From: Vitrella brassicaformis CCMP3155
Taxonomy: Eukaryota > Protista > Chromerida
Reading direction: 5' to 3'
Length of the DNA stretch: 60,625 bases
Assembly: GCA_001179505.1 (NCBI GenBank)
Contig: CDMY01000516.1
Coordinates: forward strand, 1-60,625
Positions 1 through 60,625 of the stretch are shown here, piece by piece (the first letter of the stretch is position 1; the number at the start of each line of letters is the position of its first letter). The notes below the pieces were generated by a model that was not told the DNA's origin, searched no databases, and saw only the letters and a program-made list of their open reading frames with translations. Both the position numbers and the translations under genes were made by a program.

Positions 1-350
1 AGGGGCTCGCCGAAGGCCTCGCGCATCTTCTCATCGACAAAGGAAGCCGTGGAGGGCACGGCAGGGCCAGCAGAGGGGGAGACGGCATCCGATTCATCAT
101 CATCATCATTGCTAACGGCCGGGTCCGCGGGATACGCAAAATTCGTGCACGTGCCGCGCTTGCAATTGACACAGTTAGTGCAGAGGCGCTTGTGCTTCCG
201 GCAGTCACACTTCCGGCTGCATGTGGACAGCGCAGACGTCCCTTTCGCGTTGCATGCGCAACAGGGGGGCCCGCCGCCGTCTCGCGAATCCAATTGATTC
301 GGCCGTTCCCAGCCGCGTCGAGATGTGGTCTTCCTTGTTCTTTCCAGAGG
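1..350 (-). mobile_element. Probable 5' part of a CRE-like (RLE-type) non-LTR retrotransposon ORF, running off the window start
   Basis: The minus-strand frame is open from 350 to the window edge and has no internal ATG before the Cys cluster. It reads PPCCACNAKGTSALSTCSRKCDCRKHKRLCTNCVNCKRGTCTN...VDEKMREAFGEP. From memory, this Cys-rich leader plus 'D..M..A(F/Y)G..L' resembles the N-termini of CRE-like elements. No RT domain is visible in the window. Confidence 0.5.
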
Positions 351-409
351 TCAACAGTACGTCACAGATGCTCATTCAAATCACAATTTTCTCCCGTCGA
401 TTGCTTTCA

Positions 410-3400
410 GGTGCTTGGGAGGACACCGGTGCTTGGACCTCGGCCAAAGTGCCAGCAGTGCGGCGTGAGAGATTGCTGCGTGAAGTGGGATGGAACATTC
501 GAGCGATACTGCGGTGAGCATCAAGACAGAACCATGCTGCCTGATCTCATGTACTCGCCTTCGCTTCCCGTCTTTGATCAGGTTTGTCTTGTCAGCGCAT
601 CGCCGAGGGGGAGAGTCAGGCAAGAGATCACATCGTTGTCGACGAGTTGGAGCCGCCCCAGCAGCCATCCTCGTCGGAGGAGCAGGAATCATCGCTGCAT
701 GATCGCCTTTCCGAGCAGGAGGAGGAAGAGTCGGAAGAGCAGTTTGTCGCCGAGGAGACGGAAGAAGAGGACAGCTATGAAGAGATCACCGACCGTGCGA
801 GGCAGCTGTGGCGGAAAGTGGCACATGTCATGCACAGAGGCATTCACAAGACGTCTGGCACATCTCCGCAAGAAACATGGCGGGGAGAGTGAGAAAACGC
901 TGCGGGCTCATCAATGGCGGCGTCTCCTTGGGGCGTTCGGCATCGACGACGAGGAAGGACGAGACCTGCCGGCAGAGGGACCAAAAGGCGAACTCACTCT
1001 CGACGTAAACGGGAGACACAGGGGCCTCCGATGTATCTGACGAGCCTTGCGTTTCATATGCATTGGCAGATCAGGAGAGCGCGGCGTCTCCCATACGTCC
1101 CCCGGGGAAGCAGAGGCGACGAATCCGATGTCCCCAGCGCATTTGTCAAGGTATGCCCGGTCGCGTCATCCTTATGGTCTGTTCAATCATTTCTTTTTTT
1201 GCTTGAGGTCAGTTGCGGGTGCCCATCAATGAGGACACAATGGAGGAAAAGCACACGTCCTGCCAACCCGACACGCATGACCCGACGTGGAATGAACCCA
1301 AGCACTTCCATCTCGAGTGGACGGACGTCAGCTGACATGAACAGGCTTTTTTGATGAAAATCACCTGTCAATCAATTGCTCATGCAGGTGACGCAGACAC
1401 GTCTGTGATCGTCGAGGTCGTCCATCGAGATCGAGACACAGACCGAGAGACATTCCTTGGTAAGTGCGTTGCAAGGTGCATTCATTCGTTTCGTCCACTG
1501 TGTCCTTCCGGCCGTCTGTAGGGGAGGCGCATCTGCCCTTGCCCCTTCTGTCCGAGTCGCGTCAATGGCGGCTGAAGGCCAGACTCTTCTCAAACACAGC
1601 AAAGGGCTCTGTCGTTGCGGAGGGCGACATTGGCATTCAGGTCGAGTGGCGACCTGAATCCACCGACGCACAGCAGAGGGATGCGCAGTATCAGGTGCGC
1701 TACACACACCTGGATCATCGGCCTCTTCCGACATAGTGCTTGCTGTTTCAGTGGCTATGTGAGACGCTGGGCGTCTCCGGTGATGCGGACAGCTTGGAAG
1801 AGCCCCTGCACGGCCCGCTGTCTCTATCCGTCGAGAGTGCGGGTGGGTTGCCCTCGGATGAGAGCACTGGGGAGCCTCCGTCAGCTTATGTGAACATCAC
1901 TGTCCCCACCAGCAGAGAGACGCGGGAGCAGTGGACGCTTCCACCTGTCAAGACGACGTGTGATCCAGAATGGTGTCTCAGCAAAACATTTCAGCTGGAC
2001 TTCCAGCCAGGATTGGTGAGGAAACCAATCCTTGTATGTATGATGGCATGTCTTCTTGTCTGTGCAGGTGCCGGAGAACATTCTGGTCGAGCTCTTTGCC
2101 GTGCAAAGGAGACATCCTGCCATACTTCTAGGTTCAGTCACTCCTGAGCTGACCAAGGCACATCCTCGTGTATCTCGCCGTGCATGTTGGATGGATGCTC
2201 AGGTGAGGTGGAGATCCCCCTTCCACGCTCCACAATCAGCATCCATCTAGAGACCGCCCTGCTCTCAAATGCTGCCAAGAGCCACCATCATGCCGCAGGC
2301 GTGATCAACATCTCTGTGCAGTGGGGAGTCGCGGCGCAAGCTGGCGGCCCTTTGCGCCTTTTCACATTCGGTCGGCTGGCGCACAAGTTCCGGGGTCGAA
2401 GGGCGGAGCAGGATATGGACGAAGGAGAGGGCTTTGGGCAGTATGAGTGGCCTGCGACGAATGAAGAGTACCAGGGACAGCTGGAGACTTTTCTGAAGGA
2501 ATGTGAAGCGGTCATTGGGTGGGTCAGAGAGCAACAAACAGAGGCCGACTGTTGTCTTGACAAGCGTTCCTTGTGCATGGTATGGTGCATCAGTCAGCCG
2601 ATGTTTTCAGCCCCTGTCCATCCTGTCCCTGAGAGGAATGGCCATGACGAAAAGGCCAACACGTCGACCAGCTCTATGCTGCTGCCTTCATGGCATCCCG
2701 ACGTGGCCTTCAGAGGTGTCGCCATGAGTACGGATCCATTCCTTTCTCACTTTGGGGTAGCAAGACGGCTTTGGAAACACAAGTAGCGTCATGGGCGTCT
2801 CTTGATGTACATTGTAGGTTCCAGCACGATGGCCGAGCCCGGGGCGAGCCATCCTCTGCGCCAACCAGGTCTGGTAGACTGCAAGGCAGGATCATTCGTT
2901 CTTATTCTGCCTGGTGTGCTTTGGTGTATGCTGCAGCACTGCCAGGAGCCGGTGGTGTTGGATGACTTCAGGGAGGCCACGCACAGGCGGGAGGCGACAC
3001 TGTGGGAGCTCTGTGCCGGTGAGACATGACCAACATGCCTTTACCCTTGTGTCTCCTGTCTGGATGTCTGGATGCGCGGCCTTCAGCATGTCAAGCCATT
3101 CTATACCTCACATGTGCCCTCATGGATCCGCCCCGCCTTCTCGACATCACATCCGTCGATGACTACTTGTGTGAGCTGCACATCGACGCCTATCTCGCGA
3201 TCGCATTCCCAGTAGGCAGGCAGGAAACAAACAGGCGGACAAATGGTGGCGGCATGCCACCATTCTGTCCTCTCTGTGTGACGTGCAGGATTCGCGTCTC
3301 TTGTGGGCGAATCTGCGTCAGTTGTTGGAGGCGCAGAGGTTCCGGGACGTGCATGTGCAGGAGGCCAGCAGGAGGTGCCGCGACGCCTCACAGATGGACG

Positions 3401-3811
3401 CCGTCCTGCAGCTGCCGAGCAGCAAGCTCTTCTGCAGGCGAGACTGGCGAACACACCGCCCTGACGCGCTCAGGTGACTGCATGAACTGCACGCGACCGT
3501 GTGTCGACCATGTCTCTACCCGTTGTGTGCCTACAGACGCCTTGCCCGTCTGAAGCTGCACCAGCATCCCCGGTTGCAGGACCTGCTGCTATCCACTGGT
3601 GGGCGAGAGACCTTTCCAGAGCAGGAGACGCAGACCCACCGTGGTGTTTGTATCCGCTGCAGCACCGGCCAGGCTCGTGTACAAGGATGCGCCTCGGAGG
3701 GACCATGGCTATGCGAGTGCGCTGGGCAGCGTATGGATGGAGCTGCGCGACGAGCTTGCAGCCAGTCGACAGGAGGGCATGACAGCCTGGCGGGCGAGGA
3801 GGAGTGCGTGA
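410..3811 (+). CDS. Multi-exon protein with two C2 domains and a C-terminal NADAR/YbiA-like domain; 5' end unresolved
   Basis: C2 #1: GELTLD|IRRARRLP..DVPSAFVK..HTSCQPDTHDPTWNEPKHFHLEW..VIVEVVHRD..FLG. C2 #2: LSLSVESAGGLP..PSAYVNI..VKTTCDPEW..TFQLDF. NADAR-like: WANLRQLLEAQRF..RRDWRTHRPDALRRLARLKLHQHPRLQDLLLSTAPARLV..ALGSVWMELRDEL. Stop at 3811. The frames between 410 and 900 do not splice cleanly. Confidence 0.7.
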
Positions 3812-4199
3812 GTGCTGAGGTCGGAGGGCAGTCGGGCCGCTGTGCCGTAGATTTGTGTCATCCGTGCACCGTGTGTATCTTGAATGTGGATAGGAGTTTG
3901 GGCATGCGGGTCGATTGCTGGTGCCGGAATGCTACGTGAGTGATGCTGTCAACTAGGTGTATGTCATGTCGATGGGGAGAGTGTATGCACGGATTTCTTC
4001 CCTCCACTGAGTGTCTGTGCCATTGATCCATCATACACGGTCATCCATCCACATGTATCCACGCACCCGTCTCGCCCGTCCCGCAGATCGCCGTTGTCCC
4101 CATCCCTCCCCTCCCCTCCGTCTCTACATCGCACCCACCGCCCAGCTCAGGGTACGCAGCTATCCACACTTTGCTGTGGTTTGTGTGCGCCAGGGGAAG

Positions 4200-6479
4200 T
4201 TAGCCCAGCTTGCGCTTCTTACGCTTCCTCTCCACCTCATTAGCCCCACCGTTCTGCCCCTTGTCCTCCTGCAGCCGGCCCTTCTTGGCCTCGCCCGCCA
4301 TCACCACGCCCCCGCCCTCACCGTGCTGCACCCCGCCATCCGCAGCACTCGGGGCCGCCCGCTTTTTATTCCGCCGAGGGCGCATGTGGTATCGGTGGCC
4401 GTTGTCCTGTGGCTGCTCTTGCACAGCAGCAGCAGGAGGGACGACGGCAGCGGCAGCGATGGCAGCAGGGGGAGGTGCAGCAGGGGGAGGTGCAGCAGGG
4501 GGAGGTGCCTGAGCTTGGGGCGACTCGAAGGAGGGCGGCTCGTAGACCGGCTCCACCTCGATGCGCGGCGTGTAGGGCTGGATGAACTGGCCGCCGACGT
4601 CAGCCGCCCAGTGCTGAAACTCCTGCACCCAACACACACACAAATGAATGGGCCAGGAGAGGTGGAGAGGGATGGAGGCACTTCTGTTGGTGTGGTTGGC
4701 TGGGTACCTGTTTGTCCAGATCGTCAAAGTAGGGGTGGTTGATCGCCTCCGCCGCCGTCAAACGCTCAGCGGGGTCAAACCTAATCAGACTGACACACAC
4801 GCAGACAGAGCAAAGCGGCCATGGGAGGGAGGGAGGTTGCTGATGGTGTGACTTACTCGTAGAGGAAGTCGAACTCCTCGTCAGTGATGGTCACGCCGTT
4901 CTCGCCCTCGGCCAGGATCTTCTGGAACCTGACGCGCACCTCGGCCTTGCTGCGCTGCGGAATCCGCGGCAGGATGCGGTACTGCACAGACACACAGCCG
5001 GGCGGACGCGTGTTTGTACTTTGTGTGTGTGTGGTGCTTTGGTGCCGTGTGTCCATACGTGCGGCAGGTTGAGCGCCCGCAGTCTGCTGTGCGGCGGCAG
5101 CCCCAGCAAATCGATCATCTTAATCAGCGAGCCGTAGTCAGAACCCAGAGGACACTAACACACATACACAGACACACACACTTATCTCTGTCTGTGTGTG
5201 TCTGTGTGTGTGTGCGTATAGGTCGGTGAGCCGGTCAGTGGCTGACTCACATCGAAGGGCGAGGCGCGGCATCCGAGCATCCGAGCGAGTATGCAGCCTG
5301 CACACAGACAGACAGACACACAATAAACATCCCGCAGGTGCCATGTGTGAGTCCCTCCCTCCCTCCCTCATACCAGCAGCCCAGATGTCCACGGCGGTCC
5401 CGTGGGTCCGCTGCCCCAGCACCGCCTCGGGCGCCCTATACGATGGCGTCCCCAACGCAGTCGGGTTCTGATGAATGGCACAACGGATCCACACGTGTCG
5501 CTGACACCTGCCGTCGGCGGGTCAGTGCGGTGTTTACGGTGTGCCGGACGGGCGGGGCGCCGAGGCTGTCCAGCAGACGGCCGTGGCCGAGATCGGTCAA
5601 CAACAACTTCTCACTGCTCAGACATGCAAGTGGACACAGTGTGTGGGTGTGTGGGCTGGTGGGTGTCATGGTTTACCGTCCAGGTGTGGTGCTCTTGCTG
5701 AGCAGGACGTTGGCGGGCTTGAGGTCGCGGTGGGCGATGTTGTGCGAGTGGACGTGGGCCAACGACAGCAGCAGCTGTCCAAGGAATGCAACACACACAC
5801 ACAGCAGATAAGGGGCATCCCATGGCTGTGTGTGCCTCTGTCTTGCGCACCTGAAACATATAGCGCTTGACCTGCTCGGGCGGCAGAATACGATCCACCT
5901 TGACCTTTCGCTGCATTGGCCAATGCATGACAGCACACACATACACACACGATGGTCCATCCGTCGGCTCTGTTGGTTTCCTTCGTTTGGTTGCTGGTCT
6001 GCTTACCGGTGGGAAGCTGCGGCGGAGAAACCTGGAGAGGTCGCCGCCGGCCGCACACTCCATGACCATGTAGAGCCGCCCCTCCTCGCCAGACACCCAC
6101 GCCTCGAACACCTTGGCCACATTCTCGTGCTTCATCTTGCTCAGAATGGCCTGCATCACAGCCACACACACATGTCGATAACAGAAGGACATGGCATCAT
6201 TGCATGCACCCACCCCCTCATTCCCTGCCTCCCTCCCTCCCTCCCTCCCTCCCTGCCTCCCCGCCTCACCACGTCGCGCAGAGCCTCGACAGGGATGCCC
6301 TCCCGGCAGGTCGAGAAGTCCTGCACCTTGGCCGCGTACAGACGGCCCGCCTTCCCTTTGCCCTTCTCCCGTACCCGCATCACCTTGCCGAACGCGCCCG
6401 CGCCCAGCTCACCGACGACATCGTACTTGGCATAGAGAGTCGGGTCCAAGCTCGGGTCCACCTCGCACGCGGCTGACAT
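4200..6479 (-). CDS. CDK-like Ser/Thr protein kinase, copy 1 (multi-exon)
   Basis: GELGAGAFGKV, YAAK, EGIPVEALRDV, HRDLKPANVLL, TDLG, GTPSYRAPE, DIWAAG and RFDPAERLTAAEAINHPYF, followed by a Pro/Ala-rich tail with a basic end (KRKKRKLG). ATG at 6479, TAA at 4200. Confidence 0.9.
4462..4506. repeat. 15-bp coding tandem repeat x3 (encodes PPPAA units in the kinase tail)
   Basis: gcagcagggggaggt occurs three times in tandem; the paralog has a single unit. Confidence 0.9.
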
Positions 6480-7235
6480 GACGAGTGGAGCGGGCTGCAC
6501 TCGCTGAGCCTCTCAGATGGATAATGAGCTGTCGAACAGCTGCCGCTGCACTGCCACTCGGCGGCAAGAGCCTCTGACGTTGACTCGGACGCCGTACGAT
6601 GCCGTGGACGAGAGCGATGGGAGCCGATGAACGTCAGCTCAATAGTCGCCGTCCATGACGAGCGTGGAACAACGAATGCATGGCATGCCTTGCGCCCTCC
6701 CCTCTTTTGTGTTAGAGCATGAATCGTAACCCTGGGAGCCGTTAGATGGTGTACTGCGTGTAAGTCTGAAGTGGCCAGACTGCTCGTTCTTGAAAAGTGA
6801 ATGGGTGCCAGCCACGCCACTCTGGTTAGTAGAGTCCAGGCCGCGAAGGACCGACTTCCGGTAGCAGAGGACGAAGAGTCCGTCTGGAGCAGCATTGACC
6901 TGCCTAGGCCCCCACCATGTACATACATATGGTTTGTCTGTGTCCACACATAAGCATACACAGACACGTGAGACAGATTGTTTCACCACCTGCAGACATG
7001 AGACGGGGAACCAGTACCCCAACAGAGCAGACTGCGACCTCACACGAACACGTGAAGCACACCTTCAAGCCCAGTGAGTCAATCTGACAAAACACCCTCC
7101 AACATGCTGGTGTACCCGACACTACACTCAACACTCTCCCGCACAGTCTCGCCCTCTCAGCCCCCACAGTCTCGCCCGCCTCCTCCAGGATTCTCGGGCT
7201 AGCCAAGATCTGCCTGGCCAAGCGACGATTCAGAT

Positions 7236-8233
7236 ATGTCCGCTACCGGCGAAATCGCTGGATACACTGACTCGTATGTGGGGTATCTGTGCAAGAACTA
7301 CTCATCTCCTGCCTTCACTGGCGGCTTCTTCCAAAACCCGCCCAACTCGTGCTATCGCAACACCAAGCTGAAAGCGCTCGCAGCCTGCCTCGTCCTGCGA
7401 GAGTACCTCGTCACCCATCCCACCCGCTGCAAGCGGCCCGGCGACCCTCAATGCAGCCTTTGTGCATTCGCTGACCTGCTGCTGCGTGCGGCTCGCGAGC
7501 CCAACGGATCTCGCCACGTGCCCGCCTTCTTCAAGGACACCACCAACATACATGCCAGCCTCGCCATCGGCGCACAGCAAGACGTCCAAGAGGCGCTGCA
7601 GGCCCTGCTGAATCGCTTCTGCGATGATCTCAGCTACGGCCACCCTGCGCTCCCATCACCGCGGACGCACATCCATCAGATAGTGGGGTGTGTCGAGCGG
7701 ACGGAGTACGTGTGCTCACGGTGCGGCAACCCCGAGCAGCCAGTGCAAAGGGAGGAGCACTTCTTCACCATCAACCTCACCCCACCTGTGCTCAACGGCA
7801 GCAGCCATGGGGCGGCCGAGTGCCTCGAGCACTATCGGCGTGAGGAGGACGTCGTCTGGACGTGCAGCCCAGAGCGTTGCCCCACGAGTGAGCACACACG
7901 CACACACACACGCTTCTGGGTGGGCTATTCTGATCACGTGTGGTGGCCCTGTCTGCTGTCATGAGTGCAGCTGACCCTCCACTCAAGACCACGGCGCGTT
8001 GTCGTGTGAGCCTTGCCTTCCGCCCTGTCGCCATCCTAAGCAATGTCGGGCGCTATGCGGAGCTGGCCCTCGAGCCCAACCCCCGCAAGGACACCAGCCC
8101 CTTCATTTTTCCGCCCACCCTCCAGCTGCCCATCAACTTCGCAGGGACCACCGCAACCTACCATCGACGCTGTTGGGCCAACCCACCTCCGGGAGCCGTC
8201 ATGTCGTACGCCAGTAGACGGAACCCTGACTGA
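7236..8233 (+). pseudogene. Ubiquitin-specific protease (C19, USP36/42-like), probably decayed at the His box
   Basis: Cys box GFFQNPPNSCYRN, then HPTRC..QCSLC, GAQQDVQEAL, YVCSRC and KDTSPFIFPPTLQL. After an intron at about 7889-7967 the frame ends at TGA 8233 without a GHY His box. Confidence 0.6.
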
Positions 8234-8559
8234 GATGAAACGCTTCTCGCCGTGTCACGGACGATGATCTGCACATCAGGGTAAGGGCATCAATCCTTCC
8301 CTCACATTGATGTCTGTCTGTGTGTGTGTGTGTGTGTGATGACTCACGATTCTTCCAAGGGCGTCCTCGGTCGAAGTGGCGCCTTGCCGCCGCAGCTCCG
8401 ATGCAGACGCGTGGATGATGTCTGCCACATAGTCGACCCAGCAGGGAGGCGATAGATAGAAATGCTGGCGGGTGAGTTCGTTGTATGAGAAATGCAGATC
8501 CGAGAACTGCCACACAGTAATAAATCATTCAAGCAGCGACATTCATCACCATCAGCTCA

Positions 8560-9940
8560 CGTCAATCAATACGTGGCCGAGGCGTTGCCCACTGCGATGG
8601 GCGGGAGAAAAGGCGTTTGCGACGTATTTGCCGGCGTGGTCCCGCCCCGTTGTCAGCCGGGCAAAAGAATTCGACAATACACCACCTGCACGCCTCTTCG
8701 CCCACTTCATTCAGTCAAACCCAGTGCTGGGATCTGCGAGCTTCAGTGCGACTCATTGCGAGAGGATTCTGTCGATGCCTCGCCAGCGGCCTACGGCCGT
8801 CCTCGATCACATCGCTCATGTTACCGACGACGACGTGCTTGGGTTTCCGTTTCGGCTGCTTTTGAAGAGGATTCGGCGCGCGAGAGGCCTGAAGGGGCTT
8901 TCCTCGTGGATATCGCCCGCCTGGAACGATGGCAGCTGGAGCGGCTTGACGGGTACCTGAACGCCGACGGTTCGTTCCAGAGTAAAGCTGGGTTCGAGAA
9001 CTGTCTGAGGGTCCTTGCCTGTGAGGAGAGGGCCCGCCGAGGAGATATCCACCCTACGGAAAGGTATACACGACTGGCACGGTACGGACACGCTTGTCCT
9101 TCCTCGTCCTGTGTGCTTCCTGCCCTCGTTTAGTGACGGATTCTCCCCTTCGACGGCTGAGCGGCCTCACGAGTGCTCATCCCCTGCAGGACCAAACAGC
9201 CCCCATCAAGAAACACGCAGTGAGACAGCGGCCGCCCAAGTGACCATGCTCGGCCATCAGCTTCAGCCACTCCAAGGAGACCCACTCAAGAGAGGACGCG
9301 ATGCGAATCAGGCAGTGGTCAGATGGCGAGGCGGGCAACGGCAGAGCGGAGATAGCTGCGAGCAGATGGGACAGCGAACGGCCGTGAGCGGCGACAAGGA
9401 CGAAAAGGAGCGTGCTCAAGCGAGAAGAGGAAGGGGTCAAGTGCGCGTGACGTACATCAGATGTGCTCGTCTTCTGGTGCGTTTCTGCAGTGACGCCATT
9501 GCTGCGCATCCCGAAGCAGTGGAGAAGGGCGTTCGAGCTCAACGAGGACGGAACCGGCGGACAGACTGAGGCGGAGCTTCTCGTGCACCAGCACCAGCAC
9601 CAGCGCCCCAGCCGTCCAGACCCTCATCGGCGCTTTCGCCAAGACAGCCAGCACCGTGTCCTACGGCCCACCAGCATGCGGCCCTTAACTTGGCCGGAGG
9701 GCCTCGTGAAGCGCTGACAATGACCACTTCCCGGAGAACAACCAGGTGAGGGAGGCGAGGAAGAGCGAAGCAACACGAGGCACGGCCATACATCATGTGC
9801 TGTGTCTGCCCCCTCTGCACATGCGCGTGGTGTGCAGTGAGCTGGCGCTGTTCCTGACTGCCGGTCGCCGACCTGTAGCGCTGGGCCGTGTTTCGTGATT
9901 GTATCAGAAGATGAGGTACAGTACGTGCGTGCACAAATGT
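8560..9940 (+). other. Unresolved coding-like remnant with frame switches
   Basis: Protein-like segments occur in alternating frames (AGEKAFATYLPAW..., then AFLVDIARLERWQLERLDGYLNADGSF) with GT-AG-like boundaries. I could not build a consistent gene model. Confidence 0.25.
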
Positions 9941-10250
9941 TGGACGGGCGGACAGACGGACGGACGGACAGACAGATAGATAGATGAGTGACTAACTGGT
10001 GGGAAGGCGCTGCCCCGGTGTGGTGCATCCATCCCTTGGTTGATGCGTGACGTGAATGGTTTAGTCCATGAATCAATCACCCAGGTTGATTCGTACAAAC
10101 ACACTCGCAGAGGTGCATGCACACACACTCCCTGCTGCGCATTGATGTCAATGTTCACAGGGTCAAGGGTTTCAGCAGCAGTTTCAGGGGTTCGATTTGC
10201 GAGCTTGAAGCGGAGGGTTTCCGAAACCCAGATCCCAGTTCGCGACAGCA

Positions 10251-11263
10251 ATGATCAGCAGTGTGGCACTTGTGGTCAGCAGCGTTATCTGCGCTGCTAA
10301 CGCACTGAAGGAGGTGAGCCCAGACTCCTCATCATGGAAGATAAGATCATGCATTCAGATCAGTCATGTGTGTGTGTCTTGCAGACCGCCTCCTTCGTTC
10401 CCTCCCCACAGGCCCTCCCCATTCGCTTTCGGCGGCCGTCGCTGAGCCACCGATATGCGCCTCTGTCTATGGTCAAGGTCGGCGAGATGGCGCCTGATTT
10501 CTCCCTCAAGGTGGGCTGCGTGGCTGCTGTTGGCTGTGGATGCCCTGTCTGTGCATTCTGAAGATGATGATGTGTTGTGATTGTCTCATGTGACCAGGAC
10601 CAGAGTGGGAAGGTGGTGAAGCTGTCGTCCTTCAAGAACAAGAAGTCGGTGGTCGTCTTCTTCTACCCTGCGGTAGGGGGATAATGTGCGTGGCGTGCTT
10701 GTCACTAGTGACGGGCGCACACACAATTGGTCCCTTATGTCTGTGTCGTTGTCTGATCGATATGGGCTCTTGTGTTGTGCAGGACATGACCCCGGGGTGC
10801 ACCAAGCAGGCCCAGGCCTTCAATACAGCACTCGATGACTTCAAGAAGCTGGGCGCAGAGGTCAGTCGGCAGACAGTCAGTTCATCTGTCGCTTCTGATG
10901 CCTGTCCATCCATCTGTTCATCTACCTGAAGTACAGGTGATCGGGGTGTCTAGTGATGCAGACCATTCCGAATTCATCAGTGCCTATGGTCTCAAGATGA
11001 CGCTGCTGAGCGACATTGGGGGCGAGGTCAGAAAACAGTGGCAGGTCCCAGGCGCCATGTTCGGTGCTCTGCCTGGGAGGGTCACCTACGTCATCGGCAA
11101 GGACGGCATCGTCAAGAAGGTCAGCCACTCGATCACCAAGTCGCCCGGCGATAGATAGCTGTGCTCTGTCCACCACTGTGTGTTTGTTCTGTCTGCGCAG
11201 GTATACGACAACCTGCTGGACAGTGAGAGCCACATTCCACAGGCCAGGGCGGCTTTGGCCTAG
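10251..11263 (+). CDS. PRXQ: Peroxiredoxin Q (BCP family), plastid-targeted, 6 exons
   Basis: Exons 10251-10313, 10385-10510, 10598-10672, 10783-10860, 10937-11119 and 11201-11263 give a signal peptide plus ASFVP transit peptide, then VGEMAPDFSLKDQSGK..VVFFYPADMTPGCTKQAQAF..GRVTYVIGKDG. Confidence 0.93.
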
Positions 11264-11349
11264 ACGATCTTCGGTGGCTGAGATGGATGGCGCGACGGCG
11301 TTTTGATGGATCAACGATTCGAGCCGACGACCGCATGGTTTTCTTGTCG

Positions 11350-11440
11350 TGTGTCCGTTCCTTCGTGTGTGAGTGAGTGGTGGTGATGATAGGGTGTGTC
11401 CGTTCCTTCGTGTGTGAGTGAGTGGTGGTGATGATAGGGC
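11350..11440. repeat. About 45-bp direct tandem duplication downstream of PRXQ
   Basis: gtgtccgttccttcgtgtgtgagtgagtggtggtgatgatagg occurs twice. Confidence 0.85.
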
Positions 11441-11779
11441 GTATTGTGGCCCTATGAGTGAGATCCGATGCGTTAGTGTTGTTGCCAGTTTTCCTTGTGT
11501 GTTGTGGTCGCGTGCGGCGCGAGGGAGTAAGGGAGGTGTCTTGCGACGCGAGACCCAATGGACCGATTGACAGACATGTCGAAAGAGAAGAGCAGACGAA
11601 AGTGAATGGATGAATCGGATATCATCTGTCCACGGCAGCTACATCCAAATTGTCCCCCCCTCTCTGACGTCATCTGGCAGCAATCCATTCGGCCCCCCTT
11701 GAGCGAATTCATTCAACTCTGTCGTCCACTCACACCCACGCCATGGATGTACGAGTGAGTGAAGTCGAGTGAGACTAAT

Positions 11780-13939
11780 CAATCACATGATGGCACACGC
11801 CTGCCCACAATGCGGGCCGCAGACAGGCACCCCGGTCCCAGGCTCGATGCGGATGCCTTCTATAGCCGTCCATCCCACCACACACGAACAACACACACAA
11901 ACGTGTTTTTATGCATCGTGTGCTCCTTCCCACCCTGCCTGCCTGCCTCCCCTGTTGTCTCTCACCTGAGTCTCTTGCGTGGCGCATGATGATGTCGGTC
12001 TCGTATTGCCGCTGCAGCGAACACAGCTGCACGAGGGGAGGACAGAAATGTAGCACATGCATCCATCCATCCAATGTTTGTTGCGTCTGCCCGCCAGCCA
12101 GTCCTACGCCCATCGCATCGACCCACCTCACCCACCTGATCGTCCAGAAGGCTCTTCTGCGCCGCCAGCCGCTTGTTCTCCTCCTAACTCACGCAAAGCA
12201 GACACCTCCCCTGAGTTGAAATAACAGAAGCGTGATGGTGGTGGCCTACCTCTAGTCTTTGGACACGCTCAGTGAGATTCGATATCTGGTCGGCAGCCAA
12301 CGTGGCCTCCACGCCGGTGAGCGAGTGGCCGTAGGGGTGAGGCTGAGGCGGCCGACGCATCGCTGACTCACTCGGATAAGCACTGCTCACATCACCTGCG
12401 CACCGCACGGACAAACAATATGAAAGACATCATGTGCACGAATGCCCCCTTCTCTTGTTTTCTCCCCTGCCCACCTCCGTACAGCGGCCCATTTGGGGGC
12501 TCAGCTTGTGGCTCCGGCACACCATTGACGCCAGGCAGGCTGTCGGGAGTCGCGGTGCTGCCGCTCGCAGCCCCGCCAGCGTCCACTGCCCTCGCCCCGG
12601 GCCGCCAGGGCACCTCCCATGGCGACGACTGCATGGCTTCGGTGGATGGGGCCACATCTGTCGACGTGCGCGTGCCGAAGACGGTGGATGGGGGCGGCTG
12701 GGGTGTGGTTGTTGACGGGAGTCGGGGCGTGGGCGACACTGACGACTCGAGATTCTGCGGCGCTTCACGGCGCATTGCCATCACTGCAGGCATACAGGAC
12801 GCTCTCAGCTCTGCCGGCGTCCCCTTCCTTTGTGCTCGTGTGTGTGTTGCGTACCAGTGTAGTCGTCAAGGAGTGATGGCAGCGCGGGCAGAGTGGGTGC
12901 GTCGGACCTCATCATGAGGCAGTGGGCGCGGACGGGCTCCACAGGGCTCGTGAAGGATGGGCCGCCCAGGATGGCACCCACATACTGACAGCAGGAAGGA
13001 AGGCATCGACTCATGCACCCACTGGATGATGACGGATCTTGTCTTGTCTGTCGATGCCGATCTGCACTGTTCTCTCTCACCTGTGCGCAGAGCGGTATCG
13101 AATCGAAGTACAAGAAAGCGGCCGCCTGATGATCTGCACACAGGCGCACACAGACATGATGGACGCATGGGATGACTGACGCTTGTGGCTGGCCGTATGT
13201 CAGCACCGACCGTGTCTTCGTCTGGGGTCGAAGAGCAGCGGGAAGAATGACGCAGTGGACGACGGGTCAGCAGCGTTGGTGTTGAAGTACAGGTGCACCA
13301 GCAGCGCCTCAGGGCCACGACTCAGCAGCAGGGACGCATGCCGCCGATACTTGTTGCACACACGAGCTGCACACACACACACACACACAACCATGATGCC
13401 TGCCAAAGCACTCAGTCGGTTAAGGAGCCTTCTCACCAAGCTCGAGAATGATGTTGTGGATGTCCGATGGTCTGGTTTCGAGCGCCTTCTCGACCCGCAG
13501 TGCCACACCGTAGCGAGGCAGCGGGCCCATTAAACCCGTCACATCCGCCTCCTGCACCAGCCACCGACCCAGTCATTCGCTGCTCGCTGCACGTGTGTAT
13601 GCTATGCGTGTGTGTGTGCTTGCCTGCAGGTCGACTCGTATGGCGAGGTCCCGCAGCTGCACGATGGCGTCGGCCACGGTGCTGCTGATATGACGGTCAG
13701 ACTGGAGGTACAGACACGCCTAGACCACCACCAACAACTATGAGTGACGACAACTGCCCCAGCTGCTTTTCCTTCTGTGTGAATGTGTCGCTCGCATTGT
13801 GTGTGTCGTGTGGGTTTGTTTCCCCCCAATCACCTACCTCCATGCAGGCGATTTTGGCTCCCGCAGACGCCCCTCCATGGAACGCGGCACCCTTGGACGC
13901 CTCGACCTTGTATGAGAAACCAGTGGTGCTCCCGGGCAT
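11780..13939 (-). CDS. Hypothetical multi-exon protein with a Ser/Pro-rich middle and a short coiled coil
   Basis: Spliceable exons include GPLPRYGVALRVEKALETRPSDIHNIILEL, RHASLLLSRGPEALLVHLYF, QISNLTERVQRLE and EEENKRLAAQKSLLDDQ. No family recognised; both ends are uncertain. Confidence 0.45.
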
Positions 13940-14087
13940 CGGACTGTCGATATATTGCAGATTCCTCTGCCGCCGTCGCTGGCTGGGGTGGTGGCTGATA
14001 CTTGTGTCCTGGACTTGACAATGTGTGTTTGGTTGCTGAAGCTCCCTCCAAGTCAGACAATTCTGACGCTAAAGTTGTCGTTTCTTG

Positions 14088-16922
14088 ATGATGGAGGATG
14101 TCAACAATGGCTTCAGTGATGACCGTAACAGCGACACTAAAGAAAGGGGCGATCTTCGAGGAAAGAGATGCGAGCTACGGCTGAGTTTTTCCGCCTGGCC
14201 GGTCGGGAGCGCCCTTCCCTGTGTGAAGGGCCGCTCTTCGCTCCCGCATGTTGTGCGCCTTGTGATGTTTAATGGTGAGCCTCTGCCCGATGCGGGACTC
14301 CTCTTCAACTTCTTCTATAGGCCTCCCCCTCCTCCCTTTGGCCCCTTTGGCGTAGCCGTTGGCCCTCCTCAAGCGCCACCCCAGCAGCAGCAAGGTCCTC
14401 AGCACCAGCACCAGCAGCCGGCTAACCCGCCGCACCAGAATGCACACATGGCTGCGATGGCTGGTGCTGCCGGACGGGGCGCTCCCGTTGCGGGGCGTGG
14501 AGCTGGGCGGGGAGGAAGGCGGAGGACGCTGCAGTTCTCACCTGTAGACCCAAACCTAGCTGATGCACTTGACAAGAGTACGGACGGACACGGCGCACAC
14601 AGAGGGGTTGAGGGAGGGGGATGCACGTCACTGCACACTTGCATGCAATGGTTTGATGTGTGTGTGTGTGTGTGTTGCAGTGGAGGAGGATGCGTTCCCC
14701 GGTGAGATGTTGCGTTGCCCCATCACGCTGCAGCCCTTTAAGAAACCCGTCATCACCCCAAGCGGCAACACATACGAGTAATCGGCCATCCATCCGTTCA
14801 TCAGTTAATGGTGTGTCGATGCATGTGTGTGGATGTGTGGATGTGTGTGTGCAGGTACAGTCCTCTGAAGGCCATGATTCGCGAGCAGGGTGCGGCGGTC
14901 GTGTCGCCGCAGACCCGCCAGCCGCTGCGCGAGGAGGACCTCCGCCCCAACCGGTTCGCCATCGACCTCATAGAGCAGTGCGCCAAACATGCATGTCATG
15001 ATTCATCACCCAATGCTCACACGCAAAGAAGAGGGAGCCGTTTGTCAGACACTCATGCGTGTGTTATGTGTGTATGCCTCTGTATCTCAGAGTGTGAAGC
15101 AGCAGCAGCTGATCGCAGAGCTGGAGGCCGCCAAGGCGAAGGCGGCTAAGGAGGCTAAGGAGGCTGCAGCTGCTTCGAGTGCGGCTGCTGCTGCTGCAGC
15201 TGCACCAGCAGGCGGGGCGCCGTCGAAGGGACCCATTAGAATGGGCGGAATTGAATTCGACCCCGATCGTAAGCCGACCTCCCGCTCCAACACAAAGAAC
15301 AAAGGGTGGCCTCTTTGTGGTTGTGTGATGCTTCAGTCTTCGATGTGGAGGATGACGAGGAGCTGGGCCGGGAGCTATTTGGCCGGGAGGTGCGTCGAGG
15401 GGGCCTGAGTGAGCTGTGGGACGGGTATAAGGACAGCATTGTGACCAAGTATCAAGACCTCGAGGCCGACCACAAGATCGTAGACTCGGTGAGAGAAGAG
15501 ATGAATGGAATGGAATGCACACACAGACGACGGAGACAGAGCAACACGGGTGGCATGGCCCCCATTGCCCTGAGGTCTGTGTGTGTGTGGATGGTTCTCG
15601 CGCCTGTGTGTCAGTTCTTCGGCGACAAGCGCATGGACCAGCGCGACGTGATCAAATGGCACGAGGCGCAGACCAGGAAACACAGCAAAATGAAAATCGA
15701 GGTATGCCATCCATCCATCCATCCATTGATCCACACCCCAAACACCCACACCTCTTTCCCCGTGCGCCTGCATATTTTGATGGTTCAATCCCTTCAGCTC
15801 AAGCGCTGCCGCGAGTTGCTCTCCCGCGGCTTCGAGCAGCTAATGGTGGACTGGCTCAACGACTACGTGCGCAAGAGGCAGGAGGAGGAGGCCGAGCAGC
15901 AGGCAGCCGCAGCGCCGCCACCCCCGCCCCCGCCCCGGCCCCCAGCCCCCGCCCCTCGCACACACCCGACCATCCTGGACGTGCAAAACTACCAGCCCTC
16001 ACAAGTGACAGAGCTACACATCGGTACGAGTGGGCGGGGAGGAGAGGGAGAGAGGGACGGTTGGGTGGATGGCGGAGTGTCTGTGCGTGTGTCGATCCGT
16101 TCTGCGTGTGTGCGTGTGCAGAGACATGGTGGGTGATGATCGGCTTTAGCGATGAGGCTGACCTGTCGTTCCAGCACTTTGCTGAGGAGTTGGGCGCCAC
16201 GGAGGTGCCGGTCATCCACCTGGCGTATGCCAAGGTGCTGCAGGGGTGGGTCACCGCGAACATGTCGCAAAACTCCACTAGCATCGCCCAAGAGGTAGGC
16301 GGCGACAACACGCAACACATCCATCAAACCATCCATCCCACCATGTGTCTGTGTGTCGGCACGCCAGTCGCTCAAGTCGGCTCTGGTGCCGTTCGATCTC
16401 ATTCGTGCCGTGGAAATCATAGCTTCTCTGGCCGCTCTGGTGGGGCAGTCCCGGACCTTCCAGCTCATGAGACCGTCGCTCGACGCCCTGCCGCCGGAGA
16501 GCATCCGGTCGCTCGCGCATCTTCTTCGCACGCACGCCCCGCAGTACGCGGCTCTCATAGCTTACGTACGTAAGCGGGCGGGCGCCTCCCACACACAAAG
16601 ACAAAGACAAAGAATGCAAGAAGATCTCCTACTCCTCTGTCTGTCTCCTTCTCAGCTGGCTGATGAGGTGTTTCTGCCCGGTGATGCTGAGGATCCCCAC
16701 CAGGCTCCAGCAGCTGCAGCAGCAGCTGCGGCAGCTGCTGCGGCCCCGGCTCAGGCATCCCCTGTCCAACCCCCTCCTCAGACCCACACCAACACCCACA
16801 CCAACACCCAGGCCGCCGCCGCGAAGAGGCGCAAGGTGACGCGTCGCGTCATCAACACATTTGACGCGTATCTCGTGCTGGATGCCTTCTCCGCCATCTT
16901 CACGCGGCACTTCCAGACCTGA
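14088..16922 (+). CDS. U-box domain protein (putative E3 ligase), multi-exon
   Basis: LRCPITLQPFKKPVITPSGNTYE|YSPLKAMIREQG..SPQTRQPLREEDLRPNRFAIDLIEQ is a U-box. It is followed by an Ala-rich coiled coil and unrecognised helical regions. Stop at 16922; the start is uncertain. Confidence 0.8.
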
Positions 16923-17739
16923 CAGACAGCTGGCGTGTTGAAGGTGAGAAGGGAAAGGCCACAACAAGAAGGGAAAGGTGCCTGTTGTGGATTGTTGTTG
17001 TGTCTCGGTCAGGAAGGCGGTCTGTTAGCGAGTGTTGGCTGGTTGGCTGCGGCGGCTGCTGTGGGTGTGTGCTGTATGCTGGATGCGCTGCCGTGCTGAT
17101 GTGATGACTCGACGGACTGACTGGCTGAATCGATGACGTGGGTGGGTGGATGGATGGATGGATGGCCGGCTGCGTGACTGTATATTAGGAGGCGTATGCG
17201 ATGAATGGATGGATCGATGGTCGAGACATGCGCAAGTCTGTCTGTCTGGCTGATTGAGGGGCGGGCCGAGACAGACACACGTATATCGGTGTCGATAAAT
17301 CAAGGCACGATTGAATGGAGAATCGCTAGAATCGTTTGCCTGGTTGGTCGTTGGATGGGAAAGGCCTCAGAAGGTCGCTCACATGGCTATACTTGCCGCG
17401 ATAAATGCATTGACACAGCCATTAACCCCCCCACGCATCCACGCTTCATGTAGGTCGTTCACCCCCATCCGTATCTGTGCTCTGTTCTGTGTGTGTCGAC
17501 ATTCAAAAAGCCCGTAGTACATCCATCCAGAATACCCCATGGACGCATTCGTCCCATGCAGCTGTCCCTGCACACCCGGGAACGCCAAAACCCGGTGTGC
17601 ATGATAGCAGTGGTGGTAGTGTGAATCGATATAGTATGGTGGCATGGCCAGCTCTCAGAACATGCCGTCAGCAGATAGATGGATGGATGGATGGAGGCGC
17701 AACAGATGGCACCCCGTGGGGGGGGGGGGGGGGGTTGGG

Positions 17740-18039
17740 NNNNNNNNNNNNNNNNNNNNNNNNNNNNNNNNNNNNNNNNNNNNNNNNNNNNNNNNNNNNN
17801 NNNNNNNNNNNNNNNNNNNNNNNNNNNNNNNNNNNNNNNNNNNNNNNNNNNNNNNNNNNNNNNNNNNNNNNNNNNNNNNNNNNNNNNNNNNNNNNNNNNN
17901 NNNNNNNNNNNNNNNNNNNNNNNNNNNNNNNNNNNNNNNNNNNNNNNNNNNNNNNNNNNNNNNNNNNNNNNNNNNNNNNNNNNNNNNNNNNNNNNNNNNN
18001 NNNNNNNNNNNNNNNNNNNNNNNNNNNNNNNNNNNNNNN
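17740..18039. other. Assembly gap (300 N)
   Basis: N run flanked by poly-G. Confidence 1.
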
Positions 18040-18578
18040 GGGGGGGGGGGGGGGGGTTGGGATGTGTCTGTCTTGTCTGCTTATGCATCAGCTATCTATC
18101 TTGATCACCACTATAGGACACCGAAAAACATCAGCAGCTGGGCTGCTTTCGCTGCGCCGATACGCACAGTCTCAGTCTGTGTGGGCCGTTCCGTTCAGAC
18201 ACCCATGCAATCAATCAATGCACGAAACAAGAACACTAGGCTGCCTAGACCCCGCCAGTCCGCCCACCGCATGAATTGCCGTGAGCTGCTTGGCTAATTC
18301 ACACCTGCTTTCATTCAATCACTCAGTACGCAGCCAGGCGGCTGGCGCACACACACACACAGAGAGAGAGGCCTGGATGCGATAGACGAGACCCAACTAC
18401 TAATTGCACCTCGGCAACCATTACCCACTCACCCACAGCTGAGTATGCAGCTAAAGGAGCTCAATCGCTCCCGCCCTCCCGGGAGTGTGAGCCAGACCAC
18501 TTTATGGATGCCTGTGTGTGTGTGTGTGTGTAGTATGCCCGATGAACAGGTCAGTCAGTCAGGAAGGCAGTCAGGCTG

Positions 18579-21500
18579 TCACGACGTGAGGAAGTGGCCC
18601 TTTGTTCCGCTATGATGGTCGCCCCACCGCCTCTCCCGCAGGAGCTTGGCCTCCGCTGCGGTCGTGAGGATCTGCATCGCCACGTGGGGGCCGCACGACT
18701 GAACCAGACGCAAGAACGAACCTGATCCCAATCCATGGATGGATCCACACACCGACACACAGAGACGAGACGAAGCACACTCGGTGAGGAGGAGACACAA
18801 GCGTGCTTCCGTCTGCCTGCATCCTATCCTCTTGCATGCCTGGCCGTTTGTTGAATTCGTGTTCCCTCGGCGCTGTCAGCAGGTCGTAAGGCGCCCCCAC
18901 CTCCACCACACGACCCGCGTCCATCACAACCACCTGCACACAACACACAACACACACCACACCACACGCCGCGGCCATCAAGGATCCATCGATTCACACC
19001 TCTGTCTGCCATTCACTCCAGCCGTGCAAACTCACTCACCTTGTCGTAGTCAGCGATGGTCTGCAGCCGATGTGCGATCGTCAGGAGGGTGCAGTCGCGG
19101 AACGCCGCCCTCACTGTGTGCTGCACAAAGTCGTCCGTCGCCCGGTCGACTGATGCGGTGGCCTCGTCCATGACCAGCACCTTCGGGCGACACAGCAGCG
19201 CCCTCGCCAGACACAGCAGCTGCCGCTCGCCCAGCGAGAAGTTGCTCCCGCCCTCCTGCACCGGCATGGCCAGCATCGCGGTGTGCGCCCTGACCAATTT
19301 GTCGAGCCTAGCGCGGCTGAGTGCCCGCCAGACATCCTCGTCCGAGTGCTGGTCGAAGGGATCGAGGTTCGACCTGACAGTGCCGCTGAAGATGATGGGG
19401 TCCTGCGTGATGATGCAGATGCCCCCGTGCCGCCCCCTGACGTCCTCGCGCCTCAACGTGCCGATGTCCACACCGTCGACCAGGATGCCGCTCCCCTCAC
19501 CGAGCTCACTCCACGGCTCCACGAGCCGGAACAGCGCTACGGCGACAGACGACTTGCCGGCGCCAGTCCGCCCCACCAATGCGACCCTTTCGCCTCCCTC
19601 AATGGACAGCCATAGCCCCCGCAGCGCCCTCGGTAGGCCCGGGCGGTAGCGCAGGCACGTGCCGCGGAACTCGATGGCGCCATTGGATGGCCATCCGGTG
19701 GGGGCGGTGGTGGTCTTGTCTGTCGGCTGGTTGTAGCATGGCTCCTCGGGCAGCTGGCTGTACTCGTCGATGCGCTCCACCTGCCGTGGAAAATACATGA
19801 GGAAGGAGGTGTGTGGGTGGCGGAGTGGGGCGGGGGAATGGGTACCGACCGATGTCATGGCGGCTTCGAATTGTGGTGTGTAGATGCAGAGGTAGTTGGT
19901 CGACACACTCAGGTTGAGCACCCACACCAACACAAGACCAACCAGACCTGCACACACATAGAAAGATGTCGACACACATTCGCGCCTCTCCTCCCCTCCT
20001 CCCCCACCCCTCCTGCCTGCCTACCCTACCTCCTGTGAGGTCTTCCCGCACGATCCAGATGAGCACAGCCGCCCCCAGCGAGATGATGGCGCCGATGCTC
20101 TCCACCCGCACCCCCAGCCACCGATTAGCCGAGTTGAAGCAGAACACCGCCCTCGTGTTGTTGTCCGTGTGCTCGTCGCACCGCACAGCGAACCGCTCGC
20201 CGCACCCATAGGCCCGCAGGCACTGCAGGCCGTCGAGGCTCTCGGCCACGTGTGACTGCAGGGGGCTGCGCGAGACCGAATCGAGCCTTTGGAGGTCGCG
20301 TATGGACGACCGTGAGTACTGCAGCAGTTGCCAGTAGAAGAAGGCCATGGGGGCCATGACTAGCAGCATCCACGGCCACAGCACCACGAGCAGCACCAGC
20401 ACACCTGCCGTCAGCTGCAGAGCACAAGACAACACAACACACCACACACAAGGATAGCAGGCAGTGGCAAGCGACCGTCGTGCAGTGAGTGCTGCCCATC
20501 CCATGTGAACCTACCCAGAAGAGTGAGGCCACGAAAGGGATCATTTTGGTGACGAGTGTGACGTCGGCGGTCTCGGTGTCGTATGAGAAGCGGTTGACGA
20601 TGCGGCCGATGGGCGTCGTGTCGAAGAACGACTGGGGGCACCTCAGGCAGCTCTGCAACAGCTTCCGGAACATGTGCCTGCCATGCCGTCAAGGAAGGTG
20701 GCACCCGCCCACACACACAGAGAGGCATCACGTAGGCAGACAGACGTGGATTACACACAGAAGAGGCAGGCCCCAACCTCTGCACCCACCTCGACGCGCG
20801 GATGGTGAAGAGGGCGAATAGTGACGTTCTGATGAAGACGACGACGGCGTTTGATGCGAATATGGCGCAGTAGATGGCGAGGTAGATGTTGACGTCGCTG
20901 GCGATGGGGTCCTCCCTCGTCCAGTGAGCCAACCATATGTCAGAACCAACATAACTCGCCCTGCAAACAGAAAGAACCCAGAAAGCAGTGTCTCAGCATT
21001 GGGTCAGGGGCGTGGTTGGTGTGAGGAGCATACCGTTCGAGTATGAGCGCCACAGTGATGGAGATGACCCAGGTGATGCCGCCCGCAGCCGCCAAGTAGC
21101 GACTGATCACACCCCATGACACCTCTCCCTGATAAAACACACACCCATACAAAGAGGAATATGGGTCTCTCACCCACACAAGACGCCACGAGGCGCGTCG
21201 CTCACCGATTCCCTGCTCTCTTCCTCCATCAGCTGATCGCCCCCCTCCACATCATCTCCCCCGTCAGACACCACCGCTGGCTTCTCGCTCTCCCGCCGTC
21301 TGCTCTTCTTCCAGCTGTCGGCCTGGCCCTTCCCCGCCCCAAGTATGCTCCTGCAGACCTCCGTAAAGCTCCGCTGCCCCTTGTAGTGGCCTCTGAGGTA
21401 CTTGCTGAAGGTGCTGGTGCGTATGAGTGACAGGCTCGGCACGGCCTCCTTCGGCAAGGTGACGGGGAAGGCGATGGGGATAGCTCGGTCCGCCTGCTCG

Positions 21501-22846
21501 GCTGCACTTGATGCTGCCGTGGCTGCGTTGTCGTCAGATGGCTGCCGGTGGCTTCTTTTCCCTCCGCCCGGAGACTCATCAGGTTCCTGGTGTTTCCCGT
21601 CATCTCGCGCCATCTCTCTCGGCTGGTCGATGTGGACCTCCAGCGCGACGGCCGCCTCGCTGGTGCTGCAGGACGCTCCACCTTCAGGCTCGCCCTCATG
21701 CTCCCTCTCAGGCTCGGCCCTCCTGGGTGTGGAGATGCCAAACAGTCCGTCTGCCGCCTCGTTGGCCATCTTGACGGCCACACTCTTGACCCACATCTGC
21801 TCATCATCCTCAATCCCAGTACCTAGACCGCAGTCGTCTCCCACACCCACACCCACACCGAGCTCGTGGACGTCAGGCAGCTCGTCGATGACGACTCTGG
21901 AGGCGGCAATGCTGAGCCCGTCGAGGGCCTCTTCAGTGGGGTAGGGGGAGGTCGGGCTCGTGGCCGCGGTGGACGCGTTGCGAACGGGGGAATAGGACGA
22001 CGTCTCGATCATCGTGGGTGTGGAGTCATGGTGGTCCTTCTTGGAAGGGATGAGCAGGGGGGTGTGATCGCCTTTGTTGCCAGTGGTGTCATGGGGGTCT
22101 GGTGAGGGCTTCTGCTGCTGGAGATGGGGATGGGGATGGGAGGGCCGCTGGAGGTCTTGCAGCTCCTTGAGTAGGTTGACGACGGCGGGCTTCTGGCTCT
22201 CGACCAGCCCCTGTCTGCTGCCGCTGTAGGCCATGTGGCCGTTCTCCGTCAAGACCAGCACAAAGTCACTGCCTTCGGTGTACTGGAACTGCACACACAC
22301 GCCAGCACAGCAGAGCGACAAGAGAGTGTGGTCAAAGGTGAGCAACGTTCCTGCAGGCTTGTATGCATGGCGGTGTGTCTGACCTGGTTGGTGACGAGCA
22401 GCACTGCCTTCGTCTGATCCCTTCTCAGCAGGCCCTGCGGCCCCAGCAAGGCGTCGAACACCGCTGAACCCGTGTGGGCGTCGAGTGCACTGACCAGTCA
22501 GACAGACAGCGACAGATGCCCATAATGGACATGGGCGCCGTCTGTCTGCCTCACACATGCAAGAACGCACCTGAATGGATCGTCGAGGAGGAAGACGTCG
22601 CGGTCCGAGTTGACGGCACGCGCCAGACTGCAAGCAGTGCACACACACGACGTCGACGTCATGTCATTCGCACACACACACACACACAGAGCACCCGACC
22701 CGCGCCCATACCTAATGCGCTGCTTCTGGCCGCCGGACATGGTGATGCCTCTCTCGCCGATCATGGTGCGATCGCCAGCTGGGAGCTGCCTCAGGTCAGA
22801 ATGCAGCTGACACGCCTCAAGCACCCTCAGATACCGACACTGCACA

Positions 22847-22877
<31 letters not shown>

Positions 22878-24347
22878 GCCAGGCAGGCAGCCAGGAAGGG
22901 GGTGCGTCAACCGATCCCCTCTCTCCGTCATAGTGTCAGCGGCTCACCTGGTCCATCTCGCTCCCGAAGAGGATGTTGTCCTTGACGGAGGCGTTGAGGA
23001 TCCACGCCTGCAGGCAATGTAACACACGACACGCCGCTTTGCTTTCTTCTCTCTCGGTGCGTTGGGTGTCTGCTGCCTTACTGTCTGTGGGACGTAGGTC
23101 ATCTTGGTCTCCCTCCGGACGCCGTATGACCCGCCCGTCAGCGGCACGTCTCCTAGGAGAGCCTGCAGCAACGACGACTTGCCACTACCTGTAACATCAC
23201 ACACACATGCGCTGCCTGCCTGATGGTGTGGGTGTGGTGCAGATCTGCACCAGACTCACTCACCGACAGGCCCGACGACGGCCACGAAGCTCCCCCTCAT
23301 GAGTTTCATCTGCACCTTGCTCAGCGTGCCGTCGCGGTCGAAGTTCTTGCTGCCTCTCCCGATGCCCGCCTTGACCATCCCCTCCTCGCCCCTCCGCTTG
23401 CCCCCCTTGCTGTCCGTCGGCTGGGGGGCGCCGCCGCTCACAGACCAGTCGAATGACGCCTGGTTGAAGGCGATGAGGGGCTGCTGGTCGGCGTAGGGGT
23501 CGCCGGGCGATGTGGCCATGTCCTTCAGCATCGGCACGGGCCTCCTGTCGGGCCGGTCGAGGAACACCTGGATGCGCCTGAGATGGACAGACAGGCAGAC
23601 AACAGACAGACAAGGTGCGCTTGTTTGTGTGTATGTATGTATGTGTGTGTGTGAGGGTTTGCAAACTATTCCTCACTTGACAGCGATGAGCACTTGCACG
23701 AGTGAGGTGAGGACCGACCCAAGCTGCATGAGGGGGAACCTCAAGACGGAGAAGAAGGCCACAGCCGTGAAGGCGCGGGACGCCGTCAGGTCACCACCTT
23801 TCTCCGACACAAGACAAGACAGACACGCGATCAGGTGGTTCCAGGGCTGCTCCTCCTGTGCCTTGTGCCCTACCGATGACGACGAACACGGCGATGCTCG
23901 CCGCCACGGCAAACACCGGCAGCACCAGCAGGCAGTACAGAGACGACGCAAACAGGAAGGTAAACCTGCATGGCATCGCATCGATGTCATGTCGATGCAT
24001 CAGTGACGCAACAAAGACATCCATGCATTGCAATGCATCCCCCCTTTTGTCTGTCTGTCTGGCTGTCCGTCCGTCGGTTTGCTGACCGACCGTTTGATGT
24101 AGAAGAGCTCCTTCTCCCTGAGTGTGAGTATCTGTCTGGTGAACTTCTTCTCCCACGACATATACTTGACCACACGTATTCCCGCGAGCACCTCGCTGCA
24201 GAGCTTGACCCGCCGGTCCGACACCTCCATCTGCCGCGTGCGGCACCGCTGCATCGCGTCGTTGATCCACCACGATACCGGTGCCATCAGTGCCAATCTG
24301 ATGTTGTGACAGAGACCAAGGGAGGGAGGGAGAGTGGTGTGGTGTGA

Positions 24348-24386
<39 letters not shown>

Positions 24387-25724
24387 AGGTTACATGAAGA
24401 TGCCGACGAGAGCCGCGTAGCCGAGCAGGTCGAATAAGAAATACGTGGCCAGCATTATCTGCGCGGGGGCCGCCCACACCTGGGTGTCACGGTGACACAC
24501 ACACACACACACACACACACATATGAACACACGCATGAGACATGCAGCCATTTTTGGCTAGATGTGTGTAGCCACCCGCCTGGTTGAGCAGAGGGAGGCA
24601 GATAAGGAACTGAGTGGTGTCAGTGGAGAGGATGTTGATCACACTCACGGACGCAAAAGCACTGCTCCTTCCCCGCTTGCCGCCGCCACCACCCCGCCCC
24701 TGGTCTGCCGTCCTGCTGCTGCCGCTACCGTAACCGCCACCATCAGCAAGAGCCGCCGACGGGGCAACCGTCAAAGCTGCATGCAGGCACACAGCACACA
24801 GACAACACACACGGAGGGAGGTGTGTGAGGGCTCTTACGTTTCGCCTAGATTGGTTGGTAGCTGAGCTGCCGACTGACAGACCTTTCCTGAAGACGAGTG
24901 CGATGGTGGTCGACCTGAGCCTCTGTCCGACGTGGAATGAGAAGTGCAGCTGCAGCTGGTTGGCGATGCCACCAGTCAGGGTGCAGGCAAACAGGCCGAT
25001 GGCCAGCCACAAAATGGTCCCGCCACTGTACCGATCCTCCACGGCCCTGCAGCCACGGTCCGTGGCACACACAGACGAGGGAGGGGGAGTGAGGGAAAGG
25101 CAGAGTACACTACTGGCCAGTAAAGCGTTGATTAATTATTCTTTTCCTCACTCAATCAGCCACCGGAAGACAATGGGAGTCAGCAACTGGGCGCTCACCC
25201 TATTGTCACACCACACACACAGAGAGAGATGTCAGGTCAGCCACCAATCGACGTGTCACGTTAGGGCCGTTCGTCCAGTACCACAGCATCATAAATATCC
25301 CGGCGCCCACAAACTCGCTGGCGTTCTGCCGGATGAACGCGGCTCCCACCGACAGCCCTTGCTGCGCACCGCAGATAGTCACACACACACGCACACACAC
25401 ACACAGACACAGGCGGAAAGCACCCATTGTGAGTCGCACAACTGAATCCACGGGCTCAGGCAAGTTTTTTGACCTTCCTCATTTGCAGGAATTCCTCCAG
25501 CAGGACGGCCGTCTTATCGCCAGTCGGCATCTCAAGCAAATCTGACACACACGACACACAAGTACACCGACGCCCTGCTGTGCAAGCGACCAGTGTCTTT
25601 GCTTCCTGACTTTTTTCTCACCATCGGCGCTCAGTTTGTTCTTCCTCCCCGCCCTCAGCAGTGGCCCCAGCCACGAGAACAGCGGATCCACGGGCAGCCG
25701 CGCAAACACTCTCTCTTTCGACAT
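18579..25724 (-). CDS. ABCC: ABC transporter subfamily C (MRP-like, no TMD0), many exons
   Basis: N-terminus [16 protein letters not shown]1: [31 protein letters not shown]2: [38 protein letters not shown]2: [41 protein letters not shown]. Confidence 0.96.
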
Positions 25725-26037
25725 GATACCAACACCAAAGTCAGATCGCCGTCTGCACGGCACACGGCAGGCACACCATCTGGGGGGAAGACAAAAACCA
25801 AAACCGCCCTCTCTCGAGAAAGCTAAGCTCGCAGGCCGTGCGAGCTAAATTGAATTCGCTTCTCCCCCAGTCCCCCTTGAGGGCTTCCGACGCTCCCGGA
25901 GCATCGAGAAGGACGGCATCCTCGCCAATCAGAGAAGAAAAACGAGACAGCGAGGATGGCGGGGCGCTGAGGATCCGGTTCGACGCAGCTGGTAGAGTTT
26001 CGTTCGTCGAGTTCCGGGAGGCCTCCACACTCATCCG

Positions 26038-31117
<5,080 letters not shown>

Positions 31118-32203
31118 TACACTCACACATGCGATCAATCCACACACCGAGCGACAAGACCTTCAATTGAAGTGGCGACTGACTGTACGGGCCGGGCCTG
31201 CCTTTTGTAAATATCTTTCCACGTACCAACCAGCTGCGGCAGTGCAGTACCTTAGTAGCTCGCCACCTACCTCGCTGGCGGCATCCATCAGTGCGGTGGA
31301 TCTGATTTGGTTGGCGGGCTAAGCTTAGGTGGGTGGGGCGTGTAGCAACATCCATCCATGTGTGGCGAGGGCGAGACGAGACGAGGCGCAGCGTAGAGTG
31401 AGCGTGAATGCATGCGATGGCGGTTTCCTTCCTTTTTAAGTGAGTGGGAGAGAGCCGGCCTTCTGTCCGTGGGCGCGGGGTCGGGTGTGCCTGACTAGCC
31501 ATTCTGGTGATACCGATTGAGTGATCCGAGTCTCTGTCTGTCTGTTTCCTTCCTCCTAGTATCCTTTCGTGTCTCAATATCTGATATTGATGGTTTTGTC
31601 TGAGTGTCTGAGTGAGTGCCTTTGGTTATCAGTCAGCTCCTTAGTTGGCTTGCTTCCTTAATGACCGACCCTTTTTGCCGTTTTGGCCCCCTCTCCCCCC
31701 TCCCCCCTCTCTACCCTCCGTCTGTCTCCCGTCCTTGCTTCTTCCTTCTTGCTATGAGTACTCATGCATGTGTTGTGCTGTTCTGCCACATTGGACATCA
31801 ACTCACTGCAGAAGAGGTACACTATACACACGCAGATAGATATGATCACCGTGCAAATATGCAGATAGATCAGGTGGATGATGCAGCGACACGCACGTAC
31901 CACCAGGATACGATGCATGTCATACGTGCGCCTATCGACACACAGAGTAATCTAAGCTTGATCAATCAAACAATTGCCAAACCAAAAAGTACACGTACTT
32001 GCAGTGCAAAAATTACTCAGAGGCTACACTCAGTAAAGCCACACGACGCCATGTATGTGGGAGGCGCCCTCCCTCCTCCCGTCTCGCTCTTCCTCGCCCC
32101 CACACACGACGCAGCAGCTCAGAAGAAGACAGCGCTCAGACACGTATGTCATGCAGAAAGAAGACAGCGTTCAGAAGGCAGATATGTCCACTCACTCACT
32201 CGT

Positions 32204-33449
32204 CTACTTGCAGCCGAGAGACAAGAAGAACTCCTCGCAGGCTTCCATTTCAAGGTCGACATACATATCCTCAGCTGGCTCCTCGATAATCCCTTCCTCC
32301 TCCTCACTCTCTTCTTCTTCTTCCTCTTCACTGGCCTCGTCTCCCTCGTCCATTGGCGGAGACGGCGCCACTCGCGTTGAGAAGGCGTCGTAGTCATCAA
32401 ATACACCGGCAGGGGCCTCCTCCTCGTATCGATTTGGCCTGATCACCCTGAAGGTGTAGTTGCAGATCTGGCGTGCAGGCGGCTGTGTGGGCGGGGGCGG
32501 CTGCCGATGCTGTTCTTCTACTGGGAAGGGGTACGTCAGGCGGGGCCTCTGCGCCAGGCCATAGGTCGGATCCAGAGGGCCGATCTCGTGGAGATGGTCG
32601 ATGATAGGCTCTGTTTGTCCTTTTGCAGGTCGTTTGGCCAGCCTCATGTCGGCACTGCAAAAGAAGAAAACAACGCGCAAAAAAGAGAGATTAGGGGCCT
32701 GGCTCAGCGAGTGGATGACGTGCTACCTGAGTGAAGCGCCGAACGCTCCGACAAAGATCATCTTGTGAGGGGCAACCTGCTTCTTGATGTGCTACAGGGT
32801 GGGCTTGAAGTCCGCATCACCGCTGAACAGTATCACGCCATGCACATCAGGCTCGACGGCCGCCTGCGTCAGGAACGAGGCGATCAGCGGGTCGGCTCCC
32901 TTCTGCACGAGGTGGCACAGATTCGCCTTACAGCCGTAGCACTTGACTCTCTTCGGCTTGAGGCCAATCTGCTTGACTTCGAGGTTGAAGTGTGCCCTCT
33001 GGCTTGACAAGTCCCAATGAAGCCATGCCAGCTTGTTCCTATCGTTTTCCGCTCGCTGAAGCTGACGCTCGAGTGCGGCGCCGGTATAGCGGCTGGGGAG
33101 GGACCACGCCGTGTCGTCCAGATGTCTCTTGGGATCCACATTGACGAAGATGATGTGGCCGTCCACCAGCTGAATCGGGTGATCGGTCTTGGCTGCGAAG
33201 TCGGTGATCATGCCGAGGACGAGGCCTTCGAACTCTGAATGGTGAGGATTGACCTTCCTTGTCTGCCGCTGCTTCTTCTCATACTTGTACCAGCCCTGGA
33301 TAAAGTTGGCGCCGTCCACGATGAGCGCACAGCGAAGTACACGCTGAGGAAACAGAAGCGCACACACGCATATTCAGCCTCACAGCGCACTAGCGCCACT
33401 GCCATGGCCTTACTTGCTGTGACGAGCGGTGTGCTGAGGACCTGGCCAT
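32204..33449 (-). CDS. NYN (LabA/DUF88, PIN-like) RNase with a CxxC insert and acidic tail, interrupted by an in-frame TAG at 32794-32792 (pseudogene or readthrough)
   Basis: Exons 33449-33414, 33343-32727 and 32654-32204. Motifs LIVDGAN, KCYGC, VQKGADPLIA and LFSGDADF; after the TAG the frame continues HIKKQVAPHKMIFVGAFGASLS|ADMRL. Confidence 0.8.
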
Positions 33450-33750
33450 CGTCAAAACGACCTGAAGGAGAAAAGATTGTGTACGCGGTGTTTCAAAGGC
33501 TCCCGGAGAGGTGCAAAGGCTCCCGGCTCAAAGTTCTCCGGAGAGGCATGGGCTCAGTAGACCGCAAGTTGTATGCATGCGATCGGTCGAACGCCGCTTG
33601 GCCGGGAAACTGGAGCTGGCCGGCGATTTTCTGGCCGAAACGAAGCCGAACGTTTGCTTACCTCATCAGCCCACGATAACAAGCTGATTCCTTAGGAATG
33701 CATTCAGAAGCTACACCGCTATCCCACGAACCATTGAATTGACCATCATC

Positions 33751-35291
33751 ATGGCGGACGATGCAGCGGGCCACATCGGATTCCACCCTCCTCAGCACGA
33801 CGGATCATCACCAGCCCCCATCCCCAATATCCACACGACGTATCACGCCCTCAAAGCTGGGGAGGCCCGGTGGGCACCGAGAGTGGTCAGCGGGGTCCTC
33901 TGGTGGCTTTCTCTCGGTGCCGTCACGTCCATTGTCCTGCTATCCTTGGTGAGAGGAGTACCATTCACGAAAGAAGACCCCGCGCCACTACAATAATGCA
34001 TTCCTTCGTGCAGGGACTTGAATCATACGCCGCCCTGCCGGTGTGTGTCGGCTTCCTGCCGTTGCTCATTCTCTCCTTCGTGTTGGTGCTGCGGTGGCTG
34101 GGGCTGGTGCTGAGCCGCCCCGAGTCTGTGCGTCACGCCGTGGAGGTGTCGCGGGTTCTGCTCGTGACCTGGAAGGAGGTGGCGGGCCTGCAGCTGTACC
34201 TGATGCTGGTCCTGCCGACGTTAATTATGCTACTACTGAGGGCCTTTGGCATTCTACTGACGCCTGCCGGTGAGCGCAGCGTGCGCATGGGATGGGCAGA
34301 CGTTGGTGTGTCTGTGGCGTCATGGATGTTCTGTCCTTTGTTTGCGCAGTGGGGGTCCTTTCGCCATTGGTATTGCTGGGGGTGTGTCATTTGATAGCAT
34401 GCGCCTGTCTGAAGGAGCCCGACGTCAATCCCACCGTGTCGGCGTGCGCAGGAGTACGTATGCAATACACACACCCACACGACGGCACAATCCCACATCA
34501 TGAATGATTCGATCTGTGTACATGTTCCCTTTCCTTGGTGCCCTCTCCCTGTGCAGTTGTATCTGGTCGCACAGGTCTGTGTACTGATATTGCGGCTTGA
34601 CGGCCACTACACGGCCCCCTGGACGGCTGTGCTGGTGCCGACCTTCCTTCTCTTCGGCGTGGTGTTTGTGCTGGCCGTCAAGAGCCGGCTCTTTCTCATA
34701 GTCCGCCTGCGGCTGCTGCAGTCACAATCGGCCCGTACGCCCCTCCTGGCGCCCAGACGCATCCAGGCCATTGACGAGTCGCGGATGCTGTCGCTGGCCG
34801 AGGAGTACCATAGGGTGCTGCTGATGTGCAGAATGGCCACCACTGCCATCGTCGCCATGCCGTGCTTGCTAATGGCAACGCTGATAGCCTCGCTGACGGT
34901 GGATGGCCTCATCCGGGAGACACCTGACCTGTGGGCGGTGGATGGGGTGTTTGTGGTGGTGTGGCTGGCGGTGTCTTGGAAGGTGATTGCGTATTGGAGC
35001 TTCACGTGTTCGCCGCTTATTCACAGCATGTGGGCACAGGACAAATGGATCTGGTGAGCGATGCATGTCTGCTGTGCAGCTCAGCTGTGGGTAAAGTAAG
35101 TAGATGGGAGACCTTCAAAACCCATGACGGGACGGTGTGCGTCTGTGTGCGTCTCCGTCTCGTGCCTGTTTGGCGTTCTATCCGTCGATTCGATGGGCGT
35201 GGGTGGGTGCATGGAGTAGATGGGAGACCGACCTCATGTGTGTCTGTGTGTTTCTGTGTGTGTGTGTACAGTTTGCATAACGATGATGTGA
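33751..35291 (+). CDS. Multi-pass membrane protein, TMEM185/TMEM60-like
   Basis: Several hydrophobic segments across spliced exons. VLILRLDGHYTAPWTAVLVPTF resembles the TMEM185 family 'L.LDG..W..VF.P' repeat. The 3' end is approximate. Confidence 0.6.
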
Positions 35292-35511
35292 TAGATCGTT
35301 GGATACGCGCGGAACATCGCCACAGACTCGTCCAGCAGTACCTCCGTCCATGTGTCTGCTTGTGGACAAAATGCACCGAAGGCTCAGGCACACATCCTCG
35401 TGCAACACACACACATCCCCGGCCGCCCATGCCATGAATGCGTGAATGCACTCACTCACTGCTCTCAGACAAACCGCGGACACACCCACCCAGCACGCAC
35501 GCTCGGACCCC

Positions 35512-35811
35512 NNNNNNNNNNNNNNNNNNNNNNNNNNNNNNNNNNNNNNNNNNNNNNNNNNNNNNNNNNNNNNNNNNNNNNNNNNNNNNNNNNNNNNNNN
35601 NNNNNNNNNNNNNNNNNNNNNNNNNNNNNNNNNNNNNNNNNNNNNNNNNNNNNNNNNNNNNNNNNNNNNNNNNNNNNNNNNNNNNNNNNNNNNNNNNNNN
35701 NNNNNNNNNNNNNNNNNNNNNNNNNNNNNNNNNNNNNNNNNNNNNNNNNNNNNNNNNNNNNNNNNNNNNNNNNNNNNNNNNNNNNNNNNNNNNNNNNNNN
35801 NNNNNNNNNNN
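35512..35811. other. Assembly gap (300 N)
   Basis: N run flanked by C/G homopolymers. Confidence 1.
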
Positions 35812-36048
35812 GGGGGGGGGGGGGGGGGGGAGGGAGGGAAGACTCACTATGAATGCATCTCACCAAAAACTAGAGATGCATTTATTCGGTCTGTAAGACA
35901 CGCACGACATACACCTTCAGCATGTACGCATCGCATCTTAGAAGACCAGCGCCACGCCCGTGGACAAACACGGGGCAACGAAATAGTAAAATAGCATATT
36001 ATATCATTAGTCAATATTGTATTCTATTGCTCGCACCGAGAGAGCACC

Positions 36049-37894
36049 TCACACCAAACAGAGCACTTCGACCCTGTCAGCCATGAAATCCAACTCCCCG
36101 CCCAATATTGCATCACCGTCCTCGTCTATCTTCCCCATACATTCCTTAGGTACATAGCGCTTAGGAGTGTACTGGTGGCAGCGGCGAATGTCGGTGCCAT
36201 CAGTAGCCAACCACAGCGACTCACCCACGCCCAACTTTTCATCCGCCCCGCCCACCCTCACACCCTTCCTGCAACGAATCGGCTTCGGTTTCATGAAGTG
36301 ACCATTGAGCGAGAAAAGACGCACAAATGTCTCGTACTCATGGCTCTTGGTCAGGTCCTCCTGGGGGAGCTGCAGGCCGCCTTCGATGTATGCGCCGAAG
36401 ACGTAGCTGTCTTTGTAGATGACGACGAGCAGCTTCTCCTGGTCGCCAACATGCTCGACCATGTTGTCAAACGATGTGCCGTGCTCATCCGACCTGTGTG
36501 ACAGACATACAAGGGGAGAAAATATTGCTTGATTGTGTATTTGTGACCTACCGGTAGAGTGATCGTGTTGTAATTTCGTTCTCGAACAAGCTGCGCAGCC
36601 CTAGGGCGCGAAGGACTGGAGTGGTGTCCGTAGGCAAAACACGGCCAAAGTTCTGCACAACTCCATCATCAAGGCAACATGAGCATGAGGGAGAGGAGCC
36701 TCGCTGGAGCTTCTTGTGCGTACTTTCAGCCATTTCTGGCAGTACTGCGGCCTGTCCAGCTCAATGGTTTCGACCCTCCACCTGGTCCTATACTCATCTC
36801 TGCGTACAGACACGCCACACGCACAGACGCGCCCATGTGCTGCCGCCCCTGCGCGTGTGTCTGTGTCAAGGCATATTTGTGTGGGTCCGGCCTACGCGAT
36901 GTTGTGAGAGAATCCGACCACGACGACCCGCAGCCCCTGCTTGGAGCATTTGTGGACGCCTTCGTGGAAATCCTTGTCACCAGCAAATCTGACGGAACCG
37001 AAACGAAAAAAGAGCGTATGCATGGCGGTCATAGCCCCCCNNNNNNNNNNNNNNNNNNNNNNNNNNNNNNNNNNNNNNNNNNNNNNNNNNNNNNNNNNNN
37101 NNNNNNNNNNNNNNNNNNNNNNNNNNNNNNNNNNNNNNNNNNNNNNNNNNNNNNNNNNNNNNNNNNNNNNNNNNNNNNNNNNNNNNNNNNNNNNNNNNNN
37201 NNNNNNNNNNNNNNNNNNNNNNNNNNNNNNNNNNNNNNNNNNNNNNNNNNNNNNNNNNNNNNNNNNNNNNNNNNNNNNNNNNNNNNNNNNNNNNNNNNNN
37301 NNNNNNNNNNNNNNNNNNNNNNNNNNNNNNNNNNNNNNNNCCCCCCCCCCCCCCCCCCCTCTGCATGCTTACAGAACGATAATAGTATTCTTCCTCTGCC
37401 CTGTCTGTGCTTTCATTGCTATTTTCTGCAGCTTCATGGCTATATCACAAGCGGTCCCTTCCTCCTGGCCACTCAGCTTGTAGCCGAACAGCTTGACTTT
37501 CCCGCCCTGAAGCCGCACGTCCTCTTGCAGCTCGGCTCGCCTCTGCACAGAGGACAGGGGACGCACATGAGCGCGTGTGGGTGCGCCTGTGCGCCTGTGC
37601 GCCTGTGCGTGAGTGTGTGAGTGTGACTGCTGACCGAATACTGAGGCTTCCCGTCATAAAACTTGACACCTGGAGGCACTTCTAATACATCCGCAATACA
37701 GTCGACGATGCCCTTGAACATCACCCCATTCAATTCAATGCCGTATCTGTCCTTGACGGACTTCTGAACACGCCATACGCATCAGCATAGATCTGTGTGT
37801 TGCCTTCCCCATTTCCGAAGGGTCTTCACGTGTGACTGACCACCATGTATGCCCCATCGACAAGGAAGGGCGACTTGGAGAGAGGCGGCGCCAT
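36049..37894 (-). CDS. NYN domain-TLDc domain fusion protein, 7 exons (one intron spans the gap)
   Basis: Exons 37894-37841, 37763-37635, 37542-37373, 36988-36896, 36799-36724, 36652-36552 and 36493-36049 splice in frame with GT-AG. NYN: FLVDGAYM, KFYDGKP, QEEGTACDIA, IIVLFAGDKDF, RVVVVGFSHNIADEY. TLDc: SLYRSDEHGTSF..LLVVI..YVFGAY..LFSL..DRVEV. Confidence 0.85.
37041..37340. other. Assembly gap (300 N) inside an intron of the NYN-TLDc gene
   Basis: N run flanked by poly-C. Confidence 1.
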
Positions 37895-38697
37895 GGCTGA
37901 TGGGACAGAACGACAGCCTATTACTGTTCAAAAAGTGAAACCGTCTCTTACCCAATCCGCTTGTGCGTTAACGCCATTTGCAATGCCATCATGCGACGTG
38001 TTTCAGCCATGTCCATCCGCCACCCCCATCCATGCATGAGTGAATTCGCAGAGAGAAGCAAGCTGAGAAGTAATTGAGCATGCTCATCGGTCCATTCCAT
38101 TCATTCCCTGAGCCACTGGCTGCTGGCCTGGCTGTTGTCGCTTCGCGTGCACCTTTGACCCATGCATCAGACATCAGATGTGTGTACAGCAGCAGGCAGA
38201 CAGACAGACAGACATCGAGGCATGCCCGGCTTGGCTAAATTCGGGCGTGCGGCCAAGGAAGGAAAAGGCAAACAGGCGGCAAGACAGACAGACAGACAGT
38301 ACATAAGGGTTACGAATCTACACACCAAGCATCCAGACAGACCTGTGTGTGCATCATCATGACCGAATTGACTTGACGTCCCCTCCTCTCGCCCCGTCGA
38401 GTCGGCCAGCCACTCCCCCTCCCTCACACACACACACACACACGCCACATCGCACTCACTCTCCTGTCCCTGGCCGCACTCTCCCAACAGCAGCACACAG
38501 AGACGGCCAGACACCCGACCCGGTGTGGTTACCACACGCTTGTATACAGACAGACATACGTACAGAGCTCGAGAGAGAGAAAGGCACGGAAAAAGCCGTC
38601 AGTAAGGCAGTAAGTCGCTCGGTCAATTGGTCGGCCGATCGGGCCATCGGCCGATGGATGGATGGATGGTGGGCCGGTCGATGCATCCATCCATCCA

Positions 38698-41311
38698 TCA
38701 GTAAGGTTGGGCTAGGTGTCTATCTCGCGGCTTGCGCCGCGCTTTGGTGTCGCTCCCACCGCCACCACTGCTGCTCCCGCTAACAGCACTAACGCCACTA
38801 ACGCCGCTGGCAGCACCAGAAGCACGCCGCTTCTCGTTCGCCACGGCAATGGAGCCGTCTGAAAGACACACACAGAGAGATGGGCTCTGCACTGGGTGGT
38901 GTGTGTGGCGTGGCAAGTGGCCGTGATGGCTTGGCTTGCTCACCCTGGTTCATGACGACCTCAGTCATCTTCCGGAATGAGTATCGCATGTAGGTAGCCT
39001 CGCGGCTGCCCTGGCTGCGACGGGCACCGTTGAACTCGCGGCTGATGGCCGTGGCACTCAGATCTGACACACAACACGACCCACCCAAAGGCACCAGATG
39101 GCATTGAGGGTCCTCCTTCTCTGGTTGGTTGGGGTGGGGAGTACCTACCGAGTGCCTTGGCGGCATCCCGCAGTGAGGTGAAGTATCGCTTGCGAGCCTC
39201 ACCTTTCTCGTCCGTCCAAGTCACCCTGCACACAACACACACACACCACCAACACGAGGGAGGGACACGATGAATGGGAATGCACCACCCGTCCCCCTCT
39301 CTCTCGGCCTCTTTCTTCCTTACTCTAGCGGCGTCGAGTTGGGCGAGCTGGCGTCCCCCTCAAAGCACACAATGCGGTCGCCGATCTCCACCTCCCGCAC
39401 CAGCAAAGTGATCCCGGCAGGCCGACCCACACGTGGGGCACACGAATTGTCAAACGGCGAGGGGGACCGCTTGGCCTTCCGGGGGGAGGCCGGTGACACC
39501 TGCGACAGCACCTCGTGGAAGGGGTGGTCCGGCGCCGCGTCGGCCGCAGGAGGAGCAGCAGCAGGCCGGTCGTGTTGCTGCTTGTTGGCGGGCGACGGTC
39601 CGCGGCTCATCTGGAAGGGGTTGACGGGGTGGACGCGGGGAGGGGGCGAGGGGGGCAGAGCGGTGGAGCAAGGTGTGATGCCACCCACCTGTTTAGTTTG
39701 ACACACGCACAAGACAGACAGAGAGAGATGGTCGTTTGAGTGCATTGCATGGGGTGCTGTGCTGGTGGCGATGCCGCCCCGCCCCGCACCTGTGTGGGGT
39801 TCATGAATTCCGGCTCGTCGTCGCTGGTGGGGATGCGGTCGAAGGCATACACATCACGGTCGCTGATCTGCTTGCGCTTGTTCAGCAGCTGAGACAAATG
39901 AGACTCAACTGCACCACACCACACCACACCAGACACAAACAAATCCCACTGAAATCAGCACGGAGTGTGCCGTTCATTGTGTCGTTCATTGTGTGTCCCC
40001 GCCCTCCCCACGTGTACTGATATTGAGGAAACGTGAGGCCTCTCTCTGCGTGGAGAAGTAATGGCACTTGCCCGTCTCCCGGTGCACGGCGCGTATCTTG
40101 AGGGGCGGCCGCCAACCCAGATACCCGCCACACCCAATTCCAATCCCAATCCCAGCCCCAGCCCCACCCCTGCCCACTCCGCGGCCCTTGCCCTTCCCCT
40201 CCCCAGACGCGTCGCCCTCTTCTTCAGCCCCCACTTCTTCCGCCTCGTCAGGCTGGCCGAGCGTCGCAAGCAGGATCTTCTTGTCGTCGGCGGCCCCCGC
40301 CCCCTCCTCCCTCTCACGCCTGGTCCGTCGGCTCCTGGTCGGGCGACGGCTGAGCTGCCTGGAGACGTCAGCGAGCACGGCCAGGTCTGCGTGGGCGGCC
40401 TCATCTTGCTGCTCGTCTTGGTCCCCCTCGGGAGCCGCCATCTCCACCTCCAAGTCATCCGACCGACCCTTCCTGCTCGCGCGGCCCCGCTGCGCCCGCG
40501 TGACCCGTCTGCAGTCCCTGTTGGGCTGCTCACCCTCCTCATTGCTATCGTCTCTATCCACCGCTCGTGTCCTGCGCTGGCCTCTCAGGCCCTTCTGACG
40601 ACCGGTCGGCTGAATCACGGGCGGCGCCTCGATGCGCAGAGGGCGTCGCTGCGGTGTCGGGTCGTCGTCTTCTGAGGATGAGCTGTCGCCACTGGAGGCA
40701 CTAGAAGAAGCGCTCGGCTGGTCAGGAAATTTACCCCCTCTGCCGCAGTAGCTGTTGATGGTCGGCTGGCGGGCGGGGAACAGCATTGACGAGCGGTGGA
40801 CGGCGGGGCTGGGGGCGGGGGGAGGGGCCAGCCAGAGATTGGGGTTGTGTGAGGGCATCTTCATGGCAGGCGGGTGCGGCGGCTCCATCCACACACCGTC
40901 GTGCATCGTGTGTGGTGGCCCCCTCAGCACCGCTGCTCTTCCCCTCGCGAAAACCTGACCCCCATCGAAAAGAGCCATCGAGTGGTCGCCCATCGTCGGC
41001 GCGTCATCCATGCCGCCGACGAAGCCCCTCGTCGGCGGGTGGGGCTGGAACGGGTCGAAAAAGTAGCCAGGGTGGTGATGAGGGTCGCCGTCATGGTACG
41101 TGTGTGCGAAGGGGGGCGGGTAGTCGTGCGAGGGAGGGCTGACGGGGGGCGGGGTGGAGAGGCGGAGAAAGCGCCGTGAGTGTAGCTGATGGTCCAGCTC
41201 CTCTTGTCCGTCAAAACCGCCGTCGTCTCGCATGTCCACATTCAGCTCCTCCCACCCAGGGATAGAATCCCCCACATGGCTCCAAAAGTCAGCCATCCCA
41301 CTCGATGCCAT
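38698..41311 (-). CDS. Low-complexity protein with two NUMOD1/IENR1-like helix-turn-helix motifs (putative DNA-binding protein)
   Basis: Motif 1: KIRAVHRETGKCHYFSTQREASRFLNI..ESHLSQLLNKRK..VYAF. Motif 2: PLEVTWTDEKGEARKRYFTSLRDAAKALDLSATAISREFNGARR..YSFRK. Both are assembled across GT-AG introns. The rest is Pro/His-rich, acidic and Arg-rich. Confidence 0.75.
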
Positions 41312-41924
41312 GCTGACTGACGGCAGACCACCAGCGCCTAGCCGCGCCAACGCCCACACGTCTGCGAGCCTCAGACGTCGACAGCCGGAGACGGACGGTC
41401 AGTGGTCTTCAGGAGAGGGCTCCAAACGGGCCCACCGGGGTATCTCAGGGCGGCCCGGCGTGCGGCAGAGATGCCAACCGAGGGAAGGACAGCAAGAGAT
41501 GGGCAGAGTGGACCAGCAGCGGTGCTGCCCAATGGCCAGGCAACAGCAAGAAGGCTGTAGTGGTATCTCTTGTGGCCTGCGAAGGGCCTTCACAACGCCG
41601 ACGACACGTGTGGACCGAAATAGATACCCCGGGGAAGAAATGGACGGACAGATCGGGTCAAGGGAGGGGAGCAGAAGGACAGAAGGAGAGAAAGAGGCGA
41701 AAGAAGACGAACGTGTGTGTTCGGTTCAGGCGGGTGGAGCCTGGTTTTAGTGGAGGCATAAAACCAAAAGGGTCACCGGTCCGAAATAACACGCAGCGGA
41801 CTACACTCCATCAGGGATCGTCGGGCCACGCGTCCTTTCAATCGGAGGCTGTTTCGAGTCCTAGCACCCGTAGATCAGCGACTGACCCGTCACGAGGCGG
41901 CGGCTGGAGACGAAGCCGCATGAT

Positions 41925-44900
41925 ATGGGGCAGCGCAGGGGTGGTCGCCTGTGCCTGTCAGGGCTGCTCTTCCTCTCATCTTTCGCTCTGCATCGAACGG
42001 TGACTGCAGAAGACTCAGCGCAGGCAGGTGAGAAAGGTCCTGTCTGCACCAACTGCAAGGACAGACCCTTTCATTTGCAGTGTGCCTTTGATTCAGGGGC
42101 CAGTGTTCCTCCTGACGATGGCGGTGCAGCAGAGGAGGTGTCGGACCTTCAGCTGTCTGGTGGATCCACCTCTGCTCCACTCCTGGACTCGGACTTCGCA
42201 GCAGGTGGCGTCGAGTTGAGTTTCAACATCCTGGCGAGTGAGGCGGCCAGCGACATTGAGGCGCCCTCCAGCTGCCCCAAGGACGCCATCGTGTTGGCTC
42301 TCGACGAGCACGGCAAAGGCACGCTGGCGTGGCCGGAAGGCGAAGCCATGAACTGGAGACCGACACCAGTATATGAGGCCCATATCAAGGCGGCGAGCAT
42401 AGGCATGGAGGCCATGACCATGGCGCGGAAGAACCGGGGAAAGCAGACACAGGCTCAAGAAAAAGAGGGGGACCAACGGCCAAGGGGCATGCGGACGCCT
42501 GATGGTCTCACGTTCGGTTGCCGCGCTATTGGGATGAACAGAGTTGTCCTGCCGATCGACGGGGACAAGTGTGAGGTCGACGTCCTTGTCGCAGGTAGGT
42601 GAGCCAAAGCGTCATTCGCAGCACCATCCCATTCTGCCCCTTTGAGCCGTGCAGACACCACCCCTCCTAGGCTTGACTGCCGCAAGGAAGTGCTGCTGTC
42701 AATCGACAGAACATCCAACAGGGCGACCCTCAATGCCTCACAGATCCTCAACGCAGCCATCACGGACAACTGTTCGCCCCCTTCAGACCAAGAGAAGGAG
42801 GCTTCAGTCGCCCTCTTCAATGGTATCGTCAGCCAGGCGGAGTTCTCATGCGGCGATGTCGGCAAGAACGGCACAACGGTGGAGGTGAAAGCCGTGGACG
42901 TGTCGGGCAATGAAGCCACGTGCCAGACCAACGTTATCGTCAAAGGTAGATAGGTACAAGGCAGCGAGGGTGCGTATCCGCTCCTCTCCTCCCTCCTCTG
43001 CACTGCATGTGTGTGCAGATGAGGTCCCTCCCGTGCTGGAATGTGAGAGGAGCATCACGCTGCGGCTCAACCAGACAGGCCAGGCATCCCTGGCACCGTC
43101 AGACCTCGGCGCCGCCACCGACAACTGCGCTGCCGCAGCGAGTGACGTCACTTACGTGTTGAGCAAGACGGAGGTTGGATGCGAGGAATCGTTTGGGGAC
43201 TACCCGTTCCCCGTCACACTCAGCGCCCTCGATGCTGCCGGAAACGTCGACAAGTGCGTCGCGACTGTGCAAGTGAAAGGTGACGCACGTACGAGCACAT
43301 TCACAGACATGTGGACACGTGTGGGCTCTCTCTCTCTCTCCCTCTGTCTGTGCGTGTGTGGGTGTGTGTGCACAGAGGACTTGCCCCCCGATCTTGAGTG
43401 TGCGAAAGACAGCCCCCCGACAGTCCAGCTGAATGAGAAGGGCAAGGGATGGCTGGAGGTGAAGGATGTGGCAGAGGCCTGCGCTCCCAGGGACAACTGC
43501 AATGTGGTTGTCAACGACAGCATGTACCTGGACAGGTGGGAGTTCAACTGCAGCGACCTCGGCGAACAGACTGTTATGTTTGGGATGGACGACACACACG
43601 GCAACAAACTGGAAAAGAACATCACCGTCAGAGTCGAAGGTAATGACAGAATTGTCAACGATACCTGTCACCCCGGAAATGGTGCATGTCACGTCAGATC
43701 CCCATCTCCCGACGGCCGAGTGCGACGACGTCGTGCTCTCCGTAGACCAGGAGGGCAAGGCGTACACGAGCGGCATCACGGTTGGCTCCCGGAGTCAGGA
43801 CAACTGCGGGATGCACAGGATGGACGTCAGCAGAAAAGTCTTCACCTGCGACGATGTGGGCAAGCACGAGCTGCAGCTGTGGGTCAAGGACGAGACGGAC
43901 AACCAAGGCCAGTGCAAGGCCAAAGTCGTCATCAAAGGTGGCTGGGGGTGGGGTGGGGTGGGGTGGGTGTCAGAGGGAGGGAGACACCAGCCGGACACGA
44001 GCACACACACAGAGAGCTCTGCCCTCCTTTGTGTGTCATGTGTGTGTGCCAGACGACTCCCCTCCCGCCCCTCTCACCTGCAGCGACATCACCATCCCCT
44101 TCCCCTCCGACCCTTCCGCCACCAACGTCACACTCGACGACTGGATGGCCTCCTACCTCGTCATCAGCTCACACGACAACTGCCCACTCCGAGCCACAAT
44201 CGACCGCGACAACATTTTCACACGCGACGAGGTCGGCACCACAGTGACGGTCAAGGTGGAGGCCGAGGACGTCGGGGGCAACAAGGCGCCGGGCGATCCC
44301 TGCACGGCCAACGTCACGATAGAGCGGCCCTTCGCGTGGCCGAAGGCGGCATCGAGGGTCGAGAAAGACGCGGCCATGGAGGCGGCGATTGAGGATTTGG
44401 TGGGTCGGATGACGCTGAAGGAGAAGGTCAGCCAGATGGTCATGACGCTGCAGTCGTCGGTCGAGCCGGAGCAGCTCACGGACTGGCCACTCGGGGCCGT
44501 TCTCTCTGGTAAATTGAACAGGCCAAAGCCGTTCTGTCGATGCACTCGTACAATCCTCTCGCATTTCCTGGCTGCAGGAGGCGGCTCTTTCGTCGGTGAC
44601 AATGAGCCCGCGGAGTGGGTGGCACGCGCACAAGCCTTCCACGACGCTCTGGTCAACATTCCAAAGGCAACGCAGCAGCGCCTGAACCGCACCAGGGGCA
44701 TCCCACTCGGATGGGCCACGGACGCCGTGCACGGCCACAGTGTCTTGGACCACGCCACACTGTTCCCCCACAACATTGGCCTTGGCTGTGCCAACGACAC
44801 CGACCTGCTCGAGAGGATCGGAGTTGCAACTGCCCAGCAAGTGGCTGCGACTGGCGTGGACTGGGCACTTGCGCCGGCGCTGAGCGTCCCCGAGAGCGTT

Positions 44901-46790
44901 CGCTGGGGACGGGTTTTTGAGGGCTACTCTGGTCAGTTGATTCAGGGCTCACTCCTGGCACACAGGCGGTCGTTGTCTTCTCTCTGCAGAGGACGTCTAT
45001 ACGGTCACCCACCTGGCGAGGTCGCTCATCAGGGGACTGCAGGTACATCCATCCATCCATCGGGCCGCACACACGATGTGTGGTGTCATGTGTGCAGGGT
45101 GTGGTCAGGGTCAGCTCTAACGAAGCGTCTGCCGACGGTGCACAAGAGACACCAGCCCCATCAGGACAGCGTCGTCTGGCCGGCGGCAGACACCTCCGTG
45201 AACCTGATGATGAGGGAAAGGACCATCGTCTCTTAGCGCCTGATGAAGATAAGGGTTCAGACGAGGGATTCCTGGGGCCGGCCAAGGTGATAGCCACAGC
45301 CAAGCACTGGCTTGCCGAGGGGGCGACGATGTGGGGACAGGACGTGGGAAACACAGTGGCCTCGCAGAAGACCCTGCTCTACAAACACGCCAAGCCGTAG
45401 GCACATTCGTGGACGGCTGGGAGGATGGTGTGGTGTGATGGTGTCTGTTATGTGTGTGTGTGTGTGTGTGTGCAGGTACTACCCAGCCATAGAAGAGGGT
45501 GTGCAGACTATCATGGTGGCAATGGGCTCTGTCAACGGCCGCAGGCTCCACGCGGACAAGTACTTCGTCACTGACGTGCTCAAGGGTCAGCTCGGCTTCG
45601 ACGGCATTGTGCTGGGGGACTGGTCGGCCCACCAGTTCATCCCCGGCTGCTCGTACTACGGCTGCACACCAGCCGTCAACTCTGGCATCGACATCTTCAT
45701 GGCCACCTACCCCGAGCACTGGCAGAAGTTCATTGAGAACACGATGGATGCCGTCGACAGCAGGGAGATAGCCATGTCGCGGATTGACGACGCCGTCAGC
45801 CGCATCCTGCGTGTCAAGATGAGATTCGGCATCCTCAGCATCGACCCATCGGAGCCACCACGGCGTCCATCACCGAATGAGCGAGCGGCTGTGACACAGG
45901 CCAAGAAGGTGGGCTTCGACAAGTTCTTCCAGTCGGCGGAGCACGCGCTGCTGGCCCGTGAGGCGGTGCGCAAGTCCCTGGTGCTGCTCAAGAACAATAA
46001 GGGCCCCTCCCTGCTGCCCCTGCGACGACACCAGCACGTTCTCGTTATCGGCAACGGCGCAGACAACCTCGGCGTCCAAGCGGGAGGGTGGTCCATCTAT
46101 TGGCAGGGCATTGCATCGAGCACGAGCGAGCTGGCCAAACAGCACTGGTTCAAGCAGGGGGTGACGCTGTACCAGGGCCTCCAGCAGCGTGTGGACAATG
46201 GCCGGGTTTTGCTCGGTGGCCCTGTTGCTGCTGACATCCCCAAGGATGGCGAATTCGACGTGGCTGTGGTGGCGGTGGGTGAGCGGCCCTATGCCGAGTA
46301 CAAGGGCGATCTGGCCTTCCCCAAGACAATTCGCTTCGAGGCCACACAAGGGGGTATCGACGCCCTCAACATCATCCGCAAGCTGAGAGCCATGCGGCCC
46401 GGCGTGCCGATTGTGACGGTCCTATTCACTGGGCGGCCTGTGATGGCCAACCAGATCATCAACCTCTCGGACGCAGTCGTCGCGGCCTGGCTGCCCGGCA
46501 GCATGGGCGGCAAGGGCATCGCCGATGTGCTTGTGGAGGGCACCGGGCTGGACTTCAGCGGCAGGCTGGCCTACACATGGCCTATGCATCCCTGTGATGA
46601 CGCATTGGGGGGAGTGGGGGGTGTGGATGGTGTCGAGACGCCTTTTCCCTTTGGGCATGGACTGACGATGCGAGGGTGGGATGGGCAGAGGGACAGGGTG
46701 GAGCGGCTGGATGCGTACGCTGACATTTATCGGTGTGAGGTGCCTGAGGGATTCGCAATCAGCAAGCACAGAGCGCTACGGGAAGAGTAG
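41925..46790 (+). CDS. Secreted GH3 beta-glucosidase/exo-beta-glucanase with about 6 N-terminal HYR-like Ig repeats
   Basis: Signal peptide, then repeats D..PP...C..V.L...G...DNC..F.C.D.G...V...D..GN..C...V.V. GH3 motifs: MTLKEKVSQM, TDAVHGH, LFPHNIGLG, RWGRVFEGYSED, AKHW, GFDGIVLGDW (nucleophile), VGERPYAEYKGD (acid/base), AWLPGS. Confidence 0.93.
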
Positions 46791-46894
46791 ACAGCGCAAG
46801 TGGGGGTGGTGTGCGTGTATGTCCCTATCTATCATTCATCGTGGTGTCTGTTAGTCAACACAATTAGTCGGTCGGCATCCCATCCTGTCTGTCT

Positions 46895-47194
46895 NNNNNN
46901 NNNNNNNNNNNNNNNNNNNNNNNNNNNNNNNNNNNNNNNNNNNNNNNNNNNNNNNNNNNNNNNNNNNNNNNNNNNNNNNNNNNNNNNNNNNNNNNNNNNN
47001 NNNNNNNNNNNNNNNNNNNNNNNNNNNNNNNNNNNNNNNNNNNNNNNNNNNNNNNNNNNNNNNNNNNNNNNNNNNNNNNNNNNNNNNNNNNNNNNNNNNN
47101 NNNNNNNNNNNNNNNNNNNNNNNNNNNNNNNNNNNNNNNNNNNNNNNNNNNNNNNNNNNNNNNNNNNNNNNNNNNNNNNNNNNNNNNNNNNNNN
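46895..47194. other. Assembly gap (300 N)
   Basis: N run. Confidence 1.
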
Positions 47195-47270
47195 GGCCTC
47201 GATGCGATGCATACCATAGGTACGGGCATGGGCATGCGGTGCAGTGCATCTATGTGTGCACACATTACCT

Positions 47271-50200
47271 TCATAAGGGTATTTGTGGATCGACCCATGA
47301 GGGCATGCAGGGCTGCCGTATACGGGTGCGTGCCTGTGGGTGTGAGGAATTCATCGACGAGTGAACTGAGCCCAAAAAGCATATCACAGAAATGTCACAT
47401 GCATCACACCACAACGCAGCACAACAACCGCCTATGTCTGTCCGAATCTTACACTCCCTATTTATTTCCGCAGCGTCTTCCTCGCGGCACCTGGTCACAG
47501 AGGACATGTGCATTCGAGCCTTGTCTCCCATCCGTCCTGCTCGCTCACCGAGCTCCGCTCTCCTGGCTGTGGCTGCGAACTGCAGCGACGTGATGGTGTC
47601 CTTGACGGCGGCTTGGCTGGGCGACACATGCAGCAGTATCACACACTTGGCCGACTCGCCTGCAGACAGGGCGAAAAAGTCGTGTCGTGCATGTCTCTCT
47701 TTTTCCTGATGCCACGTGCCCACCACCCACCAAGGGTGTCTTTGAGGAGCATCGTGAGCTTGGACTTGTCATAGGGCACAGAGGCCTCCTTCTTGCTCAG
47801 CGACTGGCACACACACGCCTCAATCGTGTCTCGGTTGGCCTGCCTGTGTACTCACACACACCTACCTGAATGACGTCTCTGAAGGCGCTGACGCCTGCCT
47901 TCCTGACCACCAGCTCAGAGCCAGCCAGCTGCACCATCGTCAGCTTGCCTGAAGAGCTGGCGGCCCCCTCAGCTGCAGGGGCGATCTTCGCGCGAACCGT
48001 CACGATGCTGCAATTACATCACGCAGAGAGCACTTAGACGGCACAATCGCGTGTGGCTCTCTGTCGTCCCTTCGCTCACAGGTTCGATTTGGCTGAGTGC
48101 TCCTCCATGTTTTTGGCGAGGGTTGCACGGTGGGCAGAGGCCTCAGACAACACAGCTAAGGCCTGATGGTGAGGAAGATGGATTATCGATGTGTGAGGAC
48201 CTCAAACGGCAAAGTGGATGGATGGCGTAGGTGTGTGTGTGCCTACCTCCTCGCCACTATTGACTGTCCGCTCGGTCAGCCCAGGCACACTCGAGTCCTG
48301 ATGACAAGACAAGCAGCATCACATACCAATCCAGAAGGCAGAGACGGGAGAGGAGATGTGTTAGCCCACCTCTCACCTCTTTGACGGCCAGCTTTTTGGA
48401 TCTTGGGTCGCCGCGCAGCAGGTCATGCACATCATCGTTGTGCACCTCTACGCGAACGACACACACACAGAATCCGCGACATGCACAGAGAGCTGAGGTG
48501 GTCTGTTGGCAGCAAGTAAGAGTACCTATGGCCGCCATGGTGATTTGGACCCTGCCCTCCGCCGCCCGTGAGTCTCTCACGGCAAACAGCTCCGCCAACG
48601 CTGAAAGGTACATGCAGACAGCAACAGGAAGCATGATTGTGCATTCTTGTAAACACGATTGCCGTCCTCCTCACATCGACTCATGAGCCCTGGGGTGTCG
48701 GGAGTGCCCATCTGCAGAGGTGGAAAGAGCGGCCAAGCACAACCATCAGGTCGCTGTGTTGCTCCGTGGTCGTGAGTACCATCGTCTCTGTCTTGTTGGT
48801 GCCCGTGGGGCCATATGCGATGACACTTGCGTTGAACCCGTCAAGCACCGACAAGACCACACCACGGCAGCGCTCAAACACGACATCTGCACACACACAC
48901 ACAATACGCCAGCATCAGCATGCAATCCGCACCCACCTGTGTCTCGTCTCAACCGATCTATCTGCCCACTCACCTTGGCCGTCTGCCGGTCCAAGCACCC
49001 CATCGACATCGAATGACTGTACATTTGTGTCAGCATCGGTGTAGATGCTCAGGCGGCTCTCATCCTCAACCAGGGTGGTCGCACGGCCCTTCGGCTCATG
49101 ACGCTGCAGACATACATACGTTCATTGATCAGGACGTGCAATCCAGCACAGCTAGATCAAGATGGTTTGGGGATGTGCAGTCGCTGACCGCCTCGTCGGC
49201 TGTGAGGGGCCGAATCCTCGCGAAGAGACGGATGTTGCCCTTGGCCTCGAGCAGCTGCAGACAATGCAGAACAAGCGACATGCCGCGCCGCGTGCTACTG
49301 TGTGAGAAATGATCGCAGTCAATACCTGGTTGAGCATGTCTCTCCGCTCGGCCATCATCGCCTGGATCCTATAGACATCCATCCATCCACCCTCACTTTT
49401 CAACCAGAGATGGCGTGGGCATCCATCCATCCACCATCCTGTGACGTGACCGACCTGTCATCCTTAGCCGCAATGAGAGCACTCTGCTCTTCCAACGCAC
49501 CCTGATAACCAGGAGACACAAGGCATGGCGGGAGCCATCCAGGCAGACGTCTTTGTGCCGCTCACCGCGAGGTTTGGTAGCAGCACGTTGAGGACTTCGT
49601 CGCGATTCCTCTCCATCTCAGACCTCACCCGACGGTTGTCAGACCTGCACCACACGCATACACACACACGCACGCACGCACACACACTTAGACACATGTT
49701 GATCACATCAATTTTCCTGGCCTCCCCCCCTACCTGAGGCGCAGCACGGACGAGCGGAGAGACTGGACAGTCGGCACAGACCCGGGAGGAATGTGAATCG
49801 GCCTGAATGGATGCAGCAGATGCAGCAATGGGCGTTGTGTATCCGCCGCACGGGTATGTGTTGTGTGCGATGTTGTCAGCTGACTCAGTCTCATAGAGTT
49901 CTGGCGCGTCGGTGGGTGGTGGCATGTGTGCAACGTCGTCTAGAAAGGGGTCAATAGCAATGTCTTGAGGGCCGGCTGTGCTGGGAGGGAGCTGGCTCGC
50001 TCCCTCGCTACTCTCATCGTCCTCACCCGCTAGCACGGGCGACGACCGGACCGCTGCCAGCGTGGGGGACGCATCGGCAGCTGTCTGGTGCTCGGCCTCG
50101 TCCAAGGCTTGCCTCAACTGACACACAGACAACACACATCACGCAGACAATGTGGCTGCCCTCGCCTGTGTGAGGGTGTGGTGTGTGAGAGTGCGGCGCA

Positions 50201-51586
50201 CTGACGGCGTCGTTTTCAATCTGCAGTTGGAGGACATCTGTTGCCGGTTCCAAGAGCATGGTGGACCTCCTTCTCGCCTGGTCGGCCACGGTGGTGAGAC
50301 GTCGTGTGATGAATGTCTTGAGGGTCACTCCCTCCCTCTGTGCGCTCTGCCGCAGCTTGAGGATGGCCTTGCGCCACAGGAACTGCGCATCGGACATGGC
50401 GGGCAGCATGCCGGCCGGTGGCGGCACATTGGCACGCACTATGGCGCGCTGCAGCCCCAACACCCATATACGGAGCTGCGCAGAAAAAAGACACAATTGT
50501 CGGTGTCTCTCTCCGCGTGTGGAAGTGTGTCTCTTTGTTCTGGCTTGCCTCGTGTTCGTGAATGCACGCAAGGTCGACGGTCCGGTCTGCGAGTATGAGT
50601 GAGAAGCACATGAACGAGGGGTCCTCCAGGTAGCTGCTCCGGAGGAAGGTGCTCGTCACGGGGCCGTACACCACACCCAAAACCTCCTCGAAACCGACCT
50701 GATGACATGAAGTATCATGCCATGCCAACCGTCGCACAGACACCGACATTTGTTTTATTTTGGTCTTGCGTGCGTCTGTACCTCTGAGAAGGAGCCGCCC
50801 TTTTTGTTGGCCCATCTGAGTTTCCTGCCCTCGTCCGCCAGCCACACGTACACCTGCTTCCTCTTGTAGTTCCCATAGTTATACTTGTGCAAGTAAGACC
50901 CATTCTGCCAAGAAACAAGCATTGCATTCACTCAGACAGGGGCGGTGGGACAGCAGACATGCACACACAACAAAAGCACTGACCGCGAGTCCTTCGGCGA
51001 GCAGTTCGGTTTTCCTTGTCTCGGTTTTGATGGATGCCTCGATGGCTTCCCACCACCTGTCAAAGTCGGCCTCCGTCTCAGCCGTCAACACGTACTCGAC
51101 CGAACGAGGCAGCGTCGCATTCAGCTGCACACATACATTCACACATCCACACAGGCATGACAGACAGTCATGCAGAGTCTTCGAGTGTGTCCCTACCGTG
51201 ATTGTTTTCAGCCCTCTCTTTTCCAGCGCCGCCCCATTGAAAAGGTACACGCCCTCACGCAGCACCTTCCTGGTGCCGAAGCTCATCAGCTGGAACCGCC
51301 GCAGCTCCCCGCTCCTCAGCACAAAGTACTCATCGGCCGAGGTCTCCTCGTTCAGAAGGTTGCCCCGACACTCGATGACGGGGAATCGTGGGAGGGCAGT
51401 GATGCATGAGGGGGGGATGATGGCTTTGGAGGGGACGCGCATGGTGCTCCTCCGCTTGTTGAGGGGCTGCGTGTTGACGGACCGCACGGAGGCGTCGAGT
51501 TCGCCATCGGTGTAGTCCTTGGAGACGGGTGCGGCCACAGTCACTGATGTGATGGACGCACGAGAGGCACGAGCTGCTTTCGCCAT
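47271..51586 (-). CDS. Kinesin-14-like protein (C-terminal motor) with two N-terminal PH domains and degenerate nucleotide motifs; 3' end approximate
   Basis: PH1: EYFVLRSGEL..YVLTAETEADFDRWWEAI. PH2: YLHKYNYG..LRW..YGPVTSTF..CFSLILADRTVDL. Neck: AERRDMLNQLLEAKGNIRLFARIRPL. Motor: LDGFNASVIAYGPTGTNKT, GKLTMVQLAGSE, VPYDKSKLTMLLKDTLG, VSPS..DTITSLQFA. Confidence 0.85.
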
Positions 51587-51737
51587 CGTAACTCTCGATA
51601 GGGCCCCCAGGAGAAACAGAGAGAAATAATGAAATAATATGAGAAATAATGAGAAGGAACAAAGTTGTTGAGAATACACCACTGTACACCCAGAGACGTC
51701 CATGAATGCACCTCCCGTCTCCCTAGCCCGCCCCCTG

Positions 51738-53828
51738 TCACACAGCTCTCTGCCCCATGTAGGCCACCTGCCACACCTCCATCACATCCCACCCACCAGT
51801 AATGGTGTGCATGCTGCCGTGGGATCTTCTCGGGCCGCTAAGAAGGGGCCTCTCTTTCTTGCTAGCTGCAGCTATCTCTGCGTCATGATGAAATGGCGCC
51901 GCAAGGTCGACAAAAAGAGAGTCTACGGTAGTCGCGCCTGCTGTACGCAAGGCACAAAACGCCAACCCCGCCATCCTGTTGCTGACGATGACACCAGATG
52001 TGTCCCCTGTCTTCTTGGTGACGGCGTCGGGGTGGTGTGCGTCGGCCAGCTTGAAGAGAAAGGGAATCGGCTCCTGTGAAGAGCGGTTGTAAGCACTACA
52101 TTCACACACACACACACACAGGAGAGCCAAAGAGAGCAAGGAAACATTTGCTCACAGCCTCAACAAAACGATAGCGTCCAACAGACTTACTCGATGTGAG
52201 GGCCATTCTCGAAGACGCCGCACGGAGCCATTCCGTGTCTGTCTTGAACCCCTTGGGGCTAGCGGCACCCACCACCTCCTCACCCTTCTTCAACAGCAAC
52301 ATCTGCACACCCAGACACAGCCATGCACCATATGTCAACTGTGGCCATTGCTGTCGTCTGCCATACTCACCCAGCCCTTCTCCGCCTCTGGTGCTGGGAT
52401 GCTCGCCAGGAAGGCAGCGCCATCGTACGCGGCTGCCAACGAACAACTGAGGAACAAAGACATCCATATTGCCCAGGTGCTTCCTCCCGCCCATATACAC
52501 CTAAATACGCGTGCGTACCTGTAGGTGCACTGTATGTCCTCTACAGGTCGCTTCCATTCCTCCTCCAGCCAGCCCACAAGCCTATTCAGCTCTGCCCGCC
52601 CTCCCAGCAGCCCCATCCCCGGCCCTCCCATCGACGGTGCGATGCGCTGCACACAGTGCCCATGTGCACCGATGAGACCGAACATCTCGAGTGTCCGGCG
52701 CAGCTCCAGTGTGTCGTTGGCCGATGACTGCTGCGAGAGAAAGATTGTGAGGCATTGGGAGGGTGCAAGGCGGTGTTGGCGGGCGAAGTTGATGGCCTTG
52801 CGGACAATCGCTGGTGACGTGGCGTCCAACGAAGACCTAAGGCAAGAGCAAACAAGCGTTCACACGTGTGTTACCCTTAGCATGTGTCGTGTCCGTACTC
52901 ACCCGTTGAAGCGATTTGCGAACGGCGAGTCGCCCCCGCCACATGCCTCTACAGTGGCCGTGGTCGTGCTGAGAGTCATCCCCACCACACTCAGGCTCAC
53001 TACCCCGACCCCGCTCCCCGTCGACGGCTGCAGCCAGGGCCCGGCCAGCTTCATGCGATCCTCGAGCTGCCGCATGGCACATTTGACGGCATCGATCTGC
53101 GCGTCAATGGCCGCATGCTCCTTCATGTACCCCTCACACACCGACTTGATGCTGTCCATGAGTGCCGCGCTTGACGGCATGGCATCCTGCACTCTGGGGG
53201 TGTGAGGCATGGCTGGTGCGTCCATGGCGTTCACAAACAATACGGCGTCCATGTTTCGGGGAGGGGGGCCGGGGGAGGGGGTGACAGTGGGGAGGGGCTT
53301 GTTGACCAGCACGTCGAAGAAGAAGGCCTCGTCAGGGTCACCGCTGCTTTGCGCCTGACTCGCGCTGCTGCTGCTGCCGTCGTATGTTGCCAGGGCATGG
53401 ATGATCTTCTCGAAGATGCGGTCGTCGAGGTCAAGGAAGATGCGATTGGATCCATTGTCGGTGCAGCGAACCAGCCGTCCGTCGAGATGGCCGCTGAAGA
53501 TGAACGCCAGCAGGCTGTCAGCCTTCTTGGTCAGCCAGCCGCGAGGAATGTCATACGGCGTTCCGCCCGCCGACAGCTGGAGCCTCTCGTTGGCATCACC
53601 GGCGGCATCCTCCTGCCAGCTGATCTCATTCAGCAGCCGCTGCTTGGCGCTCTGCAGCTCCTCAAGGGTCTGTTGCTTGGCTGTGAGGGCTCGTGTGGCG
53701 TCGTCGATGGCGGCAGTGAAAGAGCGGATGGCACGGTCCGCGAAGGCTGGTCGCGACGGAGAGGGGAACTGATCATCGCTGTCACCATCAGGCGGCCCCT
53801 TGCGCTTCTTAAACTCCGACATCATCAC
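51738..53828 (-). CDS. BTB(KCTD-type)-BTB-TLDc-like protein
   Basis: BTB1: LQLSAGGTPYDIPRGWL..SLLAFIFSG..RIFLDLDDRIFEKII. BTB2: VSLSVVGMTLSTTTATV..FANRF..DATSPAIVRKAINFAR. The C-terminal exons are only weakly TLDc-like (CTYS..AAYDG..MLLLKKGEEVVGA). Confidence 0.65.
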
Positions 53829-54411
53829 TGTTTTTCAGTTGCGAGCTGGAAAGGGCGTTTCGATCCGCCAAAGATCTTCGATCCCTGCATCAAATGCCGT
53901 AGATCTTGCGTCATACGAGGTCCTCCGTGCTGGGAAACCTTCGTGTTATGACCGCAGAAGCGACAGATGTCATTCGATCGCAAGAGATGCCGCCTGCTGT
54001 GCCGTGAGAGCCTCGGAGGGCCTTGATCACTGACGGCGGGCGGCACAATGGATGCAGACGAGGCGAGGAAGATCAAAGAAGGCGTTAAACACACACAGCG
54101 CCTTTCACCTTTCGGCTGCTGTGTGTGTTGCTTGGTTGTTTGATGCAGCAGCGGCAGCTTCGGGAGGATGCTCAGTTGGCGAGCGACAGCCTGAAACGCC
54201 TCATGCAACTTCAGACAAAGGTATTTAGGCCAAACACAGCAGCCACATGCTCTCAGTCACTCACCGCTGCCACTGCCTTCTCTCTCTTAGGTTGATGAAC
54301 ACCTCACGCAGATCAAGCAGCGGACGGAGCCTGACAATAAGGACACAGTGGTATGAATCATTACCTTCGCCTCACCCCTCTTTCTGATGAATCACGCGTT
54401 TTGCTTTCTGG

Positions 54412-56860
54412 TTGTCCATGCAGGCGTCAGCTCGCGAGCTGCGTGTCCACCTGTCCCTCCTCACTGCTCAGTGCAACGCTGCCGCCACCCAGCTGTCGAC
54501 ATTGGAGCCTCTGCTGGCCAGTGCAGTGGATGCCCTCATAGCCATACAGCTGTCGACATTGGAGCCTCTGCTGGCCAGTGCAGTGGATGTCCTCATAGCA
54601 ACGGCCGCTGAGCCGCAGGCACCAGTAGACACCGTAGAGGAGCAGCCACAGGTACACCTGCACGACCACAGAGAGCTCCATGCGGAGAGGATTGCTGCAC
54701 GTGGTCTGTGCGACGTGTTTGTTTCCATTGTGAGGTTCAGGCTGCTCCTGCTGAGAAGTCTTATCGTTTGATCTACGAGAGTGGCCAGCCGCCCAACAAA
54801 AATGTACCGGTGAGTGATGACGCACACAAGCATCCACTTCCATTCAGTCACACGTGTGTCATATGTACCGGCCCTATAGGCCCGCTTTCGTCTGTCCCGC
54901 GATGAGCCCTCCGACGTCTTCGGCCACCTGCAGCCCTGGGAGCTGACGCGCTACCGCCGGCCCCTCGGCACGCCTCTCTTCCATCAGTCGGCCGCCAACT
55001 ACACCCACCTGGTCATCGACTGTAAGGACGACACGGCGAGGCGCATGTGGGAGACCATGCCGCTGGCCGTGGCGCAGAGATGGGGCAAGAGGGCAACCAC
55101 CGGGCGAGAGATCAAGCACCGCTACCCCGAGTCTTCACGGACTTGGTGCCGCGGGACCTGGGTGGCATTGGTGGAGGGTCGTGTGAGCGGCCGAGCGGCC
55201 ATCGCAGAGAAGGAGAGGCAGGAGGGGCTGGGAGGGGAGGGGGCTGCTGCTGCCGCAGCCGGGCAAGCTTACGACGGCAGCCAGTCGGCTGACGAGAGCT
55301 CACTGGAATTGTTGTCATTCGAGGAGGTCAAGCTTGAGCGGAGCATTCGCATCCCCGACCCGCCCCCCTCATCTGATCTGCCGCCCGCCCCCTCCGCCCC
55401 CGTCCACCTGCCGGCACTCAAGACCGTCGACAATATACCCAGCGAGCGCCTGGCTGCTCGCGTGGGGCGCAAGTGGTGGACACCTGCCGTCAAGACGCTC
55501 ATCATTCGACGCCGTGTGGCTGCGTTAGATGTGGAGGGTGCGAGGGCGTGGCTGCCGGACTGTGACGCCATTGAGGCGCTCGACCTCGACAGCTGGAGGG
55601 CCGAGAGGGCGGCCGGTGTGCTGAGTGCGCTGCCCGCTGACGGGAAGTCGCTCGCAGCGCTTCAGACACTGCGCGGCATCATGCTGTGGGACCTCACGGC
55701 CATCGACAGGCTACGTGAGGTGCTGGTGGCGAGGGGGGTCAAGCGGTCGATCAGCGAGCTCAAGATCGACATTGTTGGTCATCTGTGGAACACAGACGAG
55801 GACTGGGAGAGACTGCAGAAGGCCGCACAGCTCGTGTAAGGACACATCAGAAGGGGAACGGGATTACGTCTGTGACGCACACCGATGTGCTCGTCCTTCG
55901 GTGATTTCTGCAGTGACGCTGTTGCGCATTCCCAGGCGTTGTTGCAGCGCATTGTGCGTGACGGTGGCGGACATGGACGCATAATATATATGGACATGGA
56001 GCTCCTCTCGCGCAGCAGCAGCACCGGGACCCCCACTGTCCAGAAGCTCGCCGGCGAGTACGCCAAGACAGTCGACTTCGTCGCCTACAGCGGAGGGGAC
56101 GAGGCCCATCGTGTGGCCATCACCGACGACACATTCCCCGCCGCCCACACCCTGCGCCTGACACGCAATGCCCTCGCCGATGCGGCCAAGAAGAACCGCG
56201 CCCTCGAGATCGCCTCTCACATGCCCAGCCTGTCGTGCATCCAGGCAGGAGACCACCAGAACGACACTGTGCTGAACGCGCCTGTCAGTGAGATGTGGAT
56301 GTTCCTCGAGCGGCTGCAGGCGGCGCTGGTCAGCAAGGGGAGGGAGAGGAGCCTGACGCTGGAGATGCTGAGCCTGTCGGTAAGTGCATTCGCCGACGAG
56401 CGCCAGAGTCCCTGTCTGTGGTGGCGGGACAGCAATGAGAAGCTGCCGCCGATCAAAGAAGTGACTGTCTATATTACGGGTGAGCGGGAATGGGACAACC
56501 AGCAGTCGCATCGTCTGTGTGCGGTGTCTGTGTTCATTCGTTTCAGATGTTGTAGGGAATGGTCAGTTGGAGACCTTCTACCAGCGCGTGATGGCCTCGG
56601 TGGCCTCCTTCAGCAATGAGCTCAAGGTGGGCCGCACACCACACCACACAGACAGCTGCGGGGCAATGTGTGTGTGCCCACTCTCCGGTTGGCTGAATGG
56701 ATAACAGGGCCACAAGAAGACCACCGTGCGTTTGTGGCACCATGTGCGCACCGACTTTGAGCGGCGTTTCCTGGCTGAGCAGGCCACTCTCAACTTCAAT
56801 GGCGGCCCGTACAAGTTCAGCTCCCATCGCTACGGGCTGGTTGTAGAGCGCCGCACGTGA
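54412..56860 (+). CDS. Member of a Vitrella-type lineage-expanded family of unknown function (F-box/LRR-like repeats possible)
   Basis: LQPWELTRYRRPLGTPLFHQSAANYTHLVIDC..RRMWETMPLAVA..WCRGTWVALVEG..PAPSAPVHLPAL is recalled as typical of a large Vitrella family. GT-AG exons run to TGA 56860; the 5' end is uncertain. Confidence 0.6.
54490..54600. repeat. 57-bp coding tandem duplication (QLSTLEPLLASAVD(A/V)LIA x2)
   Basis: cagctgtcgacattggagcctctgctggccagtgcagtggatg starts at both 54490 and 54547. Confidence 0.9.
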
Positions 56861-56980
56861 CCGTCCGCCGGATGAATGGCTTACCATGGGTGAGGACGTC
56901 GAACGACAAACAGCTGGGGGGTGGGTGCTCGGGGGGATGCTGCGTGAGGGAGCAGCTGATAGCATGGTGGACAGATGGCG

Positions 56981-57029
<49 letters not shown>

Positions 57030-57689
57030 CACCCACCCACGGCCGCCTCGGCCCTCCTATATGCTGTCATGGACGGGCCGGGCGGTGGCAGCTGCTCATG
57101 GATGGGTAGACGTCCCTCCCTCCCTCCCCTGGTATGCGTGTGCGTGTGGATGTGCAATGAAATGGATGGGCGCGTCAGTGAGGATCGGTCCTAGTGCCCG
57201 CCTGAGTGGGTGAAGTGTTTCTTTTTCTTTCTTGCTGGCTCCGTGCTGTCTCCTGAATTCTCAGTGGCGGCTGTCACGCACCCTTTCGGGTGTCATTGCC
57301 CGTGTTTGCTTGATTGCCTCTCGGCCGGTTGATATGGATGGATGGTGAACACTGACTCATGGACGCGATGCATGAGCTCTCCCTAAATGCTGTCCAAATC
57401 ATTACTCGAACGAAGCGAACAACTCAAGAAGACTGATCCACCTGATTGCTGCCGCATTTGCTGTCTGATAGCTTTGTGGCTGCTGTTCCACCGCCAGCAT
57501 ACTCTGAGCCAATTTGTGTGTGAGTTCTGCGCTCGGCTGGTTGCGGATTGCTACACGGTCTGGGGCAGCTCCACATATCATGCACTCGGTCGGTCCCATT
57601 CATTCACACCAGGTATACTACGTCTGTATGCATCACGTCTGTCTGTCTGTCTGTCTCGTACATCCATCCATTTGTCCATCCATCCATCC

Positions 57690-60395
57690 ATCCAGCACGC
57701 ACGGCCATTGTCGCCCTCCCCTCCCCCCCCTCCCCTCCCTCTCTACATCGCACGCACCGCCCAGCTCAGTGTACGCAGTAGCTATTCACACTTTACTGTG
57801 GTTTGTGTGCGCCAGGGGAAGTTAGCCCAACTTGCGCTTCTTGCGCCTCCTCTCCACCTCATTAGCCCTACCGTCCTGTCCCTTGTCCGCCTGCAGACGG
57901 CCCTTCTTGGCCTCTCCCGCCATCACCCGGCCCCCGCCCTCGCCGTGCTGCACCCCGCCATCCGCAGCACTCGGGGCCGCCCGCTTCTTATTGCGCCGGT
58001 GGCGCATGTGGTATCGGTGGCCGTTCTCCTGGGGCTGCTCGTGCACAGCAGCAGCAGCAGCAGGAGGGACAACGGCAGCGGCAGCGGTGGCAGCAGGGGG
58101 AGGTGTCTGAGCGTGGGCCGCCTCGATGGAGGGCGGCTCGTAGACCGGCTCCACCTCGATGTGCGGCGTGTAGGGCTGGATGAACTGGCCGCCGACGTCA
58201 GCCGCCCAGTGCTGAAACTCCTGCACCCAACACACACACAAATGGGCCAGGAGAGGTGGAGAGGGGTGCGTGTGAGGGATGGAGGCACTCTGCTAGTGGT
58301 GTGGATTGGGGTGGCTGGGTACCTGTTTGTCCAGATCGTCAAAGTAGGGGTGGTTAACCGCCTCCGCCGCCGTCAAACGCTCAGCGGGGTCAAACCTAAT
58401 CAGACTGACACACACAGTTGACAGAGGAATGCAGCCATGGGAGGGAGGGAGGGAGGGAGGGTGCCTGATGGGCTGACTTACTCATAGAGGAAGTCGAACT
58501 CCTCGTCAGTGATGGTCACGCCGTTCTCGCCCTCGGCCAGGATCTTCAAGAACCTGACGCGCACCTCGGCCTTGCTCCGCTGCGGAATCCGCGGCAGGAT
58601 GAGGCACTGCACAGACACACAGCCGGACGGACGCGTGTTTGTACTGTGTGTGGTTTGTGGTTTGTGTGGTGCTTTGGTGCCGTGTGTCCATACGTGCGGC
58701 AGGTTGAGCGCCCGCAGTCTGCTGTGCGGCGGCAGCCCCAGCAAATCGATCATCTTAATCAGCGAGCCGTAGTCAGAACCCAGAGGACACTAACACACAG
58801 ACAGACACACACACTTATCTCTGTCTGTGTGTGTCTGTGTGTGTGGCTGTGTGTGTGTGCATGGCTCGGTCGGTCGGCCAGTGGCTGACTCACATCGAAG
58901 GGCGAGCAACGGCATCCGAGCATCCGAGCGAGTATGCACCCTGCACACAGACAGACAGACAGACAATAAGCATCCCGCAGGTGCCATGTGGCCACGCGTC
59001 TTTCCCTCCCTCCCTCATACCAGCAGCCCAGATGTCCACGGCGGTCCCGTGGGTCCGCTGCCCCAGCACCGCCTCGGGCGCCCTATACGATGGCGTCCCC
59101 AACGCAGTCGGGTTCTGATGAATGGCACAACGGATTCACACGTGTCGCTGACACATGGCGTCGGCGGGTCAGTGCGGTACTTACGGTGTGTCGGACGGGC
59201 GGGGCGCCGAGGCTGTCCAGGAGACGGCCGTGGCCGAGATCGGTCAACAACAACTTCTCACTGCATCCACACAGACACGTAGACGGACACTGTGTGTGTG
59301 GGTGTGGGTTAACGCCTGTAGGTGGGCGGGGGGGAATGTTGCATACCGTCCAGGTGTCGTGCTGTTGTTGAGCAGGACGTTGGCGGGCTTGAGGTCGCGG
59401 TGGGCGATGTCGTGCGAGTGAACGTGGGCCAACGACAGCAGCAGCTGTCCAATGCATGCAACACACACAGCAGATAAGGGGCATCCCATGGCTGTGTGTG
59501 CCTCTCTTGCGCACCTGGAACATATAGCGCTTGACCTGCTCGGGCGGCAGAATACGATCCACTTTGACCTTTCGCTGCATTCGCGAATGCATGACAGCAC
59601 AGCACACACATACACACACGATGGTCCATCCGTCGGCTCTGTTGGTTTCCTTCGTTTGTTTGCTGGTCTGCTTACCGGTGGGAAGATGCGGCGGAGAAAC
59701 CTGGAGAGGTCGCCGCCGGATGCACACTCCATGACCATGTAGAGCCGCCGCTCCTTACCAGACACCCAGGCCTCGAAGACCTTGGCCACATTCTGGTGCT
59801 TCATCTTGCTCAGAATGGCCTGCATCACAGCCACACACACACGTCGATAACAAAAGGACATGGCATCATTGCATACACCCTCCCTCCCTCCCTCCCTCCC
59901 TCCCCACCTCACCACGTCGCGCAGAGCCTCGACAGGGATACCCTCCCGGCACGTCGAGAAGTCCTGCACCTTCACGGCGTAAAGACGGCCCGCCTTCCCT
60001 TTGAGCTTCTCCCGCACCTGCATCACCTTGCCGAACGCGCCGGCGCCCAGCTCACCGACGACATCGTACTTGGCATAGAGAGTCGGGTCCAAACTCGGGT
60101 CCACCTCGCACGCGGCTGACATGATGAGTGGACCGTGCTTCACTGGCTGAGTCCCTCAGATGCAGGATGAGCTGTCGAACAGCTGCCGTGCCGTTGAGCC
60201 CCTGCAGGCCTGCTGGGGAGGGGCTGACCCTGTCGCGCTGGCCGTCTGATGGACTCGACGGAGGCTGGATGAGCTGCCGCTACACTGCCGTCCGCAAGAG
60301 CCTCCAAGCCGTCACGATGCCGCGGACGAGACCGGGGGGCGAGAGCGAGTGTCAGAGCTGATGAACGTCAGCTCAAATAGTCGCTGTCCATGACG
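57690..60395. repeat. Duplicated segment paralogous to about 4060-6660
   Basis: Same orientation, shared introns and shared flanks. Confidence 0.9.
57822..60122 (-). CDS. CDK-like Ser/Thr protein kinase, copy 2
   Basis: MSAACEVDPSLDPTLYAKYDVVGELGAGAFGKV, YAVK, PVEALRDV, HRDLKPAN, TDLG and GTPSYRAPE; ends RRRKKRKLG with TAA at 57822. Confidence 0.9.
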
Positions 60396-60625
60396 TTGGT
60401 TGGTTGGTTATTGTGTTTAACGAGACTCGTGTCTGTAACCCCGAGGGGATCCTGTCCAGGTCACGCACTAAACTAGCAGCATGCACATGCATAGAAGCAT
60501 GCACACGGCCTGTCTCCCCATCCCACCCACCCGCCCACTCGACACCCATCAATGGTCAGAAAATCGCTGTCGACAACGGTTGCAGGTATATGAGAATGAC
60601 AGCCAGACATAGGCAAGACACCCAG

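What the first reader, a model, noticed from the sequence alone, without database searches (positions are those of the whole stretch)
36049..37894. NYN ribonuclease domain fused to TLDc, hidden across seven exons and a gap
Seen in the sequence: seven exons splice in frame. They give an N-terminal NYN/PIN-like domain (LVDGAY, FAGDKDF, VVVGF..ADEY) joined directly to a TLDc domain. The ORF track shows only the TLDc exon. Established: NYN domains are metal-dependent endoribonucleases; TLDc domains bind V-ATPase and are linked to oxidative-stress resistance. Inference: I know of no described NYN-TLDc architecture; it could be an RNase tethered to endomembranes or gated by stress. The usual K-G-x-D acidic residue reads EGTA, with an Asp two residues later, so catalysis may be altered.
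Basis: partly seen in the sequence, partly recalled or inferred. Interest (0 to 1): 0.82.

Follow-up and report, generated by a model that had tools for sequence, protein, structure and literature searches.

The report
Expressed NYN–TLDc fusion gene of Vitrella
This is a real, transcribed seven-exon gene of the alga Vitrella brassicaformis, already in GenBank, that joins an RNase-type NYN domain to a TLDc domain; no paper describes this pairing, Vitrella has at least four copies, and this copy lacks one of the catalytic aspartates.

Summary
On the minus strand, seven GT-AG exons (37894 down to 36049) splice in frame to 355 aa. This is letter for letter GenBank CEM19587.1 / UniProt A0A0G4FWJ1 of Vitrella brassicaformis CCMP3155.

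- **Gap:** the 300-N gap lies inside intron 3, in a poly-C run. A spliced 1148-nt cDNA contig joins exon 3 directly to exon 4, so no coding sequence is hidden there.
- **NYN and TLDc in one mRNA:** RNA contigs from other runs carry junctions 4/5, 5/6 and 6/7.
- **Domains:** both pass Pfam's curated cut-offs (NYN 31.8 bits against 24.2; TLD 35.6 against 24.5). An AlphaFold model of the NYN part matches LabA-like 2qip (Z 16.6) and MARF1 NYN (Z 15.0).
- **Active site:** Asp13, Asp122 and Asp124 are kept. The Asp at the start of helix α3 is Ala92, with Asp94 two residues on. Seven aligned relatives keep that Asp, and MARF1 needs it for cleavage.
- **Family:** this is one of at least four NYN–TLDc paralogues, inside a TLDc expansion (at least 84 clusters) in which every named member sampled is from Vitrella.

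I found no relative outside Vitrella and no paper naming both domains. The scan had already noted two other NYN–TLDc fusions elsewhere in this genome. Function is untested. The pairing is new to the literature, but the gene itself is already annotated, so interest is moderate.

The parts
37841..37894 (-). Exon 1: start codon and residues 1-18, NYN strand β1 with Asp13 (37856-37858)
   Evidence: ATG with an in-frame stop 13 codons upstream. Donor is GTCAGT. The last 4 nt are seen at the 5' end of cDNA L001. Paralogues P0055 and P0097 align across the exon 1/2 junction.
37635..37763 (-). Exon 2: residues 19-61, NYN helices and strand β2 ending at Asp55 (37653-37655)
   Evidence: Contained 100% in cDNA L001. 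The AlphaFold model places strand β2 at residues 49-56.
37373..37542 (-). Exon 3: residues 62-118 (the last codon is split); holds EGTACD, with Ala92 (37450-37452) where NYN domains have Asp, and Asp94 (37444-37446)
   Evidence: cDNA L001 has identical sequence. Alignments A4 and A6 show Asp in all 7 relatives at the Ala92 column.
36989..37372 (-). Intron 3, which contains the 300-N assembly gap 37041-37340 inside a poly-C (minus strand poly-G) run
   Evidence: GTAAGC donor and CAG acceptor. The cDNA skips this stretch exactly. DNA contigs of runs X3 and X5 break here with 19-22 C as loose ends.
36896..36988 (-). Exon 4: residues 118-149, NYN strand β4 and the FAGDKDF motif (Asp122 at 36976-36978, Asp124 at 36970-36972)
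   Evidence: This exon alone gives a Pfam NYN hit, E 0.0054. It is spliced to exons 5-7 in RNA contig X1 record 2 and in L001.
36724..36799 (-). Exon 5: residues 149-174, the end of the NYN domain and a linker helix ending in WLK
   Evidence: Joints 36799/36896 and 36652/36724 are seen in runs X1 and X2 and in L001.
36552..36652 (-). Exon 6: residues 175-208, the linker and the start of the TLDc domain
   Evidence: A joint skipping 58 nt (36494-36551) is seen in X1 and in L001. The TLDc subfamily profile covers residues 185-355.
36049..36493 (-). Exon 7: residues 208-355 plus the stop codon, the bulk of the TLDc domain
   Evidence: Pfam TLD scores 29.5 bits on this exon alone and 35.6 bits on the full protein, against a cut-off of 24.5. 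Foldseek matches solved TLDc structures with E down to 4e-8.
35919..36048 (-). 3' untranslated region seen in the cDNA contig
   Evidence: L001 positions 1019-1148 map here without mismatch.

Best explanation
Shown: this is a transcribed, correctly spliced gene of Vitrella brassicaformis. It encodes a 355-aa cytosolic-type protein with no N-terminal extension. Residues about 8-175 form a NYN (PIN-like) nuclease fold. Residues about 185-355 form a TLDc domain. The assembly gap is a poly-C run inside intron 3 and hides no exon. The gene is one of at least four paralogues with this same architecture. They arose within a large TLDc expansion in which every named member I sampled is from Vitrella, and the data fit a single fusion event followed by duplication.

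Inferred: the NYN module engages single-stranded RNA at a metal-binding acidic pocket, as in MARF1 and LabA-type proteins. The TLDc module serves as a docking or regulatory module. The only documented TLDc partner is the V1 sector of the V-ATPase. The protein would then direct or restrict RNA binding or cleavage to wherever the TLDc partner sits.

This copy has lost the Asp at the N-terminus of helix α3 (Ala92). I therefore take it to be a catalytically weakened or inactive member of the family, unless the displaced Asp94 substitutes.
For: - Gene model and splicing.
- Identity with CEM19587.1 of Vitrella.
- Pfam: NYN 31.8 bits (cut-off 24.2, residues 12-151) and TLD 35.6 bits (cut-off 24.5, residues 200-321).
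- NYN fold: AlphaFold model with pLDDT 82. VIA-align gives Z 16.6 to 2qip, 15.0 to mouse MARF1 NYN and 14.3 to human MARF1 NYN, then FEN and PIN nucleases.
- TLDc fold: Foldseek E 4e-8 to 1e-5 to Skywalker/TBC1D24, NCOA7, OXR2, mEAK7 and Oxr1.
- Paralogues P0055, P0087 and P0097 share both domains.
- TLDc tree: P0085 and P0087 are sisters (SH-aLRT 96). Holding all four together as one clade is not rejected (p-AU 0.978).
- Active site: Ala92 against Asp in 7 of 7 aligned relatives; Asp13, Asp122 and Asp124 are invariant.
- In mouse MARF1, each of D178A, D215A, D246A (N-terminus of α3) and D272A abolishes RNA cleavage: PMC6217404.
- TLDc proteins bind and regulate the V-ATPase: PMC8804929 and PMC11066047, and the complexes 7uzg, 7u4t and 7fde among the fold hits.
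Against: - No biochemical or localisation data exist for any member.
- The TLDc subfamily has at least 84 clusters at 50% identity, fused to RING, Tc5/CENPB HTH, CBM20 and LNR domains or arranged in tandem. A shared V-ATPase role for all of them is unlikely.
- Asp94 could restore metal binding, so 'weakened' is not shown.
- The Asp at the end of β2 is not conserved in bacterial PF01936 members, so the MARF1 four-Asp rule may not transfer exactly.
- The Logan RNA contigs did not cover exons 1-3. The support for exons 2-3 in mRNA comes from the one JGI cDNA contig, which may derive from the same culture collection data.
Confidence: 0.6

Rival explanations
1. This copy is a fully active Mg2+-dependent endoribonuclease. 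Asp94, in the first turn of helix α3, takes over the role of the lost Asp, so the catalytic residue has simply moved by two positions.
For: Against its closest paralogue P0087 (KGVDCG), this protein reads EGTACD. The Asp-to-Ala change at 92 comes together with a Gly-to-Asp change at 94, and the alignment around it needs no gap. That pattern looks like a paired change. Asp13, Asp55, Asp122 and Asp124 are all kept. The ORF is intact and transcribed.
Against: All 7 aligned relatives, four of them distant metagenomic NYN proteins, keep the Asp at the canonical column. In MARF1 the equivalent D246A abolishes cleavage. The conserved Lys of K-G-x-D is Glu89 here, and the Ser of S-G-D is Ala120. The loop just before the site is modelled with low confidence (residues 82-87, pLDDT under 50).
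Confidence: 0.25
2. The NYN-TLDc proteins belong to a rapidly diversifying, lineage-specific system, such as defence against selfish elements or viruses, or a transposon-linked system. In that reading TLDc is a variable recognition or oligomerisation module joined to interchangeable effector domains (RNase, E3 ligase, DNA-binding HTH), with no link to the V-ATPase.
For: The exhaustive search gave only 84 cluster representatives, and every named member of the 27 clusters I looked up is from Vitrella. Fusion partners are Tc5-transposase HTH (9 members), RING (about 8), NYN, CBM20 and LNR, plus secreted-looking tandem TLDc arrays. Genes lie in clusters on single contigs. MARF1-type NYN RNases restrain retrotransposons in mouse oocytes.
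Against: No conflict-system hallmark was tested. No neighbouring TLDc gene lies in this window. TLDc domains have no documented recognition role of this kind.
Confidence: 0.13
3. The fusion is an artefact: two neighbouring genes merged by gene prediction, or two unrelated contigs joined wrongly across the gap.
For: The gap falls between the N-terminal NYN exons 1-3 and the rest of the gene. The Logan RNA contigs of X1 and X2 did not cover exons 1-3.
Against: cDNA L001 spans exons 2 to 7 in one open frame of 338 aa, including the exon 3/4 joint. NYN exon 4 is spliced to the TLDc exons in an RNA contig. The exon 3/4 joint rebuilds the NYN core motif. A transcript starting at exon 4 would have no Met before residue 219. 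Three paralogues on other contigs have the same two domains.
Confidence: 0.02

Closest known systems
LabA-like / COG1432 NYN proteins (Pfam PF01936; structure 2qip, VPA0982 of Vibrio parahaemolyticus)
   Same: This is the best structural match: Z 16.6, 156 of 162 residues aligned, rmsd 3.1 Å. The β1 Asp and the G-D-x-D-F motif after β4 are the same, and the Pfam NYN model is passed.
   Different: Sequence identity is only about 18%. The K-G-x-D aspartate is Ala92. A TLDc domain is fused at the C-terminus. The gene is eukaryotic and has introns.
MARF1 / limkain-b1 NYN domain (5yaa, 6fdl)
   Same: Same fold (Z 15.0 and 14.3). Acidic residues sit at the ends of β1, β2 and β4 (Asp13, Asp55, Asp122), which corresponds to D178, D215 and D272.
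   Different: There are no RRM or LOTUS/OST-HTH domains. The D246 equivalent is missing, the N181 equivalent is Tyr16 and the S270 equivalent is Ala120. Identity is about 10%.
TLDc proteins OXR1, NCOA7, TBC1D24/Skywalker, mEAK7
   Same: The C-terminal domain passes Pfam TLD and matches their solved TLDc domains (E 4e-8 to 1e-5, target TM about 0.6).
   Different: The N-terminal partner is NYN, not LysM/GRAM, TBC or EF-hand-like. The domain belongs to a divergent TLDc expansion sampled only from Vitrella. V-ATPase binding is untested.
Vitrella paralogues CEM30077.1 (P0087), CEM03385.1 (P0055) and P0097
   Same: Same NYN-TLDc order. P0087 matches over the NYN domain, the WLK linker and TLDc. P0087 is the sister of this protein in the TLDc tree.
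   Different: They keep the (K/Q)-G-x-D aspartate. P0055 and P0097 have long low-complexity linkers and an insertion in the NYN domain. Identity to this protein is only 35-38% over aligned columns.

Membership tests
NYN domain (Pfam PF01936, PIN-like superfamily) | Score above Pfam's gathering cut-off over most of the model | tested here: met
   31.8 bits against 24.2; residues 12-151 match profile positions 6-133 of 145. The N-terminal half alone scores 33.8 bits.
NYN domain (Pfam PF01936, PIN-like superfamily) | Three-layer α/β/α PIN-like fold that superposes on solved NYN domains | tested here: met
   Model pLDDT 82 and pTM 0.80. Z 16.6 to 2qip, 15.0 to 5yaa and 14.3 to 6fdl, well above the next rows.
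NYN domain (Pfam PF01936, PIN-like superfamily) | Asp at the C-terminal end of strand β1 | tested here: met
   Asp13 is invariant in all 8 aligned sequences and ends predicted strand 8-13.
NYN domain (Pfam PF01936, PIN-like superfamily) | Asp at the N-terminus of helix α3 (K-G-x-D motif; MARF1 D246) | tested here: not met
   Ala92 (codon GCT at 37450-37452, the same in the cDNA). All 7 aligned relatives have Asp there. Asp94 lies two residues later.
NYN domain (Pfam PF01936, PIN-like superfamily) | Asp after strand β4 in the (S/A)-G-D-x-D-F motif (MARF1 D272) | tested here: met
   Asp122 and Asp124 are invariant in all 8 sequences.
NYN domain (Pfam PF01936, PIN-like superfamily) | Metal-dependent ribonuclease activity | not testable with these tools
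   This needs a purified protein assay.
TLDc domain (Pfam PF07534) | Score above Pfam's gathering cut-off | tested here: met
   35.6 bits against 24.5; residues 200-321.
TLDc domain (Pfam PF07534) | Fold that superposes on solved TLDc domains | tested here: met
   Foldseek E 4e-8 to 1e-5 to 6r82, 8ar6, 4acj, 7obp and 7u4t, target TM about 0.6. The full-length model has only moderate confidence (pLDDT 64, and 70-87 over much of the TLDc part).
TLDc domain (Pfam PF07534) | Binding to the V1 sector of the V-ATPase | not testable with these tools
   Known for yeast and animal members only (papers found).
MARF1 / limkain-b1 family | NYN domain combined with RRM and LOTUS (OST-HTH) domains | tested here: not met
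   Pfam finds only NYN and TLD.
OXR1 / NCOA7 family | LysM and/or GRAM region upstream of the TLDc domain | tested here: not met
   The N-terminal part is a NYN domain.

The most novel reading that the evidence does not exclude
In Vitrella, TLDc has become a modular adaptor in a lineage-specific, tandemly amplified family that couples it to interchangeable effectors: NYN RNase, RING E3 ligase and transposase-type HTH. The NYN-TLDc proteins would then be a new kind of targeted RNA-decay or defence factor. This copy, with its relocated or lost catalytic Asp, would be a regulatory pseudo-nuclease that modulates its active paralogues.
Probability: 0.15. Interest if true: 0.6.

Novelty: new variant of a known kind. 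Interest (0 to 1): 0.38.

Why it matters
TLDc domains are understood almost only as V-ATPase regulators of yeast and animals. NYN domains are understood as RNases whose specificity comes from attached RNA-binding domains. A conserved family that joins the two directly would either link RNA decay to an endomembrane proton pump or show that TLDc can serve other partners. The large Vitrella expansion, with RING, HTH and NYN partners, points to the second reading.

Vitrella is a free-living photosynthetic relative of apicomplexan parasites, so lineage-specific RNA-control factors there bear on how that group evolved. The four paralogues also form a natural series. Two keep all four acidic residues, one lacks the β2 Asp, and this one lacks the α3 Asp. 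That series could be used to test which acidic residues a PF01936 nuclease really needs.

The practical weight is limited. The gene is already annotated, it is confined to one species as far as I could see, and no function has been measured.

Tried and rejected
- **PDB by sequence.** A search with the protein and with a 4-sequence NYN profile gave nothing meaningful. Only fold comparison linked it to solved NYN structures.
- **Word-indexed homologue searches.** The whole protein, the NYN region alone and a 3-sequence profile returned only the gene itself and Vitrella paralogues. This tool needs shared 5-residue words and a length window, so the blank does not prove absence elsewhere.
- **ESM Atlas.** The feature search gave no usable hit for the whole protein. 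The structure search listed separate NYN and TLDc clusters, and none carrying both families.
- **Metagenome scan with the NYN profile.** It returned five distant NYN loci (one a duplicate), all without TLDc in the matched ORF.
- **Logan RNA contigs.** They covered exons 4-7 but not exons 1-3. I do not read this as absence, because L001 covers exons 2-3.
- **Second NYN-like ORF in the window (32795-33373).** It is not a close paralogue (E 0.27 against the family profile) and gives no Pfam hit as a bare ORF.
- **Full-length AlphaFold model.** With a 4-sequence alignment it was mediocre (pLDDT 64). I used it only for the TLDc fold match.
- **Merged-gene or mis-scaffold reading.** Considered and rejected; see the rival explanations.

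Full report
**Source and gene model**

The window is a 60,625-nt contig of Vitrella brassicaformis CCMP3155. The protein collection holds a 355-aa protein seen on a contig of exactly that length, with accessions CEM19587.1 and UniProt A0A0G4FWJ1, 'NYN domain-containing protein'. I read the minus strand in three frames and placed exon borders at GT..AG sites. The seven exons are 37841-37894, 37635-37763, 37373-37542, 36896-36988, 36724-36799, 36552-36652 and 36049-36493. They give a 1068-nt open frame of 355 aa. This translation is identical to CEM19587.1.

**The gap**

The 300 N at 37041-37340 lie inside intron 3 (36989-37372). The known parts of that intron add up to 84 nt, and the other five introns are 58-96 nt. 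The gap is bordered by CCCCCC on one side and 19 C on the other. DNA contigs from two other runs, under different organism labels and studies, stop at 37040 and carry 19-22 more C as loose ends. So the gap is a long poly-C run that short-read assemblies cannot cross.

The decisive test is the mRNA. A 1148-nt contig from JGI sample 3300017297 (L001) carries an uninterrupted 338-aa frame. It equals my spliced CDS from position 51 to the stop, followed by 130 nt of 3' UTR, without a mismatch. It runs from exon 3 straight into exon 4 and rebuilds the NYN core motif IIVLFAGDKDF. No exon is hidden in the gap, and the two sides are in frame.

**Are the NYN and TLDc exons on one mRNA?**

Two runs, X1 and X2, proved to be RNA, because their contigs skip introns. 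X1 record 2 joins exons 4, 5, 6 and 7 at exactly the predicted borders. X2 shows junctions 4/5 and 5/6. Exon 4 on its own gives a NYN hit (E 0.0054), so NYN sequence and TLDc sequence are on one spliced molecule.

The same runs show no contig over exons 1-3. The tool warns that such holes prove nothing, and L001 covers exons 2 and 3. L001 and X1/X2 may come from the same culture-collection transcriptome project, so I count them as one or two sources, not three.

Exon 1 is the least supported part. The evidence is as follows:
- The first four bases of L001 (GGTG) match the end of exon 1 and not the intron (TCAG).
- An in-frame stop lies 13 codons upstream of the ATG.
- Paralogues P0055 and P0097 align without a gap across the exon 1/2 junction (FIVDGAYIQDSFKERRG against FLVDGAYMVKSVKDRYG), and P0097 starts at the same distance from the motif.

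**Domains**

The full protein passes Pfam's curated cut-offs for both families. NYN scores 31.8 bits against 24.2 (residues 12-151, profile positions 6-133 of 145). TLD scores 35.6 bits against 24.5 (residues 200-321).

A full-length AlphaFold model from a 4-sequence alignment was mediocre (pLDDT 64). It still matched solved TLDc domains of Skywalker/TBC1D24, NCOA7, OXR2, mEAK7 and Oxr1 at E 4e-8 to 7e-5.

A model of residues 1-178 from an 8-sequence alignment was good (pLDDT 82, pTM 0.80). Its best structural matches are:
- the LabA-like NYN protein 2qip (Foldseek E 1.8e-7; VIA-align Z 16.6, 156 residues aligned, rmsd 3.1 Å);
- the MARF1 NYN domains (Z 15.0 and 14.3);
- then FEN-type and PIN nucleases.

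The ESM Atlas model of the same protein independently lies nearest to NYN clusters (TM 0.73-0.74 over residues 5-176). The refutation condition 'no NYN/PIN hit for the first ~170 residues' is not met.

**Active site**

In mouse MARF1, four aspartates are each indispensable for RNA cleavage in vitro: D178 at the end of β1, D215 at the end of β2, D246 at the N-terminus of α3 and D272 at the end of β4 (PMC6217404). The situation here is:
- Asp13 ends predicted β1.
- Asp55 ends predicted β2.
- Asp122 follows β4, in A-G-D-K-D-F.
- The residue at the start of helix α3, after the invariant Gly90, is Ala92.

I aligned the three Vitrella paralogues and four distant NYN proteins from metagenomes. All seven have Asp at that column. 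Asp13, Asp122 and Asp124 are invariant.

Against the closest paralogue, the local alignment needs no gap (KGVDCGIVLKL against EGTACDIAMKL). The change is therefore Asp to Ala at 92 together with Gly to Asp at 94. The cDNA has the same codons, so this is not an assembly error. The conserved Lys is Glu89, the MARF1 N181 equivalent is Tyr16 and the S270 equivalent is Ala120.

I cannot decide whether Asp94 reaches the metal site.

**Relatives**

An exhaustive phmmer search with the TLDc exon against 1.84 billion cluster representatives found only 84 proteins at E up to 0.001. I looked up 27 of these clusters. Every named member is from Vitrella, and the unnamed ones come from JGI or ENA contigs. 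This is a divergent TLDc expansion that I sampled only from Vitrella.

Pfam on all 84 representatives shows these partner domains:
- Tc5-transposase/CENPB HTH in 9 members;
- RING fingers in about 8;
- NYN in 2;
- CBM20 and LNR in one each;
- proteins with two to four tandem TLDc domains.

Several of these genes share contigs, which indicates tandem clusters.

Searching my fetched proteins with the NYN part found P0055 (CEM03385.1) and P0087 (CEM30077.1). A profile search added P0097, which passes both Pfam cut-offs. At least four NYN-TLDc paralogues therefore exist. The scan's notes list two other NYN-TLDc fusions on other pieces of this genome, which agrees.

In a tree of 92 TLDc domains, this protein and P0087 are sisters (SH-aLRT 96), and P0055 and P0097 are sisters (92). 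A tree holding all four together is not rejected and in fact had the higher likelihood (p-AU 0.978). The NYN parts pair the same way. The two domains have therefore travelled together through duplication and long divergence (about 32-43% identity). This argues that the architecture is maintained and is not an accident.

**Outside Vitrella**

I found no protein with both domains outside Vitrella:
- The word-indexed searches over 5.8 billion proteins returned only the gene and its paralogues.
- The Atlas listed NYN clusters and TLDc clusters separately.
- A metagenome scan found only plain NYN proteins.
- No paper in the library holds both 'NYN domain' and 'TLDc', nor 'Vitrella' and 'TLDc'.

These searches have known blind spots. 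'Vitrella only' is what I saw, not a proof.

**Mechanism**

The gene, its splicing, the two folds, the missing Asp and the paralogue family are shown. The following is inferred:
- The NYN module binds single-stranded RNA at an acidic, metal-binding pocket.
- The TLDc module docks the protein to a partner. The only documented partner class is the V1 sector of the V-ATPase (PMC8804929, PMC11066047).
- This copy is weakened or inactive as a nuclease.

I hold the fully active reading, with Asp94 compensating, at about 0.25. I hold a V-ATPase-independent 'modular adaptor' reading of the whole expansion at about 0.13. The merged-gene artefact is essentially excluded.

**Verdict**

The architecture is real and undescribed in papers, but the gene is already annotated with both domains. 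It is one of four paralogues, and the functional ideas remain untested. I class it as a new variant of known kinds, of moderate interest.

Noticed in passing
window 17740-18039, 35512-35811, 37041-37340: Three of the four 300-N gaps sit at G/C homopolymers. The gap at 17740 has the same 'G17 TTGGG' on both sides, so the two contig ends probably overlap and the true gap is about zero. The gap at 35512 has CCCC on one side and G19 on the other.
   Followed up: partly
proteins P0002-P0084 and P0086-P0097 (other Vitrella contigs): There is a large TLDc expansion, at least 84 clusters at 50% identity. Every named member sampled is from Vitrella. Partners include Tc5/CENPB HTH, RING, CBM20 and LNR, and some proteins carry 2-4 tandem TLDc domains behind hydrophobic, signal-peptide-like N-termini (not tested). 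Several of the genes cluster on single contigs of 141,840 and 261,552 nt.
   Followed up: partly
window 32795-33373, minus strand: A second NYN-like ORF (motifs VDGANF, QKGAD, SGDADF) lies 2.5 kb downstream on the same strand. It is only remotely related to the NYN-TLDc family (E 0.27) and gives no Pfam hit as a bare ORF, which ends at an in-frame TAG. It is the subject of another note of the scan.
   Followed up: partly
window 36247-36321 and 36494-36518: Both RNA runs leave the same hole of 55-75 nt inside exon 7. One X2 contig runs 25 nt into intron 6, which suggests some unspliced RNA. Contig X1 record 2 begins exactly at the exon 4 acceptor (36988), as expected where an assembly graph branches between spliced and unspliced forms.
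   Followed up: no
L002:83-934 (metagenome contig Ga0209737_10445032): An AT-rich contig encodes a 284-aa NYN protein (Pfam 32.4 bits) with the same IIDGAY and VLVAGDKDF motifs as the Vitrella family and a CxxC insertion, but no TLDc. It could be the nearest non-Vitrella relative of the NYN part.
   Followed up: partly
window 38190-38450: (CAGA)n and (CA)n microsatellites lie just upstream of the gene's start, in the intergenic region.
   Followed up: no

Follow-up and report, generated by a model that had tools for sequence, protein, structure and literature searches.

Within the window (the whole 60,625-nt stretch of Vitrella brassicaformis CCMP3155 DNA that was analysed), we read on the minus strand a gene of six exons at 38698-41311, with 2136 nt for 711 codons plus the stop; these limits agree exactly with those of the preliminary description, which was made from the letters of this DNA. 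All six exons share one frame and all introns are GT..AG. Within the transcribed 5′ region, no ATG comes before the one at 41311, ahead of which stands an in-frame TGA (41399-41401). GC content is high (0.60-0.64), and the flanking genes are unrelated. A neighbouring NYN-TLDc gene was considered as part of the gene and rejected: it is a separate transcribed gene, and the gene described here has its own 3′ UTR, which RNA contigs extend to at least 38300. The features are listed below in the direction of transcription.

Exon 1 (E1), 40018..41311, minus strand: ATG at 41311; 431 whole codons plus one base.
Basic cluster RRPTRSRRTRRERE, 40307..40348, minus strand: residues 322-335.
Motif 1 N-half KIRAVHRETGKCHYFSTQREASRFLNI, 40019..40099, minus strand: predicted beta-hairpin and helix 1.
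Intron 1, 39909..40017, minus strand: 109 nt, phase 1, GT..AG, CA-rich.
Exon 2 (E2), 39790..39908, minus strand: both ends set by a spliced contig; the first 25 residues, ESHLSQLLNKRKQISDRDVYAFDRI, are the motif 1 C-half, with the putative recognition helix and last strand.
Exon 3 (E3), 39324..39688, minus strand: Pro/Ala-rich linker, ending in the strand-like stretch GITLLVREVEIGDRIVCFEGD.
Exon 4 (E4), 39149..39225, minus strand: entire motif 2 N-half, VTWTDEKGEARKRYFTSLRDAAKAL; both junctions confirmed.
Exon 5 (E5), 38944..39063, minus strand: the first 31 residues, LSATAISREFNGARRSQGSREATYMRYSFRK, are the motif 2 C-half; junctions confirmed.
Exon 6 (E6), 38698..38858, minus strand: Gly/Ser-rich tail; stop TGA at 38698-38700.
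Basic cluster KARRKPRDR, 38719-38745, minus strand: in E6.

Transcripts and protein composition

The gene carries the two intron-split motifs that had been announced for it; a phase-1 intron interrupts each of them, and each N-half is contained in one exon: motif 1 reads ..KIRAVHRETGKCHYFSTQREASRFLNI before the intron and (I)ESHLSQLLNKRKQISDRDVYAF after it, and motif 2 reads (E)VTWTDEKGEARKRYFTSLRDAAKAL and (D)LSATAISREFNGARRSQGSREATYMRYSF. Contigs of the RNA-like runs X1 and X2 skip the intervals 38859-38943, 39064-39148, 39226-39323 and 39689-39789 exactly. No such skipping is seen in contigs of the DNA runs X3 and X5, which confirms introns 2-5. These four of the five introns include intron 4, so that the junction that builds motif 2 has support from spliced contigs, and intron 1, whose junction builds motif 1, is bridged by none of the spliced RNA-like contigs; one spliced contig ends exactly at 39908, with 15 further unplaced letters. 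Six in-frame GT donors are available for intron 1, and those at 40018 (GTACAC, the one modelled) and 40012 (GTGGGG) both preserve motif 1, differing by two residues. The RNA-like contigs cover E1 over 40316-40525 and 41143-41662, their depth at this gene is low, and one run carries the variant Y397D. The locus is thus a genuine nuclear gene of V. brassicaformis, both transcribed and spliced.

Proline, arginine, glycine and alanine each make up about 10% of the protein, which is Pro/His-rich over residues 41-170 and contains acidic runs and two basic clusters; the acidic and Pro/His-rich surroundings ascribed to the motifs are recovered in this composition. E1 is mostly of low complexity (Pro/His-rich, acidic runs, Gly-rich). 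Overall, the protein is mostly intrinsically disordered.

Similarity of the two motifs to known domains

With the strict pattern [FYW]x[ST]xx[EDQ]A[AS]xx[LFIMV], the six-frame translation of the window yields two occurrences, which are motifs 1 and 2. Their N-halves are alike, with a local alignment score of 29 that is reached by 0.3% of 5000 shuffles (p ~0.003); local alignment detects no similarity between the two C-halves. By direct reading, the conserved Ala of helix 1 and the conserved Ile/Leu of helix 2 lie 11 residues apart in both motifs (with donor 40018), as in the natural consensus. Each copy of the module spans about 55 amino acids, and the copies are about 190 residues apart.

Family models were run on separate exon pieces, so that each module entered the NUMOD1 scan as halves; E1 and its 33-50-aa end would span the three strands and half the helix of an AP2 domain. 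Pfam and PHROGs give no domain, nuclease or other, at E<=10 on any exon piece, in keeping with the earlier remark that no nuclease domain is visible, and the usual setting of NUMOD1, C-terminal to a GIY-YIG or HNH nuclease, is absent from these exons. At the same threshold, hmmscan with Pfam NUMOD1 (PF07453; cut-off 22.8 bits) returned no match for E1, its 33-50-aa end, E2, E4 or E5, whereas four natural N-halves of 26 aa, scanned by themselves, reach 39.7, 28.2, 32.7 and 17.1 bits. Likewise, there was no match at E<=10 to I-HmuI_NUMOD-like (PF22083; cut-off 27 bits) on the exon pieces, or to Pfam AP2 (PF00847) on E1 or its 33-50-aa end.

An exhaustive phmmer search with E1 found no relative among 1.84 billion representative proteins, where the protein itself was not returned either, and word searches with E1 and with E3 found none. 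When the motif 1 N-half was compared by tblastn with 2.3 Gb of phage DNA, a single match was obtained (E=0.7, 12 of 33 residues identical), which concerns motif 1 alone and is not significant on its own. The matched protein is a GIY-YIG homing endonuclease of 246 aa from Streptococcus phage Javan355 (QBX17447.1); the alignment covers its residues 178-210 and runs into its Pfam I-HmuI_NUMOD-like domain (191-236), hairpin aligned on hairpin. E2, E4 and E5 had no tblastn match among the phages. The Javan355 domain, used in turn as the query for related loci, retrieved near-identical copies only, and tblastn with this domain gave just seven records.

When 33 aa of the motif 1 N-half served as query for the ESM-Atlas feature search, the nearest named clusters were NUMOD1 (0.84), I-HmuI_NUMOD-like (0.81) and I-TevI_DNA-bd (0.81), followed by a further NUMOD1 cluster (0.80), whose recorded taxa are mostly Nucleocytoviricota; scores below 0.9 are leads only, and these again concern motif 1 alone. 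The ten best feature matches all fall within one family or clan, and AP2 is absent among them. Proteins closely related to the natural NUMOD1 proteins of this analysis are also encoded on giant-virus contigs. With E5, the same search gave a phage integrase (0.87), which we judged uninformative. Sequence searches of the PDB, with single pieces and with two-sequence profiles, returned chance matches only (e.g., OspA, eL37, YqzG).

Profile alignment places the N-halves in the expected register. Against 21 natural repeats, hhalign gave P=0.003 and 0.04 for them; against 229, it gave P=0.0026 for the motif 2 N-half (E4; 0 of 200 shuffles reach the score) and P=0.0046 for the motif 1 N-half (2 of 200), and profile against profile gave P=0.001, all of these matches spanning just 10-14 columns, the F-x-S-x-x-E-A stretch used to pick the motif, which makes them partly circular. 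No independent support was obtained for the C-halves: E2 is supported by neither hhalign nor tblastn, and the hhalign alignment of E5 is out of register. Ranked with half-profiles among 1777 six-frame peptides, E2 is 17th, E4 18th, the motif 1 N-half 37th and E5 74th, so that all four pieces lie in the top 1-4%, each at the expected alignment, and none ranks first in the window; on the helix-1 block, E4 is 2nd of 1777. In local HMMER searches of the six-frame window with our own profiles (23, then 229 natural repeats), the pieces of the gene score at background, and a glocal half-profile with standard background frequencies likewise does not raise them above it.

A single-sequence AlphaFold model of the 50-aa end of E1 shows two strands, not three (IRAV and CHYF), and a helix (QREASRFL) at pLDDT 71-80, with Y-L-G-W unstructured. 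Of the beta-hairpin and HTH fold proposed for the motifs, this model covers the N-half of motif 1, where it shows the hairpin and first helix; the putative helix 2 lies in E2, beyond the modelled end of E1. Folded alone, E5 is one long helix and is uninformative. Nothing meaningful came from fold searches with the 50-aa model (PDB Foldseek, VIA wide, Atlas shape); the Foldseek matches to viral models, which are not significant, include HNH endonucleases in several rows of low rmsd, and one Atlas shape match is an Arm-DNA-binding integrase domain (TM 0.53).

Proposed NUMOD-type modules and competing explanations

GIY-YIG and HNH homing endonucleases attach to DNA through HTH modules of the NUMOD1, IENR1 and I-HmuI-NUMOD-like types. 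Compared with NUMOD1 (PF07453)/SMART IENR1, as found in HNH and GIY-YIG homing endonucleases such as T4 MobB, the Vitrella motifs have the same order and spacing of elements: a Gly-turn hairpin, an aromatic-x-Ser, a helix with E/D-A-A, a short turn (L-N/D-I/L), a second helix I/L-S-x-x-L/F-N-G/K, basic residues and an aromatic strand, with two copies per protein. They differ in lacking the Q-Y-D and W-K-Y signatures conserved in NUMOD1, in the distance between copies (about 190 residues versus 10-30), in the absence of a nuclease domain, in their location in a nuclear gene where each is cut by a spliceosomal intron, and in falling below the Pfam model even at E<=10, where natural half-domains are detected. 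The Javan355 endonuclease (PF22083) offers the best and only database alignment, over the linker, the hairpin and the start of helix 1, with the identities I-x-A-x-H-x-E-T-G ... A-S to motif 1. By eye, this alignment extends gap-free into E2 (S-x-[IL]-x-x-x-L-N), an extension that BLASTP does not recover, and motif 2 has no match to that protein.

In our best explanation, to which we would give an even chance, the modules are very divergent relatives of the NUMOD1/IENR1/I-HmuI-NUMOD-like HTH modules, set in a nuclease-free, mostly disordered, expressed protein. The match to NUMOD1/IENR1 that had first been read from the letters is supported in part: the N-halves align in register by hhalign, and the NUMOD-type Atlas clusters and the tblastn match point to this group, whereas the Pfam NUMOD1 model, run on exon pieces, missed the motifs. 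That the motifs are homologous to NUMOD1/IENR1 is plausible, at a level below formal significance. The resemblance could also have arisen by chance or convergence, the gene being a lineage-specific, largely disordered orphan whose hairpin-helix segments share no ancestry with homing-endonuclease modules and would not have to bind DNA. We consider this possible and somewhat doubtful: no family model or profile is significant, whereas natural half-domains pass, E1 is without a relative among the representative proteins or by word search, the C-halves are without internal or external similarity, and the stretch aligned by hhalign is the same short pattern used in choosing the motif. Against it, tblastn, language-model features and profile alignment all reach the pre-specified NUMOD group in the right register, the pattern is duplicated within one protein, and the half-profiles rank all four pieces within the top 1-4%, aligned as expected.

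AP2 domains likewise stem from HNH endonucleases, and their domestication gave apicomplexans and chromerids their principal family of transcription factors. ApiAP2 genes are abundant and fast-evolving in Vitrella; chromerids have 136, and a single Vitrella cluster counts 50 (PMC4501334). This lends some ground to the reading, which we hold improbable, that the modules are very divergent AP2 (ApiAP2-type) domains and the gene another chromerid member of that large family. AP2 (PF00847) is a small sheet-plus-helix DNA-binding module too, with the F-[ST]-x-x-x-E-A-A helix start in common with the motifs. In the AP2/ERF consensus, the helix begins F-[ST]-[ST]-x-x-[ED]-A-[AS]-[RK]-x-[LY]-[DN], which both motifs fit; moreover, the Y-L-G-W-R before motif 1 recalls the first AP2 strand, and the integrase domain matched by shape has what we take to be an AP2-like fold. 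On the other side, Pfam AP2 is blank on E1 and its end, the feature matches (the language-model neighbours) are all NUMOD-type, the sole phage match lies in a NUMOD-like domain, and two strands are predicted rather than the three of AP2, with Y-L-G-W unstructured. From the Ser after the conserved aromatic to the Gly/Lys at the end of helix 2, the motifs measure 22 residues, a length shared by the natural NUMOD1 consensus, and the equivalent span in the AP2/ERF consensus is 18, the Vitrella helix region being four residues longer, with an HTH-like turn; in one run, Y397D alters the would-be first-strand Tyr. We favour homology to the NUMOD group over AP2 because three weak lines (tblastn, ESM-Atlas and hhalign) converge. 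Very improbable, in our estimation, is a transcribed locus whose long frame is non-functional, having opened by chance in GC-rich DNA or belonging to a gene in decay. The GC content favours long open frames, no homologues were found and RNA-contig depth is low, to be set against a single frame kept by six exons across five GT..AG introns (spliced contigs confirm four), a transcribed leader whose first ATG opens the frame after an in-frame stop, and the duplicated motif.

A possible NUMOD-derived regulator

If the modules are of the NUMOD type, the protein may be DNA-binding and derived from selfish nucleases. Each module would be built as a beta-hairpin, a helix, a turn, a helix and a last strand, with the second helix entering the major groove of DNA, and the long flexible linker would allow both modules to recognise the two parts of a bipartite site. 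Effector or interaction functions would fall to the disordered acidic and Pro-rich parts, while the Arg-rich clusters would act as nuclear import signals, RRPTRSRRTRRERE being a possible one. We infer that the modules are homologous to NUMOD and that the protein binds DNA, is located in the nucleus and may have a regulatory role; a NUMOD-derived regulator is offered as a reasonable hypothesis rather than a finding.

To our knowledge, few sequence-specific transcription factors are recognised in apicomplexans and their algal relatives beyond ApiAP2, and in the literature searched, no description of such a NUMOD-derived regulator was found. We put forward, tentatively and as rather unlikely, that chromerids domesticated a NUMOD/IENR1 HTH, possibly via giant viruses, into a family of nuclease-free regulators that includes this gene, in parallel to ApiAP2. 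If true, this would be a second example of the evolutionary route taken by ApiAP2, the domestication of a homing-endonuclease DNA-binding domain, and the lineage would gain a class of regulators through a second DNA-binding module of endonuclease origin, carried by nuclear genes that are expressed and contain introns.

A six-exon gene with two intron-split motifs

On the minus strand, in GC-rich, eukaryotic surroundings (0.60-0.64 GC), a single frame is kept across six exons and five GT..AG introns, from an ATG at 41311 to a TGA at 38698-38700, giving a coding sequence of 2136 nt.

Exons of the gene
E1, 40018-41311, minus strand
E2, 39790-39908, minus strand
E3, 39324-39688, minus strand
E4, 39149-39225, minus strand
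E5, 38944-39063, minus strand
E6, 38698-38858, minus strand

An in-frame TGA lies upstream of the ATG (41399-41401), and no further ATG was found on the minus strand between 41312 and 41700; the ATG at 41311 is therefore the first in the transcribed leader.

Reading across E1/E2 and E4/E5 confirmed the two intron-split motifs of the preliminary description, each divided into an N-half (predicted beta-hairpin and helix 1) and a C-half (putative second helix and last strand). Intron 1 builds motif 1 and intron 4 builds motif 2.

Sections of the two motifs
Motif 1 N-half: KIRAVHRETGKCHYFSTQREASRFLNI, end of E1
Motif 1 C-half: (I)ESHLSQLLNKRKQISDRDVYAFDRI, start of E2
Motif 2 N-half: (E)VTWTDEKGEARKRYFTSLRDAAKAL, whole of E4
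Motif 2 C-half: (D)LSATAISREFNGARRSQGSREATYMRYSFRK, start of E5

Across all six translated frames of the whole window, the strict helix-1 pattern turns up at just two places, motifs 1 and 2. The N-halves are mutually similar, with a score reached by 0.3% of 5000 shuffles, and the C-halves show no resemblance to each other. At the end of E3 (39364-39426), some 15 residues upstream of motif 2, the stretch GITLLVREVEIGDRIVCFEGD resembles a further beta-hairpin, turning at Gly. No profile supports it; it could belong to a larger module or represent a third, degenerate copy.

Outside the motifs, the protein is of low complexity (Pro, Arg, Gly and Ala at ~10% each), with a Pro/His-rich stretch, acidic runs and two Arg-rich clusters, in agreement with the acidic, Pro/His-rich context described earlier; a Gly-rich run immediately precedes motif 1. 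Scanning every exon against Pfam and PHROGs matched no family, nuclease or otherwise, which bears out the claim that a nuclease domain is lacking.

Transcript and splice junctions

Eight public runs contain the stretch of the gene, and four were compared over 38300-41700: two RNA-like (X1 and X2) and two DNA (X3 and X5), where the RNA status is a guess and the evidence comes from contigs, not reads. The X1 and X2 contigs omit exactly 38859-38943, 39064-39148, 39226-39323 and 39689-39789, segments with ends CT..AC on the plus strand. The DNA runs have no splice joints at these four segments, and one X3 contig covers all of 38300-41700 unspliced. Since the RNA-like contigs skip exactly what the DNA runs retain, introns 2 to 5 are confirmed to the base. 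Further RNA-like contigs, without splicing, lie over 40316-40525, 41143-41662 and 38300-38858, so the transcript extends at least over 38300-41662.

Of the junctions that build the motifs, the one in motif 2 (intron 4) is thus established by X1 and X2, whereas none of the contigs in X1, X2, X3 or X5 bridges intron 1, on which motif 1 depends. A spliced contig terminates precisely at 39908, leaving 15 further letters unaligned, which fits an acceptor there. Six frame-preserving GT sites are available upstream for intron 1; the modelled donor at 40018 (GTACAC) is not the most canonical of them, and use of the alternative donor at 40012 (GTGGGG) would add two residues to the turn of motif 1.

The stop codon is also where an inverted repeat begins that continues downstream in the 3′ UTR (38653-38699); it is perfect over 16 nt, (GATG)4/(CATC)4, with a 15-nt loop. 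In each of the four runs, depth at this repeat is 10 to 30 times higher and many contigs are interrupted, which identifies it as a dispersed genomic repeat. Just within their acceptor ends, intron 3 (39230-39260) and intron 1 (39909-39940) carry CA-rich tracts that resemble microsatellites; these show similar high depth and contig breaks, and give false "joints" between tracts in the DNA runs. At 40123, X5 has C versus A, so that codon 397, within the G-G-Y-L-G-W stretch right before motif 1, reads GAT (Asp) instead of TAT (Tyr); this variant is read from one contig at depth 11, in a run filed under another organism label.

Possible NUMOD-type or AP2 domains

All similarity and fold tests were done on single-exon pieces. 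With 40 aa from the end of E1, tblastn against 2.3 Gb of phage DNA gave a single match (E=0.7), located in a GIY-YIG homing endonuclease gene of Streptococcus phage Javan355. The aligned residues of that enzyme (178-210) extend into its Pfam I-HmuI_NUMOD-like domain (191-236), hairpin over hairpin with the motif 1 N-half (12/33 identical); such an in-register match is unlikely to arise by chance, as we estimate NUMOD-type domains to be a tiny part of the translated phage database. When ESM-Atlas was searched by features, 33 aa of this N-half came nearest to the named clusters NUMOD1 (0.84) and I-HmuI_NUMOD-like (0.81), followed by I-TevI_DNA-bd (0.81) and a NUMOD1 cluster of mostly Nucleocytoviricota among recorded taxa (0.80). 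One family or clan is common to all ten best matches; scores below 0.9 are no more than leads, but the family had been named beforehand.

The 50-aa end of E1, modelled with AlphaFold without an alignment, yields a hairpin and a helix (pLDDT 71-80). Fold searches with this half-domain model returned no significant match; several low-rmsd entries in the non-significant viral list are HNH endonucleases. E5 alone is predicted as one long helix, typical for isolated peptides and uninformative.

For profile comparisons, relatives of T4 MobB, itself with two Pfam NUMOD1 domains (92.6 bits), and 153 viral loci, giant-virus contigs among them, supplied 229 distinct natural repeats. Against Pfam NUMOD1, natural 26-aa N-halves by themselves score 39.7, 28.2, 32.7 and 17.1 bits, and the exon-level Pfam test is therefore informative: the Vitrella N-halves, each within one exon, gave no NUMOD1 match at E<=10. 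Our own natural-repeat profiles found nothing above background with local HMMER. By hhalign, both N-halves align on helix 1 of the natural profile, with P=0.003 and 0.04 against 21 natural repeats, P=0.0026 and 0.0046 against all 229 (0/200 and 2/200 shuffles as good) and P=0.001 profile versus profile, over 10-14 columns that include the selection pattern of the motif, making the test partly circular. Glocal half-profiles with window-composition background gave the expected alignment for each of the four pieces, ranked 18th, 37th, 17th and 74th among 1777 six-frame peptides (2nd and 4th for the helix-1 block). The C-halves gained no support from tblastn, PDB search or hhalign. By direct reading, both motifs (with donor 40018) share the spacing of the natural NUMOD1 consensus: a distance of 11 residues from the conserved Ala of helix 1 to the conserved Ile/Leu of helix 2.

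The modules could instead be ApiAP2-type AP2 domains, whose helix start follows a nearly identical pattern; ApiAP2 genes are, moreover, numerous and fast-evolving in chromerids (PMC4501334). This alternative is weakened by the absence of a Pfam AP2 match on E1 or its end, by Atlas neighbours and a phage match that are NUMOD-type and never AP2, and by two predicted strands rather than three. The helix region also has NUMOD length; that of the AP2/ERF consensus is four residues shorter. The proposed resemblance to NUMOD1/IENR1 is thus supported in part, by tblastn, Atlas and hhalign leads that are individually weak but convergent, and not by Pfam NUMOD1 membership at the exon level. A NUMOD-like reading, argued for mainly by the motif 1 N-half, is the best single explanation, with about an even chance of being correct.

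Relatives and possible role

A word search with E1 and E3 found zero relatives, exhaustive phmmer with E1 against 1.84 billion cluster representatives returned nothing, and neither recovered even the protein itself; the spliced product is therefore absent from both large collections (as judged from exons 1 and 3), and the gene may be absent from public annotation or differently modelled. The literature searched held no description of nuclease-free nuclear NUMOD proteins. Close relatives (47-73% identity) of P0003, a NUMOD4-HNH_3-NUMOD1 endonuclease, occur on many GVMAG giant-virus metagenome bins (IMG/VR loci L094-L143), and NUMOD1 repeats thus circulate in protist viruses.

We infer that the Vitrella protein may bind DNA, may be located in the nucleus, may have a regulatory role and may belong to a family.

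What the first reader, a model, noticed from the sequence alone, without database searches (positions are those of the whole stretch)
47271..51586. PH-PH-kinesin-14 whose motor looks catalytically dead (Vik1/Cik1-like)
Seen: the P-loop is GPTGTNKT (canonical G..G.GKT), switch I is NMEEHSAKSN (canonical N..SSRSH) and switch II is QLAGSE (canonical DLAGSE). Loop 11/helix 4 is shortened by roughly a dozen residues. The neck (KGNIRLFARIRP) and the microtubule-binding region (PYDKSKLTMLLKDTLG) are kept, and the gene is otherwise intact. Established: yeast Vik1 and Cik1 are non-catalytic partners of kinesin-14 Kar3; PH domains bind phosphoinositides. Inference: a membrane-to-microtubule tether, or a heterodimer partner for an active kinesin-14.
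Basis: partly seen in the sequence, partly recalled or inferred. Interest (0 to 1): 0.7.

Follow-up and report, generated by a model that had tools for sequence, protein, structure and literature searches.

The report
Vitrella PH-PH kinesin-14 with degenerate motor
An expressed, correctly spliced gene of the alga Vitrella brassicaformis joins two membrane-binding PH domains to a kinesin-14 motor that has lost all three ATP-handling motifs, while every relative found keeps them, so it is probably a motor turned into a static linker.

Summary
The locus is a 22-exon minus-strand gene (CDS 51586/51442 to 47462). Every intron is backed by spliced contigs from public runs. The product equals a Vitrella brassicaformis transcriptome protein (P0001, 791 aa).

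- **Architecture:** PH (FAPP-like), PH (PLC-delta-like), short linker, about 70-residue neck coil, C-terminal kinesin-14 motor.
- **Motifs:** the P-loop reads GPTGTNKT, switch I EEHSAKSN and switch II QLAGSE. Fourteen residues of loop 11/helix alpha4, including INKSL, are deleted inside a single exon. PYRNSKLT reads PYDKSKLT.
- **Relatives:** all 118 nearest kinesin-14 motors are canonical, and so are about 12 orthologues that share the PH-PH module.
- **Divergence:** Vitrella has one copy. Its motor sits on a 9-fold long branch and deviates at 29 of 86 near-invariant columns, against 0-3 in typical relatives. It still models as a confident kinesin fold.
- **Other features:** the PH-PH invariants are kept, the stalk is halved, and a homodimer model passes its controls.

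My reading is a lineage-specific pseudokinesin, most likely a non-motile dimeric membrane-microtubule linker. It is not a Vik1/Cik1 family member, and nothing supports a heterodimer. Loss of ATPase and the tether role are inferred, not measured.

The parts
47462..51586 (-). Whole coding region: 22 exons, about 839 aa from ATG 51586, or 791 aa from ATG 51442 (the start of P0001). Stop codon at 47462-47464.
   Evidence: Spliced contigs. Exon arithmetic and open frame. Identity to P0001.
50984..51586 (-). Exons E1 (51197-51586) and E2 (50984-51124): N-terminal extension plus PH domain 1 (FAPP/PLEKHA3-like) with a long C-terminal helix.
   Evidence: Fold model with pLDDT 82.8. Family profile hits PLEKHA3 PH at E 3e-5. 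Orthologue P0005 passes Pfam PH at 31.6 bits.
50206..50904 (-). Exons E3 (50782-50904), E4 (50549-50698) and E5 (50206-50475): PH domain 2 (PLC-delta-type, YGPVTSTF at 50645-50668) plus two further helices. The E4/E5 intron 50476-50548 is GC-AG.
   Evidence: Family profile hits the PLC-delta1 PH domain 1mai at E 1.6e-7. Foldseek match to 1mai with TMt 0.73. Family invariants retained.
49734..50117 (-). Exons E6 (49885-50117) and E7 (49734-49802): acidic and proline-rich linker. It stands where orthologues have a coiled-coil stalk about twice as long.
   Evidence: Alignment A1. Stalk is 182 aa against 344-431 aa.
49326..49644 (-). Exons E8 (49566-49644), E9 (49455-49501) and E10 (49326-49368): neck coiled coil.
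   Evidence: Homodimer model gives a parallel in-register coil over residues 400-471, score 0.44 against best control 0.09.
49189..49254 (-). Exon E11: kinesin-14 neck-motor junction, KGNIRLFARIRP at 49207-49242. The RxRP nucleotide-base motif is kept.
48780..48886 (-). Exon E13: P-loop GPTGTNKT at 48789-48812. The canonical form is GQTGSGKT; the changes are Q>P and Walker-A G>N.
   Evidence: Gapless alignment to kinesin structures..
48080..48162 (-). Exon E18: switch I, EEHSAKSN within 48082-48111. The canonical form is NEHSSRSH.
47866..48007 (-). Exon E19: switch II QLAGSE at 47914-47931 (canonical DLAGSE), and the site of the 14-residue loop 11/alpha4 deletion (RKAGV^SAFRDVIQ, 47866-47904).
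   Evidence: Contigs cover the exon without differences. Alignments.
47731..47803 (-). Exon E20: loop 12/alpha5, VPYDKSKLT at 47753-47779. The canonical form is PYRNSKLT, so this is R>D.
47462..47659 (-). Exons E21 (47549-47659) and E22 (47462-47490, including the stop): end of the motor (beta8, alpha6) and a short C-terminus.
48247..49103 (-). Remaining motor exons: E12 (48974-49103), E14 (48675-48711), E15 (48526-48600), E16 (48377-48447) and E17 (48247-48297).
   Evidence: Pfam Kinesin covers residues 480-779 of P0001.

Best explanation
**What the gene is (shown).** This is a real, transcribed, single-copy Vitrella brassicaformis gene. It belongs to an uncharacterised protist family built as PH-PH module, coiled-coil stalk, then C-terminal kinesin-14 motor.

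**What changed in Vitrella (shown).**
- The motor has drifted at every element that binds or hydrolyses ATP and couples that to microtubules. These are the Walker-A glycine, the switch I Asn/Ser/Arg/His, the switch II Asp, loop 11 with the start of helix alpha4, and an Arg of loop 12/alpha5.
- The rest of the motor fold, the neck coil and the PH-PH module are preserved.

**How it likely works (inferred).**
- It no longer works as a microtubule-stimulated ATPase or minus-end motor.
- It acts as a parallel homodimer. The tandem PH domains bind a phosphoinositide-bearing membrane, and the dead heads serve as a nucleotide-independent microtubule- or tubulin-binding or scaffolding module. That makes it a static linker rather than a transporter.

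**Odds.** The 0.6 given is for the pseudo-motor claim. The specific membrane-to-microtubule tether role is about 0.35.
For: **Gene and transcript.**
- Spliced contigs in two runs support the introns.
- The frame is open across 22 exons.
- The product is identical to an independent transcriptome protein.

**Kinesin-14 identity.**
- Pfam Kinesin matches at E 1.1e-60.
- The nearest hits are KIN-14 and KIFC3-type motors.
- The motor is C-terminal and has the GNIR neck.

**Degeneracy unique to Vitrella.**
- All 118 nearest motors are canonical.
- Seven more PH-PH family members from metagenome contigs are also canonical.
- P0001 deviates at 29 of 86 columns that are at least 92% conserved, against 0-3 in typical relatives.
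- The terminal branch is 3.67 against a median of 0.42.
- Other Vitrella kinesins keep the motifs.
- No hidden canonical exon exists in any frame of the window.

**Orthology.**
- The N-terminal module matches P0005, P0006 and P0007 at E 1e-43, 3e-55 and 3e-33.
- The AU test does not reject one clade (p 0.84).
- The genome has a single copy.

**Continued constraint.**
- The PH-PH invariants are kept.
- The motor model has pLDDT 89 and TM 0.85-0.88 to solved kinesins.

**Homodimer.** The model scores 0.44 against a best control of 0.09. That mark was reached by 21 of 30 proteins solved as pairs and 0 of 23 solved as single chains. The runs agree in at least 91% of contacts and partner pLDDT is at least 80.

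**Established knowledge (my own).** Walker-A GxxxxGK[ST], the switch I Arg to switch II Glu salt bridge, the switch II Asp-Mg contact and the INKSL Asn are each needed for kinesin ATPase or coupling.
Against: - No biochemical measurement exists.
- The P-loop Lys-Thr, the switch II Gly and Glu, RxRP and two switch I serines remain. Nucleotide binding or slow hydrolysis therefore cannot be excluded.
- Microtubule-contact residues are also altered: R>D in PYRNSKLT, alpha4 is shortened and R>T occurs in alpha6. Microtubule binding itself may be weakened, which undercuts the tether role.
- Lipid binding by the PH domains is not tested, and one basic residue of the PH2 beta1-beta2 motif differs from the orthologues.
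- The AlphaFold model was built with an alignment of active homologues, so its confidence partly reflects them.
- The dimer pass may come from the model's memory of Ncd or Kar3 structures.
- No close Vitrella relative is available, so purifying selection on the motor could not be quantified (no dN/dS).
Confidence: 0.6

Rival explanations
1. It is a Vik1/Cik1-style non-catalytic partner. The dead head heterodimerises through its neck coil with a catalytically active Vitrella kinesin-14 and tunes that motor's microtubule binding.
For: The head is dead but folded, and about 70 residues of neck coil are retained. Precedent exists in Kar3-Vik1 and Kar3-Cik1 (PMC4338441). Unchecked scan notes list other kinesin-14 and pseudo-kinesin loci in this genome.
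Against: No partner was identified. Vitrella has no second member of the PH-PH family. The self-pairing model passes its controls. The active orthologues have the ordinary homodimer-type build. The best other Vitrella motor matches that I checked are not clearly kinesin-14.
Confidence: 0.1
2. It is still an active but highly divergent motor or ATPase that uses an unorthodox active site.
For: P-loop K564 and T565, switch II G703 and E705, RxRP and two switch I serines are retained. The fold is predicted with confidence.
Against: The changes occur together: Walker-A G>N, switch II D>Q, switch I R>K with S>A and N>E, and deletion of the INKSL segment. None of about 130 relatives tolerates even one of these. 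The one partial exception is P0082, which has its own P-loop change.
Confidence: 0.12
3. It is a gene in decay. After loss of the ancestral transport function the motor is drifting neutrally, and the protein has no remaining motor-domain function.
For: The branch is 9-fold long, the stalk is halved, and catalytic and some microtubule-binding residues are both lost.
Against: There are 22 exons with no frameshift or stop, and the transcript is spliced. P0001 keeps 57 of 86 near-invariant motor columns and all 23 invariant columns of the PH-PH alignment. The changes concentrate at functional sites rather than spreading evenly.
Confidence: 0.1
4. It is an artefact: mis-assembly, a wrong exon model, or alternative splicing hides canonical motifs.
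For: An assembly gap lies at 46895-47194, and the genome annotation (P0154) differs from the transcript model.
Against: The gap lies outside the CDS. DNA contigs and RNA-type contigs agree with the window with 0 differences over the motif exons. An independent transcriptome protein is identical. No canonical motif exists in any of six frames.
Confidence: 0.02

Closest known systems
Uncharacterised PH-PH-kinesin-14 orthologues of marine protists: P0005 (JGI metatranscriptome), P0006 (EukProt GILK01006532), P0007/P0125 (MMETSP), P0009 (Logan) and loci L002-L006, L008, L009
   Same: They share the tandem PH module (27-38% identity, invariants shared), the C-terminal kinesin-14 motor and the GNIR neck.
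   Different: They keep GQTGSGKT, N..SSRSH, DLAGSE, INKSL and PYRNSKLT, and have a 344-431-residue stalk. Vitrella has lost all of these motifs and has a 182-residue stalk. Their source organisms are not known to me.
Canonical kinesin-14 motors: Ncd, Kar3, KIFC3, KCBP and plant KIN-14
   Same: C-terminal motor, neck-motor junction and overall fold (TM 0.81-0.87).
   Different: The nucleotide motifs and loop 11/alpha4 are degenerate. The N-terminal cargo module is tandem PH rather than a microtubule-binding tail, CH, MyTH4-FERM or malectin domain.
Vik1 and Cik1 (budding yeast Kar3 partners)
   Same: A kinesin-14-associated head that cannot hydrolyse ATP yet sits behind a coiled coil.
   Different: Vik1 and Cik1 lack the ATP-binding structural elements and act only as heterodimers with Kar3 (PMC4338441). 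Here the sequence is a recognisable kinesin with P-loop remnants, no partner is known, and a homodimer is modelled. This is an analogy, not membership.
KIF26A/B (kinesin-11) and similar animal kinesins reported to lack ATPase
   Same: A recognisable kinesin motor sequence that has lost ATPase activity and is used as a binding or scaffold module (PMC12783630 for KIF26A).
   Different: A different kinesin family with an N-terminal motor, no PH domains, and found in animals. Here the loss is confined to one species' copy of an otherwise active family.
PLC-delta1 PH and FAPP1/PLEKHA3 PH domains
   Same: The family profile matches them at E 1.6e-7 (PH2) and 3e-5 (PH1), and the fold matches too.
   Different: Lipid specificity is unknown, and not all PLC-delta1 ligand residues are conserved.

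Membership tests
Kinesin superfamily (motor domain, PF00225) | Sequence match to the motor-domain profile above the curated cut-off | tested here: met
   205.8 bits against a cut-off of 29.3, E 1.1e-60, over residues 480-779 of P0001. The match is also found exon by exon.
Kinesin superfamily (motor domain, PF00225) | Kinesin motor fold | tested here: met
   AlphaFold model with pLDDT 89. Foldseek TM 0.85-0.88 to KCBP, KIF3B and Ncd. This is a prediction, not a solved structure.
Kinesin-14 | C-terminal motor preceded by a coiled-coil neck ending in the GN(I/V)R junction | tested here: met
   KGNIRLFARIRP follows the coil directly. The motor ends 8 residues before the stop.
Kinesin-14 | Nearest relatives and tree position lie among kinesin-14 motors | tested here: met
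   The top 120 hits are KIN-14 and KIFC-type. The tree with the AU test is compatible with the PH-PH kinesin-14 clade. The long branch makes the exact position uncertain.
Catalytically competent kinesin | P-loop GxxxxGK[ST] (GQTGxGK[ST]) | tested here: not met
   GPTGTNKT: the glycine before the lysine is Asn, and Q is Pro.
Catalytically competent kinesin | Switch I NxxSSRSH | tested here: not met
   EEHSAKSN: N>E, S>A, R>K and H>N, each at a column invariant in all 37 relatives.
Catalytically competent kinesin | Switch II DxxGxE followed by loop 11 and the INKSL start of alpha4 | tested here: not met
   QLAGSE, and 14 residues including INKSL are deleted.
Catalytically competent kinesin | Microtubule-stimulated ATPase | not testable with these tools
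   Needs purified protein.
Vik1/Cik1 motor-homology-domain proteins | Head lacks the structural elements for ATP binding and has no kinesin sequence signature | tested here: not met
   P0001 is about 41-42% identical to the motors of its active orthologues and keeps the K-T of the P-loop and LAGSE.
Vik1/Cik1 motor-homology-domain proteins | Obligate heterodimer with a catalytic kinesin-14 (Kar3) | tested here: inconclusive
   No partner was found. The self-dimer model passes (0.44 against 0.09), which does not exclude a heterodimer.
PH domain (tandem) | PH fold or profile match | tested here: met
   The model shows two seven-strand sandwiches, each capped by a C-terminal helix. The family profile hits the PLC-delta1 and PLEKHA3 PH domains. 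Four of 6 members hit PF00169. P0001 alone is below the Pfam cut-off (21.9 against 25.1 bits).
PH domain (tandem) | Phosphoinositide binding | not testable with these tools
   Basic residues are present in beta1-beta2 of PH2 (K136, K143, R144, K145). Binding was not measured.

The most novel reading that the evidence does not exclude
A previously undescribed family of tandem-PH kinesin-14s serves as minus-end-directed membrane motors in diverse marine protists. Vitrella has converted its only copy into a static, dimeric, nucleotide-independent crosslinker. This crosslinker fastens a phosphoinositide-marked membrane, for example the alveolar or inner-membrane-complex sacs, to cortical microtubules. 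It would be a caught-in-the-act example of a motor becoming a structural protein in the lineage leading towards apicomplexan pellicles.
Probability: 0.2. Interest if true: 0.65.

Novelty: new variant of a known kind. Interest (0 to 1): 0.48.

Why it matters
Pseudo-enzymes derived from motors are few and mostly ancient (Vik1/Cik1, KIF26). Here an active family and a single degenerate member can be compared side by side. That shows which residues go first and which parts stay under constraint: the fold, the neck coil and the cargo module.

The active PH-PH-kinesin-14 family is itself undescribed in the literature I could search. It is a candidate minus-end membrane motor of marine protists.

Vitrella is a free-living relative of apicomplexan parasites. 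Their cortex depends on stable membrane-microtubule links, so a motor-derived static linker would bear on how that pellicle is built. Unchecked notes of this scan suggest several more degenerate kinesins in the same genome. If those hold, the theme would be motor-to-scaffold conversion across the genome.

Tried and rejected
1. **Exon searches against solved structures.** The switch II exon alone found nothing. The P-loop exon worked.
2. **Third homology search wasted.** A profile search with the full-length alignment A1 returned only unrelated animal kinesins, because of how candidates are chosen by shared words. The N-terminal region alone found only itself. Orthologues were recognised instead by pairwise comparison of the motor hits and by a metagenome pattern scan.
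3. **Free tree search.** It placed P0001 outside the PH-PH clade because of its long branch. The constrained tree was actually better by 6.6 log-likelihood units. I do not read the free placement as evidence against orthology.
4. **Alternative canonical exons.** None exists in any frame of the window.
5. **Second PH-PH copy or close paralogue in the genome.** None was found. One weak PH-like hit lies on contig C300.
6. **Partner candidates.** The three best other Vitrella motor loci that I looked at have canonical motifs. At least one looks kinesin-1-like. I found no basis to name a partner, so no heterodimer was modelled.
7. **Taxon of the orthologues.** A paper search for the accession prefix GILK01 gave nothing. 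The P0005 contig is an unnamed JGI metatranscriptome record.
8. **Literature on a PH-domain kinesin-14 or on Vitrella kinesins.** Nothing relevant came up. Only open-access papers are searched.
9. **Joined spliced protein.** Exons were searched by reference. The full-length work used the identical database protein P0001 that one of those searches returned.
Full report
**Locus and gene model.** The window is contig C516 of a 72.7-Mb, 1064-contig assembly. Database names identify it as Vitrella brassicaformis CCMP3155.
- Stop-to-stop reading of the minus strand between 47.2 and 51.8 kb showed kinesin and PH-like pieces broken up by short introns. Exon-wise Pfam scans confirmed Kinesin (PF00225) fragments and weak PH and Mcp5_PH signals.
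- I laid public runs on 47201-51900. Two of them (X1, X6) hold spliced contigs, one 2586 nt long. Their joints all have CT..AC ends on the + strand, which is GT-AG on the minus strand.
- From these joints, the contig arithmetic and the splice-site dinucleotides, I derived 22 exons. One intron is GC-AG (50476-50548). One 89-nt intron (49645-49733) holds a GT microsatellite that the read tool had masked.
- The frame is open from ATG 51586 to the stop at 47462-47464.
- A representative-library search used the in-frame stretch E1-intron-E2, given by reference. It returned P0001, a 791-aa UniRef protein from a Vitrella transcriptome. P0001 equals my exon model letter for letter from the second Met (51442).
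- The genome annotation (P0154, CEM19591.1, 1314 aa) fuses an upstream gene and skips 29 residues. The RNA-type contigs do not support that model.
All full-length work used P0001.

**The observation.**
- Alignment of the P-loop exon to solved kinesins is gapless: AYGPTGTNKTETM against AYGQTGSGKTYTM.
- The alignment with orthologues refines switch I to EEHSAKSN against NEHSSRSH. It gives switch II as QLAGSE against DLAGSE.
- It also shows a 14-residue deletion that removes the end of loop 11 and the INKSL start of helix alpha4.
- That deletion lies wholly inside exon E19, which contigs cover without a difference. It is not a splicing artefact.
- No canonical P-loop, SSRSH, DLAGSE or INKSL is encoded in any of the six frames near the gene. 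Alternative splicing therefore cannot restore the motifs.
The last intron (47491-47548) was read through.

**Is it unusual?** Yes.
- A motor-region search returned 1436 kinesins. The 118 closest, all kinesin-14 types, every one carry GQTG[STA]GK[TS], N..SSRSH and DLAGSE. The one exception is P0082, whose P-loop reads GVTNSGKT; its switch I and II are canonical.
- In a 38-motor alignment, P0001 deviates at 29 of the 86 columns that are at least 92% conserved in the others. Typical relatives deviate at 0-3.
- The deviations cluster in four places:
  - P-loop: Q559P, G563N.
  - Switch I: N666E, S670A, R671K, H673N.
  - Switch II with loop 11 and alpha4: D700Q, four deleted near-invariant columns, S712G, L713V, L716F, G717R.
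  - Loop 12/alpha5: H729S, R733D, N734K.
- Three other Vitrella kinesin loci that I looked at keep canonical motifs. This is therefore not a genome-wide peculiarity of sequence or code.

**Orthologues.**
- The best motor hits P0005, P0006 and P0007 also match the N-terminal 270 residues of P0001, at E 1e-43, 3e-55 and 3e-33. A local scan added P0125, P0009, P0126 and P0082.
- A metagenome pattern scan with the N-terminal alignment found seven more loci carrying a motor (L002-L006, L008, L009). All have the YGPxTTTF PH2 motif followed by canonical motor motifs.
- A family of PH-PH-stalk-kinesin-14 proteins therefore exists with active-looking motors. I could not learn which organisms they come from; the sources are MMETSP, EukProt, JGI metatranscriptomes and Logan.
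- Vitrella has only this one copy.
- In a motor tree P0001 has a terminal branch of 3.67 against a median of 0.42. The free search left it outside the family. The tree with the family held together had a higher likelihood and p-AU 0.84. The motor data are therefore compatible with the orthology that the N-terminus shows.
- Among eight other members, motors are 55-86% identical and N-termini 34-59%. Vitrella against them is 41-46% and 27-38%. The motor has lost most of its usual extra conservation, while the PH-PH module has kept all 23 family invariants.
- The stalk between the PH module and the neck is 182 residues, against 344-431 in the others.

**Domains.**
- The motor models as a confident kinesin fold: pLDDT 89, TM 0.85-0.88 to KCBP, KIF3B, KIFC3 and Ncd. 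Loop 11 and helix alpha4 are short in the model.
- The N-terminus models as two PH folds joined by a long helix and followed by two more helices, with pLDDT 82.8.
- Foldseek finds tandem-PH proteins and the PLC PH domains.
- The family profile hits the PLC-delta1 PH domain (E 1.6e-7, PH2) and PLEKHA3/FAPP1 PH (E 3e-5, PH1) by sequence alone.
- Both reference domains are phosphoinositide binders (my knowledge). Binding here is inferred only.

**Oligomeric state.**
- A two-copy model of residues 400-791 gave ipSAE 0.44 in three runs, against a best control of 0.09. The runs agree in at least 91% of contacts, and partner pLDDT is at least 80.
- The tool's mark was reached by 21 of 30 proteins solved as pairs and 0 of 23 solved as single chains. 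It warns that a pass may come from memory of solved relatives.
- The interface is a parallel, in-register coil over residues 400-471, as in Ncd-type dimers. This supports, but does not show, a homodimer of two degenerate heads.

**Mechanism.** What follows rests on established kinesin enzymology (my knowledge).
- The glycine before the Walker-A lysine contacts the beta-phosphate through its backbone.
- The switch I Arg pairs with the switch II Glu to close the active site.
- The switch I serines and the switch II Asp hold Mg2+ and the gamma-phosphate.
- The INKSL Asn couples microtubule binding to nucleotide release.
- All of these are changed or deleted together, so loss of microtubule-stimulated ATPase and motility is the best inference (about 0.8 for that narrow point).
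- The gene is nevertheless intact, spliced, and conserved in fold, neck coil and cargo module. A new non-motor role is therefore more likely than decay.
- The simplest role is a static dimeric link between a PH-bound membrane and microtubules.
- R733D, the shortened alpha4 and R776T touch the usual microtubule interface. Microtubule affinity may therefore be altered, and a pure scaffold role cannot be excluded.

**Comparison with the known.**
- Non-catalytic kinesin-related heads are known. Vik1/Cik1 have a motor-homology domain that binds microtubules but lacks the ATP-binding elements, and they work only as Kar3 partners (PMC4338441).
- KIF26A is described as an atypical kinesin lacking ATPase activity (PMC12783630).
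- The present protein works like these in concept but belongs to neither. It is a kinesin-14 by sequence, topology and neck, and it fails the three catalytic-motif tests.
- I found no paper on a PH-domain kinesin-14 or on Vitrella kinesins.

**Earlier scan notes.** A word search of this scan's notes lists seven other first-reader notes of candidate pseudo-kinesins on other pieces of the same genome. I did not test them. If they hold, this locus is one of a set, and the scan has seen the theme before on other DNA.

**Verdict.** The Vik1/Cik1 label and the heterodimer idea are not supported. The tether idea is plausible but untested. It is a new variant of a known kind (pseudokinesin) inside an undescribed active family. 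Interest is moderate.

Noticed in passing
window 51650-54500 (minus strand), protein P0154: The public genome annotation (CEM19591.1, 1314 aa) fuses an upstream gene to the kinesin gene and skips 29 residues of the linker. The upstream gene contributes about 550 aa, and I judged it BTB/T1-like by eye only. The spliced contigs start at 51617 and run unspliced through the annotated acceptor, so two separate genes are more likely.
   Followed up: partly
window 50476-50548 and 49645-49733: One GC-AG intron sits among 21 introns. One 89-nt intron consists largely of a GT/GC microsatellite, which the read-laying tool masked as a repeat (49649-49694). That masking at first hid the exon 7/8 junction.
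   Followed up: yes
protein P0082 (Logan, 609 aa): This second divergent family member has only the PLC-delta-type PH domain. Its P-loop reads GVTNSGKT, with canonical switch I and II. It deviates at 11 of 88 conserved columns and has a branch length of 1.77. It may be an independent partial degeneration.
   Followed up: partly
G000:C300:102029-102259 (+): A weak match (E 0.005) to the PH2 region of orthologue P0006. It may be another PLC-delta-type PH domain gene in Vitrella.
   Followed up: no
window 46895-47194: A 300-N assembly gap lies about 270 bp downstream of the stop codon, within or just past the 3' UTR. It does not touch the CDS.
   Followed up: yes
window 51549: A G>A difference appears in one contig each of two DNA-type runs (X5, X2), 31 letters from the contig ends. 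It lies within the first 48 codons upstream of the P0001 start. It may be an allele or a contig-end error.
   Followed up: no
other contigs of G000 (scan notes): First-stage notes list seven further candidate pseudo-kinesins in this genome. If real, Vitrella carries an unusually large set of degenerate motors.
   Followed up: no
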